Assembly (NCBI GenBank): GCA_963704755.1
Contig: OY969938.1
Location: forward strand, 3,150,001 to 3,182,000
From: an uncultured Chloroflexia bacterium
Lineage (GTDB): Bacteria; Chloroflexota; Anaerolineae; Anaerolineales; Anaerolineaceae
Length of the DNA: 32,000 nt
Reading direction: 5' to 3'
Shown here: positions 1 to 32,000 of the stretch, in pieces
Position numbering within the stretch: position 1 is the stretch's first letter
How the letters are laid out: each line of letters starts with the position of its first letter
Notes under the pieces: model-generated
What the model saw: the letters and a program-made list of their open reading frames with translations, nothing else
The model's database searches: none
Told to the model about the DNA's origin: nothing
Program-made: the position numbers and the translations under genes

Positions 1-1819
1 GCACCGCCAGATGACCTGGGAGTACACCCGGGCCGAAAACGGCAATGTGGCCCTGACCGGCGAGATTGACCTTTCTGCCGCCCAGGGATCGTTTTTATTG
101 GCCCTGGGTTTTGGCCAGAACACGTTCGAAGCCGCCCAACGTGCCCAGGCCGCCATTTACATGGGCTTCAAAGCCAGCCAGAAGGAATACGTACGCGAAT
201 GGCAGGCCTGGCAGAAATCGCTGATCAACCTGACCTCCCAGCCTGCCGCTGCCCAATCCAATACCGGCGGTCTGGACTATTACCACATCAGCACCGCGGT
301 AATGCGCATCCACGAAGCCAAGAGCTTTCCCGGCGGGCTGATTGCCAGCCTGTCGATCCCCTGGGGTTTCGCCAAAGGCGACGATGACCTGGGCGGCTAT
401 CACCTGGTCTGGCCGCGTGACCTGGCCGAAATGGCCGGCGGTCTGCTGGCCGCCGGCGCTCACGAAGACGCCCTGCGGGTAATTAATTACCTGCAGACCA
501 CCCAGGAACCGGATGGACACTGGCCCCAAAACATGTGGCTGGACGGCCGGCCTTATTGGGGTGGCATTCAAATGGACGAGACCGCCTTCCCACTCATCCT
601 GCTGGACCAGGCCTGGCGCGAAAAATGCCTCAACGATGCCGAGATGCGCAACTACTGGCCTATGACGCGCAAAGCGGCCAGTTTCATCGCGGTCAATGGG
701 CCGGTTACCCAGCAAGACCGCTGGGAAGAGGACCCGGGCTATTCCCCCTTTACCCTGGCCGTTGAGATCACCGGCCTGCTGGTAGCCGCCGACCAGGCCG
801 AGCTCAACAACGAGCCGGACGTCGCCAAATTCCTGCGGGAAACGGCCGATGCCTGGAACGCCGGCATCGAACGCTGGATCTACGTCAGCGGGACCGACCT
901 GGCCAAACAGGTGGGCGTGGAGGGCTATTACGTGCGGGTGGCTCCACCCGAAACGGCCGACGCGGCTTCTCCCTCCGGGGGTTACGTGCCGATCAAGAAC
1001 CGGCCGCCCAGCGAGAGCAGCGAGCCGGCCGCTGAAATCATCAGCCCGGACGCCCTGGCGCTGGTCCGCTTTGGACTGCGCGCGCCGGACGACCCGCGCA
1101 TCCAGGATACAGTCAAGGTGATCGACGCGCTCTTGAAAGTTGATACCCCCAACGGCCCGGCCTGGCACCGCTACAACGACGACGGCTACGGCGAGCACGA
1201 GGACGGCAGCGCCTTCGACGGCACCGGCATCGGCCGGGCCTGGCCGCTGTTGACCGGCGAGCGCGCTCACTACGAGCTGGCCGCCGGCCACCGGCAGCAG
1301 TCCGAAGATCTGCTGCATGCCATGGAGGCTTTCTCGAACGAAGGCGGCATGTTCCCCGAACAAATCTGGGACAGCGACGACATTCCCGACCGGGAGCTGT
1401 TCTGCGGTTCGGCCTCCGGGTCGGCCATGCCGTTGGGTTGGGCGCATGCCGAATACCTCAAGCTGCTGCGCTCGCTGCACGACGGCAAGGTATATGATAT
1501 GCCCCCTCAGACCGTCCAGCGCTACCTGAAAGACAAGACCGGCTCGGCAGTGACCCTGTGGTGCTATAACCACAAGGTACGCAGCCTCCACACCGGCCAG
1601 GCTTTGCGGGTGGAGACTATCTCCCCGGCCCAGGTGGTCTGGTCCACCAACGGCTGGCAGACTACCCAGAAAACCTATACCGTCGACAGTGGATTGGGGC
1701 TGAATTTTCTGGACATTCCCTGCCAGGGCTTACCCCCCGGCGGGCAAATTGACTTTACCTTCTACTGGCTGTCCGACAAGCGCTGGGAAGGTAAGAACTT
1801 TAGCGTGGTGGTGGCTTAA
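1..1819 (+). CDS. GH15 glucoamylase/glucodextranase-type glycoside hydrolase; 5' end lies outside the window
   Basis: The frame is open from the window edge, and the ATG at 11 is probably internal. Only about 85 aa precede the catalytic (alpha/alpha)6 region, whereas bacterial GH15 enzymes have a longer N-terminal beta domain. GH15-like motifs are present: LVWPRDLAEMAGGLL, QQDRWEE, GRAWPLLTGERAHYEL, MPLGWAHAEYLKL. A beta-rich tail of about 90 aa follows. Stop TAA at 1817-1819. Confidence 0.8.
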   Translation, partial: HRQMTWEYTRAENGNVALTGEIDLSAAQGSFLLALGFGQNTFEAAQRAQAAIYMGFKASQKEYVREWQAWQKSLINLTSQPAAAQSNTGGLDYYHISTAVMRIHEAKSFPGGLIASLSIPWGFAKGDDDLGGYHLVWPRDLAEMAGGLLAAGAHEDALRVINYLQTTQEPDGHWPQNMWLDGRPYWGGIQMDETAFPLILLDQAWREKCLNDAEMRNYWPMTRKAASFIAVNGPVTQQDRWEEDPGYSPFTLAVEITGLLVAADQAELNNEPDVAKFLRETADAWNAGIERWIYVSGTDLAKQVGVEGYYVRVAPPETADAASPSGGYVPIKNRPPSESSEPAAEIISPDALALVRFGLRAPDDPRIQDTVKVIDALLKVDTPNGPAWHRYNDDGYGEHEDGSAFDGTGIGRAWPLLTGERAHYELAAGHRQQSEDLLHAMEAFSNEGGMFPEQIWDSDDIPDRELFCGSASGSAMPLGWAHAEYLKLLRSLHDGKVYDMPPQTVQRYLKDKTGSAVTLWCYNHKVRSLHTGQALRVETISPAQVVWSTNGWQTTQKTYTVDSGLGLNFLDIPCQGLPPGGQIDFTFYWLSDKRWEGKNFSVVVA

Positions 1820-2188
1820 ATATTTTCTCCCCTTCTCCCGCTTCTAGGAGAAGGGGCCGGGGGATGAGGGCCTGCGCCGGCTTACCAGCCCGCATGTCTT
1901 CAGGCCAGTGTCCTTGCCCCCTTTCCCCGCTTCCCCCCAAATCAAAACCCGATTTGGAGGGAAGGGCCAAATTCCTCCCCTAAAATCCGCTCTTTGGATT
2001 TTGGGGGAGGTTAGGAGGAGGCAAAGAGCGCCGGTATTACCAGCCCATTGGCCTGGTAGTCCGGCGCTCTGCCCCCTTTCCCCGCTTCCCCCCAAATCAA
2101 AACCCGATTTGGAGGGAAGAGCCAAATTCTTGCTCCCCTTTCCCCCCGCGAAGCGTGGGGGAAGGGGCCGGGGGATGAGGGGTATCTT
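1820..2188. repeat. Cluster of G/C-rich hairpin repeats between convergent genes, containing a 61-bp and a 21-bp direct repeat
   Basis: Hairpin at 1829-1856 (ccccttctcc / ggagaagggg). A 21-bp exact repeat gaaggggccgggggatgaggg occurs at 1850-1870 and 2161-2181. A repeat of about 61 bp occurs at 1915-1975 and 2070-2131 with 2 mismatches, and each copy contains the hairpin cttccccccaaatc-aaaaccc-gatttggagggaag. Further hairpins lie at about 1974-2010 and 2031-2064. Confidence 0.75.
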
Positions 2189-3517
2189 TTACTGCTCGAA
2201 GGTGACGTCGGCCGGCATACCGGCTTTGAGTTTCAGATCCGTGTTTGGCGCCTGGATCTTGACGGCATAGACGGTGGCTTTGCGCCCCTCGACGGTCTGC
2301 ACGTTGCTGGGGGTGAACTCGGCTTCGTCCGAGATATACTGCACCGTTCCGTCGAACGTCTCGCCCGGGTAGGAGTCCACAGTAATCGAGACGGCCTGTC
2401 CGAGCGTAACCTGCCCATACTGGTCTTCGGGAATATACACGGTCAGGTTGACCGGTGAAAGCTGGCTGACCGTCATCACCGTACCGCCGGCCGCGACCAG
2501 CTCGCCCATTTCCAGGCTGCGAGCCGAGATAACCCCATCGAAAGGAGCCTTGACCGTGGTGCGCTCGATCTGCAAGTCGATCACGTTCAATGCCGCTTTG
2601 GCCTGGGTGACCGCATCCTGCGCCTGGGATACGGCGGCCTTAGCCTGGTCCACCTGGGCGCTGACCGCCTGGAGCTGCAGCGACTGGCTGCCCGTCTGCA
2701 GGCTGGAAAGCTGGTCCTGGGCATTATCCAGGCGAGCCTGGGCGGCCGAGACCCGGCCGCGCGCTTCCAGGACCGAATCGGCCGAAGAGGTGCTCAGCAT
2801 ACCGTTATAGGCCGACTGGGCGGCGTTGAGTTCGTTTTCAGCCACATCCAGGTTGTCCTGGGCGGCCTTTTTCAAATCCACATTATTATTAGCGGCGTCG
2901 GCCTGGCTCTGGGTGAGTTTGGCTACCTGGTAAGATGCCTGGGCGTTGGCCAGAGTTTTCTCGGCCGAGATGAAATCTTTGTTATTCGCTTTAGCTAATT
3001 CATCCTTCAGGTTGGCCTGCTCGGAATCCAGGGATTTTTGGGCTGCATCCACCTCGGCCTGGGCCGCCGCGACCAGCTCGTCCTTCTCAAAATACCAGTT
3101 CGGCAGTTTGATGGCGCTCTCGCTGGAAGAGTCCCACAGGTTGGTGCGGGCGGGTGTATTCTGCTGCTGCACCGACTGCAAGGTCAGGTCGTATTGAGCC
3201 TGTGCGCTTTGTAATTGGGCGTTGGCCGCGTCCAGGGACGAATTGGCCAGGTCAACCGCAGCCTGGGCCTGGGCCCGTTGGCCTTGCAGCAACTGGTCAT
3301 CCAGTTTGAAGAGCGTGTCTCCGGTTTTTACCAAATCCCCTTCTTCTACATCGATTTCGATAACCTTGCCGCCGATCTCCGAGGAGACCTGGGCGCTGAT
3401 CGCCGCGATGGTGCCAGAGGCGGTCAGGGCCGCATTGGCGTTGCCGGACGGGAACAGCGAGCAGGCGGATAAGGTCAGCGCCAGGGCCAGGAAAATAAAG
3501 ACATGAATACGTTTCAT
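2189..3517 (-). CDS. HlyD-family membrane-fusion (periplasmic adaptor) lipoprotein
   Basis: Lipobox LTLSAC near the N-terminus. Barrel/lipoyl-like segments (GKVIEIDVEEGDLVKTGDTLFKLD; APFDGVI) flank a long Ala/Gln-rich coiled coil. GGAGG lies 7 nt upstream of the ATG at 3517. It is the last gene of the ABC operon. Confidence 0.85.
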   Translation of the reverse strand: MKRIHVFIFLALALTLSACSLFPSGNANAALTASGTIAAISAQVSSEIGGKVIEIDVEEGDLVKTGDTLFKLDDQLLQGQRAQAQAAVDLANSSLDAANAQLQSAQAQYDLTLQSVQQQNTPARTNLWDSSSESAIKLPNWYFEKDELVAAAQAEVDAAQKSLDSEQANLKDELAKANNKDFISAEKTLANAQASYQVAKLTQSQADAANNNVDLKKAAQDNLDVAENELNAAQSAYNGMLSTSSADSVLEARGRVSAAQARLDNAQDQLSSLQTGSQSLQLQAVSAQVDQAKAAVSQAQDAVTQAKAALNVIDLQIERTTVKAPFDGVISARSLEMGELVAAGGTVMTVSQLSPVNLTVYIPEDQYGQVTLGQAVSITVDSYPGETFDGTVQYISDEAEFTPSNVQTVEGRKATVYAVKIQAPNTDLKLKAGMPADVTFEQ

Positions 3518-3553
3518 GAAGAACCTCCAGATTTTTTATTGGGTGTCAAAAAC

Positions 3554-3610
3554 CCGGAAAAATGGGTGTACGCACCAGGCGTACGCCGGCGCGTACACCC
3601 ATTTTTCCGG
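3554..3610. repeat. Perfect 20-bp-stem palindrome at the permease/HlyD junction
   Basis: ccggaaaaatgggtgtacgc (3554-3573) is the exact reverse complement of gcgtacacccatttttccgg (3591-3610). The 17-nt loop contains gcgtacgc. Confidence 0.9.
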
Positions 3611-3619
3611 CACTTATAG

Positions 3620-4753
3620 CTACAGCCGTTTGCGAAAGACCAGCACGCTGGCCGTGAAATAGCCAATGCTGAGGACGATGAGCGGCACGATGGAGGACCA
3701 CCACAGCGTGCTGGCCGCCACACCTCGCAGCATGATGCCGCGGGTTATGGTCAAGTAATGGGTGACCGGCAGCAGGTCACTATACAGAAGGGAGAGCAGG
3801 GGCATGTTGTCCCGCGGGAACATCAGCCCCGAAAGGATGATGGCCGGGATCAGGACGATGAACACCGCCAGATAAATCGCCTGCATCTGCGATTGGGCCA
3901 GGTTGGAGATAAGCACCCCCATACCCAGCGATCCGACAATAAAGACCAGGCTGACCCCCACCAGCTCCCAGAAACTACCCGCGATTTGTACGCCAAACAT
4001 GATCTTACTCAAGAACAACAGGGCGAAAAGGTTGAACATGCTGACCAGCAGGTAAGGGATGATCTTGCCCAGCATCAATTCCCAGGATTTGATCGAGGTG
4101 ACGATCAATTGCTCCATGGTGCCCTGCTCGCGTTCTTTTACGATCGCCAGGGCTGAAAGGAGCAGCGCCTGCACCTGTAAAATAATCGGGATCAGGCCGG
4201 GGATCATGTACAGCTTCTGGTCGCTGTTGGGATTGTAGAGGGTCTTGAAAAAGGCCGATACCGGCAGGTTCAAGCCGCTGCTGTTCGTCATGCGCACAAT
4301 CTGTTTGACCAGAATGTTTTCCGAGGCCATCTGGCTGATGGCGTTCAATTTGAGCTGGATGGTCTGCACATTGGTCGGGTCGCCCGAGCCGTTGACGTAA
4401 AACTGCACGTCCGCCGTCTGGCCGGTATCCAGGTTGCGGCCGAAATTCTCCGGGATCAAGATGCCGACCTGCACCTGGCCGCTGTCCATCAGTTCCAGCA
4501 TTTCGGCTTCACTCAATACGTCGTAGGAGATCTTGAAATCTTTGCTGGCGGTAAAATTGGCGATGTAAGCCCGGCTGGCGTCGGTCTTGGAAAGATCGAC
4601 CACCACCATCGGGATCTCGCTGCTTTTGCCGGAAATACCAAAGCCGAGCAAGATCAGCAGCAAACCTGGCAGTAGAAGGATCAGTCCTAATGTGCGCGGA
4701 TCTCGCCAGATATGATAGAGCTCCTTGCGCATGATGGTCCATAAACGTTCCAT
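3620..4753 (-). CDS. ABC-2 type transporter permease
   Basis: An N-terminal TM segment, then a soluble loop of about 150 aa, then about 5 C-terminal TM segments. This is the typical ABC-2/YbhS-YbhR-like topology. AGGAGA lies 8 nt upstream of the ATG at 4753. Confidence 0.8.
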   Translation of the reverse strand: MERLWTIMRKELYHIWRDPRTLGLILLLPGLLLILLGFGISGKSSEIPMVVVDLSKTDASRAYIANFTASKDFKISYDVLSEAEMLELMDSGQVQVGILIPENFGRNLDTGQTADVQFYVNGSGDPTNVQTIQLKLNAISQMASENILVKQIVRMTNSSGLNLPVSAFFKTLYNPNSDQKLYMIPGLIPIILQVQALLLSALAIVKEREQGTMEQLIVTSIKSWELMLGKIIPYLLVSMFNLFALLFLSKIMFGVQIAGSFWELVGVSLVFIVGSLGMGVLISNLAQSQMQAIYLAVFIVLIPAIILSGLMFPRDNMPLLSLLYSDLLPVTHYLTITRGIMLRGVAASTLWWSSIVPLIVLSIGYFTASVLVFRKRL

Positions 4754-4806
4754 AAGTTATTCTCCTGAAGTGGGGGCAGCCCAGGGCAATTTTCGAAAAG
4801 GTCGAA

Positions 4807-4851
4807 TTTTTGGTATTGGGGTGGTGCAAAGCACCACCCCAATACCAAAAA
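4807..4851. repeat. Perfect 21-bp-stem palindrome with 3-nt loop at the ATPase/permease junction
   Basis: tttttggtattggggtggtgc-aaa-gcaccaccccaataccaaaaa; the arms are exact reverse complements. Confidence 0.9.
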
Positions 4852-4864
4852 ATTATTGGTTTTG

Positions 4865-5821
4865 TCAGGCCATTGCCTTGGAAGCGGCCTGTTGCTGGTG
4901 CTGCTGCACCAGGTATAGAAAGATATCTTCCAACGAAGCCTGGATGGGATCGACGCGGTTCACCTTGATGCTGGCCTGGGCCAGGGCGGCTGCGACTTTG
5001 GGCTGAAGTTCCGGCCCGCTTAGCGAGACGTGCAACTGGGCGCCGTGGATGGTGGCCTCGAGCACACCCGGCACACCGGCCAGGACCTGCGCCGCCTGAT
5101 TGGGCTGGTCGCAGTCCACCTGCAGCAGGTAACCCGGCAGTTGGTCCCGCAGGGTATCCGGGCTGGCCAGGGCGATCAGTTCGCCGCCGTACATCATCCC
5201 CACCGTGTTGCAGTATTCGGCCTCGTCCATGTAATGGGTGGTAGCCAGTACGCTGGTGCCTTCGCCCGCCATGATGTAGATCAGGTCCCAGAACTCGCGC
5301 CGCGAGACCGGGTCCACTCCAGCGGTGGCCTCGTCCAGGAAGAGCATGGGCGGCCGGTGGACGATAGCGCAGGCCAGGGCCAGCCGCTGCCGCCAGGCTC
5401 CCGAAAGGTTACGGGTGAGCACTTTGCGGTGCGAACCCAGCCCGCCCATTTCGATCAGCTCATCGATCCGTTTTTCGCGCTCGGCCCGCGGCACACCGTA
5501 GATCGAGGCATAAAAGGTCAGGTTCTCCAGCGGGGTCAAGTCGTTGTACAGCGAAAATTTCTGCGACATGTAGCCGATGTGTTTTTTGATCTCTTCCGGC
5601 TGGCGGGCCACATCGTAGCCCAGCACGCTGGCCGACCCGCTGGTCGGCGCCAGAATGCCGCACAACATCCGGATGGTGGTGGTCTTGCCGGCCCCGTTCG
5701 GCCCTAACAGGCCAAAGATCTCCCCCTGGGGGATGTGAAAATTGATCTGGTTGACAGCCGTGAATTTGCCGAATTTACGCACCAGGTCGTGGGTTTCGAC
5801 GGTATGGATGGCTGCACTCAT
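4865..5821 (-). CDS. ABC transporter ATP-binding protein (NBD-B)
   Basis: Walker A GPNGAGKTT, Q-loop MSQ, atypical signature LSGAWRQRL, Walker B LFLDEATAGVD, H-loop ATTHYMDEAE. Its ATG overlaps the upstream stop (ATGA at 5818-5821). Confidence 0.9.
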   Translation of the reverse strand: MSAAIHTVETHDLVRKFGKFTAVNQINFHIPQGEIFGLLGPNGAGKTTTIRMLCGILAPTSGSASVLGYDVARQPEEIKKHIGYMSQKFSLYNDLTPLENLTFYASIYGVPRAEREKRIDELIEMGGLGSHRKVLTRNLSGAWRQRLALACAIVHRPPMLFLDEATAGVDPVSRREFWDLIYIMAGEGTSVLATTHYMDEAEYCNTVGMMYGGELIALASPDTLRDQLPGYLLQVDCDQPNQAAQVLAGVPGVLEATIHGAQLHVSLSGPELQPKVAAALAQASIKVNRVDPIQASLEDIFLYLVQQHQQQAASKAMA

Positions 5822-6768
5822 GCGTTGCCTCGCTGTTCGATCACCAGGTGGACGAACACGTCCTCCATACCCGGGCGTTCACTGCGCAGCAGGCGTACTT
5901 CCAACCCTTCTTGGGTGAAGCGCTTGTCCAGGGTGCGCATCATCCGCCCGACCCGGCCATCGTCGTTGGGTACGGCCAGGCGCAGCCGGTCGCCGACCGG
6001 CCGCCACTCTATATCGCCGGCCACTTCGCTGACCACCCGGCGCATCTCTTTGCGCGGTTTGGCTTTTACCTCGATGATCGAATACGCCAGCCGCTTTTCC
6101 AGTTCATCCGGGGTGCCCGTGGCCAGCAGTTGGCCATCGTAGAGCACACCTACCTGGTGACAACGCTCCGCTTCATCCATATAAGGCGTGCTGAGCAGCA
6201 CCGTAACCCCCTGCTGGACGATGGCCGACAGAATCAGCCACAGTTCACGCCGTGAGACCGGGTCCACGCCGGTGGAAGGCTCGTCCAGCAGCAGCACCTG
6301 GGGCGAATGGACCATGGCGCAGGCCAGGGCCAGCTTCTTTTTCATCCCACCGGAGAGCTTGCCGGCCCGGAACTGGCGAAAAGGTTCCAGGCGGGTGAAA
6401 TCCAGCATTTCGGCGATGCGCGCCGTTTTCTGACTCGATGTCATCTTGTGTATGTCCGCAAAAAAGTTCAGGTTTTCCGTGACCGATAAATCGGGGTACA
6501 GGCTGAAGTTTTGAGGCATATAGCCGATGTTCTCGCGGACCAGTTCTGTTTTCTTGTCCAGATCGTATCCGGCGATGCGGGCGCTGCCGCCGCTTGGCTG
6601 CAAAACCGAAGACAGCATGCGCAGCGAAGTTGTCTTGCCGGCGCCATCCGGCCCAACCAGGCCGTAAAGCTGCCCCGCCGGAATAGCCAGGTCGAGGCTG
6701 CGTACGGCCGGCTGGCCTTTTTTGGAGAAGGTCTTGCTCAACTCGTGAGCTTCAATCGCAAATTCCAT
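5818..6768 (-). CDS. ABC transporter ATP-binding protein (NBD-A)
   Basis: Walker A GPDGAGKTT, signature LSGGMKKKL, Walker B LLLDEPSTGVD, H-loop position reads STPYMDEAE (His replaced by Pro). I prefer the ATG at 6768 (MEFAIEAHEL...) because GGAGG (6777-6781) lies 8 nt upstream. The ORF-track start at 6816 has no such site. Confidence 0.85.
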   Translation of the reverse strand: MEFAIEAHELSKTFSKKGQPAVRSLDLAIPAGQLYGLVGPDGAGKTTSLRMLSSVLQPSGGSARIAGYDLDKKTELVRENIGYMPQNFSLYPDLSVTENLNFFADIHKMTSSQKTARIAEMLDFTRLEPFRQFRAGKLSGGMKKKLALACAMVHSPQVLLLDEPSTGVDPVSRRELWLILSAIVQQGVTVLLSTPYMDEAERCHQVGVLYDGQLLATGTPDELEKRLAYSIIEVKAKPRKEMRRVVSEVAGDIEWRPVGDRLRLAVPNDDGRVGRMMRTLDKRFTQEGLEVRLLRSERPGMEDVFVHLVIEQRGNA

Positions 6769-6788
6769 AACGTGATCCTCCAGGAAGC

Positions 6789-6818
6789 ATTTTAGGCGGC
6801 CGGATGGGTTGGTCACAA
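6789..6818 (-). promoter_or_regulatory. Candidate sigma70-type promoter of the ABC/HlyD operon
   Basis: On the minus strand: TTGTGA (6813-6818), an 18-nt spacer, TAAAAT (6789-6794), about 20 nt upstream of the ATG at 6768. Confidence 0.35.
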
Positions 6819-6915
6819 GTTGTTAATCAGCACCAATCCAGGTGACGGGAGTAATCTCCCCAGTTGATGCGCGTCACCACCTGGCCCACAGCCCTGTCAG
6901 GGCCTATCGCGCCTG

Positions 6916-6924
6916 TGATATGAT
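6916..6924 (+). promoter_or_regulatory. Candidate extended -10 element (TGaTATGAT) placed to give a leaderless kinase mRNA
   Basis: TG at 6916-6917 and TATGAT at 6919-6924. Only 6 nt separate the hexamer from the ATG at 6931, and no Shine-Dalgarno sequence is present. Confidence 0.3.
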
Positions 6925-6930
6925 GTTTTT

Positions 6931-8172
6931 ATGTCGCGGCCTATCGAGCCCGGTCTTTTGCGGGTTTTTCGCTATTTCACCATTGTGGCGCTGTGTTACT
7001 TTGCCATACTGGTGGTGTACACCGGATTTGCCACCGGCGAGGGGTTAGCCTCGGTGCAGATCCAGTGGTACTTGAACTTTGCCAGCAACCTGGCCCTGTT
7101 TGGCTACCTTTCCTGGCCGGCCTTGCAGCACAGGCTGGGGCGCCTGTACCTGCCCCTGGCCTTGTGCGTGGCCGCCGGTGCACCCATCCTCAGCAACCTG
7201 ATTTTCCTGGTGCCCCTGGATAATCCTCTGTCCATCGCGCTGGAACCGACCTGGCTGTTATTCCCGACCCTGCTGGTTCCGCTGGTGTTGATCGCCTGGC
7301 AATATACGTTCGGTGCGGTGCTGGCCTTCACCATTTTCGCCGCCGTGGTCGAATTGAGCGTCTTAATCCCCCTCTCTGGGGGCATCAACGCCCAATCGCT
7401 GCCTGTGCTCAGCCTGCCGCTGATCCGCGCCTTCGCCTTTGGGATCGTTGGTATGATCGTGTGTCGCCTGATGGCCCTGCAGCGCGCCCAACGCCGTGAA
7501 TTGATCCGCGCCAACATCCAGCTCAGCCAGCACGCCGCCACCATGGAGCAATTGGCCGTGAGCCGCGAGCGCAACCGCCTGGCCCGCGAGCTGCACGACA
7601 CCCTGGCGCACACCCTCAGCGGCCAGGCCGTCAACCTGGAGGCAATCAAGCTGGTGCTCCCCGCCGAACAGACCGAAGTACAGGGCATGTTGGACGAGAC
7701 TCTCAAGATCACCCGCGATGGCCTTTCGGAAGTGCGCCGGGCCCTGAAAGACCTGCGCTCCAAGACCCTGGATGACCTGGGCCTCTCGGTGGCGGTGCGC
7801 AACCTGGCCCTGGAAGCGGCCGCCCGCGCGGACTTCGTCCTGGACCTGAATGTAGAAGAGGGCCTGCCCCGCCTGGGCGCCGAGATCGAGCAAACTGTGT
7901 ACCGCATCGCCCAGGAATCGCTGGCCAACGTGGTCCACCACGCCGACGCCAAAAAGGTGAGCCTGCACCTGGGTATGCAAAACCGCACCCTGGCCCTCAG
8001 CGTTTGCGATGACGGCCGCGGCGCGGACCTGGACCAGGCCAAGACGAAAGACCGCCACGGCCTGTTGGGCATGCGCGAGCGGGCTGAAATGATCGGCGGA
8101 AATTTCACAATCGAAAGCCACCCGGGCAGTGGAACCCGGGTCGAGTTCTCACTGGAGGTGGCCGGTGATTAA
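6931..8172 (+). CDS. Membrane sensor histidine kinase, NarL/DesK type (HisKA_3 + HATPase_c)
   Basis: About 5-6 N-terminal TM segments with no large extracytoplasmic domain. H-box ERNRLARELHDTLAHTLSG. N, G1 and G2 boxes are present (ESLANVVHHA, DDGRG, GLLGMRERAEMIGG). Confidence 0.9.
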   Translation: MSRPIEPGLLRVFRYFTIVALCYFAILVVYTGFATGEGLASVQIQWYLNFASNLALFGYLSWPALQHRLGRLYLPLALCVAAGAPILSNLIFLVPLDNPLSIALEPTWLLFPTLLVPLVLIAWQYTFGAVLAFTIFAAVVELSVLIPLSGGINAQSLPVLSLPLIRAFAFGIVGMIVCRLMALQRAQRRELIRANIQLSQHAATMEQLAVSRERNRLARELHDTLAHTLSGQAVNLEAIKLVLPAEQTEVQGMLDETLKITRDGLSEVRRALKDLRSKTLDDLGLSVAVRNLALEAAARADFVLDLNVEEGLPRLGAEIEQTVYRIAQESLANVVHHADAKKVSLHLGMQNRTLALSVCDDGRGADLDQAKTKDRHGLLGMRERAEMIGGNFTIESHPGSGTRVEFSLEVAGD

Positions 8173-8818
8173 AGTATTGATTTGCGATGATCAGGCGATT
8201 GTGTGCGAAGGCCTGGCCAAGATCCTGGGCTCGGATGGTGAAATCCAGGTGGTCGGCATGGCCCATGATGGCGCCGAGGGATTGATGCTGGTCGGCGAGA
8301 CCCAACCTGACCTGGTACTGATGGATTTGAAAATGCCCGGCACCAACGGGATCATCGCCACCCGCAAGATCCACGAGCAGTACCCGGCTACCCAGGTGCT
8401 GGTGTTAACCACCTACGACGATGACGAGTGGGTGTTCGATGCCCTGCGCAGCGGGGCGGCCGGCTACCTGCTCAAAGACACCCCGCCCAAAAATTTGATC
8501 GAAGCCATCAAGGGCACGGTTTCCGGCAAGGCCTTTCTGGACCCGGCCGTGGTCGGCAAAATATTGAACGATTACCAGAACCACCCGGCCGCAAGTTCCT
8601 CGCCGGCCAGGTTCAACCTGAGCGAACGCGATCTGGAACTGCTCAAACTGCTGGCCAGCGGCCTGAGCAATGGGGAAATTTCACAGCAGCTCTACCTGAG
8701 CGAAGGCACCGTGCGCAACTACACCAGCGAACTGTTCAAAAAGCTGGGGGTCTCCGATCGCACCCAGGCCGTGGTCGCCGCCCTGCGCTATGGCCTGGTC
8801 AGCCTGAACGAGCTTTAG
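8165..8818 (+). CDS. NarL/LuxR-family response regulator (REC + HTH_LuxR)
   Basis: VIKVLICDD...DLVLMDLKMPG receiver domain and a C-terminal LSERDLELLKLLASGLSNGEISQQLYLSEGTVRNY HTH. A GTG start at 8165 (GGAGG 6 nt upstream, overlapping the kinase stop) gives 217 aa, the same length as the second regulator at 18299. The ORF-track start at 8129 would add a non-homologous extension. Confidence 0.85.
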   Translation: MIKVLICDDQAIVCEGLAKILGSDGEIQVVGMAHDGAEGLMLVGETQPDLVLMDLKMPGTNGIIATRKIHEQYPATQVLVLTTYDDDEWVFDALRSGAAGYLLKDTPPKNLIEAIKGTVSGKAFLDPAVVGKILNDYQNHPAASSSPARFNLSERDLELLKLLASGLSNGEISQQLYLSEGTVRNYTSELFKKLGVSDRTQAVVAALRYGLVSLNEL

Positions 8819-8921
8819 CTCACTTTGCAGGTTTTGAAACCCGGCCGGCGGCGGGTAGGAATTCCGTATCTGCTCAACCATCGCAAAAGAATAGGGTGAG
8901 CCAGGGAGACCGGCCCCCATC

Positions 8922-11247
8922 TCAACTTCCGTATCGGCCACCGGCCGCCTGCTCAGCCCAAACGTACTCATACCCGCTGACGTATGCCGGGTAAGCCAGG
9001 GGTACGTGTTCGCCGTACACTTCCTTTCCAACAGGTTCCTGCTCGGGCCCCGCCCTTTGCATCCTGCCTGGCTCACTAAAATCCAAAGGCCGGGTATCGG
9101 AAGGCATAGCGTCAAAAGGCTCCAGCACCGTGGCGGCCGCGCGGCGCAGTAATTCCAGGTAGCGGTCCACGTCCAGGGCATTGAAGTCCGGCTTCTCCGC
9201 CAGGTCCCAGGCCTGGACTTTGGCCGCCGTGCGCACGTAGAGGAACCGCACCCGCTGGCCGGGCTGTTTGTCTTTGCCCGCCGCGCGCAGTTGCATCAGC
9301 GCACGGGCAGCCGGGGAAGGTACTTTGTAGGCCTCCAGCTCGCGGCTGAGTTTTTGCCCGATCACCAGTTGGTCCAGCGGCACCCGGCCGTGCCGTAAAT
9401 CCGCCTCGCCTTGCAGCAGCAGCGCCTGTGCCTGCGGAATCGCCTGGCGCAGCTCTTCCGCATTTTCTGCCTGCCCGAGCACCTTGAGAATCTGCAACTG
9501 TACATCGGCGATAAACGACGGCATATCCCTGCGCCGGGCATCGATCCCGCGAAATTTGAACGATCCGTCCTGAAAAACGCCGAAATAGCGGTTGGGCACC
9601 GGCACTTTAGAATTGACTCTGGAGGGCAAGAAAACCAGCCAGCGATAGATGCCATCCAGCGCGATCGAGAGCCCCGTACGGCTCGAGATTTCATCCAGCA
9701 AAGGTTCGAACTGGTCCGGACGGTTAAAATCCTTTTTCCGCACCCACAAGCCATCCACATACATATGCAGCACCTCAAATCCCAGGTCTTCCGCGGCTTC
9801 CTTGGCCAGCAGCAGCGCCTCGCGTCCCCAGGTGGTGACCGCCTCGTGCGATTCGATCCGCCCGAAGCGGCTGTTTTTATAGCCCAGGTAGCCAAAACAG
9901 GTGACCAGCAGCCATTTGTGGGCCGACGAAATCGCCTGGTAGCGCTTATAGCGCGGGTCGGTGTCAGGCATGTTCCCCAAAGTCAGCTTGATGGTCACGC
10001 GTTTATCCAGCAGGGGTTTGAGGGTGAGAGGGATCAGCCCTGGTTCTTCGTTGGAGCCAAGGAATGTGGGCACCGGCTTTTCCGGGGAAATATTGCAGCG
10101 CACCATGATGCTGGGGTACATGGAGATAAAATCGATTTCGGCCACGTCGGAATGAACCCCGACGATGGGCTGGTAAACCAGGCCGCCTTGATCGTAGCGC
10201 AGCAGATCCAGGGCGGTTTTAGGCCGCTCGGCCTGCTGTTTGTGCCACGGCACCAGAATCTGGTTACGCAGCGCGGTAAGGATCTGCATCGAGGAAATGC
10301 CCGTGCCCGGAGAAGTGCGGGCCGAGGTTTGAATAGACAGGGCCGTGACCCGCGCGCCTTCCAAAATGCCTTCCAGGTCCTCGGCGCCCCACAAAGAGGA
10401 ATTGTGCCGGTCTACGTGACAGCGCCCAAACAGGTGGATCTGCTGGCCTTTATAAATGATCTGGCCGTAGCTGAAATAGGAATTCTCCCGCTTTTGAATT
10501 ATCCCGCGCCCGGCGTCACGGTTGAGCGGCAAGGGCACCCCCCGGCGCTGGCTTTCTTGCAGCAGCAACGGCAGCAGCCAGGTATCTCCCCACTTGCTCA
10601 AGAGGATGTCGGGGTCGACATGCTGCAGAATAGAGCCCAGGCGGGTGACCAGCGTATCCATTTGCCCAAAGGAAAGCTCAAGGACATCCTGCTCATAGCC
10701 CACCCGCAGGATGCGCGGCGGTTCATGCTGGGGGTCGCAATCCGGCTCCAGGGTAAGGACACGCAGCGGCGCCGGGAGTGGGTCAATATCCCAGGGCGAG
10801 TCCAGCACACGTACTCCATGGATCTGGCCATTATTTGCATAACTGACCTGGCAAAACGCCAGTGGAAAGGTGTTGTATACCGCAGCGTAACGCAGGCAGA
10901 GCTGAATATCCGCGTCGTAATAGGTCAGCTCGGGAAAAGCGTGCGACATTCTCAAGAACAGGTTCGGTTGAGCGGCCGCGTTGGCTACCTGGACCGTGAG
11001 CAAAGTGACCGGTTCAGGTAGAAAAAGATCGCGTCCCTGGCTGCGGCCCAATTTTAGCGATTTCGGGCTGATTTTTTAGCCAGCGCCACGCCGTTCGCAG
11101 GCGTTCGGTTGGCCCGGTTAGCGAAAATGTGACCGGAAAGTATTGATGCAGCCTCAGCCGCTCTCCGCTGCTGGTGATGAACCAGATCACTATCCCCTCA
11201 TGGCTATCCGCGTACAGGTCCAGCAGCCAGCCGGTTTGCTCGTTCAT
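8922..11247 (-). pseudogene. polB: Divergent family-B (Pol II-like) DNA polymerase, split by a +1 frameshift between 11017 and 11075
   Basis: Motif A EIDFISMYPSIM, motif B-like KWLLVTCFGYLGYKNSRFG, motif C region LHMYVDGLWV, KxY-like PNRYFG. The N-terminal 77 aa (MNEQTGWLLDLYADSHEGIVIWF..., ORF 11014-11247) are in another frame that overlaps the main 709-aa ORF (8922-11051). It may be intact if the shift is an assembly error. Confidence 0.75.
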
Positions 11248-11543
11248 ATGCGCGGTGTCTGGTTCGATTGGTCGGGAGACGCCGGCAGAGACCTCAATAC
11301 TCCCTCCAGCAGCGTACGCAGATGGGTGACCTCTTTATGTTCTTCGAGCAGCATCGAAAGCAAAAAGATTTCCATCGGCAAGGCATTGGCCGCATACGCA
11401 GCCGCTGCCAGATGGTTGTGTGCAGCGGCGAATAAATCGTCCAATACCAGTTGGTCGCTGCGGCGTAAAGCGCGCCGAAAGCGGCTGAACGATTCTTGCT
11501 CCTGCAAAAATTCCATCGTAATGGAAGGTATCGTACGTCCCAT
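11244..11543 (-). CDS. Hypothetical 99-aa helical protein, translationally coupled to the polymerase gene
   Basis: ATG at 11543 with AAGGAGG (11549-11555) 5 nt upstream. Its stop overlaps the polB ATG (ATATGA at 11244-11247). The longer ORF-track start at 11636 would overlap the upstream gene. I recognise no motif. Confidence 0.6.
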   Translation of the reverse strand: MGRTIPSITMEFLQEQESFSRFRRALRRSDQLVLDDLFAAAHNHLAAAAYAANALPMEIFLLSMLLEEHKEVTHLRTLLEGVLRSLPASPDQSNQTPRI

Positions 11544-11559
11544 AACAACCTCCTTATCG

Positions 11560-12147
11560 TTATTGATCCGGCTCTCCAGGCCAGAGCATGGGCGCTGAGG
11601 CGGTCGAAGGGCGTGGTGATTCGAGCTTGATGACATCCGAAACCGACTGTTCCAGCAACTCCAGCAAAGACGTGCGGTTTGCGCTTAACGCGAGGAACGG
11701 TTTTACGCTGATCACGACCGCCGCCGCCTGGCTGAGGCGGTCGAGCTGGATAAGGCTTTGCTGCAGCAGCCGGTAACTTTCCTCCAGGGTTACAGATTCG
11801 TCCAGGTAAGTCGAAAGCAGGTCCAACACCAGGGTAATCATGGGTAGGGCCGGGGTTTCTTCCAGCAAAGTCAGCATCTGATAACAGGTAAACGCACGCG
11901 CCAGCGAAATGCGCGCAAGCGTTTCTTCGAGTCGTGGGGTAAGACGGCGGATCGACTGGGCCACCGGGTAAACATTGAAGCGGTTGCCGCCATCCAACAC
12001 ACGCACGCCGCCTTTGAGCGCCAGGCGGGCAGCCGTTTCGTATATCAGCGGCATACCGGCATGGGGGGCAATGACCAACAGCAGTGAGTTCTTGGTTAAC
12101 TTATTCAGGGGGATTTGCCGGGAAGGTGCAGGCGAAATGGTGTGCAT
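11560..12147 (-). CDS. RecA-superfamily-fold protein with degenerate Walker A (ImuA/RadB/KaiC-like, probably not an ATPase)
   Basis: The pattern is typical of RecA-like cores: strand LLLVIAP, then HAGMPL where GxxGxGK[ST] is expected, a helix, then GGVRVLDG, ISLARAFTCYQMLTLL, a Walker-B-like MITLVLDLLSTYLDE, and LDRLSQAAAVVISVKP. AAGGAG lies 7 nt upstream of the ATG at 12147. Confidence 0.5.
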   Translation of the reverse strand: MHTISPAPSRQIPLNKLTKNSLLLVIAPHAGMPLIYETAARLALKGGVRVLDGGNRFNVYPVAQSIRRLTPRLEETLARISLARAFTCYQMLTLLEETPALPMITLVLDLLSTYLDESVTLEESYRLLQQSLIQLDRLSQAAAVVISVKPFLALSANRTSLLELLEQSVSDVIKLESPRPSTASAPMLWPGEPDQ

Positions 12148-12167
12148 CAGATGCTCCTTTCTGCCTC

Positions 12168-12196
12168 ATTATACAGAACTTATGTTCTATAGTCAA
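12168..12196 (-). promoter_or_regulatory. Near-consensus promoter with a LexA (Cheo-type) box in its spacer
   Basis: Minus strand reads TTGACT (12191-12196), a 17-nt spacer, TATAAT (12168-12173). The spacer contains the perfect palindrome AGAAC-ATAA-GTTCT (12175-12188), which matches GAAC-N4-GTTC. Confidence 0.6.
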
Positions 12197-12254
12197 TATA
12201 GGATATGCAAGCCGGGGGAATTTCGCCGCTCCAGCTCGCATATCCTATATTGAC
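12192..12254. repeat. Perfect 17-bp inverted repeat with 29-bp spacer, overlapping the -35 of the cassette promoter
   Basis: gtcaatataggatatgc (12192-12208) is the exact reverse complement of gcatatcctatattgac (12238-12254). Confidence 0.85.
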
Positions 12255-12296
12255 TTCCTTATCTCTCCCTTAATGCAACCTTAAGCTCCTCCCTTA

Positions 12297-12324
12297 TTGA
12301 CATTCAGGTCAACCATCCTATAAT
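12297..12324 (+). promoter_or_regulatory. Candidate strong promoter for the BNR lipoprotein gene
   Basis: TTGACA (12297-12302), a 16-nt spacer, TATAAT (12319-12324), about 140 nt upstream of the ATG at 12467. Confidence 0.45.
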
Positions 12325-12466
12325 GCTGGATGTAAGTCGCCCGTCAGGGTTGAGCAAAGCAAACACATTCCCTTTATCAATTCTGTCGAACCGGCGCCAC
12401 CTTTTGCCCGACCTCTCGACGGGATTTTTTTATCTCCGCCGGTTTGACCCATTTTCGGAGGATTAG

Positions 12467-13696
12467 ATGGCAAGTAAGCCTTTCGTACGTACGCTCGTGT
12501 TTACCTTTGTTGTAATTTTGGGGCTGGCAGCCTGCTCGCCCACGCCTACCCCTGCAGCACCCACCGATACAGCAGCTCCCACAGTGCAACCGGCTACGGA
12601 AATGCCGACCGTAGCGCCCGCCACGGAGACTCCCGTTCCTGAAACGGCTACCCCAGAGGTAACCGCCACGTCAACAACCGCTCCGGCGACCATCAACGGC
12701 ATCGACCAGATCAAAATGATCGACGCGACCAACGGTTGGGCTCGCTCCGCCGGCCTGGTGCTGCGGACCAGCGATGGCGGCAGCAGTTTCACATCCGTCA
12801 ACCCGCCCGACCTGGCCAGCTTCAATGGCTCGGCCTATTTCCAGAGCGCCACTTCTGCCTGGCTGATCGTCTCCAGCAACGGCGATATGACCTCGGGCAC
12901 CCTTTATCACACCACTGATTCCGGCCAGACCTGGACTTCGGCCGCCGCGCCCTTTGGCAACGGCCAGATGATCTTTGTCGATGACCAGAACGGCTGGGTG
13001 CTGGAAGGCCTCGGCGCCGGCGCCGGTTCGGAAGGGATCTCCATCTTCCAGACCACCGATGGCGGTACCACCTGGAACCAGGTCTATACTGTGGATAGCA
13101 ACAGCAATAACCAGAGCGGCATCACTCTAGGCGGCGATAAGAGTGGAATCAGCTTTGCCGATGCCACCCACGGTTGGGTAACCGGCAGCATCCCCATGGA
13201 TAACTTCTCTTACCTGTATGCCACCGCGGATGGCGGCCAGACCTTCCAACAGCAGGTCCTGACCCTCCCGTCCAGCCTGGGCACCGTCCAGTTGGGCATC
13301 GATCCGCCGGTGTTCTTCAGCGCAACCGATGGCGTCCTGCCGGTCACGGCGGTTGGCCAGTCCACCAATAAGATCTTCTACGTCACCCACGATGGCGGCC
13401 AGACCTGGACGGCCACTACTCCGCTGGAGAGCAACGGGGTGGTTTCGATCGCCGACATCAACAACTTCTTCGTCTGGGATGGCGGCGCGACGCTGTATCA
13501 CAGCAGCGACGGCGGCCAGACCTGGACATCGGTCTCACCCAATATCAACATCAACCAATCGGTGAATACCTTCCAGTTCATCGATGGCACCAACGGCTGG
13601 GTGGCCTCGAACGATGGCCAGGGCAACACCGCCTTCTACCAGACCAGCGATGGCGGTACCACCTGGAACCCTCTGGCGAGCGGCTCAGCCCAGTAG
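12467..13696 (+). CDS. Secreted lipoprotein with seven BNR/Asp-box repeats (Ycf48/sialidase-like beta-propeller)
   Basis: Lipobox LGLAAC, then a Pro/Thr/Ala-rich linker. Seven S/T-x-D-G/S-G-x-T-W/F motifs follow: TSDGGSSFT, TTDSGQTWT, TTDGGTTWN, TADGGQTFQ, THDGGQTWT, SSDGGQTWT, TSDGGTTWN. GGAGG lies 6 nt upstream of the ATG. Confidence 0.85.
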   Translation: MASKPFVRTLVFTFVVILGLAACSPTPTPAAPTDTAAPTVQPATEMPTVAPATETPVPETATPEVTATSTTAPATINGIDQIKMIDATNGWARSAGLVLRTSDGGSSFTSVNPPDLASFNGSAYFQSATSAWLIVSSNGDMTSGTLYHTTDSGQTWTSAAAPFGNGQMIFVDDQNGWVLEGLGAGAGSEGISIFQTTDGGTTWNQVYTVDSNSNNQSGITLGGDKSGISFADATHGWVTGSIPMDNFSYLYATADGGQTFQQQVLTLPSSLGTVQLGIDPPVFFSATDGVLPVTAVGQSTNKIFYVTHDGGQTWTATTPLESNGVVSIADINNFFVWDGGATLYHSSDGGQTWTSVSPNININQSVNTFQFIDGTNGWVASNDGQGNTAFYQTSDGGTTWNPLASGSAQ

Positions 13697-13739
13697 TCTA
13701 AAATCGTCAGAGCCATAAAAGCCTGACGTAAAACTCAAC

Positions 13740-13796
13740 CAAACAGCGGCGGGGGCAGTTGGATTTCCAAATTGAAATCACTGCCTCCGCCGTTTG
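13740..13796 (+). terminator. Imperfect GC-rich hairpin downstream of the lipoprotein gene (possible terminator)
   Basis: caaacagcggcgggggcagt ... actgcctccgccgtttg, with an inner 6-bp stem gatttc/gaaatc. No clear U-tract follows. Confidence 0.4.
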
Positions 13797-13855
13797 TCAT
13801 TAAAATCAACTCCTGCGGCTGCCGGCGATATTCCGAGGCCATACCTGCCCGGATA

Positions 13856-13910
13856 TTGACTCTTCTCAAAAAAGCGGCTAAAATATGACTAATTAAACGA
13901 TTTTAGTCAT
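13856..13910 (+). promoter_or_regulatory. Candidate promoter plus operator-like palindrome upstream of the TetR gene
   Basis: TTGACT (13856-13861), a 17-nt spacer, TAAAAT (13879-13884). Immediately after comes ATGACTAA-N10-TTAGTCAT (13885-13910), an 8-bp inverted repeat positioned as a TetR-type operator. Confidence 0.45.
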
Positions 13911-13955
13911 CTAGTAATAATACTTTTATAACTGCTTAGCCAAACGGGTAAGAAC

Positions 13956-14010
13956 CCCGAATTTGAGGTGTTTGCGAGGGCTTCGCCCTCGCAAACACCT
14001 CAAATTCGGG
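13956..14010. repeat. Perfect 25-bp-stem palindrome (element family alpha)
   Basis: cccgaatttgaggtgtttgcgaggg-cttcg-ccctcgcaaacacctcaaattcggg; the arms are exact reverse complements. Confidence 0.9.
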
Positions 14011-14039
14011 ACTTTTTCCTTTCAGGTGAACCGTTTTCG

Positions 14040-14726
14040 ATGAACAAAGAAAAGACAGAACAACGCAAAAAGAACATTTTACAAACCGCCTCCAGGTTGA
14101 TCACCCACTACGGTTTCGACAAAACTACCATGGAAGACATAGCCCGCGAGGCGGGGGTATCCAAGGGGGCGCTTTACCTGGTGTGGCCCAGCAAAGATGC
14201 GCTCTTCGACGAGCTGATTGTCTTCGAGATGAAGCGGCTTGTGTTGGATTTCCAGCGCCGCATGGCGCACGACCCCCAAAGCGGTACGATCGCCAGCCTG
14301 TATACCCATGGCTTAATGGCCTTGAATGACAACCCGCTGGTGCGCGCGCTGTACACCCAGGACAGCCGCGTTCTGGGCAACTATGTCAAGCAGCAGGACG
14401 CCAGCCGTTATACCCGCCGTGTACTGCTGGCGGAAGGCACCATCCGGCAGATGCAGGCCGCCAACCTGCTGCGCCAGGATATCCGTCCCGAGGTGATCAC
14501 ACACCTGTTCAGTATCATCTCGGTGGGTTTTATTTATATCGGAACCATTATCCCGCCGGCCGACCAACCGCCCCTGGAAGAGGTTATCCGCGCCTTCAGC
14601 AGCGTAATCCAGCGCGGTTTAGGCGGCCCGGGTGAAGACACCGCCGCCGGCAAACAGGCGATTGCCAGGTTGAATGAATTTATATTGCAGCAGTACGATG
14701 AGGACGAGGCGAAGCATGAAGATTGA
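14040..14726 (+). CDS. TetR/AcrR-family transcriptional regulator
   Basis: N-terminal HTH KKNILQTASRLITHYGFDKTTMEDIAREAGVSKGALYLVWPSKDALF. I prefer the ATG at 14040 (MNKEKTEQ...) because the ORF-track start at 13968 lies inside the 25-bp palindrome. Confidence 0.85.
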   Translation: MNKEKTEQRKKNILQTASRLITHYGFDKTTMEDIAREAGVSKGALYLVWPSKDALFDELIVFEMKRLVLDFQRRMAHDPQSGTIASLYTHGLMALNDNPLVRALYTQDSRVLGNYVKQQDASRYTRRVLLAEGTIRQMQAANLLRQDIRPEVITHLFSIISVGFIYIGTIIPPADQPPLEEVIRAFSSVIQRGLGGPGEDTAAGKQAIARLNEFILQQYDEDEAKHED

Positions 14727-15568
14727 GCGCATGGAACAGCACAGTGTGCGGATCGACGGGAAAGAGATAGTCTATTACGAAGCCGGCAGCGATGGCTCGC
14801 CGGTCCTGCTGCTGCACGGCGGCGGGGTCGATTCGGCCCTGATAAGCTGGAACGAGATCATCCCCCTGCTGGCGGAAAGACACCGGGTCATCGCCCCGGA
14901 CCTGCCCGGGTACGGCCTGAGTGCCAAACCGAAAGTGGACTATACCCAGGAATACTACCTGGACTTTTTGGGCAAGTTCCTCGACGCCCTGCACCTCGAA
15001 AGGGCCAGCCTGGCCGGGCTTTCGCTGGGAGGAGGGCTTTCGCTCGGCTTCACCCTGGAACATCCCCAGCGGGTGGACAAACTCATTCTGGTTGACAGCT
15101 ATCGGGATTCAATCTTTCATGGCGTATCACAAGCTGATCTATTTTTATGTCTTCACGCCGTTAAATGAGCTTTCCTTCTGGGCATTCAAACGCAGTAAAA
15201 AGATGGTTCGTGATTCGCTGAAAGCCGCCATCTACGACCCGCAAAATATCACCGCCGAGCTGGTCGAGAGGGTCTGGCAAGAAGTAAGCAATCCCTTTGC
15301 CGGGAAGGCATTTGCCTCGTGGCAGCGCAGCGAGTGCCGCTGGAATGGCCTAAAAACCGACTATACCGGTCGCCTGGGTGAAATTCACACCCCCACGCTG
15401 ATCTTGCACGGCGACCACGATACGACTGTGCCGGTTTTCTGGGCCGAACGTGCCCATGCGGCAATTCCGGGTTCCCGCTACGTACCGCTCAAGAACCGCA
15501 GGCATTGGGCCCTTCGCGATAATCCCGATGAGATTGTCGAGATCATCCAGGGCTTTCTGGGGGAATGA
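14716..15568 (+). pseudogene. Alpha/beta-fold hydrolase (MhpC/BphD-like) interrupted by a +1 frameshift near 15101-15107
   Basis: HGGG oxyanion motif, nucleophile elbow GLSLGG, and C-terminal LILHGDHDTTVP ... RHWALRDNP (Asp and His of the triad). The N-terminal part (ORF 14674-15168) and C-terminal part (ORF 14921-15568) are in different frames. The sequence reads through as ...KLILVDSY[G/R]IQSFMAYHKL... if one base around tatcggg is removed. Confidence 0.75.
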
Positions 15569-15610
15569 GGGCCAGGCGGGAGAAAAAGCCTGACTTAACC
15601 ATCGATAAGC

Positions 15611-15640
15611 GGCTGTCCCAAAAGTAATTTTGAGACAGCC
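15611..15640 (+). terminator. Hairpin downstream of the hydrolase gene (possible terminator)
   Basis: ggctgtcccaaaa-gtaa-ttttgagacagcc; 12-13 bp stem with one mismatch. Confidence 0.4.
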
Positions 15641-15709
15641 CAGAACCATTTCCCTAATTTGGGGGATGAAACCTTCCTGCGGCCCGGCTATCCTGAGAGC
15701 TGGAGGATT

Positions 15710-15721
15710 TCGATTAATCGA
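15710..15721. promoter_or_regulatory. 12-bp perfect palindrome TCGATTAATCGA upstream of the fused kinase gene (possible operator)
   Basis: Exact palindrome about 30 bp upstream of the GTG at 15751. A weak TTCGAT-17-TAGTAT promoter-like arrangement overlaps it. Confidence 0.25.
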
Positions 15722-15750
15722 GTAAACGCTTTAGTATCACATCTTCGCTG

Positions 15751-18189
15751 GTGTATCTCAGCGGCGTACTGTTTTTGTGCGTTTTTTTGGCCGCGGCCTT
15801 TGGCAGAACAGGAATTCCTTTCCTTTTGGTCGTTGTGGCCATGACCGGCCTGGGAATCGTGCTGCTGCTGCCCTACCTGCGGCGCCTGTTCCAAATTGGG
15901 GTGGCCCTGGAGCGCTTTTCACACGGTGACGCCGGCAAACGCATCTCCGTCCGATTTTTCGACCCGCTGAAGAAGTTGGTAGAAATCGTCAACCGGGTGA
16001 CCGGGGCCGGCCAGAGCCACGAATTGCGCGAGCAGTTGGAAATGGGCATCGAACAGACCGCCGCCCAGCAGGAGCGCAACCGCCTGGCCCGCGAACTGCA
16101 CGATTCGATCAAGCAGCAGTTGTTCAGCATCCAGATGAGCGCCGCCGCCGCCGAAAAACGCCTGACGCTTTCGGCCGAAGACGCCGGCGGCTCGCTGGAT
16201 GCGATCCGCGACGCCCGCCAGAGCGCCCAGGAGGCCCTGGTGGAGATGAATGCGCTGCTGGCCCAGCTTTCGCCGGCGCCCCTGGAAAAAGTCGGCCTGG
16301 CCCAGGCCCTGCGGGACCAGTGCGAGGCGCTCGGCTACCGCAGCGGCGCCCAGGTGACCTGCGAGATCGGCGAGCTGCCGACGGAAAAATGGCTGGTGAC
16401 CGGCGTCCAGGAAGCCCTGTTCCGCATCGCCCAGGAAGCCCTCAGCAACGTATCTCGCCACGCCCGAGCCGGGCAGGTCCACCTCAGCCTGGACTGGAAC
16501 CACGCTGCCTCGGTGCTCGAGCTGGCGATCAGCGACGACGGCCTGGGGTTCGACCCGGCGGGTGAGCCCCAGGGCCGCGGGCTGGCCGGCATGCGCACGC
16601 GGGTCGAAAGCCTGGGCGGTCAGATCGAAATCGACAGTGCGCCCGGCCAGGGTACCCATTTGCAGGTCCGCTTCCCGGTTTACGCTGAGGAAGAAGCGAT
16701 CGCCATAACCGCTGACCATGCGCCCAACCGGGTCGGCCTGGTCAGCCTGGGCGGCGGGGTGCTGGCCGCGCTGCTGCTGGCTGTGCCCTGGATCCTTCAC
16801 ATTCCGCAACTCGGGCTGAGCGGCGGCAACCTGCTCGACCGCATGCCGGATGGGGTGGCTTATCTGCTGGCAGCAATGGTGGCGCTGCTGAGCGGCTGGC
16901 TGGCGGCCCGCTGGGTGCGCCATAACGGCATCCTGGCCGGCGGCGCAGCCGGCCTGCTGGCCGGCCTGGTGACGTACGGCCTGGTCGGCGGGGCCTGGGC
17001 GGGCGTGCGCGGCTCGCAGGCGCTGCTGGCCAACGGGTGGAATTCTCTTCCTGAGAATGCAGTAACCGGCCAGCTCATGGAAAGCACGGGGCACATTTTC
17101 TTGTGGACGGGTGGGCTGTACATTGTCATCTTATTGGCCGGCGCCTGCCTGGGGGCATTGGGCGGGCTGATCGCTTGCGGCAGGCAGGAGATCACCCTGC
17201 CGGTCGATTGGCGCGCGACATGCAATTTGCTGGCCGCTCCGGTGGTGATCAGCAGCGCCGGCGCCATCCTGCTGGCCGGATTTTTCATGCCGCTCATCGA
17301 AGGGGCCAGCCTCAACCTGCCGTATGACATTCTCGGAACCATACCGGTTAACCTCATTAGCGTTGCCTGCCTGGTGCCGCTGGTCATTCCAACCATTTTC
17401 TACATCGCCGGGGTCGCCTGGCAATACAAGGCCCTCCAGGCCGAATTTGAACAAAAAAGCCTGTCCGGCCTGCCCGCGCTGCACTGGCAGACCTTGACCT
17501 GGACCACGCTGTATCTTTTGGTGGGGGCAATCGCCTTACTCGTCAGCTTCGGCTTCCTCACTCGCGCCGGGTCGTCTGAAGTCCCGGCCACTTTACTCAT
17601 TGCCCTGTACCCCCTGGCTGCAACCGGCATTTTCAGCCTGGTGATGACCACCCTTTACGGCGTGCAGCTCGGCAAAATCCGCCAACGGATGCTCCAAAAC
17701 CATCAGCCGGTGCCGTCATTGGTGATGTACGCCGGCCTGATCATCCTGCCGGTCAGCCTGGTGTTCACCTATCTCACCTTACTTGATTCGCAATGGCTTG
17801 TCGCGGCTTTTCTGTCCTGGCTGGTTGAAATGATTTGCCTGGCCTACCTGCTCATCGCACGGCACTTGCCAACGGGCACCGCCGGGCGGGCCTTGCGGCG
17901 CAGCGCCCGCGAAAACACCGCCCGGCTGAGTGGGTCCTGGCTGCTCGTTTCGCTGCTCTTCCTGCTGCCGGCGCTTGACCTGGGCGCGGCCGGGCTCTCC
18001 TTGCTGTCCATCCCGGCCCGTATGACACCCAATGGCCTGGAAGACCTGACCCAGAAAAGTATCCTCGGCCAGCATTACCTGGTCCTGGCCGGGACCTTCG
18101 TCGGGCTGCTGGTGATCGCCTTTGGTTTGACCGGCTTCCGCCAGATCTTGAATGCCCTCGCCGGGCTGCGCATTCGCAAAGAGCTATAA
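15751..18189 (+). CDS. NarL-type histidine kinase core fused to a C-terminal integral-membrane domain of about 500 aa and about 12 TM segments
   Basis: Two N-terminal TM segments, a linker, the H-box ERNRLARELHDSIKQQLFS, then HATPase_c (EALSNVSRHA, DDGLGFD, GLAGMRTRVESLGG) ending near residue 310. About twelve hydrophobic segments follow to residue 812 in the same frame. The start codon (GTG 15751) is uncertain. Confidence 0.7.
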   Translation: MYLSGVLFLCVFLAAAFGRTGIPFLLVVVAMTGLGIVLLLPYLRRLFQIGVALERFSHGDAGKRISVRFFDPLKKLVEIVNRVTGAGQSHELREQLEMGIEQTAAQQERNRLARELHDSIKQQLFSIQMSAAAAEKRLTLSAEDAGGSLDAIRDARQSAQEALVEMNALLAQLSPAPLEKVGLAQALRDQCEALGYRSGAQVTCEIGELPTEKWLVTGVQEALFRIAQEALSNVSRHARAGQVHLSLDWNHAASVLELAISDDGLGFDPAGEPQGRGLAGMRTRVESLGGQIEIDSAPGQGTHLQVRFPVYAEEEAIAITADHAPNRVGLVSLGGGVLAALLLAVPWILHIPQLGLSGGNLLDRMPDGVAYLLAAMVALLSGWLAARWVRHNGILAGGAAGLLAGLVTYGLVGGAWAGVRGSQALLANGWNSLPENAVTGQLMESTGHIFLWTGGLYIVILLAGACLGALGGLIACGRQEITLPVDWRATCNLLAAPVVISSAGAILLAGFFMPLIEGASLNLPYDILGTIPVNLISVACLVPLVIPTIFYIAGVAWQYKALQAEFEQKSLSGLPALHWQTLTWTTLYLLVGAIALLVSFGFLTRAGSSEVPATLLIALYPLAATGIFSLVMTTLYGVQLGKIRQRMLQNHQPVPSLVMYAGLIILPVSLVFTYLTLLDSQWLVAAFLSWLVEMICLAYLLIARHLPTGTAGRALRRSARENTARLSGSWLLVSLLFLLPALDLGAAGLSLLSIPARMTPNGLEDLTQKSILGQHYLVLAGTFVGLLVIAFGLTGFRQILNALAGLRIRKEL

Positions 18190-18207
18190 TTTAATGACAA
18201 AAGGCCT

Positions 18208-18260
18208 CTGAATGTGAAGTATTTGCGAGGGCAAAGTCCTCGCAAATACCTCACATCCAG
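18208..18260. repeat. 23-bp-stem palindrome (family alpha) between kinase and regulator genes
   Basis: ctgaatgtgaagtatttgcgagg-gcaaagt-cctcgcaaatacctcacatccag. There are two A-C mismatches on the plus strand. The sequence is homologous to the 13956-14010 element. Confidence 0.85.
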
Positions 18261-18298
18261 GACTTTCACCCATAAGGCTAAACAATTATTGTGATTTT

Positions 18299-18952
18299 AT
18301 GACAAATAGACAACACACCCTCCGGGTGGCGCTGGTCGATGACCACAACGTGGTCCGCCGCGGAATGCGGACCTTCCTCGAATCGTTCGCGGATATCACC
18401 GTCGTCGCCGAGGCGGCCACCGCCGAAGAAGCCCTGGCCCGTCTGGATGACTGGGATGCGGAGATTGTCTTGATGGACCTGCTCCTACCGGGCGGCATGG
18501 ACGGCATCGAGGCCACCCGGCAAATAGCCCGCACTCATCCGCAAGTGCGGGTGGTGGTCCTGACCGCCTACACCGACGAAGCCCGCGCCATCGCGGCCCT
18601 GCGGGCCGGGGCCCGCGGCTATGTGCTCAAAGACGCCAGCCCCGAAACGCTGCTGGAGACCATCCGCGCCGTGGCCCGGGGGCAGCGGGCCATCGACCCG
18701 GCCCTGTCGCAGGACCTGTTGAGCGACAACGGCAGCAGCCCTCTATATGGGTTGACCCCACGCGAGCTGGACGTGCTGCGCCAGGTTGCCCAGGGCAAAA
18801 CCAATCACGAGATCGCCGCCGAGCTGGTATTGGGGGAAGAGACGGTCAAATCGCACGTCGCCAGCATCCTGGGTAAGCTGGGCCTGACCAGCCGCTCGCA
18901 GGTCGCCGCCTATGCACTCAAACAAGGGCTGCTGCGGCTGGATGAAATATAA
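18299..18952 (+). CDS. NarL/LuxR-family response regulator
   Basis: Receiver domain LRVALVDDH...EIVLMDLLLPG and C-terminal HTH LTPRELDVLRQVAQGKTNHEIAAELVLGEETVKSHV; 217 aa. Confidence 0.9.
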   Translation: MTNRQHTLRVALVDDHNVVRRGMRTFLESFADITVVAEAATAEEALARLDDWDAEIVLMDLLLPGGMDGIEATRQIARTHPQVRVVVLTAYTDEARAIAALRAGARGYVLKDASPETLLETIRAVARGQRAIDPALSQDLLSDNGSSPLYGLTPRELDVLRQVAQGKTNHEIAAELVLGEETVKSHVASILGKLGLTSRSQVAAYALKQGLLRLDEI

Positions 18953-18955
18953 AAA

Positions 18956-19014
18956 ATTCCGGGTTCGAGGTATTGGCAAGGGCTGTGCCCCTGCCAATAC
19001 CTCGAACCCGGAAT
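18956..19014. repeat. 28-bp-stem palindrome (family alpha) between convergent genes; likely bidirectional terminator
   Basis: attccgggttcgaggtattggcaagggc-tgt-gcccctgccaatacctcgaacccggaat. One A-C mismatch (18979/18991) and a 3-nt loop. Confidence 0.85.
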
Positions 19015-19027
19015 CCTTATATCCAGG

Positions 19028-19624
19028 TCACTCTCGTTTGCGGATGATGCCGAAATAGAATAAATTCAACAACTGGTCGAAGGCTTTGGGATCCGTCAGA
19101 ACCGGCTGCAATTCGTCCAGCTTGGCCTCGAAGCCGGCCTCCACAATCTGCTGGTACAGGTAAATCAGCTCGAAGGGCAAATCTTCCTCGATGTAGCCCT
19201 CCTTTTTACCCTGCTCGTAGAAGCGGTACATGAGCTCCCGCACCCGCTCACCCGGTTTGGTCTGGCCATCTCCGCTGTTTCGCCCGCCTTTTTCCAGCAG
19301 GTCGTAAAGCGCCCGGCTGTCGGCCACATTGGGCAGGGTATCTTTGGCCATCAAGGTGATTTTAAGCTTCTCGATGAAACTCAAGTTGCTTTCCAGAATT
19401 TTGTTGGTGGCGGTGAACACTTCATCGACGTACAGATCTACCACCGCCAACTGCAGCTCCTCTTTGCTGTGAAAATATTTATAGATCGTAACCTTGGAGA
19501 CCTTCGCCTGGGCGGCGATCTCATCCATGCTCACCCGGTTTACACCCTGGTTGGTAAACAGCTCCAGGGCGGTCTTCTTGATCCGCTCAGAGATTTGTTG
19601 TCTGCGCCGTTCGTGGCCGTTCAT
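19028..19624 (-). CDS. TetR/AcrR-family transcriptional regulator
   Basis: N-terminal HTH IKKTALELFTNQGVNRVSMDEIAAQAKVSKVTIYKYFHSKEEL; 198 aa. Confidence 0.85.
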   Translation of the reverse strand: MNGHERRRQQISERIKKTALELFTNQGVNRVSMDEIAAQAKVSKVTIYKYFHSKEELQLAVVDLYVDEVFTATNKILESNLSFIEKLKITLMAKDTLPNVADSRALYDLLEKGGRNSGDGQTKPGERVRELMYRFYEQGKKEGYIEEDLPFELIYLYQQIVEAGFEAKLDELQPVLTDPKAFDQLLNLFYFGIIRKRE

Positions 19625-19790
19625 GGGTTTTTCCGCCCCTCCTGCCTGGAATCCTTATTGATGCGCGCCTCTCCCGAAAAAGTACTCCTTTCCGGAGAGG
19701 AGAATTACAGCCAGGTGAAGTTTTTCTGACCGCTTCGCCTGACGATATTGGCGTTTAACGTAACCCCTCAACGATTGCGGAGAACCAGAG

Positions 19791-19823
19791 TATTTCTCTG
19801 TGTGCGAAGCACACAGAGAAATA
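19791..19823. repeat. Perfect 15-bp-stem palindrome with 3-nt loop
   Basis: tatttctctgtgtgc-gaa-gcacacagagaaata, in the divergent TetR/methyltransferase intergenic region. Confidence 0.85.
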
Positions 19824-20035
19824 AAAAAGCTCTAATCTTCCGGACTTGCCGGAGCAGTAATCTTTTTTATATGCTTAGCGCAAGCTGCTGCGAGGCAAGT
19901 AACCCCAGCCCCAAGTTTAGCTTGTTTTTAAGGTACGAAGCGTCTCAAAAACATGACAGATTCTCACGGGACAAGGTAAGCAAGTTGCAACCAGATTAAT
20001 TAATGAACTCATATGGCAATTATAGTTCAAAATCA

Positions 20036-20064
20036 TTGACAGGGGGATATCCGCGCGATAAAAT
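20036..20064 (+). promoter_or_regulatory. Candidate promoter of the methyltransferase gene
   Basis: TTGACA (20036-20041), a 17-nt spacer, TAAAAT (20059-20064), about 40 nt upstream of the ATG at 20106. Confidence 0.45.
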
Positions 20065-20105
20065 GTACTCCGTATTTAAAAATAGTTCACAAATGTGAGG
20101 CGAGC

Positions 20106-20975
20106 ATGGCAGAACAAAATGTTGGCAGAACGGCGCTCGGGGCAGCCACGTGCCGGCTGATCGAACAGTACCGGCCGGCGGATACCCGTTTATTCAATGA
20201 CCCGGTGGTCAAAAGCCTGGTGGGCACACCCATCCGGGTTTTGTTGCAGTTCGCCAGCATGCGCAACCTGACGATCAAGCAGACTGACGCGGTTGCCGTG
20301 GGGATCTTCGGCGCCCAGATCTGCCGCACCCGCTACATCGACGACACGGTCCAGGCCGCCCTGGCCGGCGGGATCAGGCAGTTGGTGATCCTGGGCGCCG
20401 GCTTCGATACCCGCCCTTACCGCCTGGCCGGGATCGAGAATGTCAAGGTGTTCGAAGTTGACCTGCCCTCGGTCCAGGAAGACAAAAAGAAAAAGCTGGC
20501 CCATTTTCTTGGCCAGTTGCCCCCAAACGTGACCTTTATCCCGATTGATTTTAACCGCCAGGCCCTGGATTCGGTCTTAGCCGGCAGCGCCTTTGACTCA
20601 ACTCAACCGGCCGTGTTTATCTGGGAAGCGGTGACCCAATACATCACTGAAGACGCCGTCCGCCAGACCCTGTCCTTCATCGGTAAGTCCGCCGCCGGCA
20701 GCATGCTGGTTTTTACCTACGTGTTAAAGAGCGTGATCGAGCAGCGCACCGGCAACCCGGACCTGGACAAGATGGTGGACTTTGTGGCCAAGAACAACGC
20801 GCCCTGGGTTTTCGGCCTGGAGCCGGCCACCATCCGCGAATTCTTGCAGCCCTTCCACCTCGACCTGGTCGAAGACGTAGGCAATGCCGATTACCAGCAG
20901 CGGTATCTCCGCCCCATCGGCCGCGACCTGGTCGTCTCCGAAGCCGAACAAATCGCCCAGGCCATCGTCAAGTAG
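20106..20975 (+). CDS. Class I SAM-dependent methyltransferase (leucine carboxyl / TIGR00027-like O-methyltransferase family)
   Basis: N-terminal GRTALGAATCRLIE, SAM-binding LVILGAGFDTRPYRL, acidic motif VFEVDLPSV, and VFIWEAVTQYI. This pattern is typical of the mycobacterial-type putative O-methyltransferases. Confidence 0.75.
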   Translation: MAEQNVGRTALGAATCRLIEQYRPADTRLFNDPVVKSLVGTPIRVLLQFASMRNLTIKQTDAVAVGIFGAQICRTRYIDDTVQAALAGGIRQLVILGAGFDTRPYRLAGIENVKVFEVDLPSVQEDKKKKLAHFLGQLPPNVTFIPIDFNRQALDSVLAGSAFDSTQPAVFIWEAVTQYITEDAVRQTLSFIGKSAAGSMLVFTYVLKSVIEQRTGNPDLDKMVDFVAKNNAPWVFGLEPATIREFLQPFHLDLVEDVGNADYQQRYLRPIGRDLVVSEAEQIAQAIVK

Positions 20976-21006
20976 CCCGGCTTTCAAAACCGAGGGCTGA
21001 AGCGCA

Positions 21007-21670
21007 AAATCAGCCATGGATGGACACGGATACATACAGATTTTGTTTATTAAAGAATTATCTGTGTCCATCCGTGTACATCTGTGGCTATAATTTTCCC
21101 GGTTTATAAGGCCAAGAAACAGACATGGTAGTCCTGGTTTCTTAGCCGGCCTTATTTACCACCCACCCCTGATAAATCAATCACAGATGGACACAAATAG
21201 ACACAGATATTTTTTTTAAAAGAATCATCTGTGTCCATCCGTGTACATCTGTGGCTACAAATTCCCAGCTTATAAAGCCAAGAAATTGTTTTATTGCCCT
21301 GGTTTCTTAGCCGGCCTTGTTTACCACCCACCAGGGAAAGAGATCAATCACAGTTGGACACAAATGGACACAGATATTCTTTACAAAAGAATCATCTGTG
21401 TCCATCCGTGTACATCTGTGGCTAAAATTTTCCCGGTTTATAAGGCCAAGAAATTATTATAATGCCCTGGTTTCTTAGCCGGCCTTGTTTACCACCCACC
21501 AGGGAAAGAGATCAATCACAGATGGACACAAATGGACACAGATATTTTTTACAAAAGAATTATCTGTGTCCATCCGTGTTCATCTGTGGCCAAAATTGTC
21601 CTCTGCCCACCAGCATTGAAGAGCGGGCCGAACACGATCAAAGCAGATTGTTCTAAAAACATCTGTGGCT
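21007..21670. repeat. Array of 167-168-bp structured tandem repeats: about 3.5 good units plus a degenerate terminal unit
   Basis: The motif atctgtgtccatccgtgt[a/t]catctgtggc recurs at 21060-21088, 21227-21255, 21394-21422 and 21562-21590, giving periods of 167, 167 and 168 bp. The partner arm cacagatggacacaaatggacacagat recurs at 21182, 21349 and 21517, with a degenerate copy at about 21011. A second conserved imperfect hairpin (aaggccaagaaa ... tttcttagccggcctt) lies in each inter-palindrome segment. GC content is clearly lower than in the flanks. Confidence 0.9.
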
Positions 21671-21672
21671 AT

Positions 21673-23247
21673 TCAGCGGCCCATTTTGCGGAAGCCAGCC
21701 CGCAGCAGACCCGGCAGAGCAGCGTACAGCGCGCCAGCGATGAGCACCACCATCAGCAGCCGGGCGACCTCGGCCGGCAGGCTCAACGCCAGGCCAACCG
21801 CCAGCACCGGCAGCAGCGCCAGCAAAATGGCCACGATCCCCGGGGTGGGGATATTTCCGGCCAAAAGATGCTCGGCTTTGGTGCGTTGGGTGATATCGAA
21901 GGCCGCCGCTGCGGATACCCCCAGTGCAACCACCGGCAGCCCCAGGAAAGCCGCCAACCCGACCTGGCTCAACCCGATCACCTGGTAAACGGCCAGGGCA
22001 AACCAGCTCAGCAGGGTGGTAATCACGGCTACCGGGGCAATTTCGGTCAGAAGCGTCCGCGCGGGGCGGTAGGGCAGGGTAAAGAACAGTGTCCACATCT
22101 CCAGATCGGCGCTCAAGCCGCGAGCCGCCAACCCCTGGACACGCATGATCCAGATAATCAGCAACAGCCCGCGCGAGATCCAGTCCGGGTCGGTCAAAAT
22201 GCCAATCCCTAGCCCGAAGACGAACAACCATTGCCCCAGGTCCCCCATGAACCCCCGGCGAGTGGTCTGAATGGCCTTTTTCCACAAAATCGCGTTTTCA
22301 CTCACGGCGACCGGCAGCCGGCTGGCACTGTGCCCGCTGGACAGGCGTTTTTGTAGTTTGACTTCCTGGGTATCGCGCGGCTTGAGCAGCAACTCGCCCA
22401 GGCTGGCGCTGGTCTCTTGGGGTTGAGACATACGCGCCAGGCTGACCGAACGCGAAGCCCAAACCAGGGCGACCATTCCGCTGATCCACCAGGCTGTCGC
22501 GACCAATAAACCGGGTAAAAACGCAGCCGCACCACTACCGGCATTGGCCGGCAGTGCGATCGGAACCGTTATTCCCCGCCAGGGGGTCAACAGGCCCGCT
22601 GCCAGGATTACAAATACGGCCACCGGGATCCAGACCAGTCCGCGCCGCCGCTGGCTGCCCTGCAAACGGAAACAGCCCAAAGCCCAGCTCCAGGCCAGCA
22701 GCCCCAGGAACAGGAGGGTTACCGGCAGCAAGAAACGCAGGGCCGCGCCCAGGTATTCCGGCATATCGGCCCACACGGCTTTACCGCCCACGCGGATATC
22801 GATCATGCCGAAGGCCAGAACGGTGGACACAATCCAGACGGGAATGCCGGTCAGCAGGCTGGAATTGGCATAGCCGGCCAAAACCACTGCCGGGCGTGAG
22901 GCAGGGGTCATGCACAAAAGCACTGCGTCTTGTGGGCTGAGTTTAAGTGGGCTGCGGCTCGTCGACTGGAACAGGCTGAAGACCCACCAGCCGGCGATCA
23001 ATACGGACACGATCGTTCCGGCCACCACCGCGGGCTGGCCAAAACCGGGCATCTGCAAAAAGGCAGCCGCCCCCGAAGCACACAAAGCCAGCACGGCAAA
23101 ACCCCACAGGGCAAAAAATAACAAGGCATACACCAGGTAGATCATCTCCCCCAGGGATTGCTCTTTGGGGTTGTACCCGGTAATGGTCAGCACAAATTTA
23201 AAACTGGCGCTGAACTGGCGCGAGCGCACAAACCAGACCGCGTTCAT
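21673..23247 (-). CDS. Polytopic membrane protein (524 aa), probable permease partner of the upstream ABC ATPase
   Basis: At least 12 hydrophobic segments in two blocks, separated by a charged loop (KPRDTQEVKLQKRLSS...). Its start overlaps the ATPase stop (23244-23247). The family is not recognised from the sequence alone. Confidence 0.55.
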   Translation of the reverse strand: MNAVWFVRSRQFSASFKFVLTITGYNPKEQSLGEMIYLVYALLFFALWGFAVLALCASGAAAFLQMPGFGQPAVVAGTIVSVLIAGWWVFSLFQSTSRSPLKLSPQDAVLLCMTPASRPAVVLAGYANSSLLTGIPVWIVSTVLAFGMIDIRVGGKAVWADMPEYLGAALRFLLPVTLLFLGLLAWSWALGCFRLQGSQRRRGLVWIPVAVFVILAAGLLTPWRGITVPIALPANAGSGAAAFLPGLLVATAWWISGMVALVWASRSVSLARMSQPQETSASLGELLLKPRDTQEVKLQKRLSSGHSASRLPVAVSENAILWKKAIQTTRRGFMGDLGQWLFVFGLGIGILTDPDWISRGLLLIIWIMRVQGLAARGLSADLEMWTLFFTLPYRPARTLLTEIAPVAVITTLLSWFALAVYQVIGLSQVGLAAFLGLPVVALGVSAAAAFDITQRTKAEHLLAGNIPTPGIVAILLALLPVLAVGLALSLPAEVARLLMVVLIAGALYAALPGLLRAGFRKMGR

Positions 23248-23951
23248 TGGACCGCTTTCAGCACGCCATTCTGCATGTGCCAGTGTACGGCGTGCAGTTC
23301 ATTCACCAGGCCCAGGTTATGCGAGGTAAACAACACCGCCGAGCCGCGGTCGCGCAGGTCGCCTACCAGGCGGATCACCTGCTCTACCGCCTCCGGGTCC
23401 AGGGCCGAGGTAGGCTCGTCCATGATGAGCACCTGGAACGGGCGGATGAGCGCCAGGGCCAGCCCCAGCTTCAGTCGCATGCCCCGCGAATAATTGTGCG
23501 GATACAGGTCGCGGCCTTCCCACAAACCCAGCATAGTCAGCAGATCGGTGGCACGCTGCTCGAAACCATCCATCGCGTTATGGGCCATGGCGATAAACTG
23601 CATGTGCTCCCAGGCGGTCAGCTCGATATAAAAGCGGGGAATATCGGGTACGTAAGCCAGGCGTTTCTTGGCTTCCACTTCCTGGTTGTACAGGTCGTAG
23701 CCGCCTACCTCGACTCTGCCGCTGGTTGGGCGCAGCAAGCCGCACAGGCAGTTCAGCAGCGTCGATTTACCGGCGCCGTTTTGCCCGCTTAACACAATAA
23801 CCGACCCCTGGTGCAGGGCAAAATTGGTCGGTGCCAAAGCCTGGAATTCGCCGTAAGAGCGGCTCATTCCATGCACGGCAAAAACAGTAGGCCGTGAGTC
23901 ATCCGGGTCGAGAAGCGGTTCTCCCCCAGGGTCAATTTGCGATGATTCCAT
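23244..23951 (-). CDS. ABC transporter ATP-binding protein
   Basis: Walker A GQNGAGKST, divergent signature YSRGMRLKL, Walker B VLIMDEPTSALD, H-loop FTSHN. No Shine-Dalgarno sequence. TAAAAT lies 11 nt upstream of the ATG. Confidence 0.85.
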   Translation of the reverse strand: MESSQIDPGGEPLLDPDDSRPTVFAVHGMSRSYGEFQALAPTNFALHQGSVIVLSGQNGAGKSTLLNCLCGLLRPTSGRVEVGGYDLYNQEVEAKKRLAYVPDIPRFYIELTAWEHMQFIAMAHNAMDGFEQRATDLLTMLGLWEGRDLYPHNYSRGMRLKLGLALALIRPFQVLIMDEPTSALDPEAVEQVIRLVGDLRDRGSAVLFTSHNLGLVNELHAVHWHMQNGVLKAVQ

Positions 23952-24004
23952 AATGATCTTATTTTACCCGCTCCCCCGCGAGTTGGCCAGAATTATTCCA
24001 ATGC

Positions 24005-24051
24005 ATCTCTCTATTGGGTATGCGCCTTCGGCGCATACCCAATAGAGAGAT
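24005..24051. repeat. Perfect 22-bp-stem palindrome with 3-nt loop
   Basis: atctctctattgggtatgcgcc-ttc-ggcgcatacccaatagagagat; the arms are exact reverse complements. Confidence 0.9.
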
Positions 24052-24080
24052 ACTCAAATTACTCAGCAACCAAAATAAAA

Positions 24081-24117
24081 ACCATCTGTGTGCATCCGTG
24101 CCTATCTGTGGCTAAAA
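24081..24117. repeat. Solo half-copy of the 167-bp repeat palindrome arm
   Basis: accatctgtgtgcatccgtgcctatctgtggctaaaa compared with the array consensus atcatctgtgtccatccgtgtacatctgtggctaaaa, about 5 mismatches. It overlaps the stop codon (24112-24114) of the acyltransferase gene. Confidence 0.7.
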
Positions 24118-25077
24118 AGCGATGATGCGGTTATTCCTGGCCAGCCAGTGGGCGATGGCCGACAGGGCCACCAGCAGCCCGGCCGCCTGGACCGCCACCA
24201 GCCAGTGGGGTGCCTGGGCATACCAGCCCGGCGCGTCCGGCAGGACAACGATCCCCAGCAGCACCAGGTGCAGGAAATACAACAGGATCGGGTTTTTCCC
24301 CCAGGCCGGCAGCGGACGCAGCCGCAGCCCCAGCCGGTCCGCCAGCAAGACGAAAACTGCATAGACCAGCCCGCTGGCTGCCAGGCTGACCAGCACATAG
24401 CTGGCTGAGACGCGGTTCTTGCTGATCGGCGCCCAGGGAGTCAGCGCCAGGCCAAGCGCCAGGGCCAGCACGGCCAGCCCGACCAGCGTCTTGAGGTCCT
24501 CGCCCCGGCGGTGAAAGGTATCGCTGACGGCGGTGACCAGCACCAACATCCCGCTCCAGGAGATGGCTCCCAACAAGCCTCCGTGCGAAGAGGCCAGCAC
24601 CGTACTCAGCCATAAGGTATTCAACAGCACCTGGTAAATCGCCAGGATCGCCAGCCCAACCAGCGCCCGCACCCAGGCCGGCGTGCGGATGAAGACCAGC
24701 GCGACCAGCCCGGCCACGCCGATAGCCTGCAAAACACCCCAACTGAGGATCGATTCGCTCTGCCCAAAATAGAACATGCCTGCCGAGATGAGCGCCCCTA
24801 CCCCCAGAATAGCCAGGTAACGGCTGGCAAAATGTGAAACCGTCTGCGGCCAGCCGTCTCGCTCGATCCGCCGCTGGGCGGACAGGCCGTAAGTCAGGCC
24901 GATGGCGAAGATAAAAAAGGGCGCAATCAGGTCGATGACCGTCAGCCCGACGTCCGGCGCGTGTTTGAGCCCGGCCGGCACCCACTCGACCCCGGCCAGG
25001 TAATTGGCCAGCACCATGGTCAGAATGGCAAACCCACGGAACGCATCGATGGAAGCTATTCGTTTGGTCGGCATCAC
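24112..25077 (-). CDS. Integral-membrane acyltransferase-like protein (DUF1624 / heparan-alpha-glucosaminide N-acetyltransferase-like)
   Basis: The N-terminus KRIASIDAFRGFAILTMVLANY is characteristic of the DUF1624/COG4299 family. About 9-10 TM segments. Confidence 0.65.
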   Translation of the reverse strand: MMPTKRIASIDAFRGFAILTMVLANYLAGVEWVPAGLKHAPDVGLTVIDLIAPFFIFAIGLTYGLSAQRRIERDGWPQTVSHFASRYLAILGVGALISAGMFYFGQSESILSWGVLQAIGVAGLVALVFIRTPAWVRALVGLAILAIYQVLLNTLWLSTVLASSHGGLLGAISWSGMLVLVTAVSDTFHRRGEDLKTLVGLAVLALALGLALTPWAPISKNRVSASYVLVSLAASGLVYAVFVLLADRLGLRLRPLPAWGKNPILLYFLHLVLLGIVVLPDAPGWYAQAPHWLVAVQAAGLLVALSAIAHWLARNNRIIAF

Positions 25078-25142
25078 AAATGGTATTGTATCGCTTTTTC
25101 TCGCACCCGTTCAGCCGGAAAACAATAAATCAGCCATCTCGG

Positions 25143-25170
25143 AAGAAACCCGGCATTTGCCGGGTTTCTT
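25143..25170 (-). terminator. Hairpin downstream of the aldo/keto reductase gene
   Basis: aagaaacccggc-attt-gccgggtttctt; perfect 12-bp stem. No strong U-tract follows. Confidence 0.45.
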
Positions 25171-25204
25171 GTACCTCTTGTCAAATTTTATTTAACCAAT
25201 CCTT

Positions 25205-26182
25205 CTACGGCAAAGCCTCTCCGCGGCCGGCCAGGAACAGGCGGTACCAGTCTTCGCGGCCCAGCTCGACCTGGTCACCCTGGCAGGCGGCGGCGATACG
25301 CTGCGGGCGGGTGGTGCCGATGATGGGCTGCATGTGAGCCGGATGGCGCAGGATCCAGGCGGTCAGGATGGCTTCGGCCGGCACACCGTGGGCTTTGGCC
25401 AGTTGGGCGACCACCGCGGAGGCCTGGGTGGCCCGTTCATCTGCTTCGCCATCGTCGCGGCCAGTCAGCCAGCCCCAGGCCAGCGAACCCCAGGTCTGCA
25501 AAGTGATGTTGTGCAGGCGGCAATACTCGATGGTGCCTTCGTTGCGGGCCAGCAGGGGATTATCCTGGTTGAAGACGATACCCTCGTTGAGCATATGCAG
25601 GTTGAGCGGGTTGAATGCCACCTGGTTGGCCACAATGGGCTGGTCGAGGGATTGGCGCAGCAGCTCCAGTTGGGCGGCGGTGTGGTTGCTGACCCCGAAC
25701 CAGCGCACCTTGCCGGCCTGGTGCAGCTCATCGAAGGCGCGGGCTACTTCTTCCGGCTCGACCAGCGGGTCGGGGCGGTGCAGCAAGAGCACGTCCAGGT
25801 AATCGGTTTGCAGGCGTTTCAGGCTGCCTTCCACCGATTCAATGATGTGCTCGTAGCTGAAATCGAAGCGCTGGGGAGAACCGGGGTTCGGCTCACCCGG
25901 AAAGCGGATGCCGCACTTGCTTTGCAGCAGAATCTTCTCGCGCAGGCCGGGAACTTCTTGCCAGATGGCGGCGAAGACCTGCTCGGACTTGCCCTTGCAG
26001 TAAATATCGGCGTGGTCGAAGAAGTTGATGCCCTGGTCGAGGGCTGCGCGGATGCTGACGACCGCCTCACGGCGGGTCTGTTCCTGGAGCGGGCTGTTAT
26101 CCCAGGTGCCGCCCAGGGGCATGCAGCCGTAGCCGATGCGGGTCACCTGTAAATCCGAGGCGCCTAACGAAATGGTTTGCAT
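25205..26182 (-). CDS. Aldo/keto reductase family oxidoreductase (YdhF-like)
   Basis: GYGCMPLGG, FFDHADIYCKGKSE, LDVLLLHRPDPLVEPEEVARAFDELHQAGKVRWFGVSNHTAAQLELL. These segments closely parallel what I recall of E. coli YdhF. Confidence 0.85.
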   Translation of the reverse strand: MQTISLGASDLQVTRIGYGCMPLGGTWDNSPLQEQTRREAVVSIRAALDQGINFFDHADIYCKGKSEQVFAAIWQEVPGLREKILLQSKCGIRFPGEPNPGSPQRFDFSYEHIIESVEGSLKRLQTDYLDVLLLHRPDPLVEPEEVARAFDELHQAGKVRWFGVSNHTAAQLELLRQSLDQPIVANQVAFNPLNLHMLNEGIVFNQDNPLLARNEGTIEYCRLHNITLQTWGSLAWGWLTGRDDGEADERATQASAVVAQLAKAHGVPAEAILTAWILRHPAHMQPIIGTTRPQRIAAACQGDQVELGREDWYRLFLAGRGEALP

Positions 26183-26234
26183 TAATTTAATCCTTTCTTC
26201 AACAATACAGGCATCTGCTCAACCGATCGAGGGA

Positions 26235-26297
26235 AAAATCTGAATTCGAGATGTTTTCCGGGGCTTAGCCCTGGAAAACATCTCGAATTCAGATTTT
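26235..26297. repeat. 29-bp-stem palindrome (family alpha) between the TauE and reductase genes
   Basis: aaaatctgaattcgagatgttttccgggg-cttag-ccctggaaaacatctcgaattcagatttt. One G-T pair (26260/26272). Confidence 0.85.
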
Positions 26298-26300
26298 CAT

Positions 26301-27062
26301 TTATTTCACCAGGTAGATAATCGAGATGATCACCCCGATGACGACTACGACCCGGCGCAGCACCACCGGCTTGATCCGGCCGGCCAGCCGGCCGCCTAAC
26401 ACACCGCCGATCACCGCGCCGACCGCCATGACGGCCGCTACCGGCCAGTTGACCGGCGCCGAGAAGACAAAGAAGATGGCCGTGGCCACGTTGACGGCGA
26501 AGGAAATGGCCTGCTTGAGCGCGTTCAAGCGGGTGAGCAATTCGTTCAGGCTCAAGCCCAGCACGGCCAGGACGATCACGCTCAGGCCGGCGCCGAAGTA
26601 ACCCCCGTAAACTGCGGCGATGCCGACCGGCAAAATGGCAGCCACGTCCGAAAGCCCGCTCCCGTCGGTTTTGCCGGACCGGCGCGAAAGCCAGTTGCGC
26701 AGCGGATCGCCCACGGCCAGCAGCAGTGAAGCGGCCAGGATCAGGTAAGGCACCAGGGATTGGAACAGCCGTTCGCCCGTGTTGAGCAGCAAGATCCCGC
26801 CCAGCACACCGCCGACCACACTGGCCGGCAGGAAAAGCCACAAGCGCCGTTTTTGACCGCGTAAGTCTTTGAGTTGGGCCAGGGTTGCACCCAGGTACCC
26901 GGGCGTCAGGGCGACTGTGTTGGTCACGTTGGCTGCGACCGCCGGTATGCCCATGAAGGTGAGGGCCGGGAAGGTGATCAAGGTGCCGCCTCCGGCGATT
27001 GCGTTTACGGCGCCCCCGGCCAAAGCGGCCAGTGCGACCAATAAATATTGAACAATACTCAT
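26301..27062 (-). CDS. TauE/SafE-family (DUF81) anion-exporter membrane protein
   Basis: N-terminal [19 protein letters not shown] and a repeated GG-rich TM pattern ([12 protein letters not shown]); 253 aa and about 7-8 TM segments. Confidence 0.8.
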
Positions 27063-27100
27063 GGCAAATTTATGTACGCCTCTCTATAGAGTAGGGAGTT

Positions 27101-27128
27101 GAAAAGGGCCGGCGGATGAGCCGGGCCC
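27101..27128 (-). terminator. Rho-independent-like terminator of the M42/SBP operon
   Basis: Minus strand reads agggcccgg-ctcatccg-ccggccct followed by TTTTC, immediately after the stop at 27134. Confidence 0.55.
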
Positions 27129-27133
27129 TGATT

Positions 27134-27562
27134 CTATTCTTTGGAACGTGAGCGGATGCTGGCCAGGGTGCCCACCACAATAATTAACACCAGCACCACG
27201 GTGCCCAGGATAATCCCGTTGGTCTGTTCACGGTTGGCGACCAGCTCCGGCGGGAAAGGCGTTGGGGTTGGACCGGAAGACGTGGGCGTAGGCGGCTCCA
27301 GGCTGGGGCTGTTGGTGGAAACGTTCAGCAGCAAGGTGGCTTGCGTATTCTTCAACAGGGTGGACGCAAAAGTCGGCGTAAAGGTGGGCGAAGCCGGCGC
27401 GGTGGTTGTTTCCCCCGGCAGCGGTCCGCTCACGGCCAGCACCGAGAGGAAGGCCAGCATCACAATTCCCAACCAGAAAACCTGTTGGTCAATTCCCAGG
27501 ACTTTCTTGAACAATTGAATTGTAGTTTCGACGAGTTCATTAGGGCGCAGGGATGGTTTCAT
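27134..27562 (-). CDS. Small membrane protein with two TM segments and a Pro/Thr-rich loop
   Basis: TM segments FWLGIVMLAFLSVLAV and IILGTVVLVLIIVVGTL flank a low-complexity P/T/S segment. Its start overlaps the upstream stop (ATGA at 27559-27562). Confidence 0.55.
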   Translation of the reverse strand: MKPSLRPNELVETTIQLFKKVLGIDQQVFWLGIVMLAFLSVLAVSGPLPGETTTAPASPTFTPTFASTLLKNTQATLLLNVSTNSPSLEPPTPTSSGPTPTPFPPELVANREQTNGIILGTVVLVLIIVVGTLASIRSRSKE

Positions 27563-28938
27563 GGGTTCCCTAGTTTATCGATGGCATCCTGGGCAGCTGT
27601 GGCGGCGTCACTTTGGCCTTTGATTACAGCAAGGCTGGCGTCTCGTAAAATGGGGCCCAGGCTGGCGATCAGCTCGTTAGCCGGGCGGATTTGGGCCGAC
27701 AGTACCAGTTGGCTGAGCGAAGCCTGCAGATTCTGGTTGGTCCAGCCGGATAGGGAAGTCGGGCGGGTGGGCAGGTAGCCGGAGGCGGCGTCCCAATCGG
27801 CCAAAAAACCGCTGTCCACCAGGTATTCGGCCAGGCGGACGCTCATCTCGCGCCGCTGGTGGTCGGGGTCGGACAAAGCCCACATCCAGCCGGTGGCAGT
27901 AGTATAAGCCTGGTCGTTCAGCGAGGGCAACAACATCAAAGTCGTGTCCTCGGGCAGGTCGGCCAGGTAATTCGAGCTCCAGGTGACGATCCAATCGGCC
28001 TGCTTTTCCTGGTAAGCCTGCCAGGCCTGTCCGCTGGTCTGGTATTGGGCCACCCAGGTGGGGAAGACCCCGCGGTGAGTGCCGTCTTCGAAGAAGGTCA
28101 GGGTTTGCACCAGCGGTGCGGACGTCAGGCTGGGCCGGCCCTGGTTGTCCTGGGTCTCCCCGCCGGCCGAACGGTACAGGTCGAGTGTGAGCAGACCCTG
28201 GGCGTCGTCTGCCTGGAAGATCACCGGGGTACCAAAGGCCAATACATCGTTCCAGGTGACCGGGGTAGGGCCGCCCAACGAGCCGGCGCGGTAGAGCATG
28301 ACCAGCGCATCGCCGGCAAAGGGCAAGCCATAAGGGGTCTCTTCCACCGCGGCCAACTGGCGCGCATAGGGGTACCAATCGGTGTCTTCGGTGACCGTGC
28401 TCAGCCCGCCCAGCGAATAGATCAGGCCTTTGAGGGCGGCTAACTCCAGGTCGGCCCGGTTCAAGGCGATCAGTGCGGGTACTGCATCCGGGGCGGCAGC
28501 GCTGGCGGCGGTCAGCGAATCGAGCAGGCTACCCGGCCCGCTGGAGGCTTTGACCCGCACGTTGACGATCAAACCCGGGTTCTGCTGCATAAATGCATCC
28601 AGGCGCGCCCGCAGCACACCTCCGGCAGGGCTGGTCGAATCGGGGTCGAATTGGGGCGGTACCCAGATCTCCAGGGTGGTCGGCCCGCTGATGGTAGCCA
28701 GCGGTTCCAGGGTAGGGGTGGCCGAGGCCTCCGCCTGAGGGCCGGTAGGGGTCGGCGTAAGGCCCGCGGTCGCAGATGGCAGCACACCGGGCAGAAATTC
28801 ATTCACCAACTGCGCGCAGCCGGCCAGCAAGGCAGCCATTACGACCATCCCCAGTAAGCCCGCCAGGTGCAGCTTGAGCGGACGGGGTGGGTGGATCTTC
28901 AATTTTGGCCTGCCATGCTTGCCAGAATAGTGCTTCAT
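27559..28938 (-). CDS. Extracellular solute-binding lipoprotein (ABC SBP family 1-like)
   Basis: Lipobox LLAGC, a P/T-rich linker, then an SBP-like sequence (TLEIWVPPQFDP..., FMQQNPGLIVNVRVK). No cognate permease or ATPase gene is adjacent. Confidence 0.65.
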   Translation of the reverse strand: MKHYSGKHGRPKLKIHPPRPLKLHLAGLLGMVVMAALLAGCAQLVNEFLPGVLPSATAGLTPTPTGPQAEASATPTLEPLATISGPTTLEIWVPPQFDPDSTSPAGGVLRARLDAFMQQNPGLIVNVRVKASSGPGSLLDSLTAASAAAPDAVPALIALNRADLELAALKGLIYSLGGLSTVTEDTDWYPYARQLAAVEETPYGLPFAGDALVMLYRAGSLGGPTPVTWNDVLAFGTPVIFQADDAQGLLTLDLYRSAGGETQDNQGRPSLTSAPLVQTLTFFEDGTHRGVFPTWVAQYQTSGQAWQAYQEKQADWIVTWSSNYLADLPEDTTLMLLPSLNDQAYTTATGWMWALSDPDHQRREMSVRLAEYLVDSGFLADWDAASGYLPTRPTSLSGWTNQNLQASLSQLVLSAQIRPANELIASLGPILRDASLAVIKGQSDAATAAQDAIDKLGNP

Positions 28939-29927
28939 TTCAATACGATCGGATTGCTCAATAACTCTACACCCAGGGCGACGCTGTTCAACACGTCATT
29001 GTAATCTACCATCTCGGAGGGGGAATGGACGTAGCGGCAGGGGATCGAAATACAGCCCGCCGGGACGCCTGCACGGGTCAACTGGATCGCGCGGGCATCG
29101 GTGGTGCCGCCGTCCAGGACTTCGTATTGATAAGGAATTTTAGCACGGGTTGCCGTATCGGCCATCCAGCGGATGATACGCGAATCGGCCAACATGCCCA
29201 AATCTTTGACTTTGATGGCCGGGCCTTTGCCCAGGGCCACTTCCATTTTGGCGCATTTGGGTGTATCGCCGGTGCGGGTCACATCGAAGGCAATGCCAAT
29301 TTCGGGGTCAATGCCGTAAGCGGCAGTCGTGGCTCCGCGCAGGCCGACTTCCTCCTGGGTGGAGAAGACGAAATATAGCTCGTGCGGGCTGCGTTTGATC
29401 TGGCGCAGAATTTCGATGATGACGGCCGCGGAAATGCGATCGTCCATGGCTTTGGAGACCAGGCGCTTGCCCAGGTCGAGGAAGGGACGGTCGAAACCGG
29501 CCGTGTCGCCCACTTTGACCGGGCAGTCCTCGGGGCTGGTGGCGCCGACATCTACGAAGAATTTGTCCAGGCGAGCATCTTTGTCGGCGCCGGCTTCACT
29601 GCCGATCACCCCGGATGTGCCGTTGACAAAACGCACTCGCCCGCCGGGCAGGTTGGTGGGGTACACGCCCCCGACGTTGGTGAAGCGCACAAAGCCGTTT
29701 TTGTCGATGTGGGTGACGATCAGGCCGATCTCGTCGATGTGGGCCGAGAGCATTACCCGCATGCCATCCTTGCCCTGTTTGCCTTTACGGGCGATCAGGT
29801 TACCCAGGGCATCCACGCGGACATCGTCGGCCAGTTTAGCGATTTCTTTTTGAACCAGGTCGCGGACGGCGTCCTCGTAACCGGATGGGCCAAAAGCTTC
29901 AACCAATTTTTGGATCAATGCTTTCAT
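28935..29927 (-). CDS. M42-family metallopeptidase (TET/FrvX/CelM-like)
   Basis: AFGPSGYEDAVR, LSAHIDEIGLIV, DDRISAAV, FSTQEEVGLRGA, and PCRYVHSPSEM. I prefer the ATG at 29927 (GGAG 7 nt upstream) to the TTG at 29930. Confidence 0.9.
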   Translation of the reverse strand: MKALIQKLVEAFGPSGYEDAVRDLVQKEIAKLADDVRVDALGNLIARKGKQGKDGMRVMLSAHIDEIGLIVTHIDKNGFVRFTNVGGVYPTNLPGGRVRFVNGTSGVIGSEAGADKDARLDKFFVDVGATSPEDCPVKVGDTAGFDRPFLDLGKRLVSKAMDDRISAAVIIEILRQIKRSPHELYFVFSTQEEVGLRGATTAAYGIDPEIGIAFDVTRTGDTPKCAKMEVALGKGPAIKVKDLGMLADSRIIRWMADTATRAKIPYQYEVLDGGTTDARAIQLTRAGVPAGCISIPCRYVHSPSEMVDYNDVLNSVALGVELLSNPIVLK

Positions 29928-29958
29928 CAAATCACTCCATAGAGGGGAAATGCTTATT

Positions 29959-31041
29959 TTAGCGCGGTTCAGCCAACAGGGCGGGTGTGACCCGGGTCAG
30001 GGCGGCGTAGAGCAGAGCGATGGTGTTCTTCCAATCGTCCAGGCGGGCGACCAGCACGGGGGTGTGGGCATAACGGCCCGGCACTGAAACGGATACGCTG
30101 GGAATGCCGGCCAGGCGCTTGTGAATAGCGCCGGCATCGGTGCCGCCACCGCCGGGTTGGCGCAACTGGTAGGGAATGCCCAATTCGTCGCCGGTACTGC
30201 TCAGCAAATGGATCAGGCGCGGGTCGGAGAGGGTGCTCGAATCGGCCACGTAGATGGCCGGCCCGGCGTCCAGGCGGGTGTTATAGCGCAGGTTCTCTTC
30301 GCCGTCCCAGTCCGGCAGGTCGTTGGCCGGGGTGGAATCCACGGCGATGGCCAGGTCGGGGTTGAGTGCATAAGCCGCCGCCCCCGCGCCGCGCAGTCCC
30401 AGCTCTTCCTGGACGGTAAAGGCGACACACAGTTCGATATTCTCGGGTGCGTTCTTGAATAATTCGATCAAGGTGGCCACACCCAGACGGTTATCCAGGG
30501 CCTTGCCGACCAGGCTGGGCCCGGTCTGCTTGAAGCGGGTGGCAAAGGTGGCCCGGTCGCCCGGTCTGACTTTTTTGGCGTTTTCCTCGCCCAAGTCGAT
30601 GCGCAGGTTCTCGAGCTGGATGGCGTTGGTGCGCTCATCCGCGCTGGTCAGGTGGATCGGCCGCGCGCCGATCACGCCCGGCAGGTGGTCTTTGCCAACC
30701 AGGACGACCTTGCCGACCAACTGGCGCACGTCGATGCCGCCGATGGTCTCGAATTTGAACCAGCCGCCGTCCTCGTCTTCCACCAGCATGAAGCCGACTT
30801 CGTCCATATGGGCGGCCAGCATCACCCGCAGTGCGCTGGCTTTCTTAGCTTTTTTCACGGCCAGCACGTTGCCCATCGCATCGGTCTCGATCTGGTCGGC
30901 GTAGGGCTTGACCTGTTCCAGGACGATCTTGCGCACTTCGCGCTCGTCGCCCGAGACGGCCACGGCGTTCGAGAGCCGTTCGAGCAGCTCGATCTGGCCC
31001 TGGCCGAACTCCGGGAAGGAGGGTTTGTTCGTCTTTGGCAT
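29959..31041 (-). CDS. M42-family metallopeptidase, paralog 2
   Basis: VSGDEREVR, LAAHMDEVGFML, LDNRLGVA, FTVQEELGLRGA, PGRYAHTP. Confidence 0.9.
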   Translation of the reverse strand: MPKTNKPSFPEFGQGQIELLERLSNAVAVSGDEREVRKIVLEQVKPYADQIETDAMGNVLAVKKAKKASALRVMLAAHMDEVGFMLVEDEDGGWFKFETIGGIDVRQLVGKVVLVGKDHLPGVIGARPIHLTSADERTNAIQLENLRIDLGEENAKKVRPGDRATFATRFKQTGPSLVGKALDNRLGVATLIELFKNAPENIELCVAFTVQEELGLRGAGAAAYALNPDLAIAVDSTPANDLPDWDGEENLRYNTRLDAGPAIYVADSSTLSDPRLIHLLSSTGDELGIPYQLRQPGGGGTDAGAIHKRLAGIPSVSVSVPGRYAHTPVLVARLDDWKNTIALLYAALTRVTPALLAEPR

Positions 31042-31043
31042 GG

Positions 31044-32000
31044 CTATTCCTCCTCGTCCCAGCGGATTTTATCCAGGCTTTCGGGCTGCAAGCCGGCGAT
31101 AAAGGCCGCCAGCAGGCGCCCGGCCCGTTCGATGTCTTTGAGGGAAATGATTTCAACCGGGGTATGCATGTAGCGCAAGGGGATACCGACCACGGCGGTG
31201 GGGAAGCCGGCCGCCACGATCTGCATGGCGTAGGCGTCGGTGCCGGAGTGGCGGGCCATGACTTCGGTCTGGTAAGGCAGGTCCAGCTTTTCGGCAGTTT
31301 CTTTCAGCATTTTGAACAGCGCCGGGTGGATGTTGGGCCCCCAGGCAATAGTGGGGCCTTTTCCCAGCGGGAAAGTGCGGTAATCGTTGGGCCCGCCCGG
31401 GCCTTTGCCAAAGGTGACGTCGATGGCGATGGCGATATCGGGCTGGAGATCGAAAGGTGAGGTCAGCCCGCCGCCCAGGGTTACTTCTTCCTGGACGGTA
31501 GCGACCGCCCAGACGTCCCAGGCGTGCTGCATGCCTTTAAGGGCCTGCAAGCAGGCGGTGACGGCGGTCACCGAGGCGCGGTTGTCCATGGTATGACCGG
31601 CTAAATAATCATCCGAAAGGCTGATCGGTTCCTGGGCGAAAGAGATCAAGTCGCCGACATGGACCAGGCCGGCCAGTTCCGCAGCCGGCAGGCAGGTATC
31701 GACCAGCAGGTGCTTGATTTCCACGGCCTGGCGGGAGGTGTAGTCCACCGGCAGCAAATGGGCCGGCGGCTGGACGACCACGGCGGGCAGGTCGCGCTGG
31801 CCGTGTACGATCACTTCCAGGCCGGGCAGGATGCGCGCGTCGATACCGCCGACGCTGGTAAAACGCAGCCAGCTACCCTCGATCCCGGTCACCATCATGC
31901 CGATGGCATCCATATGGGCGGCCAGGAGGATGCGCGGGCGCGGATCGGTGCCGCCGCCTTTTTTGAGGGCGTGGATGCTCCCCAGCCGGCCGGTGTAGAG
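31044..32000 (-). CDS. M42-family metallopeptidase, paralog 3; 5' end lies outside the window
   Basis: The frame stays open to position 32000 (…LLAAHMDAIGMMV). Motifs MDNRASV, ATVQEEVTLGG and PLRYMHTPVE are present. The stop lies 2 nt before the next gene's start. Confidence 0.85.
   Translation of the reverse strand, partial: LYTGRLGSIHALKKGGGTDPRPRILLAAHMDAIGMMVTGIEGSWLRFTSVGGIDARILPGLEVIVHGQRDLPAVVVQPPAHLLPVDYTSRQAVEIKHLLVDTCLPAAELAGLVHVGDLISFAQEPISLSDDYLAGHTMDNRASVTAVTACLQALKGMQHAWDVWAVATVQEEVTLGGGLTSPFDLQPDIAIAIDVTFGKGPGGPNDYRTFPLGKGPTIAWGPNIHPALFKMLKETAEKLDLPYQTEVMARHSGTDAYAMQIVAAGFPTAVVGIPLRYMHTPVEIISLKDIERAGRLLAAFIAGLQPESLDKIRWDEEE

Follow-up and report, generated by a model that had tools for sequence, protein, structure and literature searches.

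A PolB2 mutasome operon with a putative LexA operator and a frameshifted polymerase gene in an Anaerolineae-class Chloroflexota chromosome

Three co-oriented, adjacent genes lie on the minus strand of the 32,000-nucleotide stretch of Chloroflexota DNA analysed here (the window). The first (12147–11560) encodes a protein of 195 residues, iRadA, and the second (11543–11244) a protein of 99 residues, PPB2; they are followed by a family-B DNA polymerase, PolB2, starting at 11247. The first-pass annotation had described a tightly packed minus-strand trio, and the iRadA and PPB2 reading frames and the 4-nt ATGA overlap (11247–11244) between the PPB2 stop and the polymerase start are indeed as it gave them, but the polymerase that it placed at 11247–8922 is not a single open reading frame. 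Its spacing of the first two genes also needs a small correction, since the gap measures 16 nt (11559–11544) rather than 17, and the Shine-Dalgarno sequence present within it (AAGGAGG) does not follow the iRadA stop directly but lies 7 nt past it. The order iRadA, PPB2, PolB2 is the one known for bacterial operons, in which it is, by a published rule, always kept, and most of 83 related loci share it.

The AlphaFold2 model of the 195-residue protein (11560–12147, minus strand; pLDDT 88.7) resembles RadA, Rad51 and Dmc1 cores, with which all of the top 50 Foldseek matches in the PDB are made (E about 5e-8 to 6e-7, query TM-score 0.58–0.71). In the alignment, its P-loop position reads APHAGMP without a GK[ST], a feature conserved in 35 homologues, where the conserved APHA stands in place of the Walker A motif. 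The protein is short and without the N-terminal helical domain, and it has no Pfam or NCBIfam match, while 792 homologues were retrieved. iRadA is predicted from these comparisons to be a catalytically dead RecA-superfamily protein of the RadA/Rad51 type. The earlier proposal of an inactive RecA-superfamily member lacking Walker A therefore survives the structural check, but the likeness is to the archaeal and eukaryotic RadA/Rad51 proteins and not to ImuA or KaiC. At the C-terminus the homologues share an x-L-[WF] motif (for example QPGLW, ALPLW or TLPLF); the window protein ends in APMLW, in which the leading Gln of the QLxLF-type motifs is missing. In PolB2 mutasomes the clamp-binding motif is C-terminal on iRadA or PolB2, rarely on both, and QLVLW-type clamp motifs have been scored in Anaerolineae iRadA (Timinskas supplement, PMC11791011). 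No clamp-type motif was seen in the tail of the window PolB2 when its translation was inspected by eye, and the PMLW terminus of iRadA is possibly a beta-clamp-binding motif, judged from its sequence.

The middle gene (11244–11543, minus strand) encodes a PPB2 protein (arCOG07300/DUF8156), a family of helical proteins of about 90 residues that are marked by three helices and by an MGRT arm conserved at the N-terminus. The window protein begins with MGRTIPSIT, and in 27 PPB2 homologues M1, G2, R3 and T4 of the arm never vary, nor do P6 and T9. Three helices (5–25, 28–53 and 56–85) are predicted in the monomer model with modest confidence (pLDDT 67, pTM 0.31). The profile search gave no Pfam or NCBIfam match for the window PPB2, though an identical protein (P0121) is annotated with PF26485 (DUF8156).

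The main segment of the polymerase (709 codons, 8922–11051, minus strand) matches PF00136 (E 1.5e-31) and NF004416 (392 bits) and was aligned to PDB 5mdn. Motif A is intact (DFISMYPS), whereas motif C reads YVD where 5mdn has DTD; the exonuclease region is shortened, and its motifs are degraded relative to 5mdn, ExoI from DIE to EPD and ExoII from FD to WL. The first-pass suspicion of an exonuclease-deficient family-B polymerase was thus correct. Substitution of the first Asp of DxD and loss of the exonuclease active site are PolB2 hallmarks, and HMYVDGLWV, identical to the window motif, is listed as a PolB2 'YVD' in the Timinskas supplement (PMC11791011). A candidate D-x-GG (YDQGG) was seen by eye just before motif A, a position at which the supplement sequences (PMC11791011) have SDRGG, ADRGG or SDLGG.

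As written, the sequence encodes no full-length polymerase. The span 11247–8922 is 2326 nt, not a multiple of three, and the 77-residue ORF at its start (11247–11014) and the 709-residue frame (11051–8922) lie in different frames; what had been taken for one gene is split by a +1 frameshift that was missed earlier, most likely at a run of four A (11052–11055, minus strand). The site was placed by alignment to an intact 738-residue homologue (locus L001), relative to which the window has one extra base: it reads GCT AAA a TTG where L001 reads ...QPEKMELGRSQGRDLF without a gap, and one base has to be removed between 11060 and 11051. The N-terminal segment (65 codons, 11053–11247, minus strand, in frame from the ATG at 11247) was recognised by tblastn against the L001 PolB2, with 66% identity over residues 1–76, collinear to about residue 63 and out of frame beyond. 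When one A is removed, a 774-residue protein collinear with its homologues results.

It has to be weighed whether the operon is a decaying remnant, in which a real +1 mutation leaves the 77-residue N-terminal peptide as the only product besides, possibly, a fragment translated from an internal start, and the mutasome fails to form. The frameshift is, after all, present in the sequence as given, and some related genomes have partial systems, with only iRadA or with an iRadA-PPB2 pair that has no PolB2 next to it, so that polymerase loss does occur in this lineage. Apart from the one extra base, however, the reading frame of 774 codons is intact, has no further stops and is 73% identical to an intact homologue, and no damage is visible in iRadA, PPB2, the promoter or the operator. 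The frameshift site is a homopolymer run, and an unrelated gene, for a hydrolase, at about 15100, some 4 kb away, also carries a single-base frameshift, which suggests indel errors in the assembly and makes such an error as likely as true decay. We consider decay a serious contender, with a probability somewhat short of even; if the assembly is wrong at this site the operon is functional, and otherwise it was recently inactivated. The frameshift concerns the functionality of the operon and not its family identity. That the A run might act as a reversible, phase-variation-like switch by which cells of the population turn a mutagenic polymerase off and on, with iRadA and PPB2 staying under LexA control, seems highly improbable. 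Programmed frameshifting was rejected, there being no recognisable recoding signal and the L001 homologue being in frame. Among the partial systems, ORFs downstream of orphan iRadA genes (178 and 232 residues, locus L011) were considered as a new module and dismissed, since by eye they resemble antisense translations of convergent genes.

Upstream of iRadA there is a near-consensus promoter, with a −35 hexamer TTGACT (12191–12196, minus strand) and a −10 hexamer TATAAT (12168–12173, minus strand) separated by 17 nt, which agree with the consensus at 11 of 12 positions. The spacer is filled by the perfect palindrome AGAACATAAGTTCT (12175–12188), of the form AGAAC-N4-GTTCT, which lies wholly between the two hexamers and is a putative LexA operator (Cheo-type SOS box). 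Both promoter and palindrome had been reported in the first-pass annotation and stand unchanged. The window has three occurrences of GAAC-N4-GTTC where 0.41 would be expected; the sites at 25878 and 26763 are intragenic, with GC-rich spacers and without A/T flanks, and were taken as chance occurrences and not as further SOS boxes.

The arrangement is widely conserved. Of 84 related Anaerolineae loci, 75 have a box with no more than one mismatch in the 1400 nt that precede iRadA, where chance would give about 0.04 per locus. From 79 distinct upstream sites the consensus cTTGAc.atAGAACAaATGTTCTaTaaaAt was derived, in which the box falls exactly within the 17-nt spacer, and the −35 element is kept at a fixed offset from it (T57/T64/G60/A56/C50 of the 79), while a TAnn[AT]T hexamer follows 0–2 nt after the box at 58 of these sites. 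The register of −35, box and −10 is conserved across the 79 sites.

The LexA of Chloroflexi is reported by Fernandez de Henestrosa et al. (2002) to use the Gram-positive box. The window palindrome is an exact match to the canonical Gram-positive LexA core, GAAC-N4-GTTC (PMC3323433). In two related genomes (loci L033 and L057) recA is preceded by cTTGACA..AGAACATCTGTGCT, the same promoter-operator layout, and this sharing of an operator with recA supports LexA control; the SOS regulation proposed for the cassette in the first-pass annotation gains from both the upstream boxes and the recA sites. Published neighbourhood analyses also find lexA enriched beside bacterial PolB2 operons or inside them. 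When the window and the 83 related loci, each with its surrounding 6 kb, were searched by tblastn for relatives of the LexA proteins of B. subtilis and E. coli, no lexA gene was found, so that the repressor is deduced from the motif only. A box upstream of an Ig-domain gene in locus L031 gave no link to repair. The evidence supports a reading of the window operon as SOS/LexA-controlled through a putative operator, and, taken as a group, the PolB2 operons of Anaerolineae seem to be under direct LexA control by way of an operator within the promoter spacer.

Alternatively, the palindrome could serve as operator for a different regulator instead of LexA, for example a dedicated repressor or an RHH-GerE protein, and the operon would then lie outside the SOS regulon. 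Besides the lack of a nearby lexA in the regions searched, this is favoured by the four-gene variant found at about half of the related loci, in which the operon starts with its own small RHH-GerE regulator gene, often on a leaderless transcript. The window operon, however, has the box and yet no such fourth gene, generic LuxR-HTH similarity being limited to a response regulator at 18299–18952; and the identity of the box with the LexA core, its position in the recA promoters and the published association of bacterial PolB2 operons with lexA also speak against a different regulator, which we regard as improbable. LexA remains the preferred repressor, and the RHH-plus-GerE regulator appears to have been acquired as a first gene in about half of the Anaerolineae operons, where it would add a second layer of control.

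The trio is a bacterial iRadA-PPB2-PolB2 operon, a known system called the PolB2 mutasome. The operon was first noted, and already linked to lexA, in passages of Makarova, Krupovic and Koonin 2014 (PMC4104785), and it was analysed in depth by Timinskas, Timinskas and Venclovas 2025 (PMC11791011), who catalogued many Anaerolineae operons. Two of these, from HGW-Chloroflexi-2 and -4 (loci L044 and L080), are typed '1a iRadA-PPB2-PolB2' in the supplement of the latter (PMC11791011) and are homologous to the window trio, with identities of 47% and 44% for iRadA, 63% and 51% for PPB2, and 57% and 50% for PolB, respectively. With type 1a (PMC11791011) the window shares the protein families and their order, the MGRT arm, the RadA core without Walker A, YVD in place of DxD, the degraded exonuclease, the LW/LF end of iRadA and a putative link to SOS; it differs in the +1 frameshift that splits polB2. 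Neither the putative spacer-embedded LexA operator nor the RHH-plus-GerE first gene is discussed in the main text of PMC11791011 or in the passages of PMC4104785, which report only a neighbouring lexA gene, and the conserved operator and the GerE-led four-gene variant are small additions to the literature.

The first-pass annotation had not recognised this architecture as described and suggested a PolB-based analogue of the imuA-imuB-dnaE2 mutasome. The resemblance is by analogy only: both cassettes combine LexA-type regulation, putative here, with a RecA-superfamily protein that is inactive and a polymerase that is error-prone. In imuA-imuB-dnaE2, however, the polymerase is of family C and not B, the Y-family-like ImuB has no counterpart here, ImuA is not of the RadA/Rad51 type, and the two cassettes share no homology beyond the RecA superfamily. 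The Pfam and NCBIfam searches gave neither ImuB nor DnaE2, the sole polymerase match being PF00136 and the middle gene being PPB2. Since exactly this three-gene system is already published, with Anaerolineae members homologous to the window operon, an undescribed analogue deserves almost no credence; the trio is analogous, not homologous, to imuA-imuB-dnaE2.

A homologous three-gene module is found in Sulfolobus islandicus, where Dpo2 (PolB2) is accompanied by radA-like and arCOG07300 partners. Sulfolobus Dpo2 is a proofreading-dead extender polymerase required for targeted mutagenesis, the PolB2 operons of archaea are damage-inducible, and the Sulfolobus mutasomes account for damage-induced mutagenesis; there, however, control is of the Orc1/Cdc6 type and not by LexA, the motifs are for PCNA rather than the beta-clamp, and IID stands where the window has YVD. 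E. coli Pol V (UmuD′2C-RecA) and Pol II are SOS-induced translesion polymerases, as is proposed for PolB2 here. Pol V likewise has a RecA-family subunit and a small subunit with an N-terminal arm near the active site, but it is a family-Y enzyme whose RecA subunit is the active cellular protein, whereas Pol II, though of family B, consists of one subunit and has a working exonuclease. An E. coli-type Pol II identity was rejected for the window polymerase, which scores 51 bits against the Pol II model NF004421 (cut-off 570), has a degraded exonuclease and is encoded with two partner proteins.

Taken together, these features are very probably best explained by a chromosomal PolB2 mutasome operon under putative LexA control, encoding a damage-tolerance polymerase complex in an Anaerolineae-class Chloroflexota. 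Its predicted role as a dedicated translesion module of a polymerase with two accessory proteins, already proposed in the first-pass annotation, is supported by the match to the published system. As long as cells are undamaged, LexA would be bound at AGAAC-N4-GTTCT, where, since the operator fills the spacer between −35 and −10, it would block RNA polymerase; upon DNA damage, RecA-stimulated self-cleavage of LexA would derepress the operon. Going by AlphaFold models in the literature and by genetics in Sulfolobus, the products would assemble as PolB2:iRadA:(PPB2)3, with iRadA docking on a Rad51-oligomerisation-like motif of PolB2 and one PPB2 MGRT arm inserting near the active site. In the published model of the heteropentamer, a PolB2 loop with this beta-alpha motif and a conserved D(K/R) contacts iRadA and PPB2. 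The complex may then extend primers past lesions without proofreading, recruited to the beta-clamp probably through the C-terminal LW/LF motif of iRadA.

Among prokaryotic translesion polymerases of family B, the PolB2 mutasomes are the only multisubunit ones known, and those of bacteria have so far been studied in silico only. The locus adds nothing categorically new; its main value is corrective, in that a supposedly undescribed architecture is a published system with a polymerase gene that is frameshifted in the assembly. It does offer clean cis-regulatory evidence, at the level of sequence, that would place a bacterial PolB2 mutasome in the SOS regulon.

The promoter also overlaps a 25-nt inverted repeat (12191–12255), which occurs once in the window and is absent from the related upstream regions inspected. 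Its arms (12191–12215 and 12231–12255) are 92% complementary, one of them includes the −35 hexamer, and the corresponding DNA hairpin has a calculated energy of −26.1 kcal/mol (z −7.1).

The minus-strand operon of the window is an already known system, the PolB2 operon. Its first two genes, encoding the 195-aa iRadA (12147-11560) and the 99-aa PPB2 (11543-11244), are present in the ORF table as the first-pass annotation had claimed, and polymerase coding follows over the 2326-nt polB2 span (11247-8922, minus strand), though not in the single ORF that had been assumed. The PPB2 stop and the polB2 ATG do overlap at ATGA, and the ribosome-binding site AAGGAGG does lie between iRadA and PPB2, but this gap is 16 nt (11559-11544) rather than 17 nt. 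The surrounding genes are of ordinary chromosomal types, encoding ABC transporters, two-component systems and TetR regulators.

iRadA gave no match in Pfam or NCBIfam, and its 792 homologues are all unnamed and all from Anaerolineae-type sources. A model built from a 35-sequence alignment (pLDDT 88.7) has RadA, Rad51 or Dmc1 cores as all of its best 50 Foldseek PDB matches (E about 5e-8 to 6e-7, query TM-score 0.58-0.71), and where the P-loop would have GxxGxGK[ST], the same alignment shows a conserved APHA, bearing out the proposal of a RecA-like protein without the Walker A GK[ST]. PPB2, predicted to fold into three helices (pLDDT 67), begins with MGRTIPSIT, of which M1-T4, P6 and T9 are invariant in 27 homologues; among its 3266 homologues, PF26485/DUF8156 was found on all 120 listed, including an identical database protein (P0121). 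The large frame of PolB2 matches PF00136 (E 1.5e-31), and among NCBIfam models it scores best with the archaeal-type NF004416 (392 bits), the Pol II model reaching only 51 bits. Alignment with solved archaeal PolBs shows an intact motif A (DFISMYPS), YVD at motif C in place of the template's DTD, and EPD and WL opposite the ExoI DIE and ExoII FD, which supports an exonuclease-deficient polymerase, as had been suggested.

Makarova et al. 2014 (PMC4104785) described a predicted operon, present in archaea and several bacteria, that joins PolB2 with an inactivated RadA and arCOG07300; in some bacteria it also contains lexA. The names iRadA and PPB2 were introduced by Timinskas et al. 2025 (PMC11791011), who describe iRadA-PPB2-PolB2 as the sole gene order in bacteria, a modelled complex of PolB2, iRadA and a PPB2 trimer, MGRT as the N-terminal arm of PPB2, substitution of the first Asp in the PolB2 DxD, and clamp-binding motifs found mostly on iRadA. 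Their supplement contains many Anaerolineae and Chloroflexota type 1a operons with YVD and HMYVDGLWV, the latter string being identical in the window PolB2. Two of the related loci fetched from other genomes (L044 and L080) match operons in their table exactly in sequence, and the proteins of these loci share 44-63% identity with those of the window. Since the components of the published bacterial operon are exactly those of the window trio, and L044 and L080 are already catalogued, the earlier view that this architecture was undescribed is wrong in the light of PMC11791011 and PMC4104785, while its functional reading of the cassette's mechanism is judged to be right. What we add is small: a conserved promoter-embedded operator that is common to recA, a four-gene variant led by an RHH-like and GerE regulator, and partial systems with iRadA alone or iRadA-PPB2 without adjacent PolB2.

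The operon promoter, which a 4-kb scan picked out along with just one other consensus-like promoter, has its -35 hexamer TTGACT at 12196-12191 and, 17 nt further on, its -10 hexamer TATAAT at 12173-12168 (both minus strand). This spacer contains the whole of the perfect palindrome AGAACATAAGTTCT (12188-12175), as had been noticed from the sequence. The window has three copies of GAAC-N4-GTTC where 0.41 would be expected, and the two other copies are intragenic with GC-rich spacers. A leader of 20 nt with a Shine-Dalgarno sequence follows the -10 hexamer. The -35 hexamer also falls within one arm of a 25-nt inverted repeat (12191-12215 and 12231-12255; 92% complementary, 18-nt perfect core GCATATCCTATATTGACT), for which a DNA hairpin of -26.1 kcal/mol (z -7.1) is predicted; it has no second copy in the window and is absent from the related promoters. 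On the plus strand, a perfect TTGACA-16-TATAAT promoter (12297-12324, 12/12 positions) points towards the divergent BNR/Sortilin-repeat gene (12467-13696).

Scanning a genome collection with the iRadA alignment gave relatives in 536 species genomes. From these, 80 loci have been fetched, almost all of them carrying an Anaerolineae or Chloroflexota label. The trio is kept in most of them. In 75/84 loci, the 1400 nt preceding iRadA contain an AGAAC-N4-GTTCT box with at most one mismatch, the expectation calculated from the remaining sequence of these loci being 0.04. The box is directly upstream of iRadA, as in the window, in 37 loci. In 35 others it precedes an additional gene of some 135 aa and stands 520-1350 nt (in most cases 550-700 nt) ahead of the iRadA match, and three loci have a box at both positions. 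The consensus of 79 distinct aligned sites is cTTGAc.atAGAACAaATGTTCTaTaaaAt, in which the operator invariably fills the 17 nt that separate -35 from -10. The same box had been expected at lexA and recA: no lexA gene was captured in the window or the related loci, but recA is preceded by cTTGACA..AGAACATCTGTGCT..AAACT in both loci that include it (L033:12041-12054 and L057:11208-11221), with the -35 and box in the same register as in the PolB2 operon promoter. GAAC-N4-GTTC was reportedly described in 2002 by Fernandez de Henestrosa et al. as the LexA motif in Dehalococcoides. In Gram-positive bacteria it is an established LexA motif (PMC3323433). Taken together, the conserved promoter-embedded box, its sharing with recA and the Gram-positive motif make LexA repression through this putative operator the best-supported mechanism.

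The first-pass annotation missed a frameshift in polB2. The span splits into a 77-aa ORF (11247-11014) and a 709-aa frame (11051-8922), both collinear by tblastn with the intact 738-aa homologue of a related locus (L001), yet in different frames. The switch lies between 11060 and 11051 and would most simply be explained by one A too many in the 11052-11055 run; once one base is removed, an intact gene results, with 73% identity to the in-frame homologue. About 4 kb away, an unrelated alpha/beta-hydrolase gene (14674-15568, plus strand) also consists of two overlapping frames, with Abhydrolase_1 profile positions 2-103 and 127-245 in different ORFs and a single inserted base at a junction near 15100 (AGC TAT c GGG ATT). 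Two single-base frameshifts within 32 kb suggest assembly indel errors; for polB2 itself, we consider such an error and real decay to be almost evenly balanced. In two long-read-derived genome bins, the PolB2 matches are broken into several pieces, evidently in different frames (L045:6941-8934 and L069:7068-9126), which argues that frameshifted polB2 in assemblies of this lineage is often technical. Elsewhere in the window, an 812-aa ORF (15751-18189, plus strand) shows histidine-kinase domains at residues 108-310 and nowhere else; the roughly 500 residues that follow are unannotated and fall in a segment with 70% G+C (16001-17000). The ORF might represent a fusion, a read-through or a further frame problem.

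The extra first gene, lacking in the window operon, is seen in roughly half of the related loci from Anaerolineae (L031:5461-5865 and equivalents in 37 others, for example L035:5458-5865 and L051:5470-5874). Its product has a GerE/LuxR HTH (PF00196, E 4.5e-13), a conserved C-terminal WDFSxW and an N-terminal part that by eye appears RHH-like, and in this four-gene variant the LexA-type box is upstream of the GerE gene. In PMC11791011, GerE figures only as a frequent neighbour in Table S1, with no discussion in the main text. This variant has a second, weaker palindrome, ATAGAAAATATTTTCTA, with half-sites GAAA/TTTC and a conserved preceding GGGAT, directly before iRadA, some 35-40 nt ahead of its start (L035-L038, L040, L044, L047, L056, L059 and L062); it might serve as a second operator or as an internal promoter.

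Partial systems are of two kinds: iRadA-PPB2 where the fetched locus showed no PolB2 (L031, where IF-2B, PfkB and AdoHcyase genes follow, L033, L051-L053, L057, L058, L063, L076 and L078), and iRadA alone (L011, L013, L014, L016, L018, L020 and L024). Most keep the LexA-type box upstream, the upstream sequence of L053 being too short to tell; PolB2 may be elsewhere in these genomes or lost. In many related loci (L014:5972-6000, L060, L071, L035 and others), the first ATG is only 6-8 nt past the -10 hexamer, a spacing that implies leaderless transcripts. Finally, one contig is labelled Candidatus Methanofastidiosum, an archaeon (L043, LNGC01000057.1). Its GerE-iRadA-PPB2-PolB2 operon is Chloroflexota-like and has both a LexA-type box and a promoter of the bacterial sigma-70 type; the contig is probably mis-binned.

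What the first reader, a model, noticed from the sequence alone, without database searches (positions are those of the whole stretch)
9750..10750. PolB catalytic motifs: exonuclease sites look inactivated or permuted, and motif C reads YVDG instead of YGDTDS
**Manual alignment to my recollection of E. coli Pol II**
- Exo I: PLKWVSIDIETT aligns with PLRVLTLEPDCD, so DxE becomes ExD (around nt 10740-10750).
- Exo II: DPDVIIGWNVVQFDLRML aligns without gaps over 34 residues with DPDILLSKWGDTWLLPLL. The conserved Asn and Asp become Trp and Leu (around nt 10572-10619).
- Motif A Asp is present (EIDFISMYPS).
- Motif C: IYGDTDS aligns with HMYVDGL, so only the second Asp is retained (codon at 9753-9755).

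**Inference**
- The protein is a proofreading-deficient but possibly still catalytic B-family polymerase. That would fit a translesion role.
- Alternatively it is a non-catalytic scaffold.
Basis: partly seen in the sequence, partly recalled or inferred. Interest (0 to 1): 0.6.

Follow-up and report, generated by a model that had tools for sequence, protein, structure and literature searches.

The report
SOS-controlled PolB2 translesion polymerase operon
The odd-looking family-B DNA polymerase is an ordinary member of the already described bacterial PolB2 (G2) group: a proofreading-dead but probably active repair polymerase, encoded with its two known partner proteins behind a LexA (DNA-damage) operator.

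Summary
Exo I DxE reads ExD. The Exo II Asn and Asp are Trp and Leu. The motif A Asp is kept. Motif C YGDTDS reads HMYVDG, with the surviving Asp at nt 9753-9755.

This is a family signature, not decay. The same pattern holds in 120 close and 113 distant relatives. The Exo III segment is deleted. Motif C is the published PolB2 signature HxxxD.

The gene is the third of a three-gene operon, iRadA-PPB2-PolB2 (window 12147-8922, minus strand):
- iRadA is a RadA/Rad51-fold protein without a Walker A motif.
- PPB2 is a 99-aa protein that starts with MGRT.
- This is the published archaeal-derived bacterial PolB2/G2 "mutasome".
- A perfect LexA box sits between the -35 and -10 of the operon promoter.

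Archaeal PolB2 (Sulfolobus Dpo2) is an active, exonuclease-free extender in translesion synthesis.

The frameshift near codon 61 is probably an assembly error. About 8.5% of long conserved genes in this assembly are split the same way.

Novelty is low: this is a new member of a known kind, with small Anaerolineales-specific motif variants.

The parts
12168..12196 (-). Operon promoter: -35 TTGACT (12196-12191), 17-nt spacer, -10 TATAAT (12173-12168)
   Evidence: Consensus scan scores 11 of 12. The sequence was read.
12175..12188 (.). LexA (SOS) box AGAACATAAGTTCT, a perfect palindrome that fills the promoter spacer
   Evidence: Exact GAACN4GTTC match. The genome's own lexA carries CGAACAATTGTTCT 83 nt upstream of its start. 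In 80 related loci, 42 of 46 exact boxes lie upstream of the operon.
11560..12147 (-). iRadA: a 195-aa RadA/Rad51-fold protein without Walker A. Its C-terminus reads ...APMLWPGEPDQ where relatives have Q(L/P)xLF.
   Evidence: No Pfam hit. The profile of 9 orthologues hits RadA in the PDB at E 7e-7. The AlphaFold2 model has pLDDT 85.3. Foldseek finds RadA/Rad51 at E 8e-9, TM 0.6-0.7. Alignment.
11244..11543 (-). PPB2: a 99-aa protein starting MGRTIPSIT. It is preceded by AAGGAGG, and its stop overlaps the polB2 ATG (ATGA).
   Evidence: Translation and sequence. MGRT starts all 12 orthologues of the same order and 72 of 77 in named Anaerolineales. MGRT is the published PPB2 signature (PMC11791011).
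11065..11247 (-). PolB2 N-terminal 60-61 codons (MNEQTGWLLDLYAD...WRWLKNQ) in their own frame
   Evidence: tblastn with intact homologues P0004 and P0006 gives 61-64% identity.
11061..11067 (-). Frame break: one extra base in CCC/GAAA, next to an A6 run at 11072-11077. Removing it gives one ORF of about 774 codons.
   Evidence: Both tblastn segments meet here. All relatives are in one frame. Of 94 long conserved genes in this assembly, 8 are split likewise near homopolymers.
8922..11066 (-). PolB2 body (P0001, 709 aa from TTG 11051): degenerate exonuclease domain, then palm, fingers and thumb. The tail 657-709 is disordered.
   Evidence: PF00136 at 1.5e-31. NF004416 at 392 bits. AlphaFold2 pLDDT 87.3. 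Foldseek best hits are archaeal PolBs.
10740..10748 (-). Exo I remnant E102-P-D104 in place of DxE
10563..10616 (-). Exo II remnant DPDILLSKWGDTWLLPLL, with W154 and L159 in place of Asn and Asp. GDTW is invariant in the clade.
10188..10229 (-). E275-R-PKTA...D287-Q-GG: the clade's version of the PolB2-specific FxxA-like iRadA-binding motif and of the D(K/R) motif
   Evidence: D287 is invariant in 113 of 113 representatives, and the next residue is K or R in 101 of 113. It is Q in 116 of 120 close homologues, and Pro replaces Phe in 77 of 120. Motif roles are from PMC11791011.
10110..10133 (-). Motif A DFISMYPS (D307 metal ligand, Y312 steric gate)
9888..9917 (-). Motif B KWLLVTCFGY (K379 kept; Asn becomes Val and Tyr becomes Phe)
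9753..9767 (-). Motif C H429-M-Y-V-D433, the PolB2 signature HxxxD
   Evidence: PMC8764526

Best explanation
Window 12196-8922 (minus strand) is a LexA-repressed iRadA-PPB2-PolB2 operon. It is the bacterial (G2) form of the archaeal PolB2 "mutasome", in an Anaerolineales (Chloroflexota) genome.

Shown here:
- The polymerase has the full B-family fold.
- Its exonuclease site is gone: Exo I and II are substituted and Exo III is deleted.
- Its motif C is HMYVD. The Asp pair that binds the catalytic metals (motif A D307, motif C D433), the motif B Lys and the steric-gate Tyr are strictly conserved.
- It is translationally coupled to a 99-aa MGRT protein (PPB2).
- It is preceded by a RadA-fold protein that lacks Walker A (iRadA).
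- A perfect AGAAC-N4-GTTCT box fills the spacer of a near-consensus promoter, and the genome's own lexA gene carries the same type of box.

Inferred from the archaeal enzyme and published models:
- After DNA damage, LexA cleavage de-represses the operon.
- PolB2, a PPB2 trimer and iRadA assemble into a complex.
- The complex is tethered to the beta-clamp through the iRadA C-terminus.
- It extends primer ends that an inserter has placed opposite lesions or mismatches, without proofreading. The genome encodes one Y-family polymerase that could be that inserter.

The single-base frame break near codon 61 is most likely an assembly error, so the gene is probably intact in the organism.
For: Family signature:
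- HxxxD is conserved, with H429 in 111 of 120 and D433 in 120 of 120.
- D287 of the D(K/R) motif is invariant in 113 of 113.
- Exo III is missing.
- These are the features listed for B2/G2 in PMC7544198 and PMC8764526.
- An Asgard (Helarchaeota) protein with the same signature scores E 1e-89, against 9e-35 for the best solved canonical PolB.

Partners and gene order:
- iRadA matches RadA by profile at 7e-7 and by fold at 8e-9.
- PPB2 starts with MGRT.
- The order iRadA-PPB2-PolB2 holds in 12 of 12 and 74 of 80 relatives. It is the only order reported in bacteria (PMC11791011).

SOS control:
- The LexA box lies within the promoter spacer.
- lexA has its own box.
- In relatives, 42 of 46 boxes lie upstream of the operon.

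Activity: Dpo2, with the same motif C, is active, lacks exonuclease and acts as an extender (PMC8764526).

Genome context: one Y-family polymerase and no other PolB.

Frameshift: 8 of 94 long conserved genes are split near homopolymers in this assembly, recJ among them. All relatives are intact.
Against: - No bacterial PolB2 has been assayed. Activity, the extender role, complex formation and LexA binding are all inferred.
- The window's clade departs from the published contact motifs. It has DQ instead of D(K/R), and PKTA instead of the F-containing FxxA-like motif.
- iRadA ends in APMLW plus six residues instead of QLxLF. The modelled interfaces and the clamp tether may therefore differ.
- The frame break lies in 3-base runs, shorter than most of the other break sites. 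A real recent inactivating mutation cannot be excluded without reads.
- No phylogenetic tree with named archaeal B2, B1 and B3 sequences was built here.
Confidence: 0.82

Rival explanations
1. Non-catalytic scaffold. The polymerase domain is dead as well, and the protein only nucleates a repair complex, as the C-terminal half of Pol epsilon does.
For: - The first motif C Asp is lost, and so are motif B Asn and Tyr.
- PolB2 was long predicted to be inactive, as recounted in PMC8764526 and PMC11791011.
Against: - D307, Y312, K379, D433, R351 and K355 stay at 90% or more in relatives down to 31% identity. A scaffold has no need for that.
- Sulfolobus Dpo2, with the same HxxxD, is as active as the replicase (PMC8764526).
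- Primer-independent PolBs that also lack the first Asp are efficient polymerases (PMC7544198).
Confidence: 0.05
2. The family is functional, but this copy is a real, recent pseudogene. A genuine one-base insertion near codon 61 truncates PolB2, so this strain has lost the mutasome.
For: - The frame break is in the deposited sequence.
- It lies in 3-base runs rather than a long homopolymer.
- iRadA also has an atypical C-terminus.
Against: - It is the only defect in about 2.3 kb. The 709-codon body is open and 76% identical to an intact homologue.
- 8.5% of long conserved genes in this assembly carry the same kind of break, including recJ and a tRNA nucleotidyltransferase. That fits residual indel errors.
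- An alpha/beta-hydrolase gene in the same window is also split.
- The APxLW iRadA ending recurs in relatives with intact polB2.
Confidence: 0.12
3. Programmed +1 ribosomal frameshift at CCC-GAA that limits expression of a mutagenic polymerase.
For: A CCC codon can be slip-prone, and tight control of a mutator would make sense. No tool result supports this reading.
Against: - None of 92 related loci has the frame break.
- There is no in-frame stop or rare codon at the site.
- The assembly is rich in frameshifts elsewhere.
Confidence: 0.01

Closest known systems
Bacterial PolB2 / group G2 mutasome operon iRadA-PPB2-PolB2 (Kazlauskas et al. 2020, PMC7544198; Timinskas et al. 2025, PMC11791011; PMC12926913)
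   Same: - Dead Exo I and II, and Exo III missing.
- A single Asp in motif C, with the invariant His (HxxxD).
- The invariant Asp just before motif A.
- A RadA-fold partner without Walker A.
- An MGRT-starting small partner.
- The gene order iRadA-PPB2-PolB2.
- A link to LexA.
   Different: - The Anaerolineales clade has DQ instead of D(K/R).
- It mostly has PKTA instead of an F-containing FxxA-like motif.
- The window's iRadA ends in APMLW plus six residues rather than QLxLF.
- Here lexA is not a neighbour. Instead a LexA operator sits inside the promoter.
- polB2 carries a frame break that is probably artefactual.
Archaeal PolB2: Sulfolobus islandicus / Saccharolobus solfataricus Dpo2 (PMC8764526, PMC7390963)
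   Same: - The HxxxD motif C and the lack of exonuclease motifs.
- Damage-inducible expression (experimental there, LexA box here).
- The partner genes.
- This is the only member with biochemistry: active polymerase, no exonuclease, extender of mismatched and lesion-opposed termini.
   Different: - Dpo2 is much smaller and has IID rather than YVD.
- It uses PCNA-type motifs and an Orc1/Cdc6-type regulator.
- Identity to the window protein was not measured, because no Dpo2 sequence was available in the tools.
   Same: - B-family fold.
- SOS/LexA regulation.
- Alignable Exo II region and motifs A, B and C.
   Different: - Pol II has intact DxE, NxxxFD, YxxxD and YGDTDS, proofreads, and binds the clamp through its own C-terminus.
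- The window protein scores 51 bits against the Pol II NCBIfam model, whose cut-off is 570.
- The family profile matches archaeal PolBs at 1e-103 but Pol II only at 3e-28.
Eukaryotic Pol zeta (Rev3) and the bacterial ImuA-ImuB-DnaE2 and Pol V mutasomes
   Same: - Functional analogy only: an exonuclease-dead or exonuclease-free, damage-induced, multi-subunit extender or mutasome.
- A RecA-like inactive partner, as ImuA is.
   Different: Unrelated or only distantly related proteins. These are not the same family.

Membership tests
PolB2 / G2 (B-family, archaeal-derived TLS polymerase) | Complete B-family polymerase fold, closest to archaeal PolBs | tested here: met
   PF00136 at 1.5e-31. The family profile hits Thermococcales and Pyrobaculum PolBs at 1e-102 to 1e-103. 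AlphaFold2 pLDDT is 87.3, and Foldseek gives 5mdn, KOD and 9N at TM 0.6-0.7.
PolB2 / G2 (B-family, archaeal-derived TLS polymerase) | Exo I not conserved, Exo II catalytic residues substituted, Exo III missing | tested here: met
   Exo I is ExD with a free first position. Exo II has W154 and L159. Only about 11 residues stand where the Exo III segment should be.
PolB2 / G2 (B-family, archaeal-derived TLS polymerase) | Motif C is HxxxD: invariant His, first Asp lost, second Asp kept | tested here: met
   HMYVD. H429 is kept in 111 of 120 and D433 in 120 of 120. Among 34 diverse members His is kept in 31 and no member has Asp at the first position.
PolB2 / G2 (B-family, archaeal-derived TLS polymerase) | Group-specific D(K/R) motif about 20 residues before motif A | tested here: inconclusive
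   The Asp (D287) is present and invariant in 113 of 113. The second residue is Q here and in 116 of 120 close homologues. Across the family it is K or R in 101 of 113 and Q in 8 of 113. This is a clade variant of the motif.
PolB2 / G2 (B-family, archaeal-derived TLS polymerase) | Nested within archaeal B2 in a phylogeny | not tested
   No tree was built, because named archaeal B1, B2 and B3 sequences were not obtainable. Indirect evidence: a Helarchaeota protein with the same signature scores 1e-89, against 9e-35 for the best canonical PolB.
PolB2 mutasome operon | iRadA partner: RadA/Rad51 ATPase-core fold, no N-terminal domain, ATPase site lost | tested here: met
   The 195-aa protein matches RadA by profile at 7e-7 and by fold at 8e-9. 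No GxxxxGK(T/S) is present anywhere in the sequence.
PolB2 mutasome operon | PPB2 partner: small protein with a conserved N-terminal MGRT arm | tested here: met
   MGRTIPSIT, 99 aa. MGRT is present in 12 of 12 and 72 of 77 relatives.
PolB2 mutasome operon | Gene order iRadA-PPB2-PolB2 on one strand, the only order seen in bacteria | tested here: met
   Window 12147 to 8922, with a 16-nt gap and an ATGA overlap. The order is the same in 12 of 12 and 74 of 80 relatives.
PolB2 mutasome operon | Beta-clamp-binding motif (QLxLF type) at the C-terminus of iRadA or PolB2 | tested here: inconclusive
   Eight of nine aligned orthologues end in Q(L/P)xLF. The window has APMLWPGEPDQ. Similar A/P-x-LW endings occur in three named relatives. 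No motif was found in the PolB2 tail. Binding was not tested.
PolB2 mutasome operon | DNA-damage-inducible control (LexA in bacteria) | tested here: met
   This was tested in silico only. AGAACATAAGTTCT lies between -35 and -10. lexA carries the same type of box. In relatives, 42 of 46 boxes lie upstream of the operon.
PolB2 / G2 (B-family, archaeal-derived TLS polymerase) | Polymerase activity without 3'-5' exonuclease; mismatch and lesion extension | not testable with these tools
   Biochemistry exists only for Sulfolobus Dpo2 (PMC8764526).
E. coli-type DNA polymerase II | Intact DxE, Nx2-3FD, Yx3D and YGDTDS; score above the family-model cut-off | tested here: not met
   All four motifs are altered or absent. 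NF004421 scores 51 bits against a cut-off of 570.

The most novel reading that the evidence does not exclude
In the Anaerolineales clade the three published contact elements of the mutasome have all changed together.
- The PolB2 FxxA-like iRadA-binding motif has F replaced by P.
- The D(K/R) contact to the PPB2 arm reads DQ.
- In a sub-branch that includes this window, the iRadA clamp motif QLxLF reads PxLW.
- Many relatives also add a LexA-controlled GerE/LuxR-type HTH gene as the first gene of the operon.

The complex may therefore be wired or regulated differently here than in the published models.
Probability: 0.15. Interest if true: 0.4.

Novelty: new member of a known kind. Interest (0 to 1): 0.2.

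Why it matters
It settles the annotation. The gene is neither a decayed Pol II nor a dead polymerase. It is the catalytic subunit of an SOS-regulated PolB2 mutasome, the likely source of damage-induced mutagenesis in Anaerolineales.

No bacterial PolB2 has been characterised biochemically. A mesophilic or moderately thermophilic member from cultured relatives (Leptolinea, Levilinea) would be a practical entry point, because it comes with a clear LexA operator and both partner genes.

The finding also flags that this assembly carries many single-base indels, which matters for every "frameshift" reported from it.

Tried and rejected
Genomic context came from the genome search and the search for related loci instead.
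- mafft --auto on 120 sequences timed out. It was rerun in a fast mode.
- Pfam gave nothing for iRadA or PPB2. iRadA needed an orthologue profile and a fold search.
- NF004416 is the best NCBIfam model, but neither the window protein (392 bits) nor intact homologues (389-404 bits) reach its 516-bit cut-off. None of the 14 control genomes does either. That model therefore cannot be used as a membership test.
- "Stops inside" flagged for two relatives were the true stop codons at the ends of the matches, not disruptions.
- My first count of LexA boxes looked only within 200 nt of iRadA and found 14 exact boxes. It undercounted because many relatives have an extra gene in between. A recount over whole loci found 42 upstream boxes.
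- Membership of E. coli Pol II was considered and rejected.
- A programmed frameshift was considered and rejected.
- No tree against named archaeal PolB1, B2 and B3 could be built.
- Three paper look-ups failed on term syntax.
Full report
**What is there**

The finding lies in a 709-codon ORF on the minus strand (8922-11051, P0001).
- Pfam sees only the B-family polymerase domain PF00136 (1.5e-31) and no exonuclease-domain family.
- The best NCBIfam model is an archaeal-type "type B DNA polymerase" (NF004416, 392 bits).
- The E. coli Pol II model scores 51 bits against a cut-off of 570.

**Checking the observation**

phmmer against solved structures aligns the protein best to archaeal PolBs (5mdn, 9e-35).

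| Motif | Canonical PolB | Window protein |
|---|---|---|
| Exo I | FDIEV | LEPDC |
| Exo II | YNSNGFD | KWGDTWL |
| Motif A | DFSSMYP | DFISMYP |
| Motif C | YGDTDS | HMYVDG |

- I fetched the real E. coli polB gene.
- The coordinates are also right. D433 is nt 9755-9753 and the Exo I remnant is 10748-10740.
- The Exo III segment is absent. About 11 residues separate GRCHVD from LEGILE, where canonical enzymes have about 60.
- Motif B keeps its Lys but has Val for Asn and Phe for Tyr.

**Not decay**

More than 4000 homologues exist.
- In the 120 closest (56-76% identity), the altered residues are themselves conserved: H429 in 111, Y431 in 119, D433 in 120, and GDTW in 116-120.
- The former Exo I Asp position drifts freely among E, K, R, A and Q.
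- In 113 cluster representatives at 31-54% identity, D307, Y312, K379, H429, D433, R351 and K355 remain at 90% or more.
- An AlphaFold2 model (pLDDT 87.3) has the complete PolB architecture and superposes best on archaeal PolBs.

**What it is**

The literature describes exactly this.
- Archaeal PolB2 and its bacterial offshoot G2 have a non-conserved Exo I, no Exo III, one Asp in motif C and a group-specific D(K/R) motif (PMC7544198).
- Motif C is HxxxD with an invariant His (PMC8764526).
- The gene sits in an operon with iRadA, an inactive RadA, and PPB2, a small helical protein whose N-terminus is MGRT. Bacteria show only the order iRadA-PPB2-PolB2 (PMC11791011).

All of this is found in the window.
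- The ORF just upstream (11543-11244) starts MGRTIPSIT. It follows an AAGGAGG, and its stop overlaps the polB2 ATG.
- The next ORF upstream (12147-11560, 195 aa) has no Pfam hit. A profile of nine orthologues hits RadA at 7e-7.
- Its model (pLDDT 85) matches RadA/Rad51 cores at E 8e-9. The sequence has no Walker A.
- The three-gene order and MGRT recur in 12 of 12 loci of the same order.
- In 80 named Anaerolineales genomes, including Leptolinea, Levilinea, Bellilinea, Pelolinea and Flexilinea, the order recurs in 74 of 80 and MGRT in 72 of 77.
- A Helarchaeota protein with the same signature (HGIVD, FKTA...DKGG) scores 1e-89. That is far above any canonical PolB.

**Regulation**

- The operon promoter is TTGACT-17-TATAAT.
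- Its spacer is filled by the perfect palindrome AGAACATAAGTTCT (12175-12188).
- The genome's lexA gene has CGAACAATTGTTCT 83 nt upstream of its start.
- In the 80 related loci, 42 of 46 exact GAAC-N4-GTTC sites lie upstream of the operon, and nearly all are AGAAC-N4-GTTCT.
- SOS control is therefore well supported in silico.
- The genome has one Y-family polymerase and no other PolB. That fits the inserter-plus-extender scheme shown for Sulfolobus Dpo4 and Dpo2.

**The frameshift**

- The first 60-61 codons lie in another frame, from the ATG at 11247. The break is at 11061-11067 (CCC/GAAA), and one extra base accounts for it.
- All relatives are intact.
- I took 94 long ORFs from a genome of the same genus and compared them with this assembly. 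Eight (8.5%, about one per 17 kb of coding DNA) are split between frames at one place. They include recJ and a tRNA nucleotidyltransferase, and most breaks lie next to homopolymers.
- An alpha/beta-hydrolase gene in the window is split as well.
- The break is therefore most likely an assembly error. A real recent mutation remains possible, at about 0.12.

**Differences from the published picture**

- In this clade the D(K/R) motif reads DQ (116 of 120).
- The FxxA-like iRadA-binding motif mostly reads PKTA (77 of 120).
- The window's iRadA ends in APMLWPGEPDQ where most relatives have Q(L/P)xLF.
- These are small clade-level variants. Their effect on the modelled interfaces is unknown.

**Verdict**

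It has not been shown experimentally for any bacterial member.
- The gene is an ordinary new member of a known, recently described family, so interest is low.

Noticed in passing
L075:981-1406, L047:977-1378, L065:982-1395, L074:1014-1415, L101:1056-1406 (33 of 80 related loci): Many Anaerolineales relatives carry a small (116-141 aa) GerE/LuxR-type HTH gene between the LexA box and iRadA, as the first gene of the operon. It is absent from the window's operon, and the own genome shows only generic GerE-domain hits. The PolB2 papers I read do not mention it among enriched neighbours.
   Followed up: partly
window 14674-15568 (+): An alpha/beta-hydrolase gene is split into two overlapping ORFs in different frames (Pfam profile positions 2-103 and 127-245). 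The break lies between about 15109 and 15140, near a T5 run. It is a second apparent frameshift in this window.
   Followed up: partly
G000 genome-wide (for example 818944-818948 recJ; 4483563-4483600 tRNA nucleotidyltransferase): About 8.5% of long conserved genes are split between frames near homopolymers. The single-contig assembly also shows 5% "contamination" at 96% completeness. Together these suggest residual indel errors, so any frameshift reported from this genome needs read-level confirmation.
   Followed up: yes
window 12192-12208 and 12238-12254: A perfect 17-bp inverted repeat (GCATATCCTATATTGAC and its complement) has arms 29 bp apart. Its promoter-proximal arm overlaps the -35 of the operon promoter, just upstream of the LexA box. 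It could be a second operator or a hairpin element. It was not tested.
   Followed up: no
L064 (MAG labelled Gammaproteobacteria) and L103 (MAG labelled Syntrophothermus): Two short contigs binned to non-Chloroflexota MAGs carry PolB2 genes 51-53% identical to the window's, which is typical of Anaerolineales. This is probably mis-binning rather than transfer.
   Followed up: no
window 8922-9083 (PolB2 residues 657-709): The C-terminal 50 or so residues are predicted to be disordered (pLDDT below 50). They extend about 36 residues beyond the closest homologue, and no clamp-binding motif is recognisable in them.
   Followed up: no

Follow-up and report, generated by a model that had tools for sequence, protein, structure and literature searches.

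The tandem array described here probably consists of REPIN- or MITE-like gene-less hairpins that belong to a widespread foldback family and derive from a nuclease cassette. The complete form of this family comprises two arms placed around a gene for a PD-(D/E)XK nuclease of about 125 amino acids (PDDEXK_3, the NCBIfam 'GxxExxY protein'), with the start codon of the gene supplied by the left arm. The arm family looks like little-described selfish or mobile DNA, and the array is neither an origin nor a centromere nor a CRISPR array. For the annotation of the window, that is, the whole 32-kb stretch of DNA that was analyzed, this means that the 660-bp region is repeat DNA, neither an origin nor a gene. 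The preliminary description was right that no standard annotation explains the array.

Structure of the array

Tandem Repeats Finder detected one such array in the window, at positions 21036-21601 (period 168, 3.4 copies, 88% matches, score 857). A repeat search of the window gave start-to-start distances of 167, 167, and 168 between the units, and the GC content of 21001-21500 is 0.41, as compared to about 0.6 in the surrounding DNA. The array includes four large palindromes of about 78 nt, in each of which arms of 30 nt stand on the left and right of an AT-rich loop of 18 nt, and the arms in turn are composed of three 10-bp-phased repeats CAC(A/G)GAT(G/A)(G/A)A. The elements of the array and the neighboring genes are as follows.

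20106..20975, plus strand: upstream convergent gene of the leucine carboxyl methyltransferase (LCM) family (Pfam PF04072, E = 9e-47)
21012..21089: hairpin 1, the most diverged copy; left arm 21012-21041 (AGCCATGGATGGACACGGATACATACAGAT), 18-nt AT-rich loop, right arm 21060-21089
21090..21178: spacer 1 (part 2 of the unit in the preliminary description), co-duplicated with the hairpin and private to the source genome, with small alternative stems
21179..21256: hairpin 2; left arm 21179-21208, loop 21209-21226, right arm 21227-21256
21257..21345: spacer 2 (part 2)
21346..21423: hairpin 3; left arm 21346-21375, loop, right arm 21394-21423
21424..21513: spacer 3 (part 2), the 3' half of which is identical to the 3' half of spacer 2
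21514..21591: hairpin 4; left arm 21514-21543, loop, right arm 21562-21591 (the GTGTTCAT variant, which is the family consensus)
21630..21672: decayed fifth copy; left-arm-like GAACACGATCAAAGCAGAT at 21630-21648, right-arm end CATCTGTGGCTAT at 21660-21672
21673..23247, minus strand: downstream convergent gene for a 524-aa protein without a Pfam match, with an ABC ATPase gene upstream of it
24084..24113, plus strand: solo arm of the same family (CCATCTGTGTGCATCCGTGCCTATCTGTGGCTA) without an inverted partner

The left and right arms agree at 24 of 30 positions in each of the four pairs. The right arm ATCTGTGTCCATCCGTGTACATCTGTGGC is present in three exact copies and one copy with a single mismatch, and shuffled sequences contain none. 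With at most one mismatch, ATGGACACA occurs 16 times in the window against 5.0 expected, and 11 of these 16 occurrences fall within the array. The preliminary description had reported a low-GC array of about 660 bp with periods of 167, 167, and 168 bp, built of large imperfect palindromes with an AT-rich centre, and had seen the look of a recognition module in the 10-bp-phased repeats of their inverted arms; all of this was reproduced, as was the decay at both ends of the array, where hairpin 1 is diverged and 21078-21091 is repeated exactly in the remnant ACATCTGTGGCTAT (21659-21672). The copies are 61-93% identical to the reference copy, and because they have diverged in this way, the array is not an assembly artefact. 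A CRISPR array was rejected as well, since the 'spacers' are themselves repeated and units 2 and 3 are 93% identical.

Both outlying elements touch genes. The right-arm end of the decayed fifth copy adjoins the stop codon (21673-21675) of the minus-strand gene downstream of the array, and the gene at 24112-25077, also on the minus strand, takes its stop codon (CTA, read there as TAG) from the final bases of the solo arm at 24084-24113. As read from the sequence, local tandem duplication of one gene-less hairpin, together with a flank of about 92 nt, raised the number of copies to about four. The array occupies the 3'-3' gap of two convergent genes, with a decayed copy and a solo arm nearby, each at a stop codon.

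The arm family and its link to GxxExxY nuclease genes

The preliminary description had proposed a search for the unit in public genomes, and the arm proved not to be private to this one. Its core of 21 specified bases was found in at least 119 public genome stretches from more than 10 phyla, where our own arithmetic gives a chance expectation of about 0.3 matches in 596 Gb. Cyanobacteria, Verrucomicrobiota, Planctomycetota, Acidobacteriota, Chloroflexota, Gemmatimonadota, Bacteroidota, Proteobacteria, Nitrospinota, and others are represented among the core matches listed, and isolates among these hosts include Scytonema HK-05 (11 loci) and Wenzhouxiangella. Scytonema HK-05, NIES-4073, and PCC 10023 and Crinalium PCC 9333 are isolates rich in hairpins. 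The core is also present in seven viral contigs. The left-arm consensus is a series of three phased decamers, AACC-ACAGATGAAC-ACAGATGRAC-ACAGAT. The four right arms of the window match the public core TGTGTCCATNNGTGTNCATCTGTG, and the left arms match its reverse complement; the variant carried by the array is GTGTACAT/CATCCGTG. The arm repeats come in several flavors, CACAGAT, CGCAGAT, CGCCAAGA, and CGCGAAAAG. For this analysis, we defined a family arm as two to three or more phased CAC(A/G)GAT(G/A/C)(A/G)A repeats with CC/GG at the outer side. The window elements have such arms, as well as the inverted second arm (24 of 30 positions, 18-nt loop).

An inverted partner arm, agreeing at 21 or more of 30 positions, accompanies 75 of the 138 core matches listed at a spacer of 3-405 nt, and these family statistics are biased towards consensus copies, because the scan pattern fixed one arm. 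The free positions of paired arms covary. For instance, the column pair 10-71 is AU in 37 cases, GC in 17, UA in 4, GU in 3, and other combinations in 4. The covariation score between the arms is 0.149, compared with 0.115 in shuffles (none of 500 reaches the observed value) and at most 0.100 when the partner is slid. The spacers between the arms have no conserved sequence. There are many copies per genome; they are found in operons and at gene ends, and many of them are directly upstream of genes. No conserved neighboring gene was found around the public matches listed.

Target-site duplications were sought as flanking direct repeats of 2-5 nt, which occur at the shuffle level for all assumed boundaries but one; in the exceptional case, we attribute the 2-nt excess (14 against 5.3 expected) to a self-complementary GC dinucleotide at covarying positions. 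The unit had no blastn matches in 72,556 plasmids or in phages, and no pair of a filled and an empty site was found. At the orthologous locus, the nearest LCM homologues reach an identity of only about 70-72% and the downstream synteny is lost, which leaves an empty site undefinable; no such arms were seen in the relatives L132 and L133. A literature search found the exact arm strings in no paper, and the literature on GxxExxY/PDDEXK_3 and the REP surveys gave neither a description of these arms nor a published family name.

The sole real protein cargo between arms of the CACAGAT type is GxxExxY (126 loci). Conversely, the GxxExxY minigenes whose DNA was examined are arm-enclosed in 10 of 10 independent places: these arms enclose them in L013/L021, L106, L128, L130/131, L129, L134, L135/136, and L137, and other repeat flavors do so in L127 and L040. 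In one of these loci, L106, a full cassette lies 2 kb from a gene-less hairpin. The identity of the protein is clear from its Pfam (E = 4e-39) and NCBIfam (E = 9e-40) matches. Translation from the start codon in the left arm results in the N-terminus MNTDKHR, and an arm-encoded N-terminus of the form M[NDKA][TA]D[KEGR] is seen in 81 of the 120 nearest GxxExxY homologues and in 19 of 109 diverse representatives, as compared to 1 of 109 in a control region. The palindrome that flanks a RAYT-like ORF in L119 is a different one. Gene-less copies far outnumber the cassettes, a gene being enclosed in only 3 of the 138 strict-pattern matches listed, so the GxxExxY gene may not be the driver but a passenger that is frequently carried along.

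The GxxExxY family is very large (37,636 clusters at 50% identity). In a 2012 survey of the superfamily, its function was given as unknown and multiple transfers between divisions were reported (PMC3424549). The predicted structure of the nuclease (pLDDT 95) has Cas4 SSO0001 and lambda/alkaline exonucleases as its nearest folds, and the D...ExK motif is invariant; a sequence search of the PDB with the nuclease profile produced no match. A profile search of the six-frame translation found no remnant of GxxExxY in the array or in the whole 32-kb window, so the window copies are the gene-less form. These hairpins are probably non-autonomous relatives of the nuclease cassette, and they may persist or spread through the nuclease acting on the arms in trans or through arm-arm recombination. 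Among the functions raised in the preliminary description, that of a recombination site comes closest to the evidence, in that the arms are the ends of a nuclease-associated repeat element; its origin and partition alternatives are unsupported.

By analogy, and more tentatively, the decamer-arm hairpins and the GxxExxY nuclease may form an undescribed pan-bacterial repeat-plus-nuclease system, an analogue of REPIN-RAYT with a different enzyme fold. The nuclease would recognize the phased decamers as duplex, cruciform, or single-strand hairpin, and it would propagate or keep its own cassette and thousands of gene-less hairpins in more than 10 phyla; the array would be a set of locally amplified substrates. 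The sequence of the 30-nt arm hardly varies between cyanobacteria, Verrucomicrobia, Planctomycetes, Acidobacteria, and Proteobacteria, and the arm is linked to small nucleases without an assigned function that form a very large family. If the nuclease acts on the arms, the orphan GxxExxY family would gain a role, and many spurious N-termini of the MNTDKHR type in annotations would be explained.

Alternative explanations of the hairpins

The propagating unit could instead be the single 30-nt arm, a 'very small dispersed repeat' carried by some host process into hairpin loops and to gene ends; the palindromes would then be two arms set head to head, and GxxExxY a frequent occupant of the loop. 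Several features agree with such an origin: 63 of the 138 core matches listed have no partner arm within 460 nt, the window has a solo arm at 24084-24113, and other kinds of repeats are often nested in the spacers. A lone arm lies inside the loop of a repeat of about 105 bp (TATAGCG...CGCTATA) in Scytonema and Tolypothrix, and this behavior resembles that reported for the small dispersed repeats (SDRs) of Elhai et al. 2008. We nevertheless regard this explanation as rather unlikely, as it leaves unexplained the covariation between paired arms and the presence of arms on both sides of each sampled GxxExxY gene, with the start codon inside the arm.

Less probable still, the hairpins could be immobile RNA elements selected by the host, serving as bidirectional terminators, 3'-end stabilizers, or RNase III sites for convergent operons; their likeness across phyla would then come only from transfer of the cassette, the hairpin being reused afterwards. 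The stems are indeed very stable on both strands. The RNA folds of the plus and minus strands have energies of -39.0 and -33.2 kcal/mol for hairpin 1 (z about -7 on both), -32.9 and -38.9 kcal/mol for hairpin 2 (z of -7.1 and -7.9), -37.8 and -42.9 kcal/mol for hairpin 3, and -44.9 and -42.5 kcal/mol for hairpin 4 (z of -11.2 and -9.5). The array lies in a 3'-3' intergenic gap, the arms abut stop codons at two places in the window, and convergent contexts outnumber divergent ones by 19 to 7 among the public loci listed. Intervening sequences of 23S rRNA are likewise bracketed by stems and are excised by RNase III. They offer an analogy, being described as selfish and as carrying an ORF within precursor 23S rRNA (PMC4990558).

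Against a host function, many copies are inside operons or directly upstream of genes, and a terminator would not need exact conservation of 21-30 nt across phyla. In a strand-asymmetry test for selection at the RNA level, the G.U versus A.C ratio across the family equals the neutral-transition expectation for an A-rich arm, and the favored strand varies among the window copies; a preference for minus-strand folding, first seen in the folds of unit 2, therefore does not extend to all copies. The T-tracts are poor, with runs of four or fewer after the big hairpins, and a scan with the intrinsic-terminator consensus matched only the small stems of part 2 and the outer end of hairpin 1. Judged by consensus, the case for the big hairpins as terminators is weak. 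Transcripts from either convergent gene would contain stems with energies of -33 to -45 kcal/mol, and such stems could stop or stabilize them.

Each hairpin also contains matches to a sigma-70-like pattern, TGGACA-16/17-AAGAAT (6 against 1.1 expected), which fit the consensus at only 9 of 12 positions and lean on the AT-rich loop; as promoters they are unproven.

A small structured RNA encoded by part 2, with its stem conserved and its loop hypervariable, is very improbable. The preliminary description had drawn a stem AAGGCCAAGAAA / TTTCTT-AGCC-GGCCTT that is preserved while its loop differs in every unit. This pairing can be drawn in the three spacer copies, and the intervening 17-18 nt do differ between them, but the stem is absent from the minimum-free-energy folds of unit 2 on both strands and is altered in unit 2 (AAAGCC), and the differences are not confined to the proposed loop, since they also cluster in the loop of the big hairpin and in the 5' half of the spacer. 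The fold of unit 2 is stronger than those of its shuffles, but most of the fold energy is supplied by the big hairpin. Moreover, there are only three tandem paralogues. The conserved core of the spacer has no matches in metagenome contigs, nor does the window-specific arm variant. A search against Rfam, suggested at the outset, gave no matches in the window at gathering thresholds (Rfam 15); at an E-value threshold, only eukaryotic miRNA-precursor models appeared, which are generic long hairpins and scored far below their cut-offs.

Finally, binding sites for replication, partition, or chromosome organization (iterons, a centromere, or sites for nucleoid proteins), one of the first readings of the array, are suggested by the 10-bp-phased decamers in inverted arms around an AT-rich core and by a cumulative GC skew minimum near 25 kb of the window, but are hardly credible, as the 32 kb contain no rep, par, dnaA, or dnaN genes and about as many DnaA-box-like sites as chance predicts (4 against 3.2 expected), the genes to the right of the skew minimum all oppose the replication direction implied by an origin there, the window belongs to a 4.87-Mb contig, the 72,556 plasmids gave no matches, and the arm is scattered in many copies per genome, within operons, around a nuclease gene, and in unrelated phyla.

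Comparison with known systems

Interspersed hairpin repeats, among them REPs, REPINs, and MITEs, are usually restricted to particular lineages and associated with HUH or DDE transposases. Plasmid and chromosomal iterons and partition sites resemble the array in having phased short direct repeats, sometimes in inverted groups, near AT-rich DNA; in contrast, the elements described here have no adjacent Rep or Par gene and are dispersed, multi-copy, conserved across phyla, and found in operons. The SDRs of heterocystous cyanobacteria are reportedly 21-27-nt repeats with no known transposase, nested in hairpins or other repeats, and are said to be described in cyanobacteria only. To our knowledge, neither a nuclease link nor a cross-phylum spread has been described for them. 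The context of the single arm at the Scytonema loci, nested in other repeats, is suggestive of SDRs.

The Correia/NEMIS MITEs are intergenic elements with terminal inverted repeats of about 26-30 bp, a short non-coding core, and hairpins in transcripts. The arms described here are also terminal inverted repeats of intergenic elements that form transcript hairpins, but they have neither target-site duplications nor a DDE transposase partner, and their internal sequence is wholly unconserved, with spacers of 3-405 nt. Membership in the DDE-derived MITEs was rejected, since inverted repeats are present without a target-site duplication. The intervening sequence of Coxiella burnetii 23S rRNA with its S23p gene, which is deemed selfish, similarly places a small ORF in a long stem (PMC4990558); it differs in that the elements described here are outside rRNA and encode another protein family.

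The closest counterpart is the REPIN-RAYT system, in which paired REP hairpins are accompanied by a REP-associated tyrosine transposase (Bertels and Rainey 2011, PMC3116915; Di Nocera et al. 2013, PMC3733652). In both cases, short inverted doublets form long hairpins with many intergenic copies per genome, often at gene ends, and a small nuclease or transposase gene is flanked by inverted repeats, the gene-less copies being far more numerous. The arms described here are composed of three direct decamers, whereas a REP is a small palindrome with a GTAG or CGTC tag (PMC3733652); neither tag is present in the window arms, each of which is a direct repeat with a period of 10 and not a palindrome. 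Membership in the REP/REPIN-RAYT family was rejected, as there is no tag and no Y1 (IS200-like) transposase between arms of the CACAGAT type. The arm is nearly identical across more than 10 phyla, whereas REPs are lineage-specific, and the partner is a PD-(D/E)XK nuclease (GxxExxY) instead of an HUH Y1 transposase. If this nuclease acts on the arms, it would represent a second enzyme class in the biology of domesticated and selfish hairpin repeats.

The tandem array and its palindromes

Tandem Repeats Finder detects one large array (period 168, 3.4 copies, 88% matches), and an ungapped repeat search places the unit starts 167, 167 and 168 nt apart. The array occupies the whole interval between the stops of two convergent genes and has a GC content of 0.41, against about 0.6 in its surroundings. 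The preliminary description of 167-bp tandem units, each with a large imperfect AT-centred palindrome, in lower-GC DNA between convergent genes is borne out.

20106-20975, plus strand: leucine carboxyl methyltransferase gene, its stop bordering the array gap
21012-21089, 21179-21256, 21346-21423, 21514-21591: palindromes 1 to 4, each with 30-nt arms and an 18-nt AT-rich loop
21036-21601: tandem array
21630-21672: decayed fifth copy, after the fourth palindrome
21673-23247, minus strand: 524-aa gene, its stop bordering the gap on the other side
24084-24113, plus orientation: solo arm CCATCTGTGTGCATCCGTGCCTATCTGTGGCTA, without inverted partner

The paired arms agree at 24 of 30 positions in all four palindromes. 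Three of the four right arms are exact and the remaining one has a single mismatch, where chance predicts none. Each arm consists of three head-to-tail decamers, the right arm being ATCTGTGTCC ATCCGTGTAC ATCTGTGGCT, and small period-10 repeat rows agree with this build. The family consensus is AACCACAGATGAACACAGATGRACACAGAT for the left arm and its reverse complement for the right. The remnant of the decayed copy (21660-21672) adjoins the stop of the 524-aa gene. Because the copies have diverged, a collapsed or expanded assembly artefact is ruled out. Predicted folding energies of the four hairpins lie between -33 and -45 kcal/mol whichever strand is folded (z -7 to -11), and neither strand is consistently favoured. 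The solo arm, absent from the preliminary description, belongs to the same family, and the minus-strand gene 24112-25077 takes its stop codon from the arm's final bases.

Each hairpin also contains sigma-70-like matches on both strands, TGGACA (TAGACA once) and AAGAAT or AAAAAT separated by 16/17 nt:

21198-21225, 21365-21392, 21533-21560, plus strand: sigma-70-like matches
21237-21209, 21404-21376, 21572-21544, minus strand: sigma-70-like matches

There are six, versus 1.1 in shuffles, with consensus agreement at only 9 of 12 positions; for that reason face-to-face promoters are possible but unproven.

Many further long near-perfect hairpins (arms 21-42 nt, loops mostly 1-15 nt) occupy intergenic regions of the window. 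They have no relation to the decamer family; a loose core (GAGGTGTTTGCGAGGGC, GAGGTATTGGCAAGGGC, GAAGTATTTGCGAGG) recurs in several, and together they may represent a REP-like or terminator family specific to the genome.

13947-14019, 26235-26297, 18956-19014, 12191-12255, 3554-3610, 24005-24051, 4807-4851, 18208-18260, 1993-2102: non-decamer hairpins
8922-11051, minus strand: 709-aa ORF with a family B DNA polymerase domain (PF00136, E = 1.5e-31), among ordinary metabolic genes

A foldback family across phyla

The arm with its decamers is not private to the source genome. In a scan of one genome per species (596 Gb) with one arm fixed, the pattern TGTGTCCATNNGTGTNCATCTGTG (21 specified bases) was found in at least 119 genome stretches, against about 0.3 expected by chance on our own arithmetic, and in seven viral contigs. 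Hosts among the matches listed include Cyanobacteria (Scytonema and Tolypothrix isolates, with at least 11 loci in Scytonema HK-05), Verrucomicrobiota, Planctomycetota, Acidobacteriota, Chloroflexota, Gemmatimonadota, Bacteroidota, Alphaproteobacteria, Gammaproteobacteria (including the isolate Wenzhouxiangella), Nitrospinota, Methylomirabilota and others. The motif flanks vary between these matches, which argues against contamination.

Of the 138 matches listed, 75 have a second arm in inverted orientation within 460 nt (agreement at 21 or more of 30 positions); the spacers measure 3-405 nt and have no sequence in common. Among 65 distinct hairpins, the two arms covary at positions left free by the scan pattern. 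For instance, column pair 10-71 is AU in 37, GC in 17, UA in 4, GU in 3 and unpaired in 4, and pairs 9-72, 20-61 and 25-56 give a similar picture. Covariation reaches a score of 0.149, versus 0.115 in shuffled alignments (none of 500 reaches 0.149) and at most 0.100 with a slid partner. Beyond the CC/GG ends, pairing fades over 2-3 nt. No flanking direct repeat was found around the family elements, nor any conserved neighbour gene around the public matches listed.

Loops and spacers frequently contain nested repeats of other kinds; in Scytonema and Tolypothrix, a lone arm sits inside the loop of a repeat of ~105 bp with TATAGCG...CGCTATA at its ends. Other ~10-nt-phased repeats (AATTCGCGNN, TTTCGTGGTT, TTCCTGCTT, GAAAGCG), often as inverted pairs, adjoin or nest in CACAGAT-type hairpins (spacers or flanks of public loci L074, L009, L048, L024, L042 and L085), which suggests a wider class of phased-repeat arms in several sequence flavours. 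At L111 (2073-3633, a Nostocaceae metagenome-assembled genome), ORFs of 92-208 aa lie between inverted TTAACCA/TGGTTAA heptamer runs, a layout of short-direct-repeat arms around a minigene as in the decamer cassettes, with a period of 7 rather than 10 nt.

The GxxExxY nuclease cassette

In two Azospirillum metagenome-assembled genomes (L013, L021), perfect 30-nt arms, 405 nt apart, enclose a 129-aa gene matching Pfam PDDEXK_3 (E = 4e-39) and NCBIfam TIGR04256, "GxxExxY protein" (E = 9e-40). Further cassettes are:

L106, 4302-4770: Acidobacteriota genome, with a gene-less hairpin 2 kb away
L128, L130/131: Verrucomicrobia-like contigs, between an ABC ATPase gene and a MacB/FtsX permease gene
L129: Crinalium PCC 9333, CGCAGATG flavour
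L134, L135/136, L137: arrangement as in Azospirillum
L127 (CGCGAAAAG), L040 (CGCCAAGA): other short phased repeats, layout unchanged

In the related Verrucomicrobia-like genomes (L128, L130, L131) the cassette overlaps the ATPase stop and has been tolerated inside the operon. Arms are present in all ten independent cassettes examined as DNA, and GxxExxY is the sole real protein between CACAGAT-type arms (126 loci among the matches listed). The start codon of the nuclease gene lies in the left arm (ATG AAC ACA GAT AAA CAC AGA T, giving MNTDKHR). The arm-encoded N-terminus M[NDKA][TA]D[KEGR] is found in 81 of the 120 nearest homologues and begins 19 of 109 diverse single-domain representatives, versus 1 of 109 in a control region.

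The GxxExxY family comprises 37,636 clusters at 50% identity (E <= 1e-3). A 2012 superfamily survey listed its function as unknown and noted multiple transfers between divisions (PMC3424549). The structure model (pLDDT 95) shows a minimal core of the PD-(D/E)XK fold; its nearest matches are Cas4 SSO0001 and lambda/alkaline exonucleases (TM ~0.55), and D71, E81 and K83 are invariant. About a quarter of the best representatives (P0241-P0390) have 250-295 aa and two tandem GxxExxY domains, and may be fused neighbouring cassettes.

The window palindromes are members of this cross-phylum foldback family, whose complete form carries the GxxExxY nuclease gene. No trace of the gene was found in the array or elsewhere in the 32 kb, and the window hairpins are therefore gene-less copies. 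As we read the sequence, a single gene-less hairpin and its flank were amplified in tandem in the 3'-3' gap. Gene-less copies could be maintained or spread through action of the nuclease on the arms, or by arm-arm recombination; no mobility event was seen, and the mechanism is unproven. Transcripts of the hairpins would form long stems, which may end or stabilise the convergent mRNAs.

Alternatively, the dispersed unit could be the single arm and the nuclease gene a passenger. Solo and nested arms speak for this; arm-arm covariation and the start codon inside the arm weaken it. The hairpins could also be purely host RNA elements. Among the matches listed, rough gene calls give 19 convergent and 7 divergent settings and no orientation bias in tandem ones (21 versus 25).

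The 92-nt part 2 between hairpins, repeated along with them, might be a small RNA. The conserved stem first proposed for it is missing from predicted folds, and its three tandem paralogues are too few to carry a covariation argument. Because a scan of metagenome contigs returned no relative, we read part 2 as a co-duplicated flank. Binding sites for replication or partition, as initially suggested, found no support, the 32-kb window having no replication or partition genes and DnaA-box-like sites only at chance level.

Across the window, part of a 4.87-Mb contig, cumulative GC skew is lowest at about 25000-25500, and all genes to the right of this minimum are on the minus strand. There is no dnaA, dnaN or DnaA-box cluster there, and the minimum probably reflects local composition rather than an origin, 32 kb being too short to judge.

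Comparison with known systems

Our literature search found no description of the decamer arms or their GxxExxY link. Single-arm copies may overlap with the cyanobacterial small dispersed repeats (Elhai et al. 2008), which we take as a lead only.

At L119 (1872-2563) lies a 150-aa putative IS200-like (RAYT-type) ORF, recognised on visual inspection by its HYHIVF...WQPGYAAF motifs; it has its own, unrelated palindromes on either side. Since a decamer arm lies in the same 8-kb block, classical REP-RAYT and decamer systems can apparently coexist in one genome.

The closest analogue of decamer-arm hairpins with a nuclease gene is the REPIN-RAYT system, but the decamer elements lack the GTAG/CGTC tag and have another enzyme class (PMC3116915, PMC3733652). 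They are not MITEs either, having no target-site duplication. By analogy, the cassette may have the same relationship to its gene-less copies that RAYT genes have to REPINs or transposons to their MITEs. An ORF inside a long stem is also the design of 23S rRNA intervening sequences (PMC4990558); the location differs. The feature is best filed as an interspersed hairpin repeat, unusual in its cross-phylum conservation and PD-(D/E)XK partner.
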